From: Salisapilia sapeloensis CBS 127946
Taxonomy: Eukaryota > Protista > Oomycota
Assembly: GCA_023334545.1 (NCBI GenBank)
Contig: JAADVB010000065.1
Span: 15,761-79,760 of the forward strand
Direction of reading: 5' to 3'
Length of the DNA: 64,000 nucleotides
Shown here piece by piece: positions 1 through 64,000 of the stretch. The position numbers and the translations under genes are program-made. How positions within the stretch are numbered: the stretch's first letter is position 1; each line of letters starts with the position of its first letter. The notes beneath the pieces were generated by a model, which saw only the letters and a program-made list of their open reading frames with translations, was not told where the DNA came from and made no database searches.

Positions 1-3000
1 ATCTCGAAGATCGAGATTTAATGAAACTATGGAGACGTGTGCTGTGCCACATGCGGTTCCACGTTGGCGAAATCGTGTTGAGATTACAGGTCAAAGAGAT
101 GGATGAACCGGGTACGCATAAGGTGATTGAGGCGAGACTGGGCGAGATCAACACGCGAGTCAAGATCCGATCGTATGACCGACGTCTCGAGTTTGGACTC
201 GGTACATTTGTCCTGGAAGACATGGTACTTTCCCACTCGACGAAAGAAAATGGGAAGCCCAACGTCATTCAAAGGAGGTTCATTATGGAATCAGGAGAAG
301 CTGGGGAGAAGGAGATGCCGAAAAGCACGTCGGAGCATCTGATTCGATGGGCACTAACGAGTGTGAGCTCAGATGCACCGCTGCCCAAGGACAAAGGTCT
401 ATGCAAATACATTGCGTATGAGACACTCGTGCCTGATGCAACTGCCAAGTATTCCGTCTGGCAAGATCCGTTGGTGACACCACTCTCGCTTGAAGCTAGC
501 TTGCGCACACTTACGATCCACGTGCGTCAGGACACGATGGCTGAGATCATCGTCTTTTTTTTCAGTAGCAATCGCCCCACCGAGCCGGAACCTCCGAAAG
601 AGACTGAGTCGTCACCAAAGAAGCGGGCGAGACCAAAGTCCAATGACCTGCCAGACCTGACGGAGGAAGATTTGCGTTCCGTCTCGTCATCTGACCGCCA
701 AGTGCACGAATCGCTTTCTCGACGTCTTGGCGTGTGGGTAAAATCTTCGCTTCTTGAGAACGTAGCAGATAGTTCGTATGGATCGGATACAAAGCCTCCA
801 TCATGGTCAAAGCAAAGTACTGAAGCTGAGGAAAAAGCGGACACTCCAGCACAGGAGGGAGACAAATGGGAAGATTTACCTGCAAAACTACAGCTACGTC
901 TGCATGTAGACGGTCTCACCGTATTTCTGCATCAAGACGAAAAGGAAGTTGCCGAAGGAGCGTCGTCTGCCATCGTTAGTCTCTCAACGGAAAAGTTCTG
1001 TGGGTGCATTCACAAATTTCCGCGTTACATGAACATCTTCGCATCGCTCAGTTCTTTGAAACTTAGCGATACGTCGCTAACGGACCGCCATCATCGAGAA
1101 ATCGTTTCACACGCGACGAGTCTCAAGGCGCACGAGAGTCCTACTCTTGAAAAGGAGTTTGGTCATGTCCCGACGGTTGAAGAAGTGCTGCAGACTTTAG
1201 AAGAGATTCCGGCTGTTTTCTCTTGTGCCATGCAGTTCTACGGTCCAGATAATATCCAAGAGGCATGGCATCCCGGTTACTCGAACCGCTTCTCCGTGCG
1301 TCTCAAGTCCCCTCGTATCCGTGTACTGTACCGTTTCGTCGACGACATCCGCAACTACTTTTTCAATGGCATCTTGCTCCAAACGGTCATGTCGGTGTGG
1401 TATCGTGCTCGTCCTGAAATGTCATGGGAAGGCGATTTTCAGCTAGCTCAAGTAGCAACTGGACAGTCGTTCCAGTCCCACACAGAGTCGAACGATAAGA
1501 GTGGCGGCGAATCAACCGTCTTTGGCTCGGACGTGGTGTCCATGTTCCCTCTCTTAGACGTACAAATGGATGATGCTGTCTTGGAAATGCCACCGCATCG
1601 TGTGTCGTCTGAGGCTCTCATCTTACGTTACGACCGCTTCAAGTTCTCCAATGTTCACGTCTTGAACGAGTATGCTGATATGGATAATCGTGTGCTGGCG
1701 AAGGTGCTTTTGAATTCTTCCTTGTCACAGCTCAAGATGGAAGTTTCGACCTTGCGTATCGTGTCAAATATTCTACTCTTTACGGATGATGCACCAGGAA
1801 TGAATTCAGGCGGAAGTTTCATGGAACAGAGTCTGCTAGGGTCCACGGACATTCATCTCGACATTAATTTGCGCACACTGTCAGCCATCAAAGTAGATAT
1901 TGACTTCACGCCAGTACGTCTCGTGTGCAATCAAGAACAGTACGCCTTCCTCCTCCGAGTACCCTTCCAAAACCTACAAGAGCGTAGTCGCTATCGCTTC
2001 CCGATGCGATCGGCCGTAGAGCTACAGCATTTGCTAACTCGCGGTGGGAACCCTGAACGTCCGACCACACCACCGCCTTCAGAGCACTTTGAGGCCTCTG
2101 GTTTTTCGACGATGACAGGAGACATCATTACATCGATCACATCGGAAGTAGGAGAGGAGTCTGAAGACGATGCGTTTGACGAAGTGGGAGAGCAAGACGA
2201 GAAGCATGCGACTGTGGTGATCATCGTTCCTGAACTCACGATGGAACTTTTGCGTGGATACCAGGGATACCAACCGTCCAGTAGTGGCGATTTGTCCATG
2301 GCAGACAAGGATAAAAAGTACCAAGGCTCGATTTGTGTCTTGGATTTCACCAAGTGCCGCACGCAGGTCGGCTATGCCTTCACCACGCGCAGGTTGGAGT
2401 CAGAGGTTACTATTGACGGCATCCATGTCCGTGATTCTCGAGCAGAGTCTCATATCTCTGAATCGTATCGCGATGTTGTCGTCTTTGAACAGCCTAGTGA
2501 AGACGAGTGGGATATGCTCAAGCAGACCAAGTCAGTACAAATTCGCTTCGTGAAGGAAACTCGACAAGTGGAGGCAGGTAGTATCAAGCTGGAAGCGAGT
2601 GACAACAAGGAGGTACCTTCTGGAAGCCAAGATCACAGTCGTGGCAATAGCAATCTCTCTAATCCACCTTCTTCCTCCGAGACGAGGGAGAAAATGACGT
2701 CATCGAACCACGTACAAAGCTCAACGCGTAGTCGCGGAGGGCTTCGTAAGAGGAACACTTTGGCAGACTCCGTGACGGAACGCTCCAAGCTCTCTAATTC
2801 CCACTCTCGGCTTGTGTACGGTCGAGACATTGCGGAGTCAAGTGCGATCAGTCAACGGCTGCCAGGTAGACCTTTAGTCGATGAGAATCGAATGGAGTTG
2901 AATGTCGATGTACTCGGTTTCCGAGTCATTCCATCCAATATTCACTACGATATTGTGCGCTTTGTACTGCATCGCGTCAGTAGTGCTGCTTATGACAGCG

Positions 3001-6000
3001 ACAACGAAAGCACGACGAGCCGTAGCGATGGGAGAAGCAGTGAGTCCGGGGAAGACGGAGACGAGGATGAAGTCATCGATAGCGAGCAGTTGCTACCGTC
3101 CTATCGACTTATCTCGATCAATCTGACGCTCGGTCCATCGGCAGTACTGCTCGTAGAAGATCCATTTCGACAAAAGTCTCGTGCACTACGCTTTTCATGG
3201 GACGCGTCACTCTCGCTAGACTACTTGCGAACGATATACCCTAATGAATATATGGGGATTCAAGACTTCGACTGGATGGTGGACCGGAACCAAGTCTTTT
3301 TCAAGGGAGACATTAACAACATCCATGCCACGTCGAGGTTGTCGAAAGATAGCGTGTGGGCTGGAGGCGGCAATTTCTCTGCTGCAACGGCAGACTGTTT
3401 AAAACCTATCGGTCTTGGGTTCGAAATTCAAATGGACCTCGCCACTAGCTTTTTAGATTGTCGTGTCGCCTTTGATCGTATCATGGACCTTCGATTCGGG
3501 TACCTGGACTTTTGCACGACGTACGCTGCCTTGGAAAGCATTTTGCGCATGTCGAGGTCTCGGTACGACAGTGAGAGTGAAGGTGCGAAGCGACCACGAG
3601 CGCACTCTTCATCCTCTGTGTCGTCCGCTACGAACGTCGACCGATCCCCACCGTCTTCATCGTCCTCCTCTTCTGCTTCCGGCATGAATGCGTCGATGTA
3701 TCGTACCGGATTGGCCGGCTCTCGAAAGAGATCCAACAGTGCGACGACCAAGTACGGCACTTCTCTAATCTACTTGATCTCTGCTAGCTTCCGCGGTCGT
3801 CTACAGACACGTCCTGTCGTTGGCATCTACAACTCTCCGTGGCGTAAGCGGTATCTAGTACTTCCGTACACGCCACAAGAGAGAAATCTAGTCGAAAGCG
3901 TCGCCTTCCGGATCCTGCCGGCACCAGGAAGCACGAAAGAGATTGGAGATGAAGTATACTATGGAGATCGGATCATCCTCGAAGTCGTTCCAAACCAGAC
4001 CGAAGATATGTCTGCTCAGAAATCTCTTCGTAGCAATGCTGATGGACTCCAGCATCAAATGAGCTCCAGTCGATCACCTGAAGCAGGAGGTTTGTTAAGT
4101 GCTTCGATGACAGAGGACGCCAGTGCTCGGCGAATGCTAATCAGCAAATACGACCGCCTTGGTGCTAATGGATACTTGGGTCTCGACGGTGCTGCTGGAA
4201 CGTTTGAGACGACGATATGGAAGCACGGAACGACCGTATTCAACTCGGAGAAGAGCGTCGTGTTCGATCGAGATGTCATTGCGCTGGAAGAGATGACCAT
4301 CTACCGTACATTCAGTCGTGCCGTGAAGAACCAGACCAGTCGAACGCCGGGTAATCGACAGCAGCCTGTACAATTTGGTTCGAGAGGAAAGAAAAAGCCT
4401 GATATGCAGGAGCTTACAGACTTGATGGGGACGAGTGCAAAGGAAGGTGGGGGCTATCTCATGTTCAATGGAGTTGGAGACGCACCGATTCCGTTCGCTT
4501 TGTCTATATCGACAGAACCGACGAAAGTAAACGATTCAGCGGAAACAACGAACGAGAATGAAACGAAGAAGAGAAGTGACTCATCCGATACAATGGACAA
4601 GGCCAAGCTTCCAGCAAAGACTCTTTTGGACAATTTGAAGGTCATCGAGTTCTCTCTACCCGGTGTCAACGCTACCATTGTCAACGATTATAACAACATG
4701 CTACTGCCGTTGCTTCACCTACGTGTGTCGAATTTGCATCTGGACGTGCGTGGTCAGCTCGACCAGCGCTTCAGTGCTCTCGCTCAACTCCGTTGTGGCG
4801 TTCAAGCATACAACTCCCAACTGGCTGTATGGGAGCCGTTTGTCGAAGACTTTAACGTCGATGCAGCATTACACGGTCGAGGCGGAGCACTATGTGACTA
4901 CTGTCTGTCTGAACGACAGCAAGTGTCGCCCACTGGCATCAAGCTCCAGTGCGCTGGTCTCCCAACATGTCTTTTCCGCCCTGCCCGCACAGAAGTCTTC
5001 ACTGAGGCACTCGCGCACTCGTGGCAGTCCAAGCATTTCATCTACCGAGAGCTACTCCACCGATCGGATGGAGACGACGGGACAGTTACGGACGCAAACA
5101 CGTTCGTGCTCGTCATCAAAGAGGACTTGAACATCAATCTTTCTCGCAACGTTGTGAACGTAATGCTGCACTTTGTAGCTCTTGTGACGCGCGTCGCTCC
5201 ATCCGATGAGAGGTTGGCGATGCGTCTTGGTCCGTTCATCTACGTTGACAACAAGTCAGGTATCCCATTCCGTGTGGCACGCAATCAGTCCTCTGCATCA
5301 GGTCCACCACCTTCGGATGGTGTAAATCTCTTCAACAAGAGTCGGAATGAACTGCAGGATATGGTTCAGCCATCACTAGAGCAAGGTTTGGCGTCACCAA
5401 CAGCTGACTGGATCACTGCCGAGAGTGGAGAACGAGTTGCAACCAATATCGTCGCACATGAAGCGCCTGCCGGGAGTGTCACGTCACCATTGCGTCGACT
5501 ACTATGGTTGAAGCCACTTCCACCTTCCACCGAGAACTCGTCGCCACAGTCCACCACTTCGTCTTCATCTGCGACGAACAAGGCGGTGCCGGTGCCAATT
5601 GGATACTCCAATCGTAGTTTCCTCCACCTTGATAATGCGCATGGATCATCTCAAGACCCATGGCGAGGGGAAAGCATCATTTGTGAAACTGTTGCAGAGC
5701 AAGGCACGCTAGTTCTTCGTCTGCGTAGTAAAGTCCAGATCGCAAACTACTTATCTGTACCTGTCGAACTTGTCTATAACAATGGAGAATACCGTGAAGT
5801 CGTTTCTCCGAGCGGAGAGAAGCATGCGCACTACGTACCAGTGCAATTCCTCTCTCAAGGTGAAATTGCTTTCTGTCCGATGCTCGAAGGTGGTAGGCTA
5901 CACAAGTCCAACTCGTTCCGGATCGAGTCCCTAGTTCAACCCCCGGACACGCAAAAGATAACTCGGACGCAAAGCAAGTCGACCGCTCATGCTAAACGCG

Positions 6001-9000
6001 AGCCGGCCAAGATGAGACGTGCCCTTACTTTCTACTGGGACGTCCATCCGGAAGCAGATACCGACGAGTCATTCGAAGCTGGACGGCCGCCGTTCCAGCT
6101 CGTGTTGTCGGCATCTCGGAAGGCGAATCGTCATGAGACGCACATCTCACTACGTGCTCCAGTGCAGCTAGAAAACTTGATCCCTTTCTCTCTCCTCTAC
6201 CGGACAGTGTGCCTTAAATCCGAATCGGATGTCGGGTGGATCGAAGGGAACGAAGAATCTTTCACTGGTACACACGGCCGCATTGCGTCTGGTGATCATG
6301 CTCATATTTCTGAACTGGAGATGCTCATGGATGGACGAGGTGAAAGCATGCAAGAGCTAGAGACACCGACAGTAGTGGCGCTCAGCGTCAGTCTCCCTGA
6401 AGTCCGAAAGGGGCTTTACAGTCAATGGAAGTACGGCACTTTCGTGTACGGCACAGCTTCCGTCGCGAGGCGTCTTGAACTTGATTTAGGTCCGTCCTAC
6501 ACGGAGGATGGGTCTGCACGACAGTTGGGGAAGCTACCGATATGTGTCGAGGTAGAGCCTGTGGACAAAGCCCGGTCGATTGACGCGAAAGAGCAGATCG
6601 TCGACCCGCTAGCTCCAGTTATCGTACGACTGTATTGCGAGTACTGGCTCATCGATCGCACTGGCCTCGGTCTTCACTTTTATACACCATCAGGCGCGAG
6701 AATCACGACCGGTCGGACGAAACGTGTGACAGCAATGGATGAGGAGTCCACAGACGGTGTGACGGCATCGAGTGTCTCGCTTGCAGTGTACTCTGGTGAG
6801 CCTAGTCAGAAGCTCTCTCGAATGAAGATCGGCGTCCCCAGCACACGAGGTCGAGAGGAAGTCCGGTCTGAAGTGTTTGACACAGGCGCAGTGGGCATCC
6901 GAGGCCAGGTGCTCGTGCCGTCATCATCCATGCAGACGCGGCGACTGGAGCAGACAACAGCAGGCGCAGCGTTGTTTAGTATCGGCGAAGACACGCCTGC
7001 CTCCAACGGCTCGACGACAGCAGCGCAGATGGATTTGTTTAAACAGCACGAGTTTGGTGTCATCGTAGAGCAAGGTCCTGCCAAATTCTCTCGCTCCAAA
7101 GTCGTGACATTAGTTCATCGTCATTACTTTGTGAATTCATCCGACCGGTTCCAAGTTCACATTCGTCAGGAAGGCAGTTTAGATGAACGAGCGATCGTTC
7201 GTCTCGGACCACGCGAAAGTAACTATTTCCACTGGAGTGACTCGAGACTGAGAGCAAGAGTACAGGTGCGTTTTGTACTTCCTGAATACGCAACTCAGGA
7301 TGATGGAGAGAACAAACGGGCGATTGGAAATACGTCCGAGTGGAGCTCTCCATTCGAACTGTCATCCGTAGGAAACTTTGTATTGCGTCTGAAGAAGCCG
7401 CTGCAACGAGCCCCATCCTACTTGCCTCAATGCTTGGACGATCGAAAGTACAAAGAGAGTCATCCGGAGGACTACATCGATGAGCTTGACGTGTACTATG
7501 AAGAGCGACAGATGCTGTCGAGCGGCCTTAAGCTCTCTGTCGCAGTCGAACTGCACGATCCGTCCGTCGTGGTGTACCTAGAGGAAGGAGAGAAGCTCGA
7601 AGCTCCTCCACCATCTGGTAATACCGACCCAGATTTGGAAATGGCTGTCGAGGCATCACGTGATGAAGGCAATAGGAGCGCATTTGTACCGTTTAAAATC
7701 AAGAACGAATGTAGCAACCTGGAGCTCGTGGTCTGGCAGAAGACACTTGCAGGTGATGCACACACTGGTTTGCGCGTTGGATTTGAAGGGGGCGACCTCG
7801 TAAGACCTTTCCAGACTGTTGACTACGTTCCGTACGCCTTTGCAGGGCAGCCTTGTGTCTTTGTCCAAGTCCAGACATCAATTGGTCTAGATGATGACAA
7901 GGACGCAAGCGACAAGAAAAGTAAGCGCAACGCGAAGAGACGGCGTAGACGGCGTAATTCTGGGGATCCACTAGGTGCTAGCGCTTCGCTCCCGAGTGGG
8001 ACCAATACACAGGTCCTCACGAGCTTTGAGATTCAGCTGAACAAGCTCCATCGACTACCCACGATGGATCTATCAGATAAGAAAACCAAGAGACGGCTGT
8101 GGGTCGAAGTGCGTTTGGACGAGACTGCAAAGACTCTGCTGGTGACAGACATGCTCCCGGGCGACTCCAGCGAACACAAGCGTCGACGTCGAGCCACACT
8201 GCTGCGTAGTTGGAAGAGATATAATGCTGCAGTCCTCTCCCTATCTCGTTTAATTGCAGCCCATAGCTCGACGTACGATCAGCCGGATATGTTTGAGTCC
8301 ATGAACGAAGGTGATGAAGGCTTTAGTCGAAACAGTCGAAAGCATGTGCACTTTGCTGGGTACAGTCCAGAGAAGATTGACGAGCAGCAGCTAGATATGT
8401 ACCCAGCATTTTCTGGAGTGACACGAGATCGAACGGTCGAAACTGACACTCAGAACGCCAAGATCGCGCTATGTGTACGTCTGGTGCATGTACTCAAGCT
8501 AGAAGAACTGTATCGACGTCACGGAACGACGGATTGGGCTTCCTGTAGACCGTACGTTACCATTCGTTTGGAAACAACCGGACAGCATACGGAGAGCAAG
8601 ATCTATCCGCAGGCAGCCGCGATCCTTCCTCGATGGGTGCCTATTTTAACAGACAAGAAGAAGGCACCGTCCCCAGAACTCCAGCTTCTCATTGGTGCTG
8701 GTGACGACAAGCTAGATGCAACGCTCGTGATCGAGATCAGAGAACCTGATCGATATCTCTTCGGATCGACGCTCCTATCCGTCCTCGAAATGCCACTCCA
8801 AAAGTATTTGGAGAACGTCCGGACGTCACAGCATACCTATGAACCGTTGTCAGCGCTTCAATTCTTGGCACCTGTGGAGATGGGCGACCAGAGCGAAGAC
8901 AAGACGATGATCCGGTTGGAAATGTGTGCAGAGTACTATCCTCCAGGCTCCTTACAAGACTCAGATGAGAGCGTAGACGCGTTCGAACGGGTGCAACGTG

Positions 9001-12000
9001 CCATGCGACTAGCCCGCATCAAACGTCAGTTGGAAAGCCTTCGCAAGTCTCGCACTGATTTGCGCGGTCTTTTGGAGAAGGAGGCCGTCGACATCTCCAC
9101 CGGTCACCATGACAAACACCTCCCCTCTGTCAGCACTGCCGCTTCTGTCGCGTCCAAGACAGTGTCGAGCGATAAGAAGATCCACAGATCAAGACGAACG
9201 TCCTTGTCGGAAATGTCAGACACGTCCAGTGTGACGAGTATGTCGGTCGCATCATCCGTCGCGACGGAGGAAAGCAAAAGCTCGGACGACGCCTACGATG
9301 ATTTGCGTGACGAACGCCAGCTCACTGCTGTCATGATCGGAGTGTCGAACCTACAAGTACCTGCATCCATGGTACGCCGTAGCGGACGCCGTGTGTACGG
9401 CAGTACGGAGCGCAAGGAAGTTCGTGAACCAAAGGTTTACTGCACCATCACGTACAAGGAGTCGACTCGATCTGCCATGTCTGCCGTAGCAAAGCGTTCT
9501 AGCGAGAGTGAAGCAAAGAACGAGTTGGATGCGAATACTGGTGACGGCAGTGAGAGTAGTGCCGATAGCTCTCCCGACCGTCATCGTCACGTGCGCACGT
9601 ATGAGTTTGCTAAAGGCCAGCGTCTGGGACTAGACCTCGTCTACCAGAATGGTCGAGTGCTCGTCCAAGGTGTTCTGTGTGGTGACGCTTGTGGACAGCT
9701 GCTTCATGAAGGCAAAGTTCGGATCGGAGATACGGTCGTCGCTGTGGATGGCCAGACAATTGTGAATCTGCATCGAGAAGCGTCCTTCCGAGCGATTGAA
9801 AAGGCGAGACAGCTTGGAACTGTTGATGAAGAGAGGGAAGAGGAAGCTCCAACGACATTTACGTTGTCTTTCTTGGACCAGCCGATGAGCCAGCGACCGA
9901 CGTGGAGATCGCAGGAGTCTATCGAACGATCTGATGAAGATCGAGGGAAGGAGGAAGAGGAGGAGATGGCAGGGTATGATGCCGAGTGGAATCGACGAGT
10001 AGAGTTTGTAGAAACTGCTCCATCGGCTGGTGATCGAACGTCTACTGCAACCAAGGAAGAATCGGTCCTGGTGCGGGTGTACCTTCGGAATGACGCTGTG
10101 GACCACGGACTATCAAACGCACAAGAGTCGAGCGTCGTGCCGTTCCTCTACTTCTTCGGAGATGACTCGACAATGGATCACTTGGACCATAGCAAACAGG
10201 ATTCGAGGTTTGATGAGCTCTTGGGTGAGTGCTGGGTTCCATTGCCTCCATTCAATACAGGCGACGCAACCTCAGCATTTGAAAATGCAGAGAGCGTCTT
10301 GTCCAGCGCAGTCGACCCACTGTCGATTGACTCTTCCCCTGATTCTGCTTTCTACGAACGAGTTTGTGCGTTGTATCTGCCACGCACGAGGTCTGGGCAG
10401 TCCAGCCGGAGGATGATGACGATGATCGGAGAGCTACGACTTGCGCTCAAGTGGGACCTATTGGACCCGCTGGCTACGGCTAAAAGTAAGGAGGATCTGC
10501 GTATCTACAGCCAGATCGAGATGGCACACGTGTGTGTGTCTGTGATCGATGACGCTTCTTCATCTGCTCCTAGCAGCTCGTCCGGTCAAGCCCAGGAAGT
10601 GCTGAATATCTCCATGTCGAATAAGTTCGCGGATGCAGGCATACAGCTGAGCTACGCATACATGAGTAGTGGTAAGCACGTGTTGAATGCTTCCGTCGGG
10701 CACTTCCAAATCGACAACCAGATGCTCGATACGGACTATCCTGTCTTTCTGCACCCCATGCGCTTGATCGACAATCAAGTGGAGCAGAGTGCACCGGATG
10801 AAGACGGCGCGGATACATCGCCTAGCATCCGTCTTCTACCGACGTTCCAGCTCATGACTGTCTTTGGCACCGAACCTGGCGTCGCCCGATTCGACTACAT
10901 CTTTGCTCAACTGCAGGAGCTGGAGATCAAGCTGGAAGACTCTACGTTAGTCGCACTTGCACATGTGCTGAGAGGTGTGAACTGGGGACTCCTGGACACT
11001 TCGTCTGGAAACTCGCAGCATGAGCGTCAGCCGTCTAAGTCCTTTGCCGACGACATGACTGGCACTGGTGCCGGCTACGAGACATCCGAGGATCAGCCAG
11101 AGCTGAACCTAGCGCTCCGACTGCTGGAGAAGGAATGGTCGTCTCCTGTCCGTATCCTCGCGTCTTCTGCCGGTGCCATGACCATCTCATCTTCGGCTGA
11201 AAGCCACCACACTGGTACGACCAAGGTGTTATTGCGATGGCTACTCCTGTGTCCAGTTAAAGTCAATGTGACATTTACAAGCACAGCGGATCGAGCTCGA
11301 CTGCTTTCACTCTTATCGCCCGACATGTCGTCCACACTACGTGCCGTCATCAGTGCTGCAGCGGCACTCATGTCGAACTTGGACCAAGCTCCAATCAAGA
11401 TTCCAGAGTTTTACGTTGAAAACTTGCTCGAAACGACACGTACGCTTGCGTTCTACGGCGTCCAGCATTATGTCCACCATGGCCTACGCAGTTGGTATAA
11501 CCTCATGGGCTCTGTCGATGTCCTAGGCAATCCGATCGGACTTGTGAGCACACTTGGCACTGGTGTCAAAGACTTTTTCTATACACCAGCGCAGATGCTA
11601 CTAGACGATGAAGACGGTAGCATCCGAATTTCCAACTTGCGTACAGGCATGACGAAAGGCTCCAAAAGCTTGCTGCGTAACACTGCCGTCGGTATCTTCC
11701 ATACGACTGGGAAGATCACAGAGACACTCGGCAAAGGTCTCTCCATGCTCGCGCTAGATGACCAGTATACGCTGCATCGACAACGTCAGTTGTCGAAACA
11801 GAGTCGAGAGATCCAGGACTTGGGCGGAGCCATCACCGTCGGTAGCAGGGGACTAATTGGAGGACTGTGGGATGGCGTCAAGGGCGTCGTGTCTGCACCG
11901 GTGGAAGGTGCCGAAGTCGATGGCGCGGGCGGATTCGTCCTTGGTATTGGCAAAGGATTTGCTGGGTTAGTCGTCAAGCCGACTGCAGGCTTCTTGGATC

Positions 12001-13097
12001 TATTAACGAGTCTTTCGCGAGGAGCGAAGAGTAGTGCAGAAGCTATTGACGGAGGAGACCACGACTTCCAGACCGTGACACGGTTCCGACTACCACGTCG
12101 GTTCTGTGCAGATGGCGTCATCGTGTCGTACTCTTCTCGTGAAGCGAAGGGGTATGCTGTGCTCTTGCTGACGTCTCTGGACAAGACGGACGAGTACGTC
12201 TACCATGTGGACTATGGTCTTGAATCTCGAGGCATGGTCTTGCTCACGGATAAGCGAGTGGTGTGCTTAAGTGCAAAGAGTGGTCAGAAACTATGGGAGT
12301 TAGCATTGGACTCGACGCTCGTGGTACAGGTAGCAGGTATCATGCTTTCGATCGGCCAGGCATCTGCCGCTCAGAAGACGTACAACATTGAATGCGACAA
12401 TGAGATCGTTGCACTCAACTTCCAAGTCGCCGTGGATTCAGCTCGAGTTGATCCCTCCGCTACGCGCTACTTGCTGCTAAATCTCGAAAAGAATCAGGAG
12501 GAAGAGACGAGGAGAGGGATGAAGATGGTTAAGTCCAAGGGTCGAACAATCGATAGGAGAGATGCAGGAACGGAGCGAACGGATTTGCGTCTATTAATGG
12601 AAAACGTGCAGGATACCAAGGTTACTGGTTTGTCGGAGGAAGACTTGCAAGCGCAGCCTCTACGAAGTGTACGCGTGGAACTGTGCCATTTGCATAACCA
12701 AGATGCGCACTCGAACGTCCCGTCGCGGACAGTCGATCATCTACTTTCATTCACGGTCTTTCAGATCCAGGTATACGGCGGTCCGTACCAATGGACTGTC
12801 TTCCGTCGGTACAGTCAGTTTCGAGAGCTCGTTTCCGCGCTTGAAGCTTCTGGCTATAATCTGGACTCAATGCCGTCGCTGCCACCGCGCACGTTTTTGC
12901 CCAGCACACGAGACGCTGTAGCCAAGCACCGACAAGAAGCGTTGACAGTTTTCTTGCAGGCAGCTGTAATGCATTCTGCGATTAGTCGCAGCTCGCCCAT
13001 GCTTGAGTTTGTCACGAGTGAGGCGCAGGAGATGCGGGTTAGCTTACCACCTCGATCGCCTGGTATTCTCGGTGAAGACGACGAAGATGAGCAGTAA
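1..13097 (+). CDS. VPS13: VPS13-family bridge-like lipid transfer protein (5'-truncated by window edge) with VAB/SHR-BD repeats, C2, PDZ, VPS13_C/ATG2_C and C-terminal PX domain
   Basis: Uninterrupted 4358-aa ORF; the frame is also open upstream of ATG 21 (CTC GAA GAT CGA GAT TTA), so the Chorein_N end lies outside the window. VAB-type motifs: VRLYCEYWLIDRTG, WSSPFELSSVGNF, PFKIKNEC. VPS13_C motifs: FQIDNQM, LCPVKVNVTF, GNPIGLVSTLGTGVKDFF, followed by the Gly-rich ATG2_C-like region. PDZ at ~9590-9815. PX motif RRYSQF...PSLP...RQEALTVFL at ~12670-13017. Confidence 0.93.
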   Translation, partial: LEDRDLMKLWRRVLCHMRFHVGEIVLRLQVKEMDEPGTHKVIEARLGEINTRVKIRSYDRRLEFGLGTFVLEDMVLSHSTKENGKPNVIQRRFIMESGEAGEKEMPKSTSEHLIRWALTSVSSDAPLPKDKGLCKYIAYETLVPDATAKYSVWQDPLVTPLSLEASLRTLTIHVRQDTMAEIIVFFFSSNRPTEPEPPKETESSPKKRARPKSNDLPDLTEEDLRSVSSSDRQVHESLSRRLGVWVKSSLLENVADSSYGSDTKPPSWSKQSTEAEEKADTPAQEGDKWEDLPAKLQLRLHVDGLTVFLHQDEKEVAEGASSAIVSLSTEKFCGCIHKFPRYMNIFASLSSLKLSDTSLTDRHHREIVSHATSLKAHESPTLEKEFGHVPTVEEVLQTLEEIPAVFSCAMQFYGPDNIQEAWHPGYSNRFSVRLKSPRIRVLYRFVDDIRNYFFNGILLQTVMSVWYRARPEMSWEGDFQLAQVATGQSFQSHTESNDKSGGESTVFGSDVVSMFPLLDVQMDDAVLEMPPHRVSSEALILRYDRFKFSNVHVLNEYADMDNRVLAKVLLNSSLSQLKMEVSTLRIVSNILLFTDDAPGMNSGGSFMEQSLLGSTDIHLDINLRTLSAIKVDIDFTPVRLVCNQEQYAFLLRVPFQNLQERSRYRFPMRSAVELQHLLTRGGNPERPTTPPPSEHFEASGFSTMTGDIITSITSEVGEESEDDAFDEVGEQDEKHATVVIIVPELTMELLRGYQGYQPSSSGDLSMADKDKKYQGSICVLDFTKCRTQVGYAFTTRRLESEVTIDGIHVRDSRAESHISESYRDVVVFEQPSEDEWDMLKQTKSVQIRFVKETRQVEAGSIKLEASDNKEVPSGSQDHSRGNSNLSNPPSSSETREKMTSSNHVQSSTRSRGGLRKRNTLADSVTERSKLSNSHSRLVYGRDIAESSAISQRLPGRPLVDENRMELNVDVLGFRVIPSNIHYDIVRFVLHRVSSAAYDSDNESTTSRSDGRSSESGEDGDEDEVIDSEQLLPSYRLISINLTLGPSAVLLVEDPFRQKSRALRFSWDASLSLDYLRTIYPNEYMGIQDFDWMVDRNQVFFKGDINNIHATSRLSKDSVWAGGGNFSAATADCLKPIGLGFEIQMDLATSFLDCRVAFDRIMDLRFGYLDFCTTYAALESILRMSRSRYDSESEGAKRPRAHSSSSVSSATNVDRSPPSSSSSSSASGMNASMYRTGLAGSRKRSNSATTKYGTSLIYLISASFRGRLQTRPVVGIYNSPWRKRYLVLPYTPQERNLVESVAFRILPAPGSTKEIGDEVYYGDRIILEVVPNQTEDMSAQKSLRSNADGLQHQMSSSRSPEAGGLLSASMTEDASARRMLISKYDRLGANGYLGLDGAAGTFETTIWKHGTTVFNSEKSVVFDRDVIALEEMTIYRTFSRAVKNQTSRTPGNRQQPVQFGSRGKKKPDMQELTDLMGTSAKEGGGYLMFNGVGDAPIPFALSISTEPTKVNDSAETTNENETKKRSDSSDTMDKAKLPAKTLLDNLKVIEFSLPGVNATIVNDYNNMLLPLLHLRVSNLHLDVRGQLDQRFSALAQLRCGVQAYNSQLAVWEPFVEDFNVDAALHGRGGALCDYCLSERQQVSPTGIKLQCAGLPTCLFRPARTEVFTEALAHSWQSKHFIYRELLHRSDGDDGTVTDANTFVLVIKEDLNINLSRNVVNVMLHFVALVTRVAPSDERLAMRLGPFIYVDNKSGIPFRVARNQSSASGPPPSDGVNLFNKSRNELQDMVQPSLEQGLASPTADWITAESGERVATNIVAHEAPAGSVTSPLRRLLWLKPLPPSTENSSPQSTTSSSSATNKAVPVPIGYSNRSFLHLDNAHGSSQDPWRGESIICETVAEQGTLVLRLRSKVQIANYLSVPVELVYNNGEYREVVSPSGEKHAHYVPVQFLSQGEIAFCPMLEGGRLHKSNSFRIESLVQPPDTQKITRTQSKSTAHAKREPAKMRRALTFYWDVHPEADTDESFEAGRPPFQLVLSASRKANRHETHISLRAPVQLENLIPFSLLYRTVCLKSESDVGWIEGNEESFTGTHGRIASGDHAHISELEMLMDGRGESMQELETPTVVALSVSLPEVRKGLYSQWKYGTFVYGTASVARRLELDLGPSYTEDGSARQLGKLPICVEVEPVDKARSIDAKEQIVDPLAPVIVRLYCEYWLIDRTGLGLHFYTPSGARITTGRTKRVTAMDEESTDGVTASSVSLAVYSGEPSQKLSRMKIGVPSTRGREEVRSEVFDTGAVGIRGQVLVPSSSMQTRRLEQTTAGAALFSIGEDTPASNGSTTAAQMDLFKQHEFGVIVEQGPAKFSRSKVVTLVHRHYFVNSSDRFQVHIRQEGSLDERAIVRLGPRESNYFHWSDSRLRARVQVRFVLPEYATQDDGENKRAIGNTSEWSSPFELSSVGNFVLRLKKPLQRAPSYLPQCLDDRKYKESHPEDYIDELDVYYEERQMLSSGLKLSVAVELHDPSVVVYLEEGEKLEAPPPSGNTDPDLEMAVEASRDEGNRSAFVPFKIKNECSNLELVVWQKTLAGDAHTGLRVGFEGGDLVRPFQTVDYVPYAFAGQPCVFVQVQTSIGLDDDKDASDKKSKRNAKRRRRRRNSGDPLGASASLPSGTNTQVLTSFEIQLNKLHRLPTMDLSDKKTKRRLWVEVRLDETAKTLLVTDMLPGDSSEHKRRRRATLLRSWKRYNAAVLSLSRLIAAHSSTYDQPDMFESMNEGDEGFSRNSRKHVHFAGYSPEKIDEQQLDMYPAFSGVTRDRTVETDTQNAKIALCVRLVHVLKLEELYRRHGTTDWASCRPYVTIRLETTGQHTESKIYPQAAAILPRWVPILTDKKKAPSPELQLLIGAGDDKLDATLVIEIREPDRYLFGSTLLSVLEMPLQKYLENVRTSQHTYEPLSALQFLAPVEMGDQSEDKTMIRLEMCAEYYPPGSLQDSDESVDAFERVQRAMRLARIKRQLESLRKSRTDLRGLLEKEAVDISTGHHDKHLPSVSTAASVASKTVSSDKKIHRSRRTSLSEMSDTSSVTSMSVASSVATEESKSSDDAYDDLRDERQLTAVMIGVSNLQVPASMVRRSGRRVYGSTERKEVREPKVYCTITYKESTRSAMSAVAKRSSESEAKNELDANTGDGSESSADSSPDRHRHVRTYEFAKGQRLGLDLVYQNGRVLVQGVLCGDACGQLLHEGKVRIGDTVVAVDGQTIVNLHREASFRAIEKARQLGTVDEEREEEAPTTFTLSFLDQPMSQRPTWRSQESIERSDEDRGKEEEEEMAGYDAEWNRRVEFVETAPSAGDRTSTATKEESVLVRVYLRNDAVDHGLSNAQESSVVPFLYFFGDDSTMDHLDHSKQDSRFDELLGECWVPLPPFNTGDATSAFENAESVLSSAVDPLSIDSSPDSAFYERVCALYLPRTRSGQSSRRMMTMIGELRLALKWDLLDPLATAKSKEDLRIYSQIEMAHVCVSVIDDASSSAPSSSSGQAQEVLNISMSNKFADAGIQLSYAYMSSGKHVLNASVGHFQIDNQMLDTDYPVFLHPMRLIDNQVEQSAPDEDGADTSPSIRLLPTFQLMTVFGTEPGVARFDYIFAQLQELEIKLEDSTLVALAHVLRGVNWGLLDTSSGNSQHERQPSKSFADDMTGTGAGYETSEDQPELNLALRLLEKEWSSPVRILASSAGAMTISSSAESHHTGTTKVLLRWLLLCPVKVNVTFTSTADRARLLSLLSPDMSSTLRAVISAAAALMSNLDQAPIKIPEFYVENLLETTRTLAFYGVQHYVHHGLRSWYNLMGSVDVLGNPIGLVSTLGTGVKDFFYTPAQMLLDDEDGSIRISNLRTGMTKGSKSLLRNTAVGIFHTTGKITETLGKGLSMLALDDQYTLHRQRQLSKQSREIQDLGGAITVGSRGLIGGLWDGVKGVVSAPVEGAEVDGAGGFVLGIGKGFAGLVVKPTAGFLDLLTSLSRGAKSSAEAIDGGDHDFQTVTRFRLPRRFCADGVIVSYSSREAKGYAVLLLTSLDKTDEYVYHVDYGLESRGMVLLTDKRVVCLSAKSGQKLWELALDSTLVVQVAGIMLSIGQASAAQKTYNIECDNEIVALNFQVAVDSARVDPSATRYLLLNLEKNQEEETRRGMKMVKSKGRTIDRRDAGTERTDLRLLMENVQDTKVTGLSEEDLQAQPLRSVRVELCHLHNQDAHSNVPSRTVDHLLSFTVFQIQVYGGPYQWTVFRRYSQFRELVSALEASGYNLDSMPSLPPRTFLPSTRDAVAKHRQEALTVFLQAAVMHSAISRSSPMLEFVTSEAQEMRVSLPPRSPGILGEDDEDEQ

Positions 13098-14022
13098 TTT
13101 CAGAAACAATGAGTCAAAGTGGTATCGATTGAGAAGACTGTAGTGGACTGATAGGTGGGTAGAGACAGATAGTTGTAATCAAGGATTGTTGTGCATCTAG
13201 CACGACAGAAATAATGGAAACATCTTTTACGCTGAAATGAGTGTATAAACCTCGTGGGAGCTGTAAGATCTTCTGTCATTTGGATGGTAGAGCCTCTGTT
13301 CAGTTTCCTGTGAGATATGGAAAAGGTCTGCTGGTATATTAAAATGGAAGTCTTGGGATAAATGCCCGGAGGGTGTAGACACTTATATTCAGTGTAAGTG
13401 TTGGGGTGTCGCGCTTACAAACTAGTAGATGCTCGGGTCTTAGTCATGCAGAGCTCTTCGAAACAACACTGGAAGAAATTTGCTTTCCTTCTGTAGATCT
13501 GTGCTCCACTACGACGTATTTATACCACTAGGCCGTCTAGGATGATGTCTTTCCATAGGAAGATGGTTCTGTCGCAACGGTTTTACCCTTCCATTGAAAA
13601 ATGGACGCATCTAATTGTGATCAATCCATTCCATCATACCATGACTGCAGCTTCTCCCTAGTTCAAATCAACGCATAGTATGTCTACTCCTATGGCATCA
13701 AATAACGGTCAAAACCACTAGAATAGTTGTTAAAGTCCGCATTGCAACAACATTGTGACTATGTGTACATTCCCATTTTCAGGCGTTTCGACCGTCTCCA
13801 TGCTCTTCTGGACTCTAACCGCCACCAACATACTTTCTGTTTTTGCATGACATATATCATCCAAGTGAAGTGGCTCGCAGTCCCTTCTTTGCGAGTGCTT
13901 TCTTTCCAAGGATTCCGTTTCACTGGCCAGCATACGTGATCGAGGATGAATGTGCGATAGGTCATGTTTCATCACAACGTGCGTTAGCCCCTCTCTACAG
14001 GCGAGCTTGCTCTGACATCGCA

Positions 14023-14038
14023 GCTCATTTTTAAATTC
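14023..14038 (+). promoter_or_regulatory. Oomycete core promoter (Inr + flanking promoter region)
   Basis: GCTCATTTTTAAATTC matches the established oomycete consensus GCTCATTYBNNNWTTY at every position, 48 nt upstream of the Myb ATG at 14087. Confidence 0.7.
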
Positions 14039-14086
14039 TCTGCACAGGGAGCAAGCACAAACAAATTTAGTCGCATCATTGATACA

Positions 14087-14837
14087 ATGACGCTAACACC
14101 GAAGGTCAAGCAGCAACTATCCGAGTTCACTCACTCGCTGGCACATGCACCGCTTCAACTGTCCTCCCCTCCTTCACAACGAAGTTCGCCTTCCAAGTCG
14201 TCTGTGTCACCGACGTCGCCATCACACAGTAGATCGCCCCCACATGCACTCGCCGGACGAACGAAGCAAATGTGGACAGCAGAAGAGGTAAACACGTGAC
14301 ATGCCATATATGATCACTGTCGAGCAAGGTATTAACCATACCTTTCATGATAGCACGAACGGTTCTTGGAAGCGCTGCAGCTATACCCAAGTGGCCCATG
14401 GAGAAGAATAGCTGAACACGTCGGTACGAAGAATGCCAGGTAAAGAGCGCTATAACATTAGCATGTACTATCAACCGTAAAGCTCATTCACCATCCATTG
14501 CAGGCAATCCATGAGCCACTGTCAAAAGTTTAGACAGAAGATCACGCGGTGGCAACAGCAGCAAGCCGCCCAAGTTTCCAAACAAACATCGACCCACTGT
14601 AGTTCAACTGGTGGATCTACCGATACGAACGTGATCGTTAATCATTACAAACCTATAAAGACGGAGCGTCAGAGACTATCGGAGTGTAGCAACCAATTAA
14701 AGAGCCTGCAGGTTCCGTCAGAGCCTCCATTTGATGTCGACATGTCGGAAGAAGACTTTTTCGAAAAGGAGATTTTACCCATTTTGGAGAGTTTAGAAGA
14801 TTTCCGTGATCAATATGACGAGAAAAATGGTAACTGA
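14087..14837 (+). CDS. Single-repeat Myb (SHAQKY-class) transcription factor, 3 exons
   Basis: Exons 14087-14287, 14354-14439 and 14504-14837 are joined by GT-AG introns and splice in frame to WTAEEHERFLEALQLYPSGPWRRIAEHVGTKNARQSMSHCQKFRQK, a canonical Myb/SANT repeat. Confidence 0.88.
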
Positions 14838-15818
14838 GTCGAATAAGACAAAGAGTACGGCAATGAACCGATGGATAAATGCCGAAGGAATGTATGAATG
14901 CAAAACGTTTAATGTGAAAAGTAAAGTATTTGCTTCCAAAGAGCGAATATCCATCAAAATTCGCATTCGGCTTGATGTAGCTTGTCGCATCTTGTACTCC
15001 ATCTTTGCAAAATGCCTTTTACAACTCCTTGAGGGTTGCATAGCTTAAGTAATTAATAGGTGTCGTAGAACCTATCCGCCCATCGACGTATTTAAAAAAA
15101 AATTGTCTAATATGCGGTAACAATCTAAATGTTAAATGCTGCTTTTAGGGTCATGCGTATCATTTGTTAGCTACTGAGTAGAATGCGTTCTTTCATAAAA
15201 TGACGAATGCGCAATGACGACAAAATATTAACTCATGACGACCTAATACGAACAGTCTTCCATGTACTTTCCCCATTATTTTTCTAAAGCCAGACAATAT
15301 GCTACTGACCATGACAAACGGGTAGAAGAGGCGAGCAAAACTCCTCAAGTACAGTAAAAATACTTGTACTATTTATTGGACATTTAGAATTATAGCTATG
15401 GTAACTTGGATTGTGTAGACTTGAGATCCACGTAAATGTGCGGTACAGTTTTAACATAGCTCACTTGAGAATTCGTCCCAAACAGCCGAAGTCGCATCTC
15501 CATATCGCGATACTATTGCAAAAGGGCTTGGGACCGTAGAGAATTTCCCCCTAGGGTGCCTCTTGAAAAATCGCCTTACATAGGGAACCATATACCCTTT
15601 TATAGTGATTATACTTGAAATTTATATGTGAAAATGTTTTATACCAGAATTTGTATACGTCTTCAAGTAGATGAAGGAAAGAATTGTATGAATTAAAGCG
15701 AGTTTCTTTCTCTACTAAGATGACCTTCAATCTATGTAAAGTCTAAAATTTGTTGTCTTGTATTTACACACTTTTCTTCCTCCTCATTTACTCCCGTACA
15801 GTAGCTTGATCCCACAAG

Positions 15819-16178
15819 TTAAGATTTTAAAGACGTAGACGTATCATCTTTTAAGTTGCTGCACTCGCGGGTTTCTTTGAAGATGTGTTTTAATGCAGCG
15901 TTATCTGTTGCTGCAGTTGTAGGAGAGTAGAAAACAGTATTTATCTTCTTGCCATTGACCCGAAATATAGGTGGACCTCGCTTGGCATCTCCTATCAAAG
16001 ATGCTGGGTTCACTTTAAGGCAGCAGTCGTTGTCGATTTTGGGTCACAAGAGATACCGACCAAGCGTAATAGCATGGCCAAATAAACCAACGTCATTGTC
16101 GATTTCCTTTGGATATTTCTGAACCTTGTTTGTCTCTTTCAACTTCTCCGTAGCTGCAGTGTTATTCGTTTTGCTCAT
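15819..16178 (-). pseudogene. 119-codon frame interrupted by one in-frame TGA; unknown product
   Basis: ATG at 16178 reads MSKTNN...GRYLL, then TGA (16046-16044), then continues in frame PKIDNDCCLKVNPASL...SLKS to TAA at 15819. No family recognised. Confidence 0.3.
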
Positions 16179-16777
16179 TGAGAGGTATAGGATGAAAGAC
16201 TACGTTTGCGGCTGCACGATTTGAATGAAATGCACTAGAAATTTGTCGAGGGTAGGGAATCCCTATGGAAAATCGCCATACTTCGGGGGCTCAGACAGGG
16301 TAGGGAGGGTGCCATACCTATGCGATGGTTCGGTGTCCTGCATTGCAACCCACACTTTAATAAAACAGTTTTACAAGTTGAAGTCCGGATATTCGTAGTC
16401 TGACCAACACACACTAGTCTTCTTATCTTTACTCAAAACTTTTTACCTTCCAAGCCACCTTCCATCCTCTTGTCGAATGCAGCCGTAATAAAATTTAAAC
16501 CTCTTGTCCATGTAAAGCAGGTTCTCTAAAAGTTATTTAGCTATTCGTTTTAACGCCTACCACCCAAATGAAGCCAGATTCGAGTAGAGTTAAACGACTC
16601 AGTCATGGCAGCGTGAAAGCAACAAGCTATTGCTGGATTTATTTACCACGTCACGTGCAATTCTCGTAGTAACTATCCATCCCACTCCATTCTGCTTGGA
16701 AGCGACATTTTCAGTTTACGCCTATACAAAAAGCAATATAAAACTTCAACCTTCATTTTTGATCAGCAAGAGACGAT

Positions 16778-19022
16778 ATGCGCCGTCTGCTCCACGTCCG
16801 ACGCAGCCTCCACAGGAACTACGCCTTCCGCAAGCTTCATAGGAAGCATCCACAAGCCCATAGATGTCTCTCTACTATAATCACAAGCAACGATAGCGAC
16901 GAAACGGAAGGAACGCATCCAGCAGAGTTCCACGATCTGCCTGGCGCCGAAGAGCTAGACAAGGATGATAACGCACTGCTTCCAGCTCTACGCGTTCTAT
17001 CAGAGGCACTCACAATGGCTCGGGAAAGCCCTGCTATCAAGCGGTGGACTTCCACCGAATGGCTCATGGGTCTGACCGTACTCGCTCAGCACCGCTCGAA
17101 TCAACGACGTAAAGGAGATACGGTCGCCGTTTCCACTCGCTTCGAGCATTCCAGCAGTCGTTTTCCGCTTGAAAAAGACAAGTTGCAAACGTTGCTGCGC
17201 CATGTACGCACGAGTGATGCTGTGTATGAACGCAACGTCTCGTCCTTTTGCACACATACAGACTTTACGGAAGACCAAGTTCTTCGGACACACACGGGCG
17301 GCTTCTTCTCTCCCAAGTTCCACCTCGTACTAGACCATGACCACAAAGAAATCGTCCTGACAGTCCGAGGATCGGCGTCCATTCTAGACTTTGTCACCGA
17401 CCTGCACATGTGGAACGAACCTTTTCACGACGGACAAGGCCATCGAGGCATGGTACACGCCGCCAATTGGCTCGTGGCGCATCTAAAGGATGAACTAGTA
17501 GACTTACAGCATGAATACACTTCTTATCAAGTCGTTCTTACAGGGCACAGCCTCGGCGCCGCTGTTGCTGCCTTGGCCACCATTCGTCTCCAGGACGAGA
17601 TTCCAAACATCCGCTGCTATGGCTTTGGTACAGCTGCGTGTGTGACGAAAGATATCGCTCATAAATGTGCAGACTGTGTCACGACAATCGTTTATGGCGA
17701 CGACTGTGTGCCTCGGCTGCATCAGCACTCGATCATCGATCTGCACGATGAAGTCGCTTTATTTGACTGGAGACAGACACTAAAAGACATGGTCAAGGAA
17801 GGCGTGGAAGATCAAAAGATGATTATGCAGAAGACGACAGAGACACAGATCGAGGGACTAAGACAAAAGCTGGAGGCCCTGACACTCGTAAGAGAGAACG
17901 AGAACAGTGCTTTATCCAAGCTTGGACACTTGCTATCTGTATACGCACCTTCATGCTAATATCTGAGGAACACAGGCCTAACAGAGTACATAGAACTGGT
18001 CGGAGCTGTTTCCAAACAAGACCGAAGGCTCCATGTCAGCGTCGTGGAACGCGACTCGCGCGTCCTTCCAGATGGATCGTCTTGCACTCGACCGAGTCGA
18101 GTCGATTAAAAACTTATTTATGTCTGATAGGAAAGAGGATAAGAAGGGAAAGAGTAAGAAAGAAAGCTCTTCTTTCTGGTGGAAGCAGATGGAGTCGTCT
18201 GTCGATGCACTCGAGTTGCTTAGTGACTCGGTGAACAAACCAGAGGAGCTCGAAAGACTACTAACTGAATCCAAGAAACTATTGGCGAAAACGTCTCAAT
18301 CGGCCAAAAAGGGATCCGTTGCTGCGAAAGGTGCGCTTTACATTGATGCAGATGGCTGACAGTACCTCACGTTGCTTGTAGTACCGCCGCAAGTGCGTAA
18401 GTTCCAGGAGCGGATTGACGGTGTCATTAAAAAGACGTCCGACTCGCTCAGTTCTGCTTTTAAAGACAAAATATCCGAGGTATCCGATGCTGTAGCTTCG
18501 AACGTTCATGACTATGTCGAAAGCGTCAAGGACGAAGCACAGACGTGGACGACAAAACTCCGAAAGTCTTTCAAAGGAATGTCTTCATCCAACTCGAGCG
18601 GTGCGAAGCGAGAGGACATTGAATCCATGTTCCAGGCACTAGAAGCAGACACACTTGCACTACCGTCTACTAGTTGTAGCGACAAGACATCCAGTGAGAA
18701 GGCTCCATCCAAGTCAGAGCTAGAAGCACAAGAAGAGGCACGGGATATGATTGAAAAGGAGGCTGCTAGTCAAGAGATCGAAGGAACGACGGAAGAATTG
18801 ATGCATGACCCACTCTACCCTCCTGGACGACTACTGTACTTGAGCAGACCTACGGAAGATGGAAAAGAACTGGATCTGGTTGAAGTGGAAAACGACGAGT
18901 TTCAGCATATCGTTCTGTCGAATCGTATGCTGCTAGACCACTTGTGTACGACATACGAAAAAGTGCTGCAAGAAGTGGAGAAGAAGTGGATTGAAAAGGA
19001 CACAGAGATCGAAGCCAAGTAG
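16778..19022 (+). CDS. Lipase class 3 (DAG-lipase-like), 3 exons, possible mitochondrial presequence
   Basis: VRGS oxyanion segment, GHRGMV lid region, nucleophile GHSLGA, DDCVPRL (Asp), and C-terminal LYPPGR...MLLDHL (His). The three ORF blocks 16778/18033/18372 join through GT-AG introns at ~17888-17992 and ~18331-18381. Confidence 0.88.
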
Positions 19023-19352
19023 ACACTACTAACATGCCCAGACAAATAGATGATAGACGTCTACTCTACTCTTTTAAAGCATTCATGCTTGTCTTACTTG
19101 GGAATTTGTTCAAGAATTTGTAAGATTTCTTGCAGCCAGTCTTTCATGTCGGTAGATGGGATGTCATCCACCTTATTCCACGAGTCTTCTTTGCACCAGG
19201 CTATCTTAGTAACGAAACTAGTTGTAGCCTCTCGCTTTGCGAGAGGTATAACACGTTAGGATGGTTGATGAACATTTAGGGTGGATAAAGGAGCAAATAA
19301 TACATTCTATTGTTATGCAACAGCCACTAAATTGCGTGGAGACAAATATATT

Positions 19353-19371
19353 TATATATATATATATATAT
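19353..19371. repeat. (TA)9 microsatellite
   Basis: Direct reading: tatatatatatatatatat. Confidence 0.9.
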
Positions 19372-19587
19372 TGATCTTTCGATCACGTTTTTTAATTCTA
19401 TCTTACATCATGCGTTCTATAGAATGTGTTCGCGCTAAGTACTGAGTCGGCATAATTAGGATTCACATGTTGAAACTCTGATAACGATGATCGAATCGGG
19501 CGCTTCTGTGTTTGTTGGGAATAGATGATTTTGATTTGCCACTTGCCATTGGAAACCTAGCGAAACACTTTAGGTGAGTACTGACGT

Positions 19588-20360
19588 CCAGGACTGAAAA
19601 TAGTCCTAAACCTAAGATGGATCCATGACTGTCCAGGATTGGTTCAGTATCAGTCAAGGATTTGCAATGATTAGCTATAAATTATTCGAGCCAATTAAAA
19701 TGACTTGAAATATATGAAGAATCGCGGTAATTTGTAACTTGTACATAGAAATCTTGAAAATCGACCAAGTACATGGTTCCTGGTACAAGACTTCATGTGG
19801 ACGATTCATATCGATATACGAGGGAAAAAAGTGGACTGAAAGCAAAAGTGCATTACTAAAGTATATCTATTCGATGCTGTTATCCTTATCTCGACCAAGT
19901 GAAGGCCTTTCATATCGGCCGTATGTCTACGCTTGTACAATCATGATCGACCAATATGTAGTAACGTAGCCTTTTGACAAGCACAAAGAGATTGTATTCA
20001 TTGTTTATCGGGCTAAACTACACAGCACTGCTTGCCTGCAGGCTAATGTCTAGTTCAATCCAACGATAGTTAGCGGTATTGACTTGCACAAGTGATATTG
20101 ACTGGCACAAGCGACATCATTCGCAACACTACCTTCACTTGCCAGTTTCATGAATTGTAACCTTACCACCACCTTCGTTTATGGTCTCACCTGTGCTGTT
20201 ATGCCGCCATCGCCATTGGCCACCATGCTGGCTTGCTCAGTATACAGAGAATATATATGTGAGAACTAAATGTCAAGTATCCTCTTAGCCAGCCAATTAT
20301 TTCTGAAACTTACAATAATTCCAGTCCTGGCTTAGTCTTGGATGTAGAATCCTGTCCTGG
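19588..20360. mobile_element. Possible degenerate non-autonomous DNA transposon with CCAGGAC-type inverted ends
   Basis: 19621-19642 ATCCATGACTGTCCAGGATTGG aligns with the reverse complement of 20321-20343 (ATCCAAGACTAAGCCAGGACTGG) at 18/23. An additional outer CCAGGAC / GTCCTGG pair lies at 19588-19594 and 20354-20360. No TSD identified. Confidence 0.3.
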
Positions 20361-21782
20361 TACTGCTCCTAATACGAGGGTAGGTTTAAAATAATCCTGA
20401 ACAACAGTATTTGCGTATATAAAACTGCATACCCCGTTACTACGCCATTAAGTGATCTATCTGTTCAATCTGTCGTGCTGGAATCACCAGTATTAGCGCC
20501 TGATGTTATACCTATCATCATCAACAAGGTGGTCGTGGTTGCAAAGACGAGATAGAAGAAGGAATGCCACCGGTTCCGCTTAATGTCCTAGACGGCGTAT
20601 ACCGATGGGTCCGTTTAGCTTGTATCCATGGATAGGCAATTCGAGCATGTACGTAAAGGGGTATATTTTTGTAGTGTGCCAATACAGCTTTATCCAAGAA
20701 CGAACGTACAGAGCTTAAGTTTTATAATTGGCAAAGTGAACGGAAATATAAAGTCGGTAGTGGTGCTTAGGAGAAAGAAGTACAACAGCAAAGCATTATG
20801 AAGTAGTCAGAACAGAGTAAAAGGCAAAAGTATGGCATTTATGCTGCCGAGTAAGGCTTTGCAAAGTTACAAGCAACTTCAGGAGCGCCAAGACCATAAC
20901 AGATTCGAAGCATTCCAACAATAATCACAATTAGCCGTCAAACTTTGTGCCCTGGGGCTATTCGTCTTCCGGAAAGAAACATTCATGCTTTTTCCTGGTC
21001 GTCATATCACTCAGTCGACAGTCCGTCCCGATGCTTTCCTCGACTATTCGAGGCAGAAGACGGGGTTAACTCGAGAGGCAAAACCGAAATGTTGAAGGAA
21101 TCATAACATTTGTGGAAATATAACTTTGAGTGTTTTGTTTGCTTTTGCGCTATCGGGACCGTCGTAAACGTCGGCTGTGGTGTTAAGTAACACGCGGAAA
21201 TAATAGATTGTGCGGAAGTATCTTTACTCGGCGAATACGCTCTCTTCTTTCCACCAATGCCTTGAAACCTTTCTTTCCATCAAAAATTTATTTAGACAGT
21301 TCGAAAGCTTAAAAGAGATGGAGACATATACTTCGCAGAGATATAAGTATCGCACATGTACGCTCGTCACATGCTCTAAGACGATGAAAAGACAAACATA
21401 ATGGTCTCATCTACTATATAATTTGCTTTATCATTGCATTTGCTCCGGAAACCTCGATCAAGTAGGTTTTCCATAAACAACAAAATTGGATAGAGCTGAC
21501 CGTCGTATTGCGGTGTATTCTAGTTTGCGCTGACTGTCCGTATCTAGTAGATGGATATCATAGAGTTATCTAAATTGTATCGGTCCTAATGTCGAAAGTC
21601 GAAAAATCTGGCTGTTTAGCGCTGGACATATCGAAAGTCTGTCCCTGCCCTTGCTATGGAAAGCCACTTGCCACTTACTGGCCATGAGTCGGAGCACCAG
21701 CATGTCATTCGATGAGGAGTCGTAAGGAACGATCACTACCAAATTTCATCCCTTCTACTTACGTTGCTTTCGTCTGACCACT

Positions 21783-22478
21783 ATGATATCATCTCACGTG
21801 ATAAAAGAGCTTCAGACAGTGCGCAATCTACAGCACTACTTGCCTACAGCACCACGTTCAGAAGGTGGATGGAGTTCACAAGAGGAAGATCGGTTTTGGG
21901 AAGCCCTCGAGCTCTTTCCTCAAGGGCCTTGGACGTATATAGCCGAGCACATCGGCACTCGGTCAACTCGGCAGGCAATGACGAGGGGACAAAAGCTTAG
22001 ACAGAAGCTCATGCGGTGGCGAGATCGATTGCAATCGCTGCCGACGACTGCTGGAATGGCGGAAGAACTAGTCGCTACTGATCACAATGTCGAGAGATGG
22101 CAATATCAAGAGAATCATCGTAGCGATTTTGCAGTCAATGCACAAGGTGAAGGTATTACGGCAAATAGTGCGACGCCAGTGGAAATGGACACTCACGTAG
22201 GACGAGAGCGAGAATTTGAACGTAAATGCGCTGATCTGACCTTGTCTCCAAGTTCAGGTAAGTCTTCCGTTGCAATTGAGTTGTATTGACAGTCTTTCCA
22301 TGTGCACGACACTTACTAACGGTTGCGTGTCTTCTCAGGCGCTTTAATGGACGAGTTGGAGGATGCACAGGACGTATTCAGCATTGCGCCGATTCAAAAT
22401 TCCGACCCTATATTCGCGCTCACAAGTCTACCACATGACGAATTGCACGAATTGCTGTCTGTCCTACAAGATGACTGA
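21783..22478 (+). CDS. Second single-repeat Myb-like protein, 2 exons (start uncertain)
   Basis: WSSQEEDRFWEALELFPQGPWTYIAEHIGTRSTRQAMTRGQKLRQK. A GTAAGT...CTCAG intron at ~22258-22338 leads to a short acidic exon ending GAT GAC TGA at 22478. A one-mismatch Inr/FPR-like motif at 21731-21746 supports ATG 21783. Confidence 0.82.
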
Positions 22479-22634
22479 ATCTGATAGTTCCTTGTATGTA
22501 TCTTTGTTGTGTCGTGAGGACGTCGAAAACAAACATGCAGTGCACACTATTTTTCTCTTTTCATAGCAAGTTGAACTTGAGTGAAGTATGGAACAAAAAA
22601 AGAAAAACACTAAACCAGACAACGAAAGCTCCAA

Positions 22635-23621
22635 ATGGATTTTGAAGGCTTTGTTTGGCTTTTGGATGCTGGTGGCGGATGGTTTGGCCGGGATCGATGG
22701 ATAGAGACACCGCTCTTCATTCGCTCGACCTATGTCGAGTTTATGCAGTCGCATCAATCTGTATTACAGTTCCAAAATGCCGATTATATCGTCCATAGCT
22801 CTCAAGGGTCTGGTGTCGAGCACCAAGAAACCCATCGCATATTGATAAAGCTCGCGGTACGGAAGCTAGAGGATCTACGCAAGTCGTACATTTATCATAC
22901 TGCCACAAAGACAACTCAAATTGAATTTTACGCCGAATCGGACGATGTATATCAAGAAATTCTTCGCAGTTTCCAATCCAAAACGACTACGACAAAGGAC
23001 TTGAGTGTCGTCATAAATGATGCTTTTCAAGCACTCGAAATGGCTCAAAAAGCGTCAGGACGTGGAGAGTCGACAAAAGCTGTAAAGCTTTATAATGATG
23101 CTCAAATGGGCTTCACTACAGCTGCCAAGGGCGTCGTCGACAGTAAACGAAAAGAGCTTTTCAAAACCCAATGCGAAGACATCCAAAAAAATATTGATGA
23201 AATACAAAAATCATGTCTCGATCTACTAGAATTCCAAGTTGAAAGCAACAACGATGCAAGGACGATGGAGGAGAGGATGCATGAGTTGGACGATTTTGCA
23301 CAACAGAGAGCAGCGCATAGAGCTCAAGATGAGAAAAGCACGGACCCGAAAGACTTGGCAGTCCGACTGAGTGCATTGAAGAATGAGCGTCGGAAGGCCT
23401 CGAGTATTCAAGCCCTAACGTCTCGACTGCAAAAGCTACGTGGTCACGAAAGTGAGCAAGATGGAGACCGTGAAAGTTCTTCCGAAGTGAACCGAATCAT
23501 TCAACAGGCTCAAGATGAAGTCACGCTTGGATTGGCACAAGAAGAAAATATGTCTGACCTAGATAGAGACTCCAGTTCTTCGGATGAACAAAGTGACGAA
23601 AAGTCTTCTTTCAATTGCTAA
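22635..23621 (+). CDS. PH-like + MIT-like domain protein with coiled-coil/acidic tail
   Basis: 328-aa intronless ORF. N-terminus FEGFVWLLDAGGGWFGRDRWIETPLFI...IEFYAESDDVYQEIL is PH-like. Central AFQALEMAQKASGRGESTKAVKLYNDAQMGF...RKELFKTQCE resembles an MIT three-helix bundle. Confidence 0.6.
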   Translation: MDFEGFVWLLDAGGGWFGRDRWIETPLFIRSTYVEFMQSHQSVLQFQNADYIVHSSQGSGVEHQETHRILIKLAVRKLEDLRKSYIYHTATKTTQIEFYAESDDVYQEILRSFQSKTTTTKDLSVVINDAFQALEMAQKASGRGESTKAVKLYNDAQMGFTTAAKGVVDSKRKELFKTQCEDIQKNIDEIQKSCLDLLEFQVESNNDARTMEERMHELDDFAQQRAAHRAQDEKSTDPKDLAVRLSALKNERRKASSIQALTSRLQKLRGHESEQDGDRESSSEVNRIIQQAQDEVTLGLAQEENMSDLDRDSSSSDEQSDEKSSFNC

Positions 23622-23643
23622 CTCAAAGGCAGTTGCTTTCAAA

Positions 23644-24614
23644 TTAAAAAACGGGCTGCATGGCGCTGTCGTAGATAGCCAAGAGCAGATCGTGGTAGTC
23701 GGCCGTCGTCGCCTCATCGATACTCTCGCGCAGATTCTTGCCGTACGCCTCTTCGTACATTTCGGACACTCGGGGCAGAACAGAGAAGTAGCGGACGATT
23801 GCGTGGCTCAACATGCTGCCGCTGTCTGTGCTGATCTCCTCGATGGCGGTGTTGAAGTGGCCGGCAAGCGCCGAGGTTGGCTCGATTGCCATCTGAATGC
23901 TGAACAGCAGAGCATCCTTGGCTTCATCCTCAAACTCCTCTTCAACCTGACCCTTCACCGACTCATCAGCGTTGCCCGTCATAATGACACTGACGTGATT
24001 CACGAGGTCTTCTTTGATCGATTCACCAGGCTCATCGCCGTCGTCCGCGTCCTTCTCGGCAGCCTTCAACGCTGCAATCATCACGTCCTTGAAGTCTCCA
24101 GACAGGTTACTGTCAAAGAAAGCCTCCAAGTCTTCATCGTATGCCTTCTGGAATGTCTGACGCAAGATAGCGATCTCACCTTTGGTTCTTCCCATCACAA
24201 TCTACATGATACTTGAGCTCATGTTTCTTTTAGTAAAAAGACAAAAATACGTACAGGAAAGATGGCCTTCTTATCGTCTGTGAAGAATCCAGTGGCGTTC
24301 TTCAAAAGAGAAGCTTCCGCATCCGGAAGTGGAGTGCACAGCAGCTTGAGCAAGTCACGGTAGGCGCCAGAGGTTTCACCCTTGACTTCGTCCTTGAGGT
24401 TAACTCCAAAGATCTTCTTGTAGTAGTGCGCAACGAGGAAGCGGTTTTCTGGCCTGGACGCCGCCAATGCTTCACTCAAAAGCTTTTCGTTCGTGCCGAC
24501 GCCGACACACGCCTCTTTCACTTGCTCGACGGTGATATTAACATCAACCGGGATCAAGTTCTGGTCCATTTGCGTGGACAAGTGGAAGGCAGCGGAAGGA
24601 TAGAGGTGCAACAT
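23644..24614 (-). CDS. Annexin, 2 exons (~305 aa)
   Basis: Exons 24614-24255 and 24201-23644 (53-nt GT-AG intron). Annexin repeat motifs GVGTNEKLLSEAL, ETSGAYRDLL, LSGDFKDVM, TADYHDLLL. Confidence 0.9.
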
Positions 24615-24934
24615 CTTGTTGTCGCGGTCTTGTGGGGTAGATGGATCTTTCGGAAATGAGTTGGGAGAGCGTTTTTTCGATAGAAATCAGGTTACACTTG
24701 CTATTTGTATGCAAGGAACGACGGAGAAAAAGATGGCTTTGAAATCGATCTCAATGGTTTCGTATGTCGTTAGTAGACTTTACGCGCCGATGCAATTAGT
24801 TTCGTCTAGTGGTAGTCACAGGCAAGGAGAAGAAGAGGTTCGTTGGTGCTGCATGCATCCTCATTGGAACATTGGTGGTACAAGGCATAGAGGCAGAACT
24901 GAAATCGAAGTCAAAGTATACTGCAAAATACTCG

Positions 24935-26293
24935 TTACTTCTTTTTCCCACCTTTCTTCGACTTCTTTTTCTTCTCCATCTCGAGTTTCACTGCAAACTC
25001 CAGCGCCTTTCGGTCCGAGACTTGGCGTAAACGGTCTTCCTCTTCTTTCATCAATCGCTGTCGCTCTTGTTCCTGTTTCATCCGTTCGACATGACGCTCT
25101 TGCTTTCGTTCTTCGATCCAGTGTTCCTAATTCCATGCAAATTAAGTACTTGCAACATTAAAAGTATGCATAAACAATGTACCTCTTCCACTTGCTTCAA
25201 CGCCAGATCGTGCCGCGCCTGCTCTTTCGCAGCTGCTGTCAAATGAGCTTTTCGCAGTACCACCTTCTTCTCTTGCAGCTCATCAAACCTCTGCTGGTTG
25301 CGAACGATTTGAGCTCGAATATGCCTCTCGTCGTCAACGGCAAGGCGGTTGTTTCCAACATCAAGGCTAATCAAAGTTTCATTCTTGCTAATAGAGTTCG
25401 CTATATGCCTCCCCCCTTCGACACCCAAGCGGGTTCGCCACAGACTTAAGCTTCGAAGCGTTGAATTCACTGCGAGCATCTCTCCAAGCGCAAGGACCCC
25501 ACTAAAGTCTTTTTCATCATCCGTAAGAGGGTTGCTTTCTAGATTGAGCAACAAGAGTGTTTTGTTCTTTCGTAAAGCCATCGCTAGCTCTTTGGCCGTA
25601 GATGATCCAAATTCATTTCCTTCCAGCTCCAGCCTCTGGAGCGTCGAGTTGCGACTTAATAAAGTAGCAAGCCATTTGCCTGCATCATGTCGTAGCTTGT
25701 TTCCACATAGACTAAGCGAAACGAGAGAATGATTGAATTGAAGCCGCTTGCACAAAGCTCTCGTCGCGACGCCGTTCAACTTGAGTTCTGCGTTCATAGG
25801 GGTCCGTTGCTGTTGAACTAGTCCCAGCCACACTTCGAGCTCTGGGTTATTTGACAGCTCGGAAACTTCTTCCTTGAGCTCCTGTTCTCGCTCTTGCCGA
25901 CGGCGTTGCACCGTTTCTTTCAAATAGCTCCTCGCTGCTGCCTGTTGCTTGCGATGCTGTCTCGCATGGGACTCGGCCAAGTGCTCTCGATTAAACTCTT
26001 CTTGAAGAGTAGCGGCGTCGTCATTGAAAAACCCTTTAGGCTGGAGACCTCGGTCCAGCATCTACAATACAACGAATGCTTTACGTGCCGTGTGTAGCGT
26101 GAAGAGAATGAGCTAATACCTCTCGACGGATCTCGTTCTGAGCAAGCGTGAAGGCATCCGTAGGCTTGCTATCGTCAGGCGTGACACGAGACAAGATGGC
26201 TTCACGATCGCTCGATGGCAACCTGGCAATGTCAACGTCTGTATCCTCGTCATATTGCACGTCGCTACCTCCTAAGAATTCATCCAAGTCCAT
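24935..26293 (-). CDS. RNI-like leucine-rich repeat protein with coiled-coil and Lys-rich tail (~414 aa, 3 exons)
   Basis: Exons 26293-26120, 26061-25183 and 25126-24935 splice in phase 0. Repeated ~28-aa LRRs (NHSLVSLSLCGNKL, NSTLQRLELEGNEF, NKTLLLLNLESNPL, NSTLRSLSLWRTRL, NETLISLDVGNNRL). Ends EKKKKSKKGGKKK*. Confidence 0.85.
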
Positions 26294-26379
26294 CGTGGCA
26301 AGTTTTGGACTCGTCGAGTTTTTGTTTATTCAGAGGCAGAATTAGTCACGAAACGCCCCAAGATAAAGTAAGAAAACAT

Positions 26380-28236
26380 CTATTCGTCCTCAGGCTTTTG
26401 ATCTGAAGCAAGTAGTTCGGTCTCATCGACCACTTGTGCTACATCGCGGTCTTTCACTTCGTCCGGTTTCTCTGTTTCTTCCGTTTTAGCTGTTGGTTCT
26501 GGCTCCGAATCCTCCTCTGCGCCCGAAGGTGCTGGGCCTTGACCATACTCGTTCGTGCGCTTGGCATCCACTGGGTAGATCCATCGCTGATAGAGGTAGA
26601 TGAAGAAGATGAGGTCATCCCGGAAGCAGCTGAGGCGATGCATCCACGGCATCGTGATGACAAAAGCGAAGAGGTCGTCGATGAACGTGTTCAGAGACTT
26701 GTAGACCATGGCGCGCCAGGGCAAGTGAGCAACGCTCTTAAGCTTGTAATTGATGTAGAGCTGTGGTGTCATCATGACAAAGCCAAAGGCATAGACGAAG
26801 CTTGTGAGACTCGAGATGACCCACGAGTACCACCCTTTATGGACTCCGTAGGTGAGTGTGTAGAACGCTTGGCCGACGATGAGGGGGTAAATGACAAAGG
26901 AAAGGTGGGCGACGGCCACTCGGTCATGCTCGGCCGTGGGAGACGCATCGTACGACTCTTCTGCATCCACTCGCCACTTGCCGGTCTCCGGGTCTTTTTG
27001 CACTTTAATCGCTTTGGTGATTTTCCATGCATCAATAACGAGGGAGACAAAGGAGCTGAGTAGGATCATCCAGGACGTGTCGTTGTCCATAAGGTAGAGG
27101 AAGATGACCACTTGGAAGAACGTGTTGAGGCCAAGCGTCCGGAGGGAGATGCCTGCCAAGGATTTTTGGTTCTTCCAGAAGCTCACATCGTTCTTGAAGG
27201 CTAAAAAGTCAAAGAGCGAGTGGAATAGCGACACAACAAAGGTGATGGCCAATAGGTACGGGTTGGACTCGAGCACCATTCTCTTCATGCTGTCCGTGTC
27301 TTTTCGAGAAGACGTCCCAGAGGCTTCTTGCTGCTCAAAGGACTGCTGCATCTGCGTATAAGCTGCTAGTTTGTAGATGGGTAGACTGTAGAAAGAGATG
27401 TGGAGTGGGACGGTCGAGACGCTCTTGTTGACCGGTACGAGCATGTCGTCCAGAACCCAAAAGTCATTCATGAAAAGCACTGGCGAGTACTTTTTCTTTT
27501 GTTTGTCCACGTGCATGCGTCCTCGCAGGAATGGGGGTGGCGGGGATGACGGAGCAAAGGTCGTTTCATCATACACGACGTTCACGACAAACGATGGTCT
27601 CCACATCGTCACGTACGTTTCATCATGCATGTCCTCCACGACCTCTTCTACATCTTCGTCGGAAGACAGCAAGTTTCTCTTCTTCACAATAGCATTTGCC
27701 GGGCGGTACGTCACGAGAGGGTGGCTCTTGTACAGAACGGCCAACGGGTCGTCTCGTTCTGGAGACACGCCTGCTTTGGATAGGTATACATGTGCATACA
27801 TTGACTTGTTGTTGGCGAACCAGTCCTCCTGTATACTAACGTTCAAATCAGCCGTCCACTGCCCTTCATCGCTTCCTTTGGGCTCCGTGAGGTACGAGTA
27901 CGTCAGACCGTCCTGAATGTGCCACCGTAAAAGCTGCTGTGCATCCGCCGCAGACAATGCTGTCAAGTCCAGTTGCTCTTCCGGACTAATGTAAACACGC
28001 AACTCTATCGGTTCGTCCGTTTTCCATGCATTGCTGAGTATTCCTTCGACAGGCTTGGCCACTGGAGCAGACGACGCGTCCTTCGTGTCGCTTAGTTGGG
28101 GTTTCGTGGGCGGCGGAGTTGGCGCCATAAAGTTATTCAGCACGGCCTGGATTGCATACCACATGAAGGCCATGCGGATGACCGGCTTCCACCGTTCGAT
28201 CCATCCCCCGCCCTCCTGCTCATTCTCCTCGACCAT
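26380..28236 (-). CDS. CLPTM1: CLPTM1-family multi-pass ER membrane protein (lipid scramblase family)
   Basis: Motifs ESNPYLLAITFVVSLFHSLFDFLAFKND, FGFVMMTPQLYINYKLKSVAHLPW, YKSLNTFIDDLFAF, HRLSCFRDD, YQRWIYPVD. Likely start is MVEENE at 28236 inside the longer ORF. Confidence 0.95.
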   Translation of the reverse strand: MVEENEQEGGGWIERWKPVIRMAFMWYAIQAVLNNFMAPTPPPTKPQLSDTKDASSAPVAKPVEGILSNAWKTDEPIELRVYISPEEQLDLTALSAADAQQLLRWHIQDGLTYSYLTEPKGSDEGQWTADLNVSIQEDWFANNKSMYAHVYLSKAGVSPERDDPLAVLYKSHPLVTYRPANAIVKKRNLLSSDEDVEEVVEDMHDETYVTMWRPSFVVNVVYDETTFAPSSPPPPFLRGRMHVDKQKKKYSPVLFMNDFWVLDDMLVPVNKSVSTVPLHISFYSLPIYKLAAYTQMQQSFEQQEASGTSSRKDTDSMKRMVLESNPYLLAITFVVSLFHSLFDFLAFKNDVSFWKNQKSLAGISLRTLGLNTFFQVVIFLYLMDNDTSWMILLSSFVSLVIDAWKITKAIKVQKDPETGKWRVDAEESYDASPTAEHDRVAVAHLSFVIYPLIVGQAFYTLTYGVHKGWYSWVISSLTSFVYAFGFVMMTPQLYINYKLKSVAHLPWRAMVYKSLNTFIDDLFAFVITMPWMHRLSCFRDDLIFFIYLYQRWIYPVDAKRTNEYGQGPAPSGAEEDSEPEPTAKTEETEKPDEVKDRDVAQVVDETELLASDQKPEDE

Positions 28237-28365
28237 CGCTATCTCAATGAGCTTCAGGTCAGAACCAACAGAAAGCATTGGTGGAAAACACAGTATTTCT
28301 ACCAATCCAACATCGACTCCGAGCAACAAAGCGGGCATCAAACATCCGACCAGGGATCAGACAGG

Positions 28366-30571
28366 ATGAAAGTGGTAAGCAAGGTCTATACTGCTACTTG
28401 ATTATACGAGACTCATTGCAGTGGTGCAGATTCAATTGGGTGGCACCAATGATGCCTTGTGTCAATTCGTTAGTTTAGGAGGGTATCACCTCTTGCTGGA
28501 CTGTGGCATCCATCTCAACTTTCGAGAGGACGGGAAGGTTTTGGCCGTGCTGCCTGATGTAGAGCGGGTGGAAGTTGGCGGTGTGGATATATTACTTTTA
28601 TCGAACCACAGCAGTACATTTGCACTGCCGTTCCTCGTTAAATACTTCGGATTTCGAGTATCTATTTGTATATTTTACTGGTTAATCGTCCATACTCATT
28701 ATTGCTGCTTCGTACAGGGCAAAATATACGCTACAGCCGCAACCGTGTCCTTTGGTCGTGCGATGCTCAATCAGTTACTAGACCAGGCCTCGAACGGGAA
28801 TGTCATCTTCACGTCCTATGACGGCTCGAAAGAGTTTCATCTTTCGCCGAGTGAAATCGCCGAGAGCTTTGACCAAGTCATTCATATCGAGTACAAAGAA
28901 GTGCTGAAGCTCCAGTACAATATCCAGATCATAGCACTCAGTTCAGGGTTTTGTCTTGGTGCTAGCATTTACGTCATTGAGGGAGGCGGAGAGAAACTGG
29001 CGTACGTCCCAGCCGCGTCGGGCGACCTCAACCGCCACCCGAAAGAACTGGACTTGACCCCTTTGGCTAATTGTGAAACGCTTTTCCTTACAGACCTCAA
29101 ACCTGACCGTGACCCCCATGCGACGACGGAATATCGTGTCGAGCAGTTACTCGCAAGTGTGACCCAGGTGCTGGACAGAGGCGGCATCTGCATCTTCCCC
29201 TGCTCGCCCACCGGCACCGTCTACGATCTCATTGAAGCCGTGTCTGCCGTCTGTCTCCGCTCACGTCAGCATCCTTCTCCTATGGTTCTAGTTTCGTCTT
29301 TAGCAAAGGAGATCTTGGAGCTCATTCAAGTCGGTCCGGAGTGGTTGTGCGAAAAGAAGATCGAACGACTGTATGCTGGAGAAGATGCGTTTCCGTTGCA
29401 ATGGCTCGTAAACAACAATGTGTTGCACTTGGTTCCAGAGGTGACGCCACAACTGCCTTCGTTGTTGCAGGTATGTATCGATCTATCTCGGATGTCGCAG
29501 TACTCCACTCATACGTGCTGATAGAATGGAGGAGTTGTCTTTGCGGATGATCCGACACTTCGCTTTGGACCGGCTGCCGATGTCATCCGGATGTTTGGCG
29601 AGGATACGAAGAACGCCGTTCTTTTGATTGGTATGTGCATCCTCTATCCCTTCTCCATGTGACGCTTACCCAAGTGTCCAGACCCGACGATTGATCCGAA
29701 TGTGGCGGTGAGTCCGCTCATGTCGCTCCCGCTTGAGAAGATGGCGTGTCCGATCGACGCGCGCTTGAGCTGTGGAGATGCGAATCAGTTCGTGACTCGT
29801 TGTGCACCGACGGCACTGATTGTTCCGTACGAGTACACCGTTGCACCGGACGCTAATCGAAACGACGAGGCTTCCCGTTTTATCAAGGTGGCTCCTTTAT
29901 CCGAACTGATCGTTGCCAAGCCAAAGACGGAGCTGCAGACGGTGCCTATAAAGAGACTGGAACCTGTTCAGATGGACAAGGGCTCCAAGTACATCGACGG
30001 ATGGCTCGACCCAGAGGTAAAGATGTAACTCGTCATACGTCTTGATCGTACTTCATCTGCTTTGTAGCTGTCTGTTAAGGTGAAGCTGACTCAAACCGGT
30101 GGGAAAGCGGTGGGAGGTGTTCGCGGCGTCTTTCGAGCAGAGAAGGATACCTTTATCCTAGAGGAGTTGGGACCCCAACCTAAACTTCAGACAGCAGAGG
30201 CAGATCCGAATGAAGGCAAGAAGGTAACCGGTAAGCGCAAATCTCCAGGTCAGTCGACGTCGTACCACTCGTCTGCATCAATTGCCAGTCAGGACCGTCT
30301 CGAGTTTCAAGAGCAGAGCAGCCTGGTCTTTGGTACCATTGACGAAGAATATCTGATGCGGCAAATCAAGAAGCATGATCCGAGTGCACAAGTGTTTGCG
30401 ACGCAAGGGCCACATGGGGCAGATGTGCTTTTAAACATTCCGTCGATGGAAGCAAAGGTGACTTTGTGGAAGGACGAGCCGAAGACGCTCGTGGAGACAA
30501 ACAACGAAAATGCTAGAAACTTGCTGTCGTCCCTCATCACGGCGCAACTAGTTACGTTTGCACCGTACTAA
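28366..30571 (+). CDS. INTS9: Integrator complex subunit 9 (inactive metallo-beta-lactamase/beta-CASP fold), multi-exon
   Basis: Micro-exon ATGAAAGTG|GTAAGC splices to IQLGG...LLLDCG. Other motifs: degenerate metal motif LLSNHS, ALP, IYAT, SSGFCLGAS, RHP, CSPTGTVYDL, CPIDARL. The ORF blocks 28421, 29702 and 30080 are linked by GT-AG introns. Confidence 0.85.
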
Positions 30572-30722
30572 TATACTCGTTTCCATTCGAAAAGTGTTCA
30601 TGCATGTCGAAGGATGATATTTTCCGAGGGAAGGAAGCTTCCATCTAAAATATAAATAGACTCTTCGATCCTATTTGCGGACCTGGGGGAGAAAGAGGAG
30701 TATTCAAGGTGATTGTGAGCGG

Positions 30723-32783
30723 ATGACTAAAACTGAGCCATGGAACGAGCTCAATAATGTGCCCCCGATGTTTCGAAGAGGTTATTATCAGAATCTTTGT
30801 GCATTGTTCCTGTAGCTCATCGCAATGTAGGTATCTCGAACAAGTTTACAAAGGATCATCGAGGCAACTTTCAAGACACAAGTATTAATGGTGCCACGGC
30901 ATCTCGGTTACGAGCTGAGAAGAGAGCTGCACGACAGGCAGAAGCTATTCAGCGACAACAAGAGAAAGTTAGTCATGAGGTATTTGCGCACTATGTTCCC
31001 GAGACTATTAACTTGGTCAGGCTAATGCCATGTGATGTCAATGCGATAGATGAAGAAAATTGAGGAACTAACGCGGTATCTTCACCGACAGCAGGCGAGA
31101 GAGGCTGATCGACTACGAAACCGATTGAACTACTCTGCAATTGTTATACAGCAGGCTTGCAGTCGGGCTATGCTCAGGTGGCGGAGACGACAGCAACTTC
31201 AGTCAACGGTAATCCAGCGCTATTGGCGTGGTTACAGGCACCGACAGCGGTATCTCGGGATGAAGCAAGAGCTGCGTCGCTTGATGCTTGATCACTCTGC
31301 TTGCTTGATCACGAGATCGCTGAGGATTTACATCCTTTACCAAAGACGAAAGCGAGTAGTTGTAGCCCAAGACAAAGCAGCATTAACGATACAACGGGTT
31401 GTTCGAGGTATTATCGGACGACGGCAAGCCGACATGGTAGTTTGGGATCTCCTCAATAAAGCCAGAAGGAACTGGGCAGCTATCAACATCCAAAAAAACA
31501 TGAAGTGTTACCTCATGAGGACCGTCTATCTCGATATCCTCTACTTAGTTTGCCGTATTCAAGCTAATATGCGAGGATACCTCATACGCAAGCGCCTCCG
31601 ATGGATTGCATCAATAGACATCGACGGGTTATGTAAATTTCAAGCATTATATCGAGGTTATGCTTTAAGACAGCGACGAAAACTTTGTTTCAGCAGGAAG
31701 CGGGTAAGCGATAGTTTGGGTTCAGAGGCGTTTACGACTACTTTTCCAGCTCACCAACTACTTGCTCGTCGGTCCCTTCCATCGGAAACCACTCTATGCA
31801 CTTCCAATCGTCTTGGGACTCCACCACTGCGTAAAGCAGACTCCCTTCGGACGCGAACTTGTGAAGATACTTCGATCGGTACAGGCATCAAGCGACCCTA
31901 CTGGGTTCCTTCAGGAATCAGTACATCTACGACCACTGTGCGTCTTCCCGCTTTAACGCAGTCCCGAAAACTTTCCATGTCGTTGGCAAATGAGGGTAGA
32001 ATGATGCAGTCGTTTGGTAACTTACAGTCCATTCAGACAACTCCAAAGAAGAGATTTCAAAGAACGATACGTCCAATACGACTGTCCCCTGTAGAGCACT
32101 TACCACACTCAGCATGCTCGCCTTTAACCTTGGAAAGTGAAGTGCCATCGGAGGACTGGGATCTAGAGTATCGCCAAAGGCGGGAGGAAGAGCTAAAGGC
32201 CAAGCTGATGTACCAACAGCAGCAAGCAAAGCGTCGACAGGAACTAGAGCTACAACTAAAAGAGGAAAGAGCTCGTGAAGCGAGTGAGAGGAAATTAATG
32301 GAAATGGAAGAACGTCGGCAGAAATTGGAAGTTAAAGTACAAAATCGTAGAGCTAGAGATTTGATCAAGAGAAGGTTTTGCAAGGAGCAGCGTTTGATGC
32401 AGCAAGAAAAGATGAAGATGGCGCGCGAAGAGCGTCTGATGCGTCTGCACATGAAAGTTAGGAGTCGAAAAGTGTCGGAGGAAGTTGCTACCAAGAAAAA
32501 GGAGGTCGAGCCTAAGCAAAGTGGTAGGAAATGGACTCCACAAGAGGGAACCTTACTGCGCTCAGCAGGTAGCACCAAGTCGAAAACCAAGCTAAAGGTT
32601 AATAGCAAAGAGGGCAAGGCAAAGACCAGATCAAGTAAGAAAGCCAAGCTTCATTCATCGTTACTCTTTCCAGAAGTATCTGTTACAGCGAGAGAACCAT
32701 CCAACAATAGCGTTCATGTCGAGTACGGAGATGAATTTGAGGATATAGTGGACGAACAAGAGCTTGTCCGACTGCTCTGCTAG
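30723..32783 (+). CDS. IQ calmodulin-binding motif protein with C-terminal coiled coil, 3 exons
   Basis: At least six IQ motifs (VIQQACSR, VIQRYWRGYRHR, TIQRVVRGIIGR, NIQKNMKCY, RIQANMRGYLIR, KFQALYRGYALR). Upstream exons are predicted from ATG 30723 through GT-AG introns at ~30781-30815 and ~30980-31049. Confidence 0.75.
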
Positions 32784-32790
32784 CATGTGC

Positions 32791-35292
32791 TTAAGCGACG
32801 TCCTTTCTGCGGAACAGGTACAGGTAGCCGCTGTCGAAGGGCGGGTATTCCGAGAGCGCTACTTTGTCATCGTTAAAGATAACCCATCGACCTTCCTTCT
32901 TCATGTGCGCCACGTAATGACCCGAGTTGACGTTCTTACCAATGTGGCTGACAAAGCCCATCAACTCATACTCGTGCTCGGCTTCAACGTCCAATCTCTT
33001 GAGCCCTCGTGCATTCGACTGCTGACCGTCGGCAGATGCGACGGCGGCGTCCAAGTCGTCCATGTGACTAAACAGCCACTCGGCTGCGCGGTCTGGGTTT
33101 TGGTCAGTTTGCTTGAGCGCAACTGTGGCCTGCTCGTCCGTGAAACCCATGGCCATGAGTGTCGATACAAGCTCTGTATTTACGTCTGGCGTTTTCGTCT
33201 TAGCGGCAGGAGGGTCGTTAAAGTCGGCGTCCTCCATGTGAGCCAAGACCCACTCCATGGCAGCTTCCGGCGATCCGTTGTTGGTGGCAATGGCAGCACG
33301 TTTGCATCCGTTGATGGGGAAGCCCATGCTCATGAGCTGCATCACCAACGTCTCGTCCGGCTCCACTTCCTGCGACTCGGATGCTGAGGCTGCTTCGTCC
33401 TCTGGCAGCAGCGTCTCGTCTGGCTGTGGGCCTGTAGCCTTATAGTCCGAAGCAGAGAGGTAGGAAGACAAGGAGAAGGTCTCTGGCACGTCGACACTAA
33501 CGTCCATTTTCTTGGGCGTCCAGTCATCCGAGACGTAGAAGCGGCGCATCTGGAGAAGCAGGTAGCGAGGATAACTTTTTAATCGAACGACCTTTTCGGC
33601 ATCTCCTTTCTGCTTTGTTGCTGGCGATAAAAAGTCGTGAATGGTTTCCGTCGCAAAGTACGAGCGCAAGCACGCCTCGAACGGTACCTTCGGGACGACA
33701 GCCTCTCCGCTGTCGTTAGCGTCCGTCCGCTGTCGTTTCTGTTCCTTTTCCAAATACGCCTGCACCTCGCTTTGGTTCGTCGCACAGTCCATGGGAATAG
33801 GCATCTGCAATATACTCTCGTCTCGGCTGACGTACTTGACCTGCTTCGAAGCGAGACACTGGACACGGTCTTCTAAAGCGAATCGGAAGAGCTGGGAGGT
33901 AGGTGTGCTCTTCGACTCAGCGTCGGACGGAATCAACGCGCCGATGCGGTCGACAGACGTACGTTCACTCTTCTGCATCACATCGAGCAGGTAGAAGAGG
34001 TATTCGACTGCGTCCTGCTGCTGGTTTGTGGAAAAGTCCGGATGTCCTCGTCCGACAAGAGATCGGAATGTCGTCGGACGCAGCTCTGGGTCTTTCCACT
34101 CCTCCACCAGTTCTCCGTCTTCTATCGTACGCTTGTACCTGTCTGTGAGGACACCTTTGGCCAATTTGGCAAGTTGCGTGGGCAAATCGTCCGACGGATT
34201 GTCCGGCGCGGACTGGAAGACCACGTCCGCCGGTTCCAAGTATCTGTTCTGCACTTCGGTCATTGCCAGCAGGAGTTGTAGCGTCGAGTTCATGTAGCAA
34301 CTGTTGCCGAGGTTCTTGAGGCCAATGTACCCTGCGCCCGTCACTGGCTGTAGCTTGTTCCCGGCCTCGGTGATCTTGTCAAATTCGTACGACATGTTCA
34401 GGCCGACCTGCAGTTCATCCATCGACTTGTCCGTCTTTTTCATCTGGGCGACGTTGATGCCAAAGTGGGCCAAATGGGCGCTCAAGTGAGGATCAATCAC
34501 CATGTCGTCTTCGTCCGCAGCGTAGCTGTACACGTCTCCACCTTCTGCCGTGATCGTGCCTAGTTTTACAGACAAAGGGAACTGCTTGTCAGTGTCGTCG
34601 TAGTGGCGGAGTGCCTCTCCACATCCGCCGGACCCGTCCCAGTTGCGACGCCCACAGCCAATGTATCCGTCCGACAGATTCATCCAGAGATTCTCCTTCT
34701 TGTCGCAATCACCAGCCTGGCATTGCCATTTAGACGGATCCGACGACACTTTTGTAGCATCCGGTAGCTGAACAAGGTTGTCGGCATATTTGGTAACCTT
34801 CCTCTGCTCCTCCCACGTCGCAACTTCCTCTGTCACAGTATTGCCAGCGTGCTGGAGCACGCTCTCGACGCTTTCTTTTACATTCTGGGGGACAGCTGCA
34901 TCATGCAGAGGAAGTTCCTGCGGATCTTCCGATTCGTTCGTAAAGATAGCGATCCGATCGTCTCGTTCGACATCGTACCTGTCTTCCTTATCGGCAGCGA
35001 AGCCTCCGACAGCAGACCCGATGGCCAACTTGGACGGAGTCTGCGCCTTCTCTTCTGTCTTATTTTTGGGAATCTTCTTGTAGCACCGATGAAGGTAGAT
35101 GCTATTGGGATGCTTTAGTCGGTCGAGAAGGATGTACCGTTGCCCAAAGGATTGGAAAGTCGATAGATTCGTAAAGAGTCCATCGGTTGAAAATGGCGAG
35201 TCGAATGAGAACATGCATTCATCCTTGAACACTCGGTCGGATGGCCGAGCAATGCGTGCGGATGCCGAGGCCACTTGTACTTTCACCTCCAT
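32791..35292 (-). CDS. USP5: Ubiquitin carboxyl-terminal hydrolase 5/13 (Ubp14/isopeptidase T)
   Basis: N-terminal DRVFKDECMFSFDSP, ZnF-UBP (ENLWMNLSDGYIGCGR...VKLGTI), Cys box GLKNLGNSCYMN, QQDA, two UBA domains (MGF), His box GHYVAH. Intronless; start is either 35292 or 35331. Confidence 0.96.
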   Translation of the reverse strand: MEVKVQVASASARIARPSDRVFKDECMFSFDSPFSTDGLFTNLSTFQSFGQRYILLDRLKHPNSIYLHRCYKKIPKNKTEEKAQTPSKLAIGSAVGGFAADKEDRYDVERDDRIAIFTNESEDPQELPLHDAAVPQNVKESVESVLQHAGNTVTEEVATWEEQRKVTKYADNLVQLPDATKVSSDPSKWQCQAGDCDKKENLWMNLSDGYIGCGRRNWDGSGGCGEALRHYDDTDKQFPLSVKLGTITAEGGDVYSYAADEDDMVIDPHLSAHLAHFGINVAQMKKTDKSMDELQVGLNMSYEFDKITEAGNKLQPVTGAGYIGLKNLGNSCYMNSTLQLLLAMTEVQNRYLEPADVVFQSAPDNPSDDLPTQLAKLAKGVLTDRYKRTIEDGELVEEWKDPELRPTTFRSLVGRGHPDFSTNQQQDAVEYLFYLLDVMQKSERTSVDRIGALIPSDAESKSTPTSQLFRFALEDRVQCLASKQVKYVSRDESILQMPIPMDCATNQSEVQAYLEKEQKRQRTDANDSGEAVVPKVPFEACLRSYFATETIHDFLSPATKQKGDAEKVVRLKSYPRYLLLQMRRFYVSDDWTPKKMDVSVDVPETFSLSSYLSASDYKATGPQPDETLLPEDEAASASESQEVEPDETLVMQLMSMGFPINGCKRAAIATNNGSPEAAMEWVLAHMEDADFNDPPAAKTKTPDVNTELVSTLMAMGFTDEQATVALKQTDQNPDRAAEWLFSHMDDLDAAVASADGQQSNARGLKRLDVEAEHEYELMGFVSHIGKNVNSGHYVAHMKKEGRWVIFNDDKVALSEYPPFDSGYLYLFRRKDVA

Positions 35293-35380
35293 ACTTGTTG
35301 TACGCTGTCTGGAAGATTCTAACCATTGCAACCTTCGTGCAACCTCCTCGCACCAACATCAAACAGGTTTCAATCGCAAT

Positions 35381-38300
35381 ATGAGCGATCGAGAAGAGAG
35401 CGCCCTGGAGCTACCGCTCGTCGGGTCTCGAGATGACGGAATCATCGATTTTGCACGCGTATATAGGCGTAGCAGAGGAGACCAAGGTATGGAGTCGATG
35501 AACGAACTCCCCAAGGAGTTTTCGACCAACAGCGAGCTCCAGAGGCAGCCAAAGGTGGAGACGGAGGACGAAGACTTGGTGCGTGAAGCACCTGATCAGA
35601 CCCACTTGCTCCAATCTAGCCATGCGAGAGATGAGTCTTCATCTGGCTTTCGACACGTACCTCTGAATGACGACGATGCCGTTCGAGAACGCCGAGGGAA
35701 GCCGATGCTACGCTTTACCAAGCCAACGACCGCGCCATTTCTAGAAGCTGCAGAGGTGGAGTGCAACACTAGACGGCGCATCCAGCTCCTGCAGGACGGT
35801 GGAAGTGATGAGCTGTATTCCAAGATTGAACAAGTTCCATGGGAAGACGACATTCAGTGGGGATCGGATAACGAGAAGAAAAGGGATCATGACGACGCAA
35901 AGAAATCGAGTACAGCGCCACCAGCCAACACCTACAGTCGCAGCACTTCTGCTGCTGAGACCATGTGGGTACCGGACATGCGTCAGCAAGCGTTTGACAT
36001 GACCAAGCCAGGTCTCCATCGCTGGGAGATTGACGGTGAGAGCAGTCGACCGAAAGCGACGGCTCCGAGAGCCCCGAAAGCAAATGCTCAAGATCTTCCT
36101 TGCGTGTTGAATGAAGAGTTTGAGCGAGGCGACTGGGTACGAGCGATCGGGTGGGAAGCGACGTGGACGATGCCGGACAGCCAGCTCGTGCTAGATGAGA
36201 ACGATACGCACCTGATCTTTTTGACAAAGGAGATGGAAGAGCTACGACCGACGCTGCGTATTCCAGAGCGCAAGTTGGGTGCCGCGGAGAAGAAGAGACA
36301 AGAGAACAATGCCAAGTTGACGGCCAAGAACCACCGGATCAAGGATGTGATGGACCACCTCGAATTTGGCGATGAAGTCGCTGAGAACAAGTTAGGCACA
36401 GAAGGAGGCAAGAAGCCGAGTAATAGTCGTGTGAAGAAGAGTATAGGGTACGTCCATCACTCAATGCCGGCGATTAAGCTGACGCTGACAAAGCCAGAGC
36501 TGCCAAAGTCTAAGCTACGTGACTTTCATCGTCCTCGAGGCCGATTTAAAATCAACGAGCACGTTGCGTTCGCTCCACCGCAGCCCACGAGCTCCAAGGC
36601 GCCAAAGAACGACTCGTCCGTTGTCGCTCAGATCAAGAAGAGCAGCGACTTGAATCCGACGGCCGGCGGGAAGCTAGTCATGATCGAGTACACGGAGCAG
36701 AACCCTCCGGTGTTGTCCAACCTCGGCATGGCGTCTCGCATCCTGCACTATTGGCGTGCTCCGGAAGACGAGGAGAAGACGTTGGAGACGGCGTTCAAGA
36801 AACGTCCGAAGAAGTCACAGCCAAAGCCTCCGGACATGAAGATGGGTCAGGTGATTACGCTGGGCGAGAGGGACGAGTCGCCGTTCGTGGGCGACGTGCC
36901 ACCTGGTCGAGTCGTCACGTCCTTAAACTCGAAGCTGTTCAAAGTGCCGCTCTTCAAGCACAAGCCTCGCGTGCCGTACGTGAAGGAGCCAGGTCAGCGC
37001 TCTCACGCTGCGTCGGAGCTCTTCCTGCTGTGCCGTAGCGCCAGTAAGAAGAAGGGTCTTGGTGTCCCTAAGTCCACGATGTACGTACTGGAGCTGCCGG
37101 ACACATACTTGGCAGGCCAGATCGAGCCTCAGATGGAGGTACCGGCGCCAAACTCTCGCAGTGCCAACGACTTTATTCGTCCATACATGTCCTTCCACAT
37201 CCTTCGATTGTTCAAGAAAGCAAGCGATGGCGAGCGACTGAAGATTGAGGACATTGCTCGTGCGTTTCCGAACCAGTCGAGTACTGCGACGCGTAAACGT
37301 ATGAAGGAGGTGGCGACGTTTGAGCGTGGCGGTAACGACTCTGGCTGGTGGAAAAAGAAGCCGACATCGATGCTCACGAGTGAAGAGGAGCTGGCGGACA
37401 GCATCTCACCAGAGTCAGTGTGTCTCTATGAGAGCATGATGGCTGGTCATCGGAAGCTCATGGACATTGGACTAACGAGGATCTCGATGCCGACGGGCGT
37501 GAACACTGCTATCAACCACCTTTTGAAGCGACTGGAAGTGCGGAAGAAGACCTTGTCGCAACATATTATCGAGCCCCGAGGGCTGGACAAGCGCGCGAAG
37601 GAACGAGCGAAGACGGCACTCTTCAAGACCGATCCGGTCGTTCGGAAGCTGGAAAAAGAGATTCAGGTGGGACGGTACATCTACGAGCAACTGCAGCTGA
37701 CGCCGTGGAATCTGACCAACAATTACGTCGAGTGTCACTTGCAAGGCAAGGGCTCTGGGATGCTCAAGCTCCGAGGACTTGGTGATCCGACCGGACGAGG
37801 GGAAGGATTTAGTTTCGTCCGTGTACCTCAGTCGCGTGCCAAGAAGCGAGATGGAGAGGACGATGGAGCAGGCAATGCAGCTGGATCGACGGCCGTCAAA
37901 GATGCAGTGGCAGCGGTGACGGGTACGGCGGCCGATCTGCGGAAGCTGAAGATGAAGGAGGCAGGAGACGTGTTGCGCAACTTGGGTCTAGCTGACGAAG
38001 ACATTAAAAAACTGAAGCGATGGGATCGAATCCACATGGTGCGAGAGCTGAGTAGTCGAGCAACAGCACACGGCATGGCTGGGCCCTTGTCTAAGTTTGC
38101 TCGAGGGGCAAGGAAGAGTTTATCGGCACAGCAGCAAGAGTACAGAAAGCGATGCGACGAAATTTACGCGTGCCAGATGAATGTGCTATCGTCAGAGGAG
38201 CTTCCCGTGGCGTCGGATGAAGAGTCTGATGGAGAGGATGATATGTTTGATGAGCTGACGAAGGACCTAGAAGACGATATCATCGGCAGCTCTAACGGAG

Positions 38301-39583
38301 ACAATAAGATCGCCAAGCGCGGGCCGAAGAACATTTTCTCCAAGGGAGGCGGAGGACTCAATCGGACGGTGGAGGCCGTGGCGGAGCGAGAGGACGCTGC
38401 CGAGTTGAGAAAGCTTTTGCGAGATATGAAGGAAGACGCAGGCGAGCGTCGGCCGGATGTGGACAGTAGCCAGCTGCGCAGTCAGCTCCAGGCAAGCGGT
38501 ATTGAAAGTAGCAGTGCGTCCAGGACTGGCGCGTCAAGAGGAGAGTCGGGTTTTAACAGTGCCACGGCGACTCCTCCATCCCAAACCCGAGCGTCGTCTC
38601 CGTCCATGCCTACTCCTCAGCCGAGTGCAAGGCCAACGAAGAAGGCCTTGATGCGTACCACTCGGACGATCAAAGAGGACGGGAGTGAAGATGTGAAGAT
38701 TGAGTTCATCACGGACGAACGGCAAGTGCGTGAATTCCAGCGGCAGGAAGCGAGACATTCACGCAAGGATAATGCCACGAACCGCAAGAGGAAGCGCGTC
38801 CTTGGTGCGGAAGAAGACGCTGCGAAGAAACGCAAGCAGCTCCAGGATGAACTGAGGCAGCTGCAGAGGACGGAGGAGCAGAACAAGGGGTATCAGGAGA
38901 TGCTGCAGAAGCAAGGCCAGCCTGGATCCGGAGCCTTCGAGTCAACGCCCCCAAGGGGTGGCATCCGCTGCACCCAATGTGGACAAGTGGGTCACATGCG
39001 GACGAATCGGAACTGTCCTCTGTACATGGCCAGCAGCGAGGCCAAGCCGAAGAAGGAGGAGGTGGTGGACGCAGACGGGAAGATCACTGTGAACCTGTCG
39101 GAGCTGAGAGAGGGTGCACGGCGAGCAAATGAAGAGAAGAAGAGGAAGAGACTGCAGGAGCAGCAGGAGCAGGCAGAGATATACCGTCGGCCGTACTTGA
39201 ACAACGTGGTGAAGCAGAGCAGAAGCCGTATGCCTAAGGAACAGCTAAATGAAACGCTCGGGCAAGTCGTGGACAACCTAATCGGTATGCCAGAGAGCGA
39301 GATCTTCCGCGCGGCAGTCAACCCAGAGGCTGTGCCAGGCTACTACCAGTTCATCAAGCACCCGATCGATCTCGGCGCGATCAAGCAGAAGACGGAGAAA
39401 CAAGAGTACGACCTGATGCGTGACTTTGTGAAAGACCTGGAGCTCATGGTGAGCAACTCCAAGGCGTACAACGGCGACCCGAGCGTCTCGGTGATCACTC
39501 AGAACGCTGTACTTTTGCAAAAGAAGGCGCAGGAGGAGCTATCTCAGGTCAAGACGGAAGGAGGGTACACGCCTCGAGACTAG
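35381..39583 (+). CDS. TAF1: TFIID subunit 1 with DUF3591 core, zinc knuckle and one bromodomain
   Basis: Motifs HSMPAIKL, FHRPR, EYTEQNPPVLSNLGM, GQIEP, APNSR, PESVCLYESM, LTPWNLT, GDPTGRGEGFSF, RWDRIHMVR; CTQCGQVGHMRTNRNCP knuckle; bromodomain PGYYQFIKHPIDL...NSKAYN. Start placed at ATG 35381 because the 35099 extension overlaps USP5. Confidence 0.95.
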   Translation: MSDREESALELPLVGSRDDGIIDFARVYRRSRGDQGMESMNELPKEFSTNSELQRQPKVETEDEDLVREAPDQTHLLQSSHARDESSSGFRHVPLNDDDAVRERRGKPMLRFTKPTTAPFLEAAEVECNTRRRIQLLQDGGSDELYSKIEQVPWEDDIQWGSDNEKKRDHDDAKKSSTAPPANTYSRSTSAAETMWVPDMRQQAFDMTKPGLHRWEIDGESSRPKATAPRAPKANAQDLPCVLNEEFERGDWVRAIGWEATWTMPDSQLVLDENDTHLIFLTKEMEELRPTLRIPERKLGAAEKKRQENNAKLTAKNHRIKDVMDHLEFGDEVAENKLGTEGGKKPSNSRVKKSIGYVHHSMPAIKLTLTKPELPKSKLRDFHRPRGRFKINEHVAFAPPQPTSSKAPKNDSSVVAQIKKSSDLNPTAGGKLVMIEYTEQNPPVLSNLGMASRILHYWRAPEDEEKTLETAFKKRPKKSQPKPPDMKMGQVITLGERDESPFVGDVPPGRVVTSLNSKLFKVPLFKHKPRVPYVKEPGQRSHAASELFLLCRSASKKKGLGVPKSTMYVLELPDTYLAGQIEPQMEVPAPNSRSANDFIRPYMSFHILRLFKKASDGERLKIEDIARAFPNQSSTATRKRMKEVATFERGGNDSGWWKKKPTSMLTSEEELADSISPESVCLYESMMAGHRKLMDIGLTRISMPTGVNTAINHLLKRLEVRKKTLSQHIIEPRGLDKRAKERAKTALFKTDPVVRKLEKEIQVGRYIYEQLQLTPWNLTNNYVECHLQGKGSGMLKLRGLGDPTGRGEGFSFVRVPQSRAKKRDGEDDGAGNAAGSTAVKDAVAAVTGTAADLRKLKMKEAGDVLRNLGLADEDIKKLKRWDRIHMVRELSSRATAHGMAGPLSKFARGARKSLSAQQQEYRKRCDEIYACQMNVLSSEELPVASDEESDGEDDMFDELTKDLEDDIIGSSNGDNKIAKRGPKNIFSKGGGGLNRTVEAVAEREDAAELRKLLRDMKEDAGERRPDVDSSQLRSQLQASGIESSSASRTGASRGESGFNSATATPPSQTRASSPSMPTPQPSARPTKKALMRTTRTIKEDGSEDVKIEFITDERQVREFQRQEARHSRKDNATNRKRKRVLGAEEDAAKKRKQLQDELRQLQRTEEQNKGYQEMLQKQGQPGSGAFESTPPRGGIRCTQCGQVGHMRTNRNCPLYMASSEAKPKKEEVVDADGKITVNLSELREGARRANEEKKRKRLQEQQEQAEIYRRPYLNNVVKQSRSRMPKEQLNETLGQVVDNLIGMPESEIFRAAVNPEAVPGYYQFIKHPIDLGAIKQKTEKQEYDLMRDFVKDLELMVSNSKAYNGDPSVSVITQNAVLLQKKAQEELSQVKTEGGYTPRD

Positions 39584-39609
39584 AAAGAAGGAAAATACAT
39601 TCTTTGGCT

Positions 39610-40966
39610 TTAGGACATCACCTTGTTCTTTTTCAGGTACCCTGTGGCAAAGACACTAATGGCCGCTGCGATAAGACTGCATCCGACAAGCGTCTGGTGC
39701 TTCTCAAAGAGCTGTAGCGCCCTCGCCATGACGCCTTGGACCTCTAACACGGCAGGCTTTTTGTTCTTCTTGACAGCAGAAGACCGGCCGATGTCCTCGA
39801 TGTCTCCGTCCTCGGTCTTCTTGTTCTTGTTCTTGAGCGCAAGCTGGCCGCAGGCCCCATCAATGTCCATCCCGTGGTTCTCACGGATCGTTACCTTGAG
39901 GTTGTACGGATTGCGCAAGACGGAGTGAAAGGCTTGGATGGCTTCGCGGGACGGAGCGTTGTAGGCTGCGTCCACTTCCGTCGCGTTGTACGGAATGAGA
40001 TTCACGTGCACGGAACGATTCTGGAGCAGCTTTCCGAGGTCATGTGCGGTTTCGATCGAGTCATTTACGCCTTCCAGCATACAGTACTCGACCATGACCA
40101 TTCGGTTCTCCCTATTTTCATACTGTTAAAATTGGACAATTCTAATCAATGCTGTTAAACACACTTTTGGGCAAGATGCTCGTCGACAACGGTCATGAGC
40201 TTGTCTAGCGGGTAAGCAGTTGAAGTTGGAACGATTTCGGACCGAAGTGTTTGTGTCGGGGCGTGCAGAGACAGCGCCAGTCGGACCAGTGGAGCGTCCT
40301 ATGAGTAGAGTTTAGTCTTCGAGCATATTTATGTACGTGAATGCGTAGGACCTTGTTGAGTTGGCGGATGCGGTGAATGACACCAACAGTTGAAAGCGTG
40401 ATGTGTCGTGGGGCGATGCCAAAGACGCTAGTCATACCTCGGATGGCATCCAGTACAGCGTCGTAATTGTTCAAGGGCTCGCCCATGCCCATGAAAACAA
40501 CGTTTCGGATAGGAGCAAAGCGGAAGGCAGCTGCCAACTGCTCTAGGATCTCCCCACTGCATAAGTCGGCAATGATGCCCATGGTCCCCGTTGCACAGAA
40601 CGTGCAGCCCATTTGGCATCCTACTTGGGACGACACGCACAGCGTGTGTCTGCCTGTGTGCTTCATGATGACTGCTTCGACCTCGTGACCATCCTGCAGT
40701 CGCAGCAAAAGCTTGATTGTACCATCGCTGGACTCTTGCTTGGTAATAAGGCTTAAAGAACTGACAGTGAACTCCTCCGCCAGTCGCTTTTTCAGCTTAT
40801 GAGGCAAATTCGGCACCTTGTCCAAGTTTTTCTCTTCCGGATGCTGAGCCAAGTACCGCCAGATCGTCGTAGCATGTAGCTCTTTAAATCCTTCCGCTCG
40901 AAGGAACTCTGGCAGTCGTGTCTGGTCCAGCAGAGGCTGTGGCGATAGCGACCTCTTCTTGACCAT
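39610..40966 (-). CDS. RlmN/Cfr-family radical-SAM RNA methyltransferase (~416 aa, 3 exons) with hydrophobic C-terminal tail
   Basis: Exons 40966-40352, 40298-40165 and 40111-39610 splice in frame. Motifs TLCVSSQVGCQMGCTFCATG (CxxxCxxC), VFMGMGEP, SLHAP, EYCML, VNLIPYN, DIDGACGQL (second catalytic Cys). Confidence 0.93.
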
Positions 40967-41249
40967 GTTTGTTGGTTGTCAATTTTAGTGTCATTTAGCA
41001 GGTTTTACTTGTGACACACTCCTTTTCTTCCCTTCGTAACACAAAGCATACAAATTGAAGGGTATGATAGCTCTTCCATTGCACATCATAATGCAAGTAG
41101 GGCGTTGAATTAATCTTCAGCTTTGCCTGTGATTGGTCCCATATGGGCAACTGCGCTCGGATTGGAGGAAAATCTGGCAAGACGAACCACAAAACTTGAC
41201 ACAAAACACAAAAGCGTCGACTCGGCAGAAGAAGGGAGCTTCGGAGGTG

Positions 41250-44200
41250 ATGAGCAGCCCCAGCAGCAACCAGAGCCAAGGTGCCGCCTCCCCTAAGCTA
41301 ACTACGGATACAGCTGCCACCACCCAGTATGTTACGCTCCATTCGCGCGTCGGAAAGCGGTACCAGGCCGTTATCCCGCCAATGATCAGCCCGGCACCGA
41401 CCGATCTGAGCCATGGCAAGTCAAATGCCTTTCGAGACGCAACAAAGAAAGACCCTCGGACTCAGCTCTACATTCCCAAGACAAAATACTGTCCAGATCG
41501 CGCCGAAGGTACTTGTTTATTTCTTTTTATATGCGTTAAATTAAAAATCGAGTGCCAATATCACCCTCCATTGTATTGTGCATTGAGTATGTTGTGCATA
41601 CCCACTACCTGAGTATCATCAAACCTATTCTCTGTTTTGCATATGAGTATTCTTGTCGGAAAACTAAGCTTGGATGGAACAGCACTGGGAGATGAACTCG
41701 ACAAGTACTTGGACCTCGCTCGGTCCCTTCGTGATGGTGCCACCTTTGATACGGAAGAACAGGTCAAGGAGCTGGCACTGAACTACCTTCATCGATTTAA
41801 TTATCAGCCAATTGATGCCGCCTGTTGCCTCTACGCGCGACATAGCCTAGAAGTTCCTCAAACCGTTGCAGCAGTTCAGCAGACGTCGACGGATCCTGCT
41901 GCTGTCTGGATCACTACACTATACCGCATCCTTCGCCAGTCACGACTCACGCAGCAGGACGTCACGAAGCTTCAGGAGCTGAGCACGAAAGCGAAGAAGA
42001 TGGATCGTGCTAGATTACCTGAAGCGGAAGCTGGTGTGGTCAGTCGACTCCTCCAGCGCCTGTCCAAATGGCAGAAACGATGTCGAGAGGTGCAGAATAA
42101 AGTGACGAACCGTGTGGACCTCATTCGCCTTTTGTACGAAGCGGAGGACTTGCAATTTGAGTGTGAAGAGAGAGAAGCTATTCAACGTCGCGTCTTATCT
42201 TTTGATGACGCATATAAGAAACTAAAGTCTGCCTTGGAACGACCTTCTAGGAAAAACCATCCGCGTGTGAAGCTGGTGGAACTAGAAAAGTTGTTCATGT
42301 CGACGACAGAGCCGTTGATCAGTTTCCCGGATCGTGCAGAGATCGAAGCGACCGTGACGCAGGCTCGTGAGCTCCAAGACACGATGACTCGTATGCTGGC
42401 CGAAGATAAAGTGAGCTTGCCAGCGATGAGAGAAGTAATGTCTCGTCTTGACTCGGTGCCAGTGAACTTTGACAAGGAACTAGAAAAGTTCCAGCAAAAG
42501 ATGCTAAGTGCGCAAGACTGGCTGGCCAAGGCTCGCAAGTGCATTCCCAAGAAACGCCCGACGCGACGTGTCGGAGGCGGTGAACCGAAGAAAGTGGAGC
42601 TAGATGCCATCCGTGCGCTGGTGGATGACGCCCCGTGCGACGACAGCGCCGAGGTGTTTGAGATGCAGGACCTCCTCGATTGCGCCGATGAATGGGCGCG
42701 TAAGGTGAAAGAGGCGATTGAAGGCACGGGTGAGGCACCCATCGAGCACCTCCGAGAGCTACAGGAAGAAGCAGATGAAATGCCTGTGGACATGGATGAA
42801 TGCAAGTACCTTGGCGCTGAAATCGGTGCTCGTGAGTGGTGCGCCGAAGCAACAGAGATGCTGGCCAAGCGCAAGAGTCTGCGGCAACTGGAACGCATGG
42901 GTGAGCGAGCTCAACAGATTCGAAAGCAGTTGCATCCAAAGAAGCAGTCTCGTTGGAAGCCACAGGTGGAGAGAGATATTCATGCGTCTGTCGACAGTGC
43001 TCGTCGGTGGGTAAATGAGGTGCGAGATAATGTCGGTTCGGGCGTGTTCGACAAGCTCGTGGCAGCTGCGTCGTCCGTGGACATTGCCACATTGCTGCCT
43101 AAGCTAGAGGCAGCGGGCGCATCGAATAAGCAGAAAAAGACGATGGAGGCGGTTGAAAAGGTGCTGGCAAAGGCTGACAAGCTCACGGTCGACGTCTCTT
43201 CGTACGTGAACCCAATGACGAGGTTGCTAGATGAAGCCAAGCGATCACAGGAGCAGGCCAGGGAGACACTAGCCGTTCTCAACGGCACGCAGCAAGGAGA
43301 AGGTCCGCTCGACTTTATGACCACGAGAGCTCTGCAGGAAAAGGTGGAAGCTTTCCCCTTCTCGTTCGAGGAAGGAGAACAGCTCAGTGCTATCCTCGAG
43401 AGCGAGCGTGGGTGGGCTAAGCGTGTTCGAGAAACGCTTCCTCCTCGCCAATCACGCAAGAAGCGTAAGCTGGCGGACGGAGTGACGATGGCGTTCTTGG
43501 AGTCACTCTTGGCCGAAAGTCAGCAACTCCACTTTGACTTTCCAGATGAGATTGGACTACTTCGGAAAGAATTGGATGAAATGCGTGCTTGGGAGGCAAA
43601 GGCGGTGCAGGTGCTTGAGACACCTTTGAACGAAAGCATACAGCAGGTGTTGGCGACGCTCCAATCATTTGATCTAAAGGTGCATGCAAAAGTGCAGCAA
43701 GGGAAGGAAAAAATGCTGGCGTCGGACCCGACGTTTCAGCAACTGCGTGCTGAAGAGCAGGAAGTTTTGGACACACAAGTGCAGGATCAAAGTGCAGCGA
43801 CTGAAGAACCAGCGGAAGACGCATCCGTGTCGGTGGTACCACAGCTGAATGCAGCTGCAAGCGTCTTCTCTCGCGTCGAGTCGAGTGTGCGAGAGTCGCC
43901 CGAGTTCCTGCAGGTGGATACGATCGTCACGCACATTCGAATGGAGACGGGATGTCTGCAGAGCGTGCAGAGCAAAGAGCATCGCGTCCGAGCCTCTGCG
44001 CCTCCGACGTCTGCCACTCCTTTTCAGACAAATGAAGGCCAGATACCGGTTCTTCAACCGCTGCTGTCGGCCGTGGAGCAGAGTCTGGAGGCACTCAGCA
44101 GTCTTGAACTCAAGTCGGAGAAGCGAGCGAGTGTCGAGACATTGGTGCAACTGGCTGACGACGGCGACACGGCTCTGACGGACAACATAACGGAAGGTGC

Positions 44201-46499
44201 GGTCAAGCAGCTCAGCCAGTGGAAGCAGCAGATCCAGCAGGTGCTGGAAGAGTCGCACTTGCTGAGCGCTGTGGCACCGAAGAGCGCGGTGCTTGAGACG
44301 ACTGTTCGACTAATCGACTGGCTGCTTTCATCCCGCTCGATCTTCTACGATGAAGCGCTGCCCCTGAATGACCTGTCGGACAAGGGTCGTGAGCTACGAA
44401 ATTCGTTGTCGGAGATGAAGCAGGAACAGGCGCTTCAGGTATGGGTGCTACAATCGCTCGAAACCATGCTGTGGCCACTCCCGTACCTTGAAGCTCAAGA
44501 GCACGTTGTCGCAGCATGGAAAGACCGCGTCTCTGCTTGCATCAAGCAAAAGTCTGCTTCTCTCCATGAAATGCGCAGGCTGTTGGCGGAAGGCAGCCAC
44601 TTGCTTATGGAGCCAGAGGCCTTCAAGCAGATTGTGGATGAAGTGAAGCGAGCCAAAGTGTGGCTTGGGAAGCTAAAGAAGCGTGTGAAAACGTTGATGA
44701 ACAAGAAAGAGGCGAGGTTGACGATGAATGCTACCAAGGCTTTAGTGGAGGATGGTGAGCAGCTAGCTGTGGAACTCCCTGCGTTTGAACTGCTCAAGGA
44801 GCAATACGAAAGTGCACAAGACTGGGAAAGCCGTGTATTGTCCTCCGGGCTAGAAAGCGGGCAAGCACGTATCGCCCAGTTGGTTGGACTGTTGAACGAG
44901 TACGATGGCGCGAGATTCTGGGTCGACCTAGACCACCACCGAGAGGTGCTCAAGTCAGCGACTGAGAGGTACTGCATCTGTCGCCAGCCGTTTGATGGAT
45001 TCATGATCGGGTGCGACCATTGTGACGACTGGTTCCACGACAACTGCATCGGTATGAGCAAGGACAAGGCTGAGAAAGTTGAACACTACACCTGTCCGTC
45101 GTGTACCATTCTCCAAGGTCTGTCTGCTGTGCTGACACAAGAACGCGGCAACCAAGCCACTCTTTGGGATGACTCCACGACAGAAAAGAACTATGAAAAG
45201 CAATACAGTTCGGCACACCGAAAGATCAAACGTGAGGAGAAGGCGATTGAGCGCAACGAAGAGTTGTTGCAGAAAGGTGAACGACAACTCAGTCATCTCG
45301 TGACTTGCATCGAACAGCTCGAAGCACACAAAGGTCCGGCACCAATCGAGCCTACACCACCAACCGTCGCTGATCAAGCAGAGGGTGTCCCGCCACCAGC
45401 GGCTGAAGATGTAGAAGTACGTCTAGCGAAACTGCGAAACGAGTATGCTGATGCGAAGGCGCAAATCCGCGACATCCATGACTCACTTCGACTGTCACGT
45501 GACCGACTGCAACAGGCGCATACGACGTTACATGGACTCAAACGGGAGCGCGAATGTCGAGATGAGCGACTACCACTAGCACGGAAGTGGGTCCACGCCA
45601 CCGCGGTGTTGCTGAACAACACGTCTGTCTTGCGCCGTTTGAACATGGCTGCCGACTCGTTTATGCCGAAAGAGTATGCAGAAGCCATTGCGGAAGCCAA
45701 CAGCGGGAGCTTTCCTATTGAGCAAGGGTTCCCTGAAGTGCGTACATATGTCAAGCTGCTTCGACTCACCGGTTGGGTATGCTGCGTCGTCGGCATGCTT
45801 CAAGAACGTCCGTCCCGCCGCACACTTGCAGACGCCATCACATACGCAGCATCCTACAACTTGTTAGACGTGAAGACGATTGCTCCCTTACGTAGTGTCG
45901 TCAGCCGCATGGACTCGTGGATCAACAAACTTCACAAGTGCATGTTTAAGACTTCGAACAAGGCACAGAGATTAGCACGGCTGAAGGTTCTTCTAAACGA
46001 GTACTCGAAGCTCCCTCTTACATGCCACTGGGTCGATGCCGTCGAGAACTACGTCAAGAAAGAGGATGGAAACGTTGCTATCGACCATCGCTCTGGACGC
46101 ACCCTTTCGTTACAAGATGCAGAACAGGCAGCAGTCGCCGCAGTGACGGCGGCTACGGCTGAGACTGCGGCTGACGCAGCTACGGCAGCGCAACAGAAAT
46201 TGCCTAGAAAACGACGACCGTATAACCGCAAGGAGAAGACCATCGCTGGACCTGCGAAAAAGAAGTTGAAAAGCAAAGACGAGGAGGGTACAGAGATCAA
46301 GGACGAATTGAAGGATGAAACCACGGAAGAGGGTGGAACCGAGTCCAAGCAGGCTGAAGACGCGCAACTGAAGACTGAGGCAGCGCCGATGACTATGGTA
46401 CAGGATAGCGAGGGCAAGCCCGTAGGGAATTCTTCTCGAGGAACAGAGCAAAAGGATGAGACGATGGCTCCGACGGCAGCATCAACAGTGTCGGCGTAG
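41250..46499 (+). CDS. ELM2 + PLU-1-like helical repeats + PHD finger chromatin protein
   Basis: Exon 1 (41250-41508) carries SRVGKRYQAVIP. After an intron (41509-41682) it continues with ELALNYLHRFNY (ELM2). Repeated W...A...L helical units are PLU-1-like. PHD: YCICRQPFDGFMIGCDHCDDWFHDNCIG...YTCPSC at ~44970-45105. Confidence 0.8.
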
Positions 46500-46723
46500 A
46501 TGGAATGCGGAGATTTGCACATCGGGTAACGTATGATTTCAGTAAGCGAAACATGAGGCTTCGTTTGCGTATTTCATTTGATCCACGTTGAAGCGAATCG
46601 ACTTGGGTTATTTTTAGTCACCCTGTCCTTGTTCCTTCGCATACAGCAACTCTCGGATTCACCTTGCAGATTGGGAACATGTACCGTGGGAGAAGGACGA
46701 AAGCCACACAAGCAGTGCAAGAG

Positions 46724-47221
46724 ATGGCGCCTCACCCGCCAGCTTGTATCTCGCAAAAGATGATGCCTGCCGAAGAGAGTAATGTTCAGGGTCCATCGTC
46801 TACTGGCGTCGAAGTCAACACAATGAGGTTTGAAAAGGAGGGACCGCAAGATATTGACGGGCTTCATGATGAGGTGATGATTTCTGAATCTGAAAAGGAA
46901 GCTGCAGAAATCTTAAACAGCATGAGCGCGTCTTGCAAGCGTCATGACGAATGGTAAGGTTGCGACAAACCCATATATCTCACGCTAGAGATTTACTCGA
47001 TACATGCTTTTCGTAATTTCAGGTACTCAAAGATAAGCGCAGAGGTGAATGATGCTAGTCAAAACATGGTTGACATGGGCAACCACTATGCACAAATGAA
47101 CGAGGAGCTAAACGACCTTGCTGCATTATGTGAGAACGATATCGACGGTGAGAAAATCGACCAGCTCTACCGCAGTCTCCCTTTGGAAGAGCAGCAAAAC
47201 TTGATTGCTTTTACGATATAA
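46724..47221 (+). CDS. Small hypothetical protein, 2 exons (~140 aa)
   Basis: Exon 1 ends at 46953; a GTAAG...TTTCAG intron (46954-47022) joins in frame to WYSKISAEVNDASQNMV...LIAFTI*. Start could be 46679 or 46724. Confidence 0.6.
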
Positions 47222-47314
47222 ATAGACAATCGCTCTCTGGGTGTGGTCTTCAAAGATTAGTAGGTGAAACGATAAATAAAAATAAATTACCTTTAATTTG
47301 CTTCTTGCTCTAGT

Positions 47315-50300
47315 ATGGAAGATGAGCAAGATGAGGTGGACTACTCGCAGTGGCAACAACTCGTTCTTCAGCGAGTCAATGAAAACGTTTTCACGCTAGG
47401 CACATTGCTCTCGTCTGGATGTGACCGTTTGGTCGTGCTTAATCTGCAGCGCAACTCGATTACGGACCTTGAACCGATTCAAATTACCGCCGGGACTCTT
47501 CGTTATCTCGATGTCTCTTTTAACAGCATCGCCAAATTACCAGGTCGAGCTTATTGGAAGAAGTTCAAGCAATTGACCTTTTGCTTTTTGGAGGCCAACG
47601 CACTCGAGAAATGGACTGAAATACAAAGGCTGCACGTTTGCTCTTCATCCCTCCTCTGGTTAAAGCTCGCAGGCAATCCGGTAATGGAGAAAGAAGGATC
47701 TCGTCAACAGCTCATTCTCAAGCTTCCTTTCCTTAAAGCTATTGACAAATTCACCGTGTCCGACGTCGAAGTATATGCCGCACAAGGTATACCATCTTCG
47801 AAATCTATAAGATGTTACGTATCTCATGCGTCTAACTTTTGGACAATGCACAGGAGGCTCGACTAGACCTTCCCTGTTACCCATATTCCGAAATATATCC
47901 GTTCTGGCTGAGCGAGTAGAATTCGACTCAGACAATGATGCGCTGGAGTACGTTGAGAGTGCTAAGAAGAATATACAGCGCGTGTATCGCGAGAGCAGTC
48001 CAGTGGTTTTAGTGCAGCGTATTGTACGAGGCTATTTATCTCGAAGTTTTATTTTATCGCGAATTAGCACGTTACGCCAGCTAGTCCTTCTAGTTCAAAA
48101 GGTTACTAGAGGCTTTTTACTCCGAATTAACTTACGACGGGAATTTGTTCGTCTCATGGGTGAACGAGGGGAGAAGATCATTCTACTGGGCTATGACGGA
48201 GGGATTGGTGTGCCTTCCAAAACTGCTCGTGGGTTAAATAAACTAACAGACGCTGTGAGAGAGTGGAAAGACCGATATCATCACAAAAAAGAGAGAGCTG
48301 CACTCAACAGAATCCGTGCTTGGTGTCGTATGATGCGAAGACAGCAGAAACTAAAGGCAGAGAGACTTGTACGAAGTCATCAAGAGATCCTGCTCTATTA
48401 CACACCAGACGTGGAAGATGGACTGAGAGATTTGGTAATACAAAGCATTGTTAGAGACCCGTTTCTCGTTAAAAAGCTGCCTTCAATAGAAGACCGCATC
48501 GCCTTCTTCCAAAGCCGGTGTCTACAATCGGGTGTTCGTCTTCTTCGACGTCCTCAGGATCAGAGCGAACTGAAGGGCGTTTCTCGTGTTGGTGTCCATG
48601 GCTTAATGCGGATATTTTCTAATGATATGGAGAATGAATTCGAGCTGCTGCATAACGAGAAAAGCATTTTGATCCAAGATATTGCAGACATCTCTACTTG
48701 CCTTAAAAACATCACATCAAAGATGAGCAATATCGAGCGTGTTGATAACGTCTATTTGCCGATCGTTAAAGCCCAGCTTGAAAAGCGGCTGACAATCTGC
48801 AGTAAGAAGCTTCGTCGTTCTTCTCTTCGAGCTCAGACATTACGGCAAGGCCATGCAAACGTAGCAAAGTTTGCAATAACAAGGACAAAAATACGAGTTC
48901 GAGGTTTTAACGTTCAGCACAACTACGATGACCAGGGAAAAGAACTCGGAAAAAGGTTAGATCTGATTCAAGAATACCCTACACTAAAGGTATTCGTAGC
49001 TTACAGCATAGACATGTTCTTGCAACTGGAGAGCAAAGTTCGCTTCATGACAAAAATCGGACTCGTTAGCAAGGAATCTATAGTTCTTTCTCATTACAAA
49101 GTCCATCAACATACTGCAGTGACGATCATGCAAGCGACTTGGTGGCGGTACAAAGCGAAACGCAAGGACTTGGAATTGCAAGCAGAAAGAAGAAGAGCTT
49201 TAGTATGTCTGCAGAGGTGGTGGCGATGGCTTCGAGGAACTGGTCACAGGCTAGCATTTCTTCGTGAATGCCTTCTACTTGGCTCTACCATTAACTCGAA
49301 TACATTGTTTATGGAGGAGCATGCTTTTAGATTGCTGACAGACCCGAGTTGGTGGAGTCGTGCCAACTCTGTAATGCGCCCATGCCAAGAGCACGAGTTG
49401 ATTTGCCGCATTGTTGGAAGTTGTGTCCAGGTAGCCCTTCCGTCTAGCTATATGCAATTGTATGCAGTAGCAAAGGCTCAGCAGCCTCTTAACAAAGATG
49501 CATCTCGGTCTGTCAAAGCTGCCACCAGTCAGCGCTGTGGTGCGTACCTGCCTCTTTGGCTGCCGGACTGTCCAGTGCATAAACTGCGGTCGATAGAAGA
49601 TTATGATGATGATGCAACATCGCGCTTGCTGCTTGATAAGGTTCTCGTTGAGCCAACGTTACTGGAAAGAGAGCTTATTATTGCAACAAATGAGCAGCAA
49701 TCTGAAAGTTCGGGTATGAGTAGCAGCTATCGGTTGTTCAATACATTTGGACTGGTGAACGCTGCTCAAAGTCGGGTGCTTCGAGTAGCGAAAAAACTGG
49801 CAAGACACACAAAGCATTCATGGCAGTTGAAGTCACCGCTTTATGCTCTTGAAACTACTTCTTTCGTTAGATTAACATTTGATTCCTTGAGTGAGGCTCG
49901 AAGACGTGCCCTCATCTTGCTGCATAAGACGTACGATCCCATTTCGGGTGGATTTGCTCGTTTGTACTCACTGGAAGTTTTGTTGAGCGCAGGTTTGCGT
50001 CATCACCAGGTATATCTCAGCACTGCATAGATAGCACAATACGAGTACTAACCAAGTAAATTGCATCAACAGTGGGCCATCTCTCAAATAGTCTCAAAGG
50101 AGGAAGTCCATCAGCTTGATCTAGACTGCAGGCTCTTGCTCCCGAGAAGTTTACCTTCGCCCTGGCTCAGTCGTCTTGAGGCGAAGCTCAATATTCAACC
50201 GGAGCTGTTGAAGAAAGTGAATAACCAGGTCTATGAAGTAGTTAATATCGAAGCTCGAGACTCGCTGCAACAGTCCAAAAAAGATCAAATAGGGAAGGCC

Positions 50301-51128
50301 AGTCCTTGCAAGCCATCTATACGTATTCCTTCATTGAGGCCTTACACGACAAGTCCGAAGAAGCCGGCTGAAATTCGTGTGATTTCTAATCCATCTTTCG
50401 GCAGAAATGAAGATGGGAAAACACGCACACCTTGTCGGCCTGATACTACTGCGAACGACGTAGGCTGTTCATCCGGTTGGAGCCGTCATCGATTGCTTTT
50501 AGATAAGGCTGGGTGCAATGAGACGGTGATCAGTTGGAAGAATCATGAGGAAGAACGGAATGCAACTGCTCACAAGGTTCGAGCTTTGCGAGAGGAGGAA
50601 GACAGGGCAGTAGAAGCCGAGATTGTGGATCGCCGCTTGCGTCAACGGGAGAAAGCTGCCGAGATTGCAGGCGATAAAATGGCCATTGATGTCCAGCTGC
50701 AGCGCCAACGGTATGAACGAGAGATTGCAAAAATCGAGCAGCAAGAGAGGATGGATAAGGAGAAAATGGCGAGTCGGTGCAGGAAGCTAGCTCAGAAATT
50801 TGAAGACCAGTTTGTTGTCCAGACAGGAGCGATGATGCGTCTAAAGTCTACAAGCACGATCCAACGAAAGCTTAGAATGAAAGACGACGCTCGAACGCGA
50901 GAAATGATGCGTATCCGATCACGAGAAGAAGGCGAGAAGCGGAGGCGAGATCTTGCAGAGACGTCGATATTCGCTCGAAAGCACAGGACTAAGCAGGAAG
51001 TCAGAGTCCGTACGGAAGGGCAGTTGGAAAAAGCCAAAGCTACTGGGTTAAAGCGTTTGCGTGATATTCGTCGACGCATGCAAGAAGACCGTGATGTGAG
51101 GCAACAGTTGTGCCAACTTCTTCCATGA
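47315..51128 (+). CDS. Leucine-rich repeat and IQ domain protein (LRRIQ3-like), 3 exons
   Basis: N-terminal SDS22-like LRRs (LVVLNLQRNSI, LRYLDVSFNSI, LTFCFLEANAL, LLWLKLAGNP) with LRR cap LKAIDKFTVSDVE. IQ motifs VQRIVRGYLSR, VQKVTRGFLLR, MQATWWRY, LQRWWR. C-terminal coiled coil. ORF blocks 47315/47826/50061 are linked by introns. Confidence 0.72.
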
Positions 51129-51241
51129 TACCGTGTTGCTTTCTATCTCTTCAAGATCGTTGTGGTAATAATAAATTAAGGCACGTTCAACTTGATCCTT
51201 TAAATCGAAACGCTCTTCAAACACAAAGAAGGATAGAGCGA

Positions 51242-53176
51242 ATGAACAGTGCGACTGCCGGTTGGCGACCCACGACCTTGAGCGATGCCAGCAGGGAACG
51301 GTGGGCGCGTCTCCTGGTCAGGGAGCTAGCTGATTTGGGCTACGCTGGGGCTGCAAGTGAGCTTCAAAAAGAAGCCGGGGTGCAGCTTCGCTCGGATGCT
51401 ATGCGCAAGATACAGCAGTTTCTGCAAAATCAGGATTGGGCATCCGCGTTGGACATGGTGTTGAAAAAGAGTGAAGATGGGGGAGTAACGATGCAAACAG
51501 CGTCAGCCCAGAATGAAGCAGCACTGATCTTGCGAAAGCGTCAATTCATTCAAGCTGTGCTCGAGGGAGATTCCTCGACGGCTAGACGGGTTTTCCGAGA
51601 TAAACTGGCGCCGCATCACGCAATTGTACGTGCTTTGGGCTCATTTTTAAGGCAATGGTAGATTAATTTTCTTGCGATGTGACAGAGTGACGACGAGGTG
51701 GAAGATTTGGCGACGCTCCTGCTTTGTGAAAGTGAAGAGGATGTAGACATGATGGCTAAGGATGTGTGGCGAGAGCCTGACGTGATGAACTTTGTTGAAA
51801 CGTCTGCTGATTTTAATGAAGTCGTCCCGCAGGGTTCACTCCAGGTATGCTGTAGCTTTATACGAACACAACCGGGTATCTTTACATATATTGTTCCACT
51901 TGTAAAGTCAATGATGGCTCTCGGCGAACGAGATCTGTCGCGCGTGCTATCGAAAAAGACAATCTTTGCTCCGAAGGCTCATCAGTCGCTTTCAAAAGCC
52001 GGTCGAGTTGTCCCCCAGTGCTCGGACGTTTTGCTGATTCACCGATCCGATGTCCAGGAGATCTTATTCTCTCCAGACGGTAGACTCCTAGCGTCATGCT
52101 CAAAAGACGGCGCCATCCTTATCTGGAAGCTCCGAATCGCTGAGGCCAACTGCGGCACTCGTGCTTTGGTACGACACTATGTAACTTGTATCGGATATAA
52201 ATGCCAAAACTTACACGACGTAGCGTGCAAAGCTCATTCACCAATTGCCCAGTTTGCGTGATACGCCGGTGCAATCCGTCGCCTGGTCTCCGGACAGTAA
52301 GTACCTGCTGAGTTGCTGCGAAGGTAGCAACATTATCCAGCAGTGGAACTCGGGTGTATGTCGTTTTCATATGTGCATTAATGGAGCTCGAATGACACGC
52401 ATGGAGGTAGACTGGTCACCGTGAGCACGTGCTTCATCACCCGACAGAGTGTATCCAGGTCCTTCGGTGGGTGCCAAACGGAAAAAAGTTTCTAAGCGGC
52501 AGTGCCGACAACCGGCTCATCCTTTGGGTACGTCGTTCTGATAGCATTGCATCGATAGAGGTCGACTGACCAGTGATAGAACGCTGAGAGTGGTGGGATC
52601 GAGTGTCAATGGACCGGCCATCGCGTGCTGGACATAGCCGTGCATCCATGTGGAACACAGGCGTTTGTGTTGGTCTCTGCGTACAATATTTACATCGTCG
52701 ATCTCGAGTCTGAATCGAACGAACTTTTCTTCAGCTCGAAGAAGAAGATTGCTAAGATCACATTATCTCCGGATGACGGCCGCTTCCTCTTGGTGTCCTT
52801 TATCAAGTCGAAGGAAATTGGAGTCATCCCAGTAGGCAAGCATAAAGTGAAGACGGTGTGCAGGGGACTCGCCAGCCAACGATACATTTTGACGCCTTGC
52901 TTTGCAGGAAGACAGAACGAACTCGTCTTGTGCGGCGGAGAAGGTTTGTGTAATAGGTTTCTGTTGTTCTGTAGAAACTCATTTTGCGTAGACGCACGAT
53001 TATATGCTTGGAAAGTGGAAGATGGAGAGCTCGTGGTGTGCCAGGGCGGACACACGGGAACAATCAACTCTGTCCAGCGCCACCCGTGCTACCCGGAGAT
53101 TATCGCGACTGCCAGTGAAGACGAGACGGTGCGGCTTTGGACGCTACTGCCGGACACTGGGCGCCAGAGTGACTGA
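51242..53176 (+). CDS. LisH-CTLH-WD40 protein, WDR26/GID7-like, multi-exon
   Basis: LisH (RLLVRELADLGYAGAASELQKEAG), CTLH (IQQFLQNQDWASAL), and WD repeats HRSDVQEILFSPDGRLLASCSKDGAILIW, VAWSPDSKYLL, GHTGTINSVQRHP...IATASEDETVRLW. Confidence 0.82.
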
Positions 53177-53383
53177 GGCTCTTTCTATTCAATCCGTTTC
53201 ATGTCTTTCGTGCGTAGGATAAATATATCAAAGGATGAGAACTTTTCGTCAGTGTGTTGGTTGGTTTGCAGCATGCTGGATCGAGACGGTGGTCTAGCAA
53301 ACTATGGTACATTCACCATTAAGTGTACTGTAAATGACGCTAACGCTTCTAGCCGAACAGATACATGGAGGCTCGCAAAGTCC

Positions 53384-55934
53384 ATGGAGCATTTCGACAT
53401 GTTGGTGCAAGCCCAAAGTGCACAGAATGAGTCTACGCTCCGTCAACTGTGTCTTCGTGCGCTAAATCTCTTTCAGAACCTTCCATACTCTCCCATCACA
53501 TGGCTTTACCTTGTTCTTCTTGGCGCCGTGGCTGCACTCTACGGGTACCTCCCCTTCCATCATCACTGTTACCCCAATTATATCATATTGTTGCTAGACT
53601 GCTCATTGACGAAGGCATTCGGGGTCTACTTAACATTCGAGAGTACTTATACGAAGCAGGAGGAAGTAATACTGTCATCGGCTTCATGTTCTGGGCATCC
53701 TGGTGCTCTGTGGCAGGGGTCATGTCCACTGCTTGTGGTCACTTCCTTTCTCCATCTAGTGACGGATCGGGTATCCCTATCGTTCGAGCATTGTTCGCTG
53801 GCGTCTATCAGAACCCTGCTTCTGGCGTACTGTCAATGCGGACCTTTTTGGCAAGATCGGTCGGCACGATCCTATCATCTGCCTCTGGTCTTTCAGTTGG
53901 AAAGTCGGGTCCATACACACACCTGGTGGCAACTTTCGCCTACCACCTTGGCAACACGCGCTTTTTCCGACGATCTTACTTTGGTCCGGAATCCTTTTCG
54001 CACCTGAGAGCCGCCGTTGCATGCGGTATTACTGCATGCTTTGGTTCACCATTAGGTGGAGTGTTGTACAGCATTGAGGTGACAACTAAGTACTATGAGA
54101 TCAAATGTCTATGGGAAGGCGTGATTGGTGCTGCCATTTGTATGCTCGTGTTTCGCATGACAAGCTTTCTTCATCGAGATGCCCTGTTTGAAAAGACATC
54201 TTTTGAGCGCTTCGACATGGACTGGGACATGTTTGCCTTCCTCATTCTTGGTGTACTCACTGGCGTACGCACTCTGTTGTACATAGTCGCCTCTATTATT
54301 TAATATCGTTTACATGTAGCTTACCGCGGGTCTCTTCTGCAAGGTGGCACAGATAATCCGGATCATCCAGCAGAGGTTGCTCATGAGATATCGTAGTTCA
54401 GTTCTGAGTTGGCACCGACGACTCGTTCATGTTCTCATTATCTGCATGACAACCGCTGCTCTCACTTATCCAATGAGCATCATGCGCCTGTCGAATGGAG
54501 CAATCGTGAACGAAGTCTTTCGCCGAGAGCCGTTGAGCCGGCATGAATGGACGGAGTGGACCGAGTACCCTCTGGTTGCATTGATGGTGTACACTGTTTT
54601 AAAGTTTGTGCTAAGTGTTTTGCCGTGTGGAGCCCCCATCTCACAAGGAGTCTTTGCACCGTTGTTCACGATTGGCGCTGTTATGGGCCGTCTGTATGGT
54701 GAGACGCTAATGAAGTATTGGAACCCGTCCCAGTCTCCAGCCGCCTATGCTGTCGTTGGTGCTGCTTGTTTTGCATCATCAGCAACCCAGACCGTATCCA
54801 CGTCTGTGATCTTTTTCGAGCTAACGGGCCAACTCAGCCACCTAATTCCTGTAATGCTTTCGTGCATTGTGGCCTACTTCGTTAGTGGCACAGTTGCGCC
54901 GTCGATCTATGATATTCTGGCAGAGTGGGCGGGGCTACATGCCGTCTGCTTTGACGCTAATGAGTACCTATGGATTCAACAACAGGCATTTGCTTGCATG
55001 AAAGACCCAAAAGTAGTGCTTACGCGAGAGACAACGTACGCAGAGGCATTAGTTGCGATGGTGCGTACACAAAGTTGGTAGTATCATGTACGAAACTCAT
55101 GCGAGAGTACTTGTAGGAATCGTTTCCGAAAGAAGAATATTTTCCGGTCTGCGAGAGCAAGCAGAGTGCCGTTTTGCTGGTATTTTACTTTTGCAAGAAG
55201 TCCCTAGATGTGGATAACGTCTTTTACTACGCAGGGTTCGATTCGACGTCATGACCTGCAAGTCAGTATCAATCGCTTCCGATTGACAAGCAAAAGCGAA
55301 GTAGTTTTTAGTGCTCGCTTAATGAAGCCAATTCGGTGTGCTTATGTTTTTACCCACGATAGGAGACTAGCGAAGACGCTGAAAAACCGGCAGCTAGAAA
55401 TATTTTTAAGATGATTGCAGATACTTTGTCGCTATCACGCCACAAAGGAGTTGCGCGAATCGAAGACATGTCCCTCCTCAACTCCCGTGCTGCCAAAGAG
55501 AAGTCAGATATGAATGAGGTACATCATTTAATGTTGTAGCTGAATATGTAGATATTTATCCTTTCGTAGATCTTACAATTGGGACCTCCTTTTTCGCCGT
55601 GGTCGTATACGTCAGTTCCTATCGATTCATATCCACCCCAGGTATGTTCGTTGTCTTTTTTGTCTTAGCAGTGAATTCACAGACGTGATCATAGGTTGGC
55701 GAATACGTCTCACTCAACCACGTTCGAAAGATTGCATCCATGGCAATGTGGACGGAAGTTTATGTTGTGCATCATGGCCATTTAGTTGGGACGGTCAAAT
55801 TCGATTCTACTTTACACCACGGTCGCCGATTTAGTCAAAGCTCTGAACAACCAGTAATGGTGCCGAGTGGAAAGCATATGCTTAAGCCCAAAATCGTTGA
55901 GAGTCAAGTAGCAAATGAAGGCGAGTCGTTATAA
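53384..55934 (+). CDS. CLC-family chloride channel with two CBS domains, multi-exon (5' end uncertain)
   Basis: Signatures GSGIP (53764-53778), GKSGP (53899-53913), FGSPLGGVLYSIEVT, GVFAPLFTIGA, ELTGQ, PSIYD. CBS-like segments lie in the intron-rich 3' part, ending at TAA 55934. Confidence 0.92.
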
Positions 55935-56176
55935 CTCAGAAATACACCAACTAGACGAATAGTCGACTTGACCACTTGAATAGAGTTTGTTGCCGTTAAA
56001 GGTATTTTTATCGACACAGGGAGCCAGAATCAACAACAACGCTACTCACTGAGTTAAAAAGAGACATTCGAGATTTACCTTGATTTCAGGGTGGTCACCT
56101 AAGTTGTCAAAACTCGTATTATAAGTTCATGTCTTGGGCACTGATGTTTTGGGCGTCTAATTTTTTCGTCCTATAA

Positions 56177-56212
56177 TCCATATCAGCTGCCTCCGGAGGC
56201 AGCTGATATGGA
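56177..56212. repeat. Perfect 36-bp palindrome
   Basis: TCCATATCAGCTGCCTCCGGAGGCAGCTGATATGGA equals its own reverse complement (18-bp arms, no loop). Confidence 0.97.
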
Positions 56213-56551
56213 AATCTCGGATGTTGATCATCTGAAAGGTCCAATGTTTTCTGCAGGCCGGTGAAGATGATAATGAATGCAGACTACTGATAACTTTTGC
56301 ACGATTAGGAAGCTTTGATACCCCCTATTAATACAGTTTCCCAAAGGCTTTTGATCCACTAGGACCTTCCTTCAGCGTTCATCAAATTCAAACCCTGAAT
56401 TCTATGTTACCCGCTCTGCCAACGTAGTGTAGATAAGAATAAAAATAGAATGTGTATATGCTAGAGTAACTATATTTATACGCCATGGGCGACCCATCTG
56501 CTCATCCTAGATTCGCATCATTCGTTCCCGAAGTAGCCAAGTAGAAGGCAA

Positions 56552-58393
56552 ATGCAGCGAAACGAAGTCGAAGCTTTTCTGCCCGTAGGCCTTGGCACCA
56601 CTGACCTTTGGCGTAATCTAAGTCTAGAACTTGATGGTAAAACGACGCTGGAGAAGCCTCATGTATCGAAGAAGGTGCTTATAAAAGGCATCAAGATGCA
56701 GTCGGAGGCTCTGAAATTCCTCGTGGACGAAATGGAGCGTATGCACGAAAAGATGGCCATTTTGGAGCGTGAAAGCAAGAACACACAAAAGTACGTGGAG
56801 CGCGTAAATGGAAAGCTGATCACATTGCAAGGTCAGCATGAGGAGGTGGTAATTCAAACGAACGAACTAGCTGTCACGCAAGAAGAGCAGGGTATTAAGC
56901 TGCAACAGATTGATATATTGCATGAGGCAGTCGAAGCAGCGAAGCAAGAGGTGAGAGATATGGGTCCTAGGATTGATGCTGTCCGAGATGTACACGACCA
57001 GTTTGTCTCAAAGGTAGAAGAAGACATGAATGCAATGCGTCAAGAGCAGGCTTCGACGCAAGAATTCGCCATGCAGTTAGAAGATCGCATGAATACTGAA
57101 GAAAAGGAATTATTCCTTCACTCGGACAAGATTATACACGGGAAGCTTTCTCTAGCAATGTGGATGGAGCAAGCTGATAAAGATAAGAAAAAACAGAGCG
57201 AATCACTGAAGGAGTGCATTGAGAAGATGGACAAGCAGGGAAAGAATGTCAAGAGTATGATGTTGGAAACCCGTCGGACGCTCGATGATAACACTTGTGC
57301 CGTGGAAGACGTACAGCGTGAGCTGCTGACCAAGGCTGATCGGCTAAAGATTGAAGAACTGATTGAGTCTAAGTACGAGGAGATATGTAATCAAGTGGAT
57401 AAAGCGTTGTCCTCTGTTCTGGGTGAAGAAGATGAATTTAAGCGTGTGAGTCAAGAGTTGCAGGATCTCGTCGCTAGTCTTGGCGAGAATAAGGCTGACA
57501 AGAAGGATTTGCTGGAAGTGAAGGAACAGGTCTTGTATGATTCTAGAGTGCGTCAGCAGGTCGAGAATCTGCGTTCATTCGTAGACTTGAAGATGAATCG
57601 TGACGATGTGACTGCAGCGCTTAACAGTAAAGCTGACAAAGATGAAATGCTTCGTCTGCTTAAGGAGTTGTCTCATGGGTATGTTTTCATACATTATTGA
57701 GTTGTACCGGATACCAATGCTAACGGTCATGTAAACGACAGTATGAACGCTTCGATTCAGAGAGCACAACAGATGATGGCTGAACCCGAGAATGCCTTGC
57801 TTACCGGGAAGAACGCGATTGCGAAGACAGGTAATAGCAATAATGGCCACATGTACGGTCATGGGCATTCTCACAACCACGGACATACTTCCAGTCGTGG
57901 CGGTATGCTGCCAAGTCTTGACCGAGAAAAGTGCTTATCTTGTAACTCGACCATACGTAACGATACCGCCAGTGGCTCCGGAGGCCCTGTGATGAATAAA
58001 AATCCTTTTGCAATGACACCGACTTACGGTGGCGGCTTTCCACGGTCCGGAATAACATCTTTGGACAAGCAGACGATGCGCAACCACTCTCAACAGCAAA
58101 TATCTCGCTACAGCGGTCAGCGAGAGGAAGACGGAGATCTTAGGGTGTTAGTCGAAAGCGCCAGTGATGGGTACGGTCATCAAGTCTTTTTATATTGAAG
58201 AGATATGCTAACGTGTATCATGTGCAGCTACTTGATGGGCGTTGATGGTCACATGTACCAAGCCGATGTGAAGTTGTCAGCGCTTCAGTTTAACGAGCAT
58301 ACTGCGTCTGCAAATAGCCCTAATGCGCGGGTGGTTCTGCCAGGCCACTTGCAAAGAACAAACCATTACAGCGTATACGATGAAGAAGGGTAG
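56552..58393 (+). CDS. Long coiled-coil protein with KADK repeats and C-terminal CLSC motif, 3 exons
   Basis: Heptad-rich 56552-57678 region with KADR/KADK/KMNR/KADK units. Exon 2 contains EKCLSCN and exon 3 YLMGVDGHMYQAD. GT-AG introns join the blocks in frame. Confidence 0.7.
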
Positions 58394-58404
58394 AATTACT
58401 TGTG

Positions 58405-60812
58405 TTAATACATTCCCATGTCTTCCAGAAGTACGTCTTCTCCTTCTAGCTTGACGCTGCCGGACAAGTCATCGAGTGATTGAATTTCGTCGTACTGAGT
58501 CACGTCTTCCTCCACACCCAAGGTGCTTAGGTCACCAGCTTTGTCTTGTAGCACGCGTTTCAGTCCATAGAAAAGCAGGAGAGGGATCGAGTGGCAAGTG
58601 GACGCAAGCAGGCTGATCTTACTACTGTCTTCAATCGAGTCGACGCCATTCTCGTGCTGACCTTCTGAGCCAGCATTCACTGCTTTGACGTTCATGTCGA
58701 CGCTGCAGTCCTCCGCCACTTCTGCTTCAACAACAATCGACTTTTCCTTGTCCAAGACCGTTGACGTCTTGAATGTAATCCGCTCGGGTGCCGCCACATC
58801 TACATCAAACGCCACTGTAACGCACCAGTACGATTAGTGTCAGCCAAATATTCTATTGATCAAGAAATTCATACACTTGAGCGGCGCTTCATCAGCAGTT
58901 CCGCCGTCACGACCGTAGATAGACTGCTTCATGCCAAAGACTGATAGCAGCATCGAGTGGAAGAGCAGGTTCTGGCCGCACACTTGGAACACTTCCGTCA
59001 CCGTCTCCATCGATACATTGGCAAGTGGGATCGGGAATGAATCCAGTCGCAGTGCTCCGGATGTTTCTTTCGTGGCGAGTGCAAACTCTTGACGCATTGC
59101 CCTCACCTCATTCGGCGGACTCACGACGTGACTGCTCTTGTCAGCATTGACAAAGTGCGGGTGTTGGGAGATCGGTTTCTGTCCATCCCTCGTTGTCCAG
59201 CTCACGAACTCGTTAAATGATTTGTCTTCCCCCTGGCCTCCAGATCCCTTCAATGTCGTCAGTGCTAGCTTCCGAGTCTGTGCATTGCTCATGACCAATG
59301 GCTCGGTACCGACAACGTGGAGTGCCAACTGGCCGCCCCATTCAATAAAACTGATACTACCGGACCATTTGCCTTGTAGCAAAAGAGCTGTCGAAATACT
59401 CTTATCGGCCGACTCGTCTTCCTCGGTGCCTAACATTACTCCGTCTGTGACATCTGTGGATGGTTCAGTTGTAGCAGGCGTTCTAGCCTTCTTCAAAGGT
59501 CTGTCTTCTACTGCAGGGCAACAGAGGCTATCACGGAACTCGATCGCAATGCCGTCCACAGCTCTCTTCGCCGTCCAGTATGTCTGCGTGGAAAAATGAA
59601 TCCTGTGATTGATGACTAGTCCCTCAAGAAATAGTTAGATGGTACCTGGTGCTCAAAGGCCTGTGTAATTTTGTTGTACAGATCTTCTTCAGCCTGCTCA
59701 AAGTTGGCTACCCGGCATTAGTTAGCAGGTGTAACAGATTGCGTGAAAAGATGACAGCATACTAGAAGGGTATTTAACAGCCAACTCTGCACGGTTGATC
59801 AGCCTCGTGAGTTTATCCTGCGTATACAGTCATGAGGCGTACGATAATTTATGTTGTACAAGATGGACCCACGGTGAATGAGGAGCTCTCGCCAGCGGCC
59901 AATAGACGCAACGATTGAAGGAGGTCTTGATCTCGATCTTGGAATTGCTTTGACTGGTCTAGTGCACGAACGCAATGTCAGTGAACGCAATCCATATCGC
60001 TTCTACAACGACAAAGAGTACCCTTTTCGACTGTCTGCAGAGTCGCAGACTCAACCGCTCCCTGTGTCAACCAGTCATCAGTTTCAATTGAGGCTTCTGT
60101 AGTATAAATCAGCATACCTCGCCCCCGGATAGTACGATATCCAGCACAAAAGTGTCACAGTAAATGGAAAGAGACGATGCGTCTGGCTTGAGCGTCTGCG
60201 AGTACTAAGAGTGAATATACACGATGTAATTCAATTTAAAAAGCGGATAGCACCTGGAGCTTCACGGTAGGTCGACTGAGACTGGACACGATCTTGGTGA
60301 CTTCAAAGAGCACCTTGTAAGCACCCACACGCCCTTCAAGCTCAGCACCACGCATGCCAGATTCGAGATCCAGTGCGCTTGCACTCTCCGTGAGCACTGA
60401 TCGAAGAGATGCAACATGCTCCTCACATTTGCGAACATCTTTTCCCAATTGGACGTACTGTTGATTGCGAGCGTGCCAATCCTTGTGCTTTTTTAGTGTT
60501 TCAAAAAGGTAGTTGAGACCAAACCGCCATGAATTCTTTTCGGCTTGCAATTTGGTCTTTTGTTGATCCACTAAAAGAAAAAAACAGTCAGACCATATAT
60601 AATTCTCTCTCCATTTACTTCATAAGTATGTTACGGTGCTCGTCAAAGGCTTCAGTCTCGTTGCGCAAATTGTCTGGTAGCATGCCATCCAAGCAAGATC
60701 GCAGGGAGCTAGCAACCGAGTGTAGATGAGGAGAGGCCTTGTTGGGAGCAGTTGCGTCTTCCGAAAAGACACTTCCGCCCGTTGCAGCACCAGCAGTGTT
60801 CAGCGTCGCCAT
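58405..60812 (-). CDS. MED1: Probable Mediator subunit 1 (Med1 domain only), multi-exon
   Basis: Ordered similarity, judged by eye, to the Med1 domain: LSIYCDTFVLDIVL (cf. YITSDMFYVEV), EPLVMSNAQTRKL (cf. PIPVSRAFVQKL), EVFQVCGQNLLFHSMLLSV (cf. LILNLIRHQVAYNTLIGS), FDVDVAAPERITF, LASTCHSIPLLL (cf. VVQRCMSIPVTM). Confidence 0.62.
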
Positions 60813-61175
60813 CGTCTACTTTGTCGTGCTTGGATGTGTCTGCGGTCTGCTAATTTATCCAATCATGTTACGGATACATTTTGAACGTAAATGTGACTAA
60901 TTCCTCGGTTTTAAATCATTAAACACTTTCGGATTCTAAATCTTCCAGTATACTTCTCTGTCCAGAAGTAGAGAGTTGGCGAATAGCAGGAAAGATTTTG
61001 CTGGTCACTACACACATGGCTAAGTGCTCATCCGTCAATGCCAAATCATAAAGCTCTAAAATGTAGTTTTATGCAAGCTTATGATAATATTTTAGTTTGA
61101 AGGGGGCTTCGACTACTGTGTGCATTTAAAGTTCAACGGAACAAAATATGAAACTCTCGTCGCAAAAATCTAATA

Positions 61176-61418
61176 GGGCGTGTAAAACCTGTCAAAATTG
61201 CAAAATATAATGAGTTGTCTGATTGTCAAATAATTGTCCATAACTTCTAAAATAATCGGAACTTTTATTTCGAACGCTCATGAATCAGTCAGGCTCCAAA
61301 TAGGATAAATTACCTCCGGAGGTGGTTTGTTTTATTTTAAAAATAAGATCAGTAGAGCCGAAAGATAAGAATCTTATTTTAGAAAAATAAGGCACTTTTT
61401 GCCAGGTTTGACACCCCC
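61176..61418. mobile_element. 243-bp MITE, Tc1/mariner-type (TA target-site duplication)
   Basis: Left TIR GGGCGTGTAAAACCTGTCAAAA (61176-61197) matches the reverse complement of 61397-61418 (GGGGGTGTCAAACCTGGCAAAA) at 19/22. TA flanks both ends (61174-5 and 61419-20). The interior is AT-rich and non-coding. Confidence 0.78.
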
Positions 61419-63517
61419 TAATGATCTAGAGATTCATTTATCGCGAATTTACATATTTTAATTGACTAATTCCGCGCTAACATTACATCAGTAGAGGTGC
61501 TGAAAATAAAGTTTTCGAGCGCCAATTAAAAAATTACAAGCTCATTTCTATATTTTCGTAAATAAAAAGTACATCATTTGTATAATGTTTTATTCGTGTT
61601 TGATTGCTTGCTCAAAAAACTTCGATCTTATGCATTTGAATCAAAAAAGAATAGTATATCATAATTTAATTGCAAATAACTATTTACGTCATCATGTAGT
61701 AATATGCCACTCATACTATAGAGTGTAAAACCTATTAAAATCTACCATATTTTCTTTCATGCTTTCTATTTTCGCGATTGTTCTTCTTATTTGTACATAA
61801 GCCTCATCGACTCTGGAGCAGGTTCATTCTTAAAAAAGAATAACTGAATCATGTGGATTCGGTCTGAAACCCGTCATTGTTGCGGATAGTGCTGGCTCAT
61901 ATTTTAAATATCAGACACTTCGAACTTATTTGTGATGATGTTAAGTTTAACACCTTTATTCTCACACTGTTAGAACCAATATCCAAGCAAAGTTTAGCTG
62001 TATTTCGTAGAAATCATAAAACAACACACAAGTGGAAACTAAGATTCTGTTCAAATGTTAGGATACTAAAAATAAACAAATTATTAAGCTCGTATCAAAA
62101 GTACGTCAGATATAGCGAGTAAAGTTTCAAATTATGAAGTATAACATTCAAAAAACTGTCATGACTTGGATTTATATCTTACTCTAGAATTCATCGCGGA
62201 TAAATGCTCATAAATTTATATATATGTATGTATTTGCAACGGCTAGCCATCAGCATTGATGGGGTCAAGTGTCAATTTCTGACTAAAATGTCGGCAGTCA
62301 ATAATTTGAGTGAGTATCTGATGTCTACGTTTGATTCAAAGCGTATCTGGCTACTGAAGGAGCGGCAAGTTCAGTATATGTCAGTAACAGGATGTTCAAA
62401 GTAGTGGAAGGCACGAAGTAAACTACGTCAAAATACCGTCAGCACGAGTTGGAGATTAATGTACTTGGTCTTTCTTGCATATGCTCGAAGGTGAAGTCAG
62501 CTAGGTACCGCTAAAGGGTCTGGATTCGAGTCAACAATCTCACGGGAAATAGCGTGAACAAAGTTGGAGCTACTCAGTATAGTAAATGCAGAGTGCGATC
62601 AGCATTGCTACATATACAAAACATATGATGCTCACGAGCTTATCCAAACCAGCTCTACACTATTATGAAGTTGAATTTCAGAGTACTAGCCTTAATCGGC
62701 TAAATTTCTAATCAACACCTAAAGTCAGTGGCTGCAAGGTTGGTCAGTGAGTACGAGGAGCAAGCCTGTGAAAGAGCGCTTGTACTCGACAAAAGAGGTG
62801 TATGAAAGCTTCGCCAGAATCAGGTCAACTTGCAACACAAGAATGCCAGTGGTCATTGACCCAACTTCAAGCGCGGGATGAGCTTCTGTAGTAGCTTGAT
62901 TTCGCAGTCATTCCCGATCGGATAAGAAGTACCAATAGACTCGTCGCGATTCGCTAAATCTGTCCTCAGCAGAATGCAGTGAAACTGCTGTGGGCCAATA
63001 GCTGACCATGAACAGTGAATGAAGATGACTCGCGAAGCGGGAATACCGCTACCTTCTCGTGCCTTGAAGAGGCTTCAAGACACATAAAGGGCATCCTTGA
63101 GAATGCCTTTTGCATGTAGATGTACCATCCAGATCAAGACCAATGGTGAAGCGTTGATCCAACAGTCGGATATTGACATTTTTAAAGAGTGGGACTTGAA
63201 TTTCTCTGCTTATTGTATGTTGAATATCGACTCTCTATGTGCTAGCAATTGTGCGGATGCCGATCATGCTTCTTGGAAGTTCTTCGGTTCAAAGTACATG
63301 GTAATAGACTACCATCAAGATTAGCCAACGGCGGCAGACTCAAATGGCCAATGGCTATCAGAGTATGGTCTAACAGCACAGGCTAAGTGCTCGATTGAAA
63401 TCAAATGAAATACATTAAGGCATGGTGCGAGAAAAATAAGAAAGGAGATGTGCACTGCTAAGATGAACCGACAACTAAGTCGCCACGAACAGTCAAGATA
63501 AGGGAAATAAGAGAATA

Positions 63518-63546
63518 ATGAGATGATGAGATGATGAGATGATGAG
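63518..63546. repeat. ATGAGATG tandem repeat x3.6
   Basis: Direct reading: ATGAGATG ATGAGATG ATGAGATG ATGAG. Confidence 0.85.
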
Positions 63547-64000
63547 CTAGAAGCAGACGTTGATTTTTGAAAGAGAGGAAAGAGAAAGAGGTATATAAAT
63601 AGAGAGTTCAAATCGGGATGACATGTTTTAGAGTTTACATGTCTCCGTCGGTTAAGTGGTTAATACACAAACTTCTGTTGAACCGTATACTGCAATCTAC
63701 TGGGCTGCATTATTTTGCAGGAAGCAGTGCCACTATTTCATATCGGCCGACCCCGGTCAAGAGGACAGGAAAGCACTTCATATTCGAGTGATAGAAAAGA
63801 AAGAAAGTTATTTTATTGTGTGATATGTTCGCATACCAGTTCATATTAATGCCCCAGTGTCGGTGCTAGGCGCTGTCCTTGATCTGCCATAGTACTATCA
63901 AATGGAACTATTGAACATGGTGGCCCAAGTCCAAGTCCGTCGATCTGCCAAAAAATCGTCAACTAGATGAAAAAAATGTAGACAGCACCCGGACTTCCCC

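Follow-up and report, generated by a model that had tools for sequence, protein, structure and literature searches.

The window, a 64,000-nucleotide stretch of DNA from Salisapilia sapeloensis CBS 127946, contains an intact, transcribed and correctly spliced eukaryotic CLC gene of eight exons, all on the forward strand. Exon 1 (53201 to 53544) lies in a frame that is open from 53201, with an in-frame ATG at 53201 or 53273 as the start codon, and RNA contigs stop exactly at 53544. It encodes the first half of helix B and an N-terminus with a conserved DTWRLAKSMEHF motif (from 53360), which aligns with the N-termini of the Pythium, Albugo, Phytophthora and Aphanomyces orthologues. Exon 2 (53598 to 54264) encodes helices B to I, including the Ser-cen motif, the gate and the internal-Glu position, and its 3′ end is set by an RNA joint from 54264 to 54320. 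Intron 1 (53545 to 53597; GT..AG, 53 nucleotides) is retained in one X2 contig and was assigned because homology is gap-free across the junction and the contigs break at 53544/53597. Six GT..AG introns are removed in the RNA-like contigs of a second study. Exon 3 (54320 to 55060), bounded by RNA joints 54264 to 54320 and 55060 to 55117, encodes the latter half of the membrane domain and leads into the cytoplasmic C-terminus. The CBS1 region is divided between exon 4 (55117 to 55179), placed by RNA joints, splice sites and reading phase, and exon 5 (55235 to 55300), placed by RNA joints and by a GSIRRHDL motif that matches the orthologue consensus. RNA joints and reading phase likewise define exon 6 (55363 to 55518), the linker between the CBS domains, and exon 7 (55570 to 55641), with which the CBS2 region starts. 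Exon 8 (55695 to 55934), also delimited by an RNA joint, encodes CBS2 and ends with a TAA stop codon (55932 to 55934) that closes the frame in phase 0. Immediately upstream, and outside the CLC gene, lies a forward-strand LisH-WDR26/WD40 gene (51110 to 53176), identified by Pfam LisH_WDR26 and WD40 matches; several public gene models fuse the CLC to this WDR26-like neighbor.

The predicted protein is about 758-782 residues long and comprises a membrane domain followed by a divergent cytoplasmic CBS pair. Searches, alignments and trees were run with single exons of the window gene, not with the full-length protein. Pfam Voltage_CLC (PF00654) was matched by exon 2 (E = 3.7e-27, 95.8 bits) and exon 3 (E = 2.1e-28, 99.9 bits), both above the curated cut-off of 24.8 bits that defines the family, and the two exons together span profile positions 2-174 and 195-345 of 346. 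Pfam CBS was detected neither in the C-terminal exons of the window gene nor in three full-length orthologues. A profile of 12 orthologue C-termini matched the CBS-pair structure of ClC-0 (2D4Z) in two stretches (E = 1.9e-8), as well as the CBS pairs of ClC-1 and ClC-Ka. When compared with this profile by hhalign, the tail of exon 3 (last 54 residues), exon 5 and exon 8 scored 99.6%, 88.5% and 98.3%, respectively, and fell in the expected order. The window protein thereby appears to carry the CBS pair in divergent form, the link running through the orthologue profile and hence being indirect.

CLC proteins are the textbook example of a single fold that serves both channels and proton-coupled exchangers, and in either mode the gating glutamate plays a central part. 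At this position the exon-2 translation reads GKSGP (53899 to 53913; GGA AAG TCG GGT CCA) in place of the canonical G(K/R)EGP, with the Ser codon TCG at 53905 to 53907. In phmmer searches against solved structures, each residue of GKSGP fell opposite its counterpart in GKEGP of human ClC-1 and ClC-2, and the window SIEVT (54070 to 54084) fell on SIEVT of human ClC-2/ClC-1 (E about 1e-25), with Val (54079 to 54081) at the internal proton-glutamate position. These alignments, together with the Voltage_CLC matches, indicate that the placement of the motifs is not due to chance. With Ser at the gate and Val internally, the protein lacks the CLC Cl−/H+ exchanger signature of a gating and an internal Glu. 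The anion-coordinating motifs are all present, namely the selectivity-filter motif GSGIP (53764 to 53778; Ser-cen) in exon 2 and, in exon 3, GxFxP in the form GVFAP (54647 to 54661) and the central Tyr of PSIYD (54908 to 54910), the last being kept in all oomycete members. Ile follows GSGIP (53779 to 53781, the motif and Ile together occupying 53764 to 53781), where most CLCs have Glu or Gln. Translation of exons 2 and 3 and the alignments thus bear out each of the motifs named in an earlier sequence-only reading of this DNA (GKSGP, GSGIP-Ile, the Val of SIEVT, the filter Ser and the central Tyr). An internal Val combined with closest similarity to ClC-1/ClC-2, the sequence criterion for the ClC-0/1/2/K type, was also found. 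The same reading had taken this Val as a mark of channels, which does not hold: Val occurs in nearly all of the Glu-bearing protist relatives gathered, and the red-algal CmCLC is an exchanger although its internal residue is Thr (PMC5362633), so Val here is not diagnostic of a channel.

The gate column contained Glu in 201 of the 268 homologues gathered, another residue in 57 and a gap in 10. Ala, Ser or Gly was present at the gate in all 23 of the other peronosporalean orthologues and paralogues sampled; in contrast, the Saprolegniales relatives have GKEGP (7 of 7). Ala is the commonest residue in the Glu-less clade, Ser is found in the window protein and in two proteins of Phytophthora, and a single Phytophthora paralogue group has Gly. 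Members of the subfamily come from Albugo, Pythium, Globisporangium and Phytophthora, in the last of which it has expanded to three paralogues, as well as from the window's organism, and orthologues from all four of these genera lie at 55-65% identity to the window protein. The 22.4-Mb genome of S. sapeloensis holds five CLC loci, of which the remaining four keep Glu. A small neutral residue took the place of the gating Glu in a single event, later than the Saprolegniales split. By this comparison the loss is old and conserved: what had been read as a peculiarity of the window gene is instead a clade-wide peronosporalean trait. That reading would have been undone by orthologues that all have Glu, and is favored in this respect, since the orthologues are also without it. 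Its argument that a GAG-to-TCG change needs two substitutions is moot for a clade-wide trait in which Ala is the commonest state. At the gate, Saprolegniales use the codon GAA, Pythium has GCT and the window TCG, a series that fits a passage from Glu to Ala to Ser by single steps.

To place the subfamily, a tree was built from the exon-2 region with the trait columns taken out. Support was 100/98 for the Glu-less clade, 100/99 for the Saprolegniales and 96/82 for both together, with exon 2 of the window gene on a long branch (0.63). A separate tree of the exon-3 region gave 99, 98 and 99 for the same three groupings. The Saprolegniales group (Aphanomyces, Saprolegnia, Achlya and Thraustotheca) is therefore sister in both trees; its proteins are 41-47% identical and share the SIEVT, GSGIP, PSIYD and N-terminal DTW..S.EHF motifs. 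The oomycete subfamily forms a separate, well-supported clade (100/100) outside the animal clade, the deeper branches being poorly supported, and bichir ClC-K P0077 (GKVGP) nests in the animal ClC-2 clade (support 100), away from the oomycete clade. Because vertebrate ClC-K nests in this way, the two losses are independent, as the earlier reading had proposed, and shared ancestry of the Glu loss with CLC-K is ruled out by the trees. The trees were built without any plant CLC-G sequence.

The gene order LRR, LisH-WDR26, CLC is common to the window and Pythium oligandrum. In Saprolegniales the CLC has PCO_ADO as its upstream and GCIP_N as its downstream neighbor, and not WDR26. An Aminotran_1_2 gene is found near the CLC in Aphanomyces and Pythium, and none lies between the LRR and WDR26 genes of the window. 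Positional orthology with the Saprolegniales was considered and rejected, the immediate neighbors being different, and it is for this reason that the sister relationship is drawn from the trees only.

Several further changes were fixed together with the Glu loss. K→R and L→F occur just after GSGIP (exon-2 columns 63 and 66), and L→A/S occurs in GAPIS, before GxFxP. The E/Q after GSGIP is gone and is replaced by V/T/R/K/I throughout the Glu-less oomycete clade; E/Q/D is found at this position in nearly all Glu-bearing relatives, the exceptions being A in P0013 and F in paralogue L003. On the branch where the Glu was lost, four new invariant acidic residues also appeared, Glu at exon-2 columns 167, 173 and 198 and Asp at column 208; those at columns 167 and 173 come 7 and 13 residues past the internal-Glu position. 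The GxFxP motif reads GVFGP in Glu-less orthologues, GVFAP in the window protein and GIFTP in Saprolegniales. In contrast to the Glu-less clade, the Saprolegniales have kept the gating Glu, Gln after GSGIP, Lys/Leu at columns 63/66 and GIFTP. The subfamily was accordingly defined by GR/K-(A/S/G)-GP, the lack of E/Q after GSGIP, the residues at columns 63/66/167/173/198/208 and an upstream WDR26 gene. The window protein has every one of these features, including the upstream LisH-WDR26 gene, its residues at the gate, after GSGIP and at columns 63, 66, 167, 173, 198 and 208 being S, I, R, F, E, E, E and D. Throughout the Glu-less clade Ser-cen, GVF(G/A)P and Tyr-cen are kept, which argues for a working pore.

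To our knowledge, natural CLCs without the gating glutamate are few, CLC-K having been studied functionally and plant CLC-G being read as channel-like from its sequence. The oomycete clade adds a third, independent lineage to these known Glu-less subfamilies. Vertebrate CLC-K (ClC-Ka/Kb, bovine ClC-K) resembles it in the natural loss of the gating Glu, the internal Val, the Ser of GSGIP, the central Tyr and the CBS pair, and by analogy the oomycete protein would be expected to stay open across a broad span of voltages (PMC5362633). The two differ in that CLC-K has Val at the gate, as opposed to Ser/Ala/Gly, and keeps the Glu after GSGIP that is lost in the oomycete clade; their origin is separate, and no evidence of a barttin-like subunit was found for the oomycete protein. 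Among solved structures the CLC-K match (E = 5e-18) was weaker than those to ClC-2/ClC-1 (about 1e-25), and both the Ser at the gate and the placement away from ClC-K P0077 set the window protein outside the CLC-K clade. As a natural precedent CLC-K stands, being Glu-less, although it is not the sole one, since absence of the gating Glu is reported for the plant CLC-G subfamily as well (PMC7733266). The plant proteins (AtCLCg, PgCLC-G) share with the oomycete clade a lineage-wide substitution of this residue, the filter Ser and a channel-like reading based on sequence alone, but belong to plant clade I (CLC-A to -D and -G) (PMC7733266). The oomycete proteins, by contrast, are nearest to ClC-2/ClC-1 and have an internal Val. 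ClC-2 and ClC-1 are the best solved-structure matches, and the ClC-2/ClC-1/ClC-0 group is identical to the oomycete protein at SIEVT and GSGIP and resembles it in the helix-G segment. That group nevertheless has GKEGP and Glu-based fast gating, and the oomycete subfamily lies outside the animal clade. The same change from a carboxylate to a small neutral residue has been engineered in ClC-ec1 (E148A/Q), ClC-0 (E166), ClC-5 (E211A, “unc”) and ClC-7 (“unc”) (PMC5362633). Those mutants carry single changes, whereas the oomycete loss is ancient and is accompanied by at least seven other clade-fixed substitutions.

In the literature searched, no functional measurement was found for any member of the clade and no paper joined “oomycete” with “gating glutamate”; the Phytophthora and Plasmopara papers mention CLCs in passing and no more. 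The window gene encodes a CLC of a peronosporalean Glu-less subfamily descended from a single Glu loss, and its product probably acts as a passive, H+-uncoupled anion conductance lacking the carboxylate fast gate. Such a conductance is predicted from the analogy with CLC-K and with the Glu-neutralizing mutants of every CLC tested, and a loss of both gating and H+ coupling is what the engineered mutants display (PMC5362633). It would be passive, chloride-preferring and uncoupled from H+; with Glu replaced by Ser/Ala/Gly, the carboxylate fast gate would be absent. Voltage dependence would be weak, and regulation, if any, would operate via the common gate and the CBS domains. We infer the transport mode by this analogy, as well as whether rates would be those of a channel or of a slow uncoupled transporter, and a physiological role in anion or volume homeostasis is a guess. 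The uncoupled, gate-free channel and the part in osmoregulation that the earlier reading proposed are likewise conjectural.

Other explanations were weighed against an uncoupled conductance. That the Ser is an artefact of sequencing or assembly, or that the gene is a decaying pseudogene, is suggested only by the residue being rare and the exon-2 branch long. The TCG codon reads identically in DNA contig X1, which may be the source of the assembly itself, and in X2 and X3, the spliced RNA-like contigs of the second study. The eight-exon frame is intact, spliced transcripts are present, and 23 proteins of other genera lack the Glu as well. With DNA and RNA in agreement, the sequence-only reading was right to dismiss a sequencing error, the decay that would have told against it is not seen, and the chance of an artefact or pseudogene is negligible. 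Adaptation of the pore to another substrate, the permanently open external site and the changes after GSGIP serving a bulkier or otherwise different anion such as nitrate, bicarbonate or organic anions instead of just doing away with a gate, is unlikely but has several points in its favor. Only the smallest side chains occupy the gate in 24 proteins, as compared with Val in CLC-K. K→R and L→F were fixed alongside the loss, as were L→A/S in GAPIS and the G/A that follows the Phe of GxFxP, and passage of nitrate through CLCs has been proposed for P. infestans (PMC5176271). On the other hand, the filter Ser is kept and is not the Pro tied to nitrate preference (PMC5362633, PMC7733266).

Somewhat harder to credit is a non-conducting or regulatory subunit, which would form a heterodimer with a Glu-bearing paralogue or serve as a scaffold or sensor via its CBS domains. 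Neutralizing the internal Glu abolishes transport by ClC-5 altogether, and mutants of ClC-7 at this position are likewise transport-deficient (PMC5362633), so a protein without both glutamates need not conduct; the four other CLC genes in the genome are possible partners. Strict conservation of Ser-cen, GxFxP and Tyr-cen would, however, be unexpected for a dead pore, the conducting ClC-0/1/2/K channels have an internal Val too, and a gate that tolerates only small residues (A/S/G) suggests selection on the pore itself. It is highly improbable that the protein is a coupled Cl−/H+ exchanger using a surrogate carboxylate among columns 167, 173, 198 and 208. The four invariant acidic residues did arise on the Glu-loss branch, and proton exchange by CmCLC indicates that alternative H+ routes exist (PMC5362633). 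Yet coupling is not known for any CLC that lacks the gating Glu, and each neutralization of this residue uncouples (PMC5362633), and columns 167 and 173 are not adjacent in sequence to the external site.

An uncoupled anion conductance in the Glu-less clade would bear on how CLC channels and transporters are related. It is possible, though doubtful, that this clade and its Saprolegniales sister form a before-and-after pair, in which a gated or coupled protein became an open channel separately from the animal transition and the co-fixed changes are functionally linked to that step. If so, the co-fixed residues would point to what separates CLC channels from CLC transporters. The Glu-bearing sister and the short list of co-fixed positions provide a basis for reciprocal mutagenesis. 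The Glu-less lineage is conserved across plant- and animal-pathogenic peronosporalean oomycetes. If its proteins are open anion pores, they would have a bearing on turgor, volume and anion homeostasis in oomycetes, and at defined positions of the pore they are unlike the CLCs of the hosts.

The window consists of eukaryotic DNA with short GT..AG introns. Translation of 53599-54264 as a single open frame yielded GSGIP followed by Ile, GKSGP, and SIEVT, in that order, and translation of 54320-55060 yielded GVFAP and PSIYD. The codons that encode GKSGP (GGA AAG TCG GGT CCA, 53899-53913) were exactly those of the sequence-only reading. When the CLC gene was searched exon by exon, with single exons as queries, exon 2 (E 3.7e-27) and exon 3 (E 2.1e-28) both exceeded the curated cut-off of Pfam Voltage_CLC by a wide margin. 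Among solved structures, phmmer ranked human ClC-2 and ClC-1 highest (E about 1e-25); next, in order, came CmCLC, ClC-3, bovine and human ClC-K, ClC-7, AtCLCa, ClC-6, and ClC-ec1. GKSGP aligned with GKEGP and SIEVT with SIEVT, and therefore Ser occupies the gating-glutamate position and Val the internal proton-glutamate position, as had been proposed from the sequence alone.

Contigs from four public sequencing runs were compared with window 53150-56050. Contig X1 is DNA, collinear with the window and possibly the source of the assembly itself. Contigs X2-X4, from a second, earlier study, lack six plus-strand segments, each 51-62 nt long and bounded by GT..AG (54265-54319, 55061-55116, 55180-55234, 55301-55362, 55519-55569, and 55642-55694), which indicates that they derive from spliced RNA. 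X3 spans 53597-54264 and X2 spans 53882-54264, with zero differing letters in either, so the TCG codon is transcribed as written. Intron 1 (53545-53597, plus strand) was placed by gap-free homology across the junction and by its borders, at which X3 and X4 stop exactly; one RNA contig still carries it (X2 record 2, continuous over 53365-53860), and spliced and unspliced forms both appear to be present. The resulting eight-exon frame closes at TAA 55932-55934 and encodes 758 residues from ATG 53273 or 782 from ATG 53201, including an N-terminal motif common to orthologues (DTWRLAKSMEHF, from 53360). No CBS domain was detected by Pfam in the C-terminal exons. A C-terminal profile of twelve orthologues, to which these exons align in order, gave matches to ClC-1, to ClC-Ka, and, over two segments (E 1.9e-8), to 2D4Z, the structure of the ClC-0 CBS pair.

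A further joint was observed at the 5' end of the gene. RNA-like contigs with a high mean depth (89-183) skip 63 nt at 53302-53364 (context 53150-53860) with CT..AC ends; read on the minus strand, these 63 nt form a canonical GT..AG intron (GTATCT...CCATAG). The joint lies inside the plus-strand N-terminal coding region of the CLC, just past the stop of the WDR26-like gene, and no ORF of more than 64 aa was found in the spliced minus-strand form around it. It may come from an antisense or non-coding RNA, or from overlapping transcripts merged by unstranded assembly.

Five CLC loci were found in the 22.4-Mb assembly, and the gating Glu is missing only from the window's copy. Loci L002 and L003 have GKEGP and an xxEVT motif, and L005 combines GKEGP with the exchanger-type TLEE. 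The fourth paralogue, L004 (1108-3435 of G000:C436; 775 aa, single exon), has unusual pore motifs, with GTEGA for GKEGP, GSGVS for GSGIP, and SLEVT, and keeps the gating Glu.

Exon 2 was searched against a representative library of 1.84 billion proteins because word-index searching does not retrieve full-length proteins when the query is only an exon long. Its nearest relatives (47-57% identical) were from Phytophthora, Pythium insidiosum, and Aphanomyces, and a word-index search with a full-length Phytophthora rubi protein extended the set to named proteins of many oomycetes. The alignment of orthologues that the sequence-only reading had called for revealed GR(A/S/G)GP in all peronosporalean members, comprising three Phytophthora paralogue groups, Pythium oligandrum, P. 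insidiosum, two Globisporangium species, Albugo laibachii, and several further assemblies. Gate side chains in this Glu-less clade are of the smallest kinds only. GKEGP was present in all seven Saprolegniales proteins (three from Aphanomyces, two from Saprolegnia, and one each from Achlya and Thraustotheca).

The three Glu-less Phytophthora paralogues carry distinct signatures: GRAGP/SIEVT in a (P0151/P0162), GR(A/S)GP/GIEVT in b (P0166/P0171), and GRGGP with PSFYD in c (P0179/P0184), in which SIEAT occurs in five of six members and SIEVT in P. capsici. One Glu-less copy each was seen in the window's genome, Pythium, Globisporangium, and Albugo. The source name of P0172 from Phytophthora pseudosyringae ("Dipeptidyl peptidase 2") is probably wrong, the protein being a 714-aa CLC of group b.

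An exon-2-region tree of 77 proteins was inferred with IQ-TREE (LG+C20 PMSF, careful search) after removal of three trait columns. All 24 Glu-less oomycete rows formed one clade (ultrafast bootstrap 100, SH-aLRT 98); the corresponding values were 100/99 for Saprolegniales, 96/82 for the two groups together, and 100/100 for the wider oomycete subfamily. A quick separate tree of the exon-3 region gave 99, 98, and 99 for the Glu-less, Saprolegniales, and joint groups. Bichir ClC-K (P0077) fell inside the animal ClC-2 clade (SH-aLRT 100). The oomycete loss therefore occurred once, long ago, and separately from that in CLC-K, and the proposed independence from the vertebrate channels stands. Within the Glu-less clade, the tree requires about three origins of Ser (the window, the P0007 fragment, and the b pair of Phytophthora nicotianae/cactorum). 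The gate codons, GAA in Saprolegniales, GCT in Pythium oligandrum, and TCG in the window, fit a path from Glu through Ala to Ser by single nonsynonymous steps.

In the window, the region upstream of the CLC holds an LRR gene followed by a LisH-WDR26/WD40 gene that ends at 53176. In P. oligandrum, the same-strand order is LRR, two aminotransferases, LisH-WDR26/WD40, and CLC. In several public gene models, the WD40 protein and the CLC are annotated as a single fused protein (P0171, Phytophthora nicotianae; P0189, P. kernoviae; P0205, Globisporangium splendens; P0154/P0002, Pythium insidiosum). The shared WDR26 neighbor identifies the window's gene as a positional orthologue of the GRAGP/GRSGP genes. 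The two genes are separate and 339 nt apart in P. oligandrum (L006 5401-10695); in the window, the WD40 stop (53176) and the first in-frame ATG (53201) lie just 24 nt apart. The fusions are probably annotation errors. The neighbors in Aphanomyces and Saprolegnia differ (PCO_ADO and GCIP_N), so the sister relationship of Saprolegniales is supported by the trees alone. On the 3' side, the window has an ORF of 382 aa (56552-57700) with a high content of Glu, Lys, and Gln and no Pfam match; an unannotated 568-aa gene directly follows the P. oligandrum CLC on the same strand.

Columns that do not vary in Saprolegniales, agree with the usual state of other Glu-bearing relatives, and differ across the whole Glu-less clade were taken as co-fixed with the loss (gate, E to A/S/G). 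The residue after GSGIP changed from E/Q to V/T/R/K/I (Ile in the window), with K to R two residues and L to F five residues past this site. In exon 3, L became A/S at GAPIS, and GIFTP became GVF(G/A)P. The Ser of GSGIP, the Phe of GxFxP, and the central Tyr did not change. New invariant acidic residues appeared at exon-2 columns 167 (A to E), 173 (Q/R to E), 198 (T to E), and 208 (G to D).

Neutralization of the gating Glu deprives CLC channels of their voltage- and Cl−-dependent gating and converts exchangers to passive Cl− conductors (review PMC5362633). With both glutamates absent and the anion-coordinating residues clearly constrained, the window protein is most likely an H+-uncoupled passive anion conductance without a carboxylate gate. 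That a surrogate carboxylate preserves coupling, that the substrate is altered, or that the protein is a non-conducting regulatory subunit is in each case less likely than such a conductance. The internal Val, earlier read as a mark of channels, is no proof of channel behavior, since Val also occurs there in nearly all Glu-bearing protist relatives and CmCLC, with Thr at this site, is an exchanger (PMC5362633).

Other protist and metagenomic proteins recovered by the search included CLCs whose gate residue is V, L, Q, or D. Metagenomic P0089, P0098, P0129, and P0133 form a separate clade with Val (GK/RVGP) that is not vertebrate CLC-K; the central Tyr is replaced by Phe in the first three and by Asn in P0133, and P0089 and P0098 have GVFGP, as in the Glu-less oomycete proteins. 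Single variants were GRLGP (P0094), GKQGP (P0130, Vermistella), GRDGP (P0138), and GRQGP (P0231).

A literature search found no functional data on any oomycete CLC. Natural Glu-less subfamilies are already known: vertebrate CLC-K, like the oomycete clade but of separate origin, and plant CLC-G, regarded as channel-like by the same reasoning from sequence (PMC7733266). The oomycete clade is new and apparently undescribed, and its particular value lies in having a sister group that keeps the Glu and in how few changes were co-fixed.
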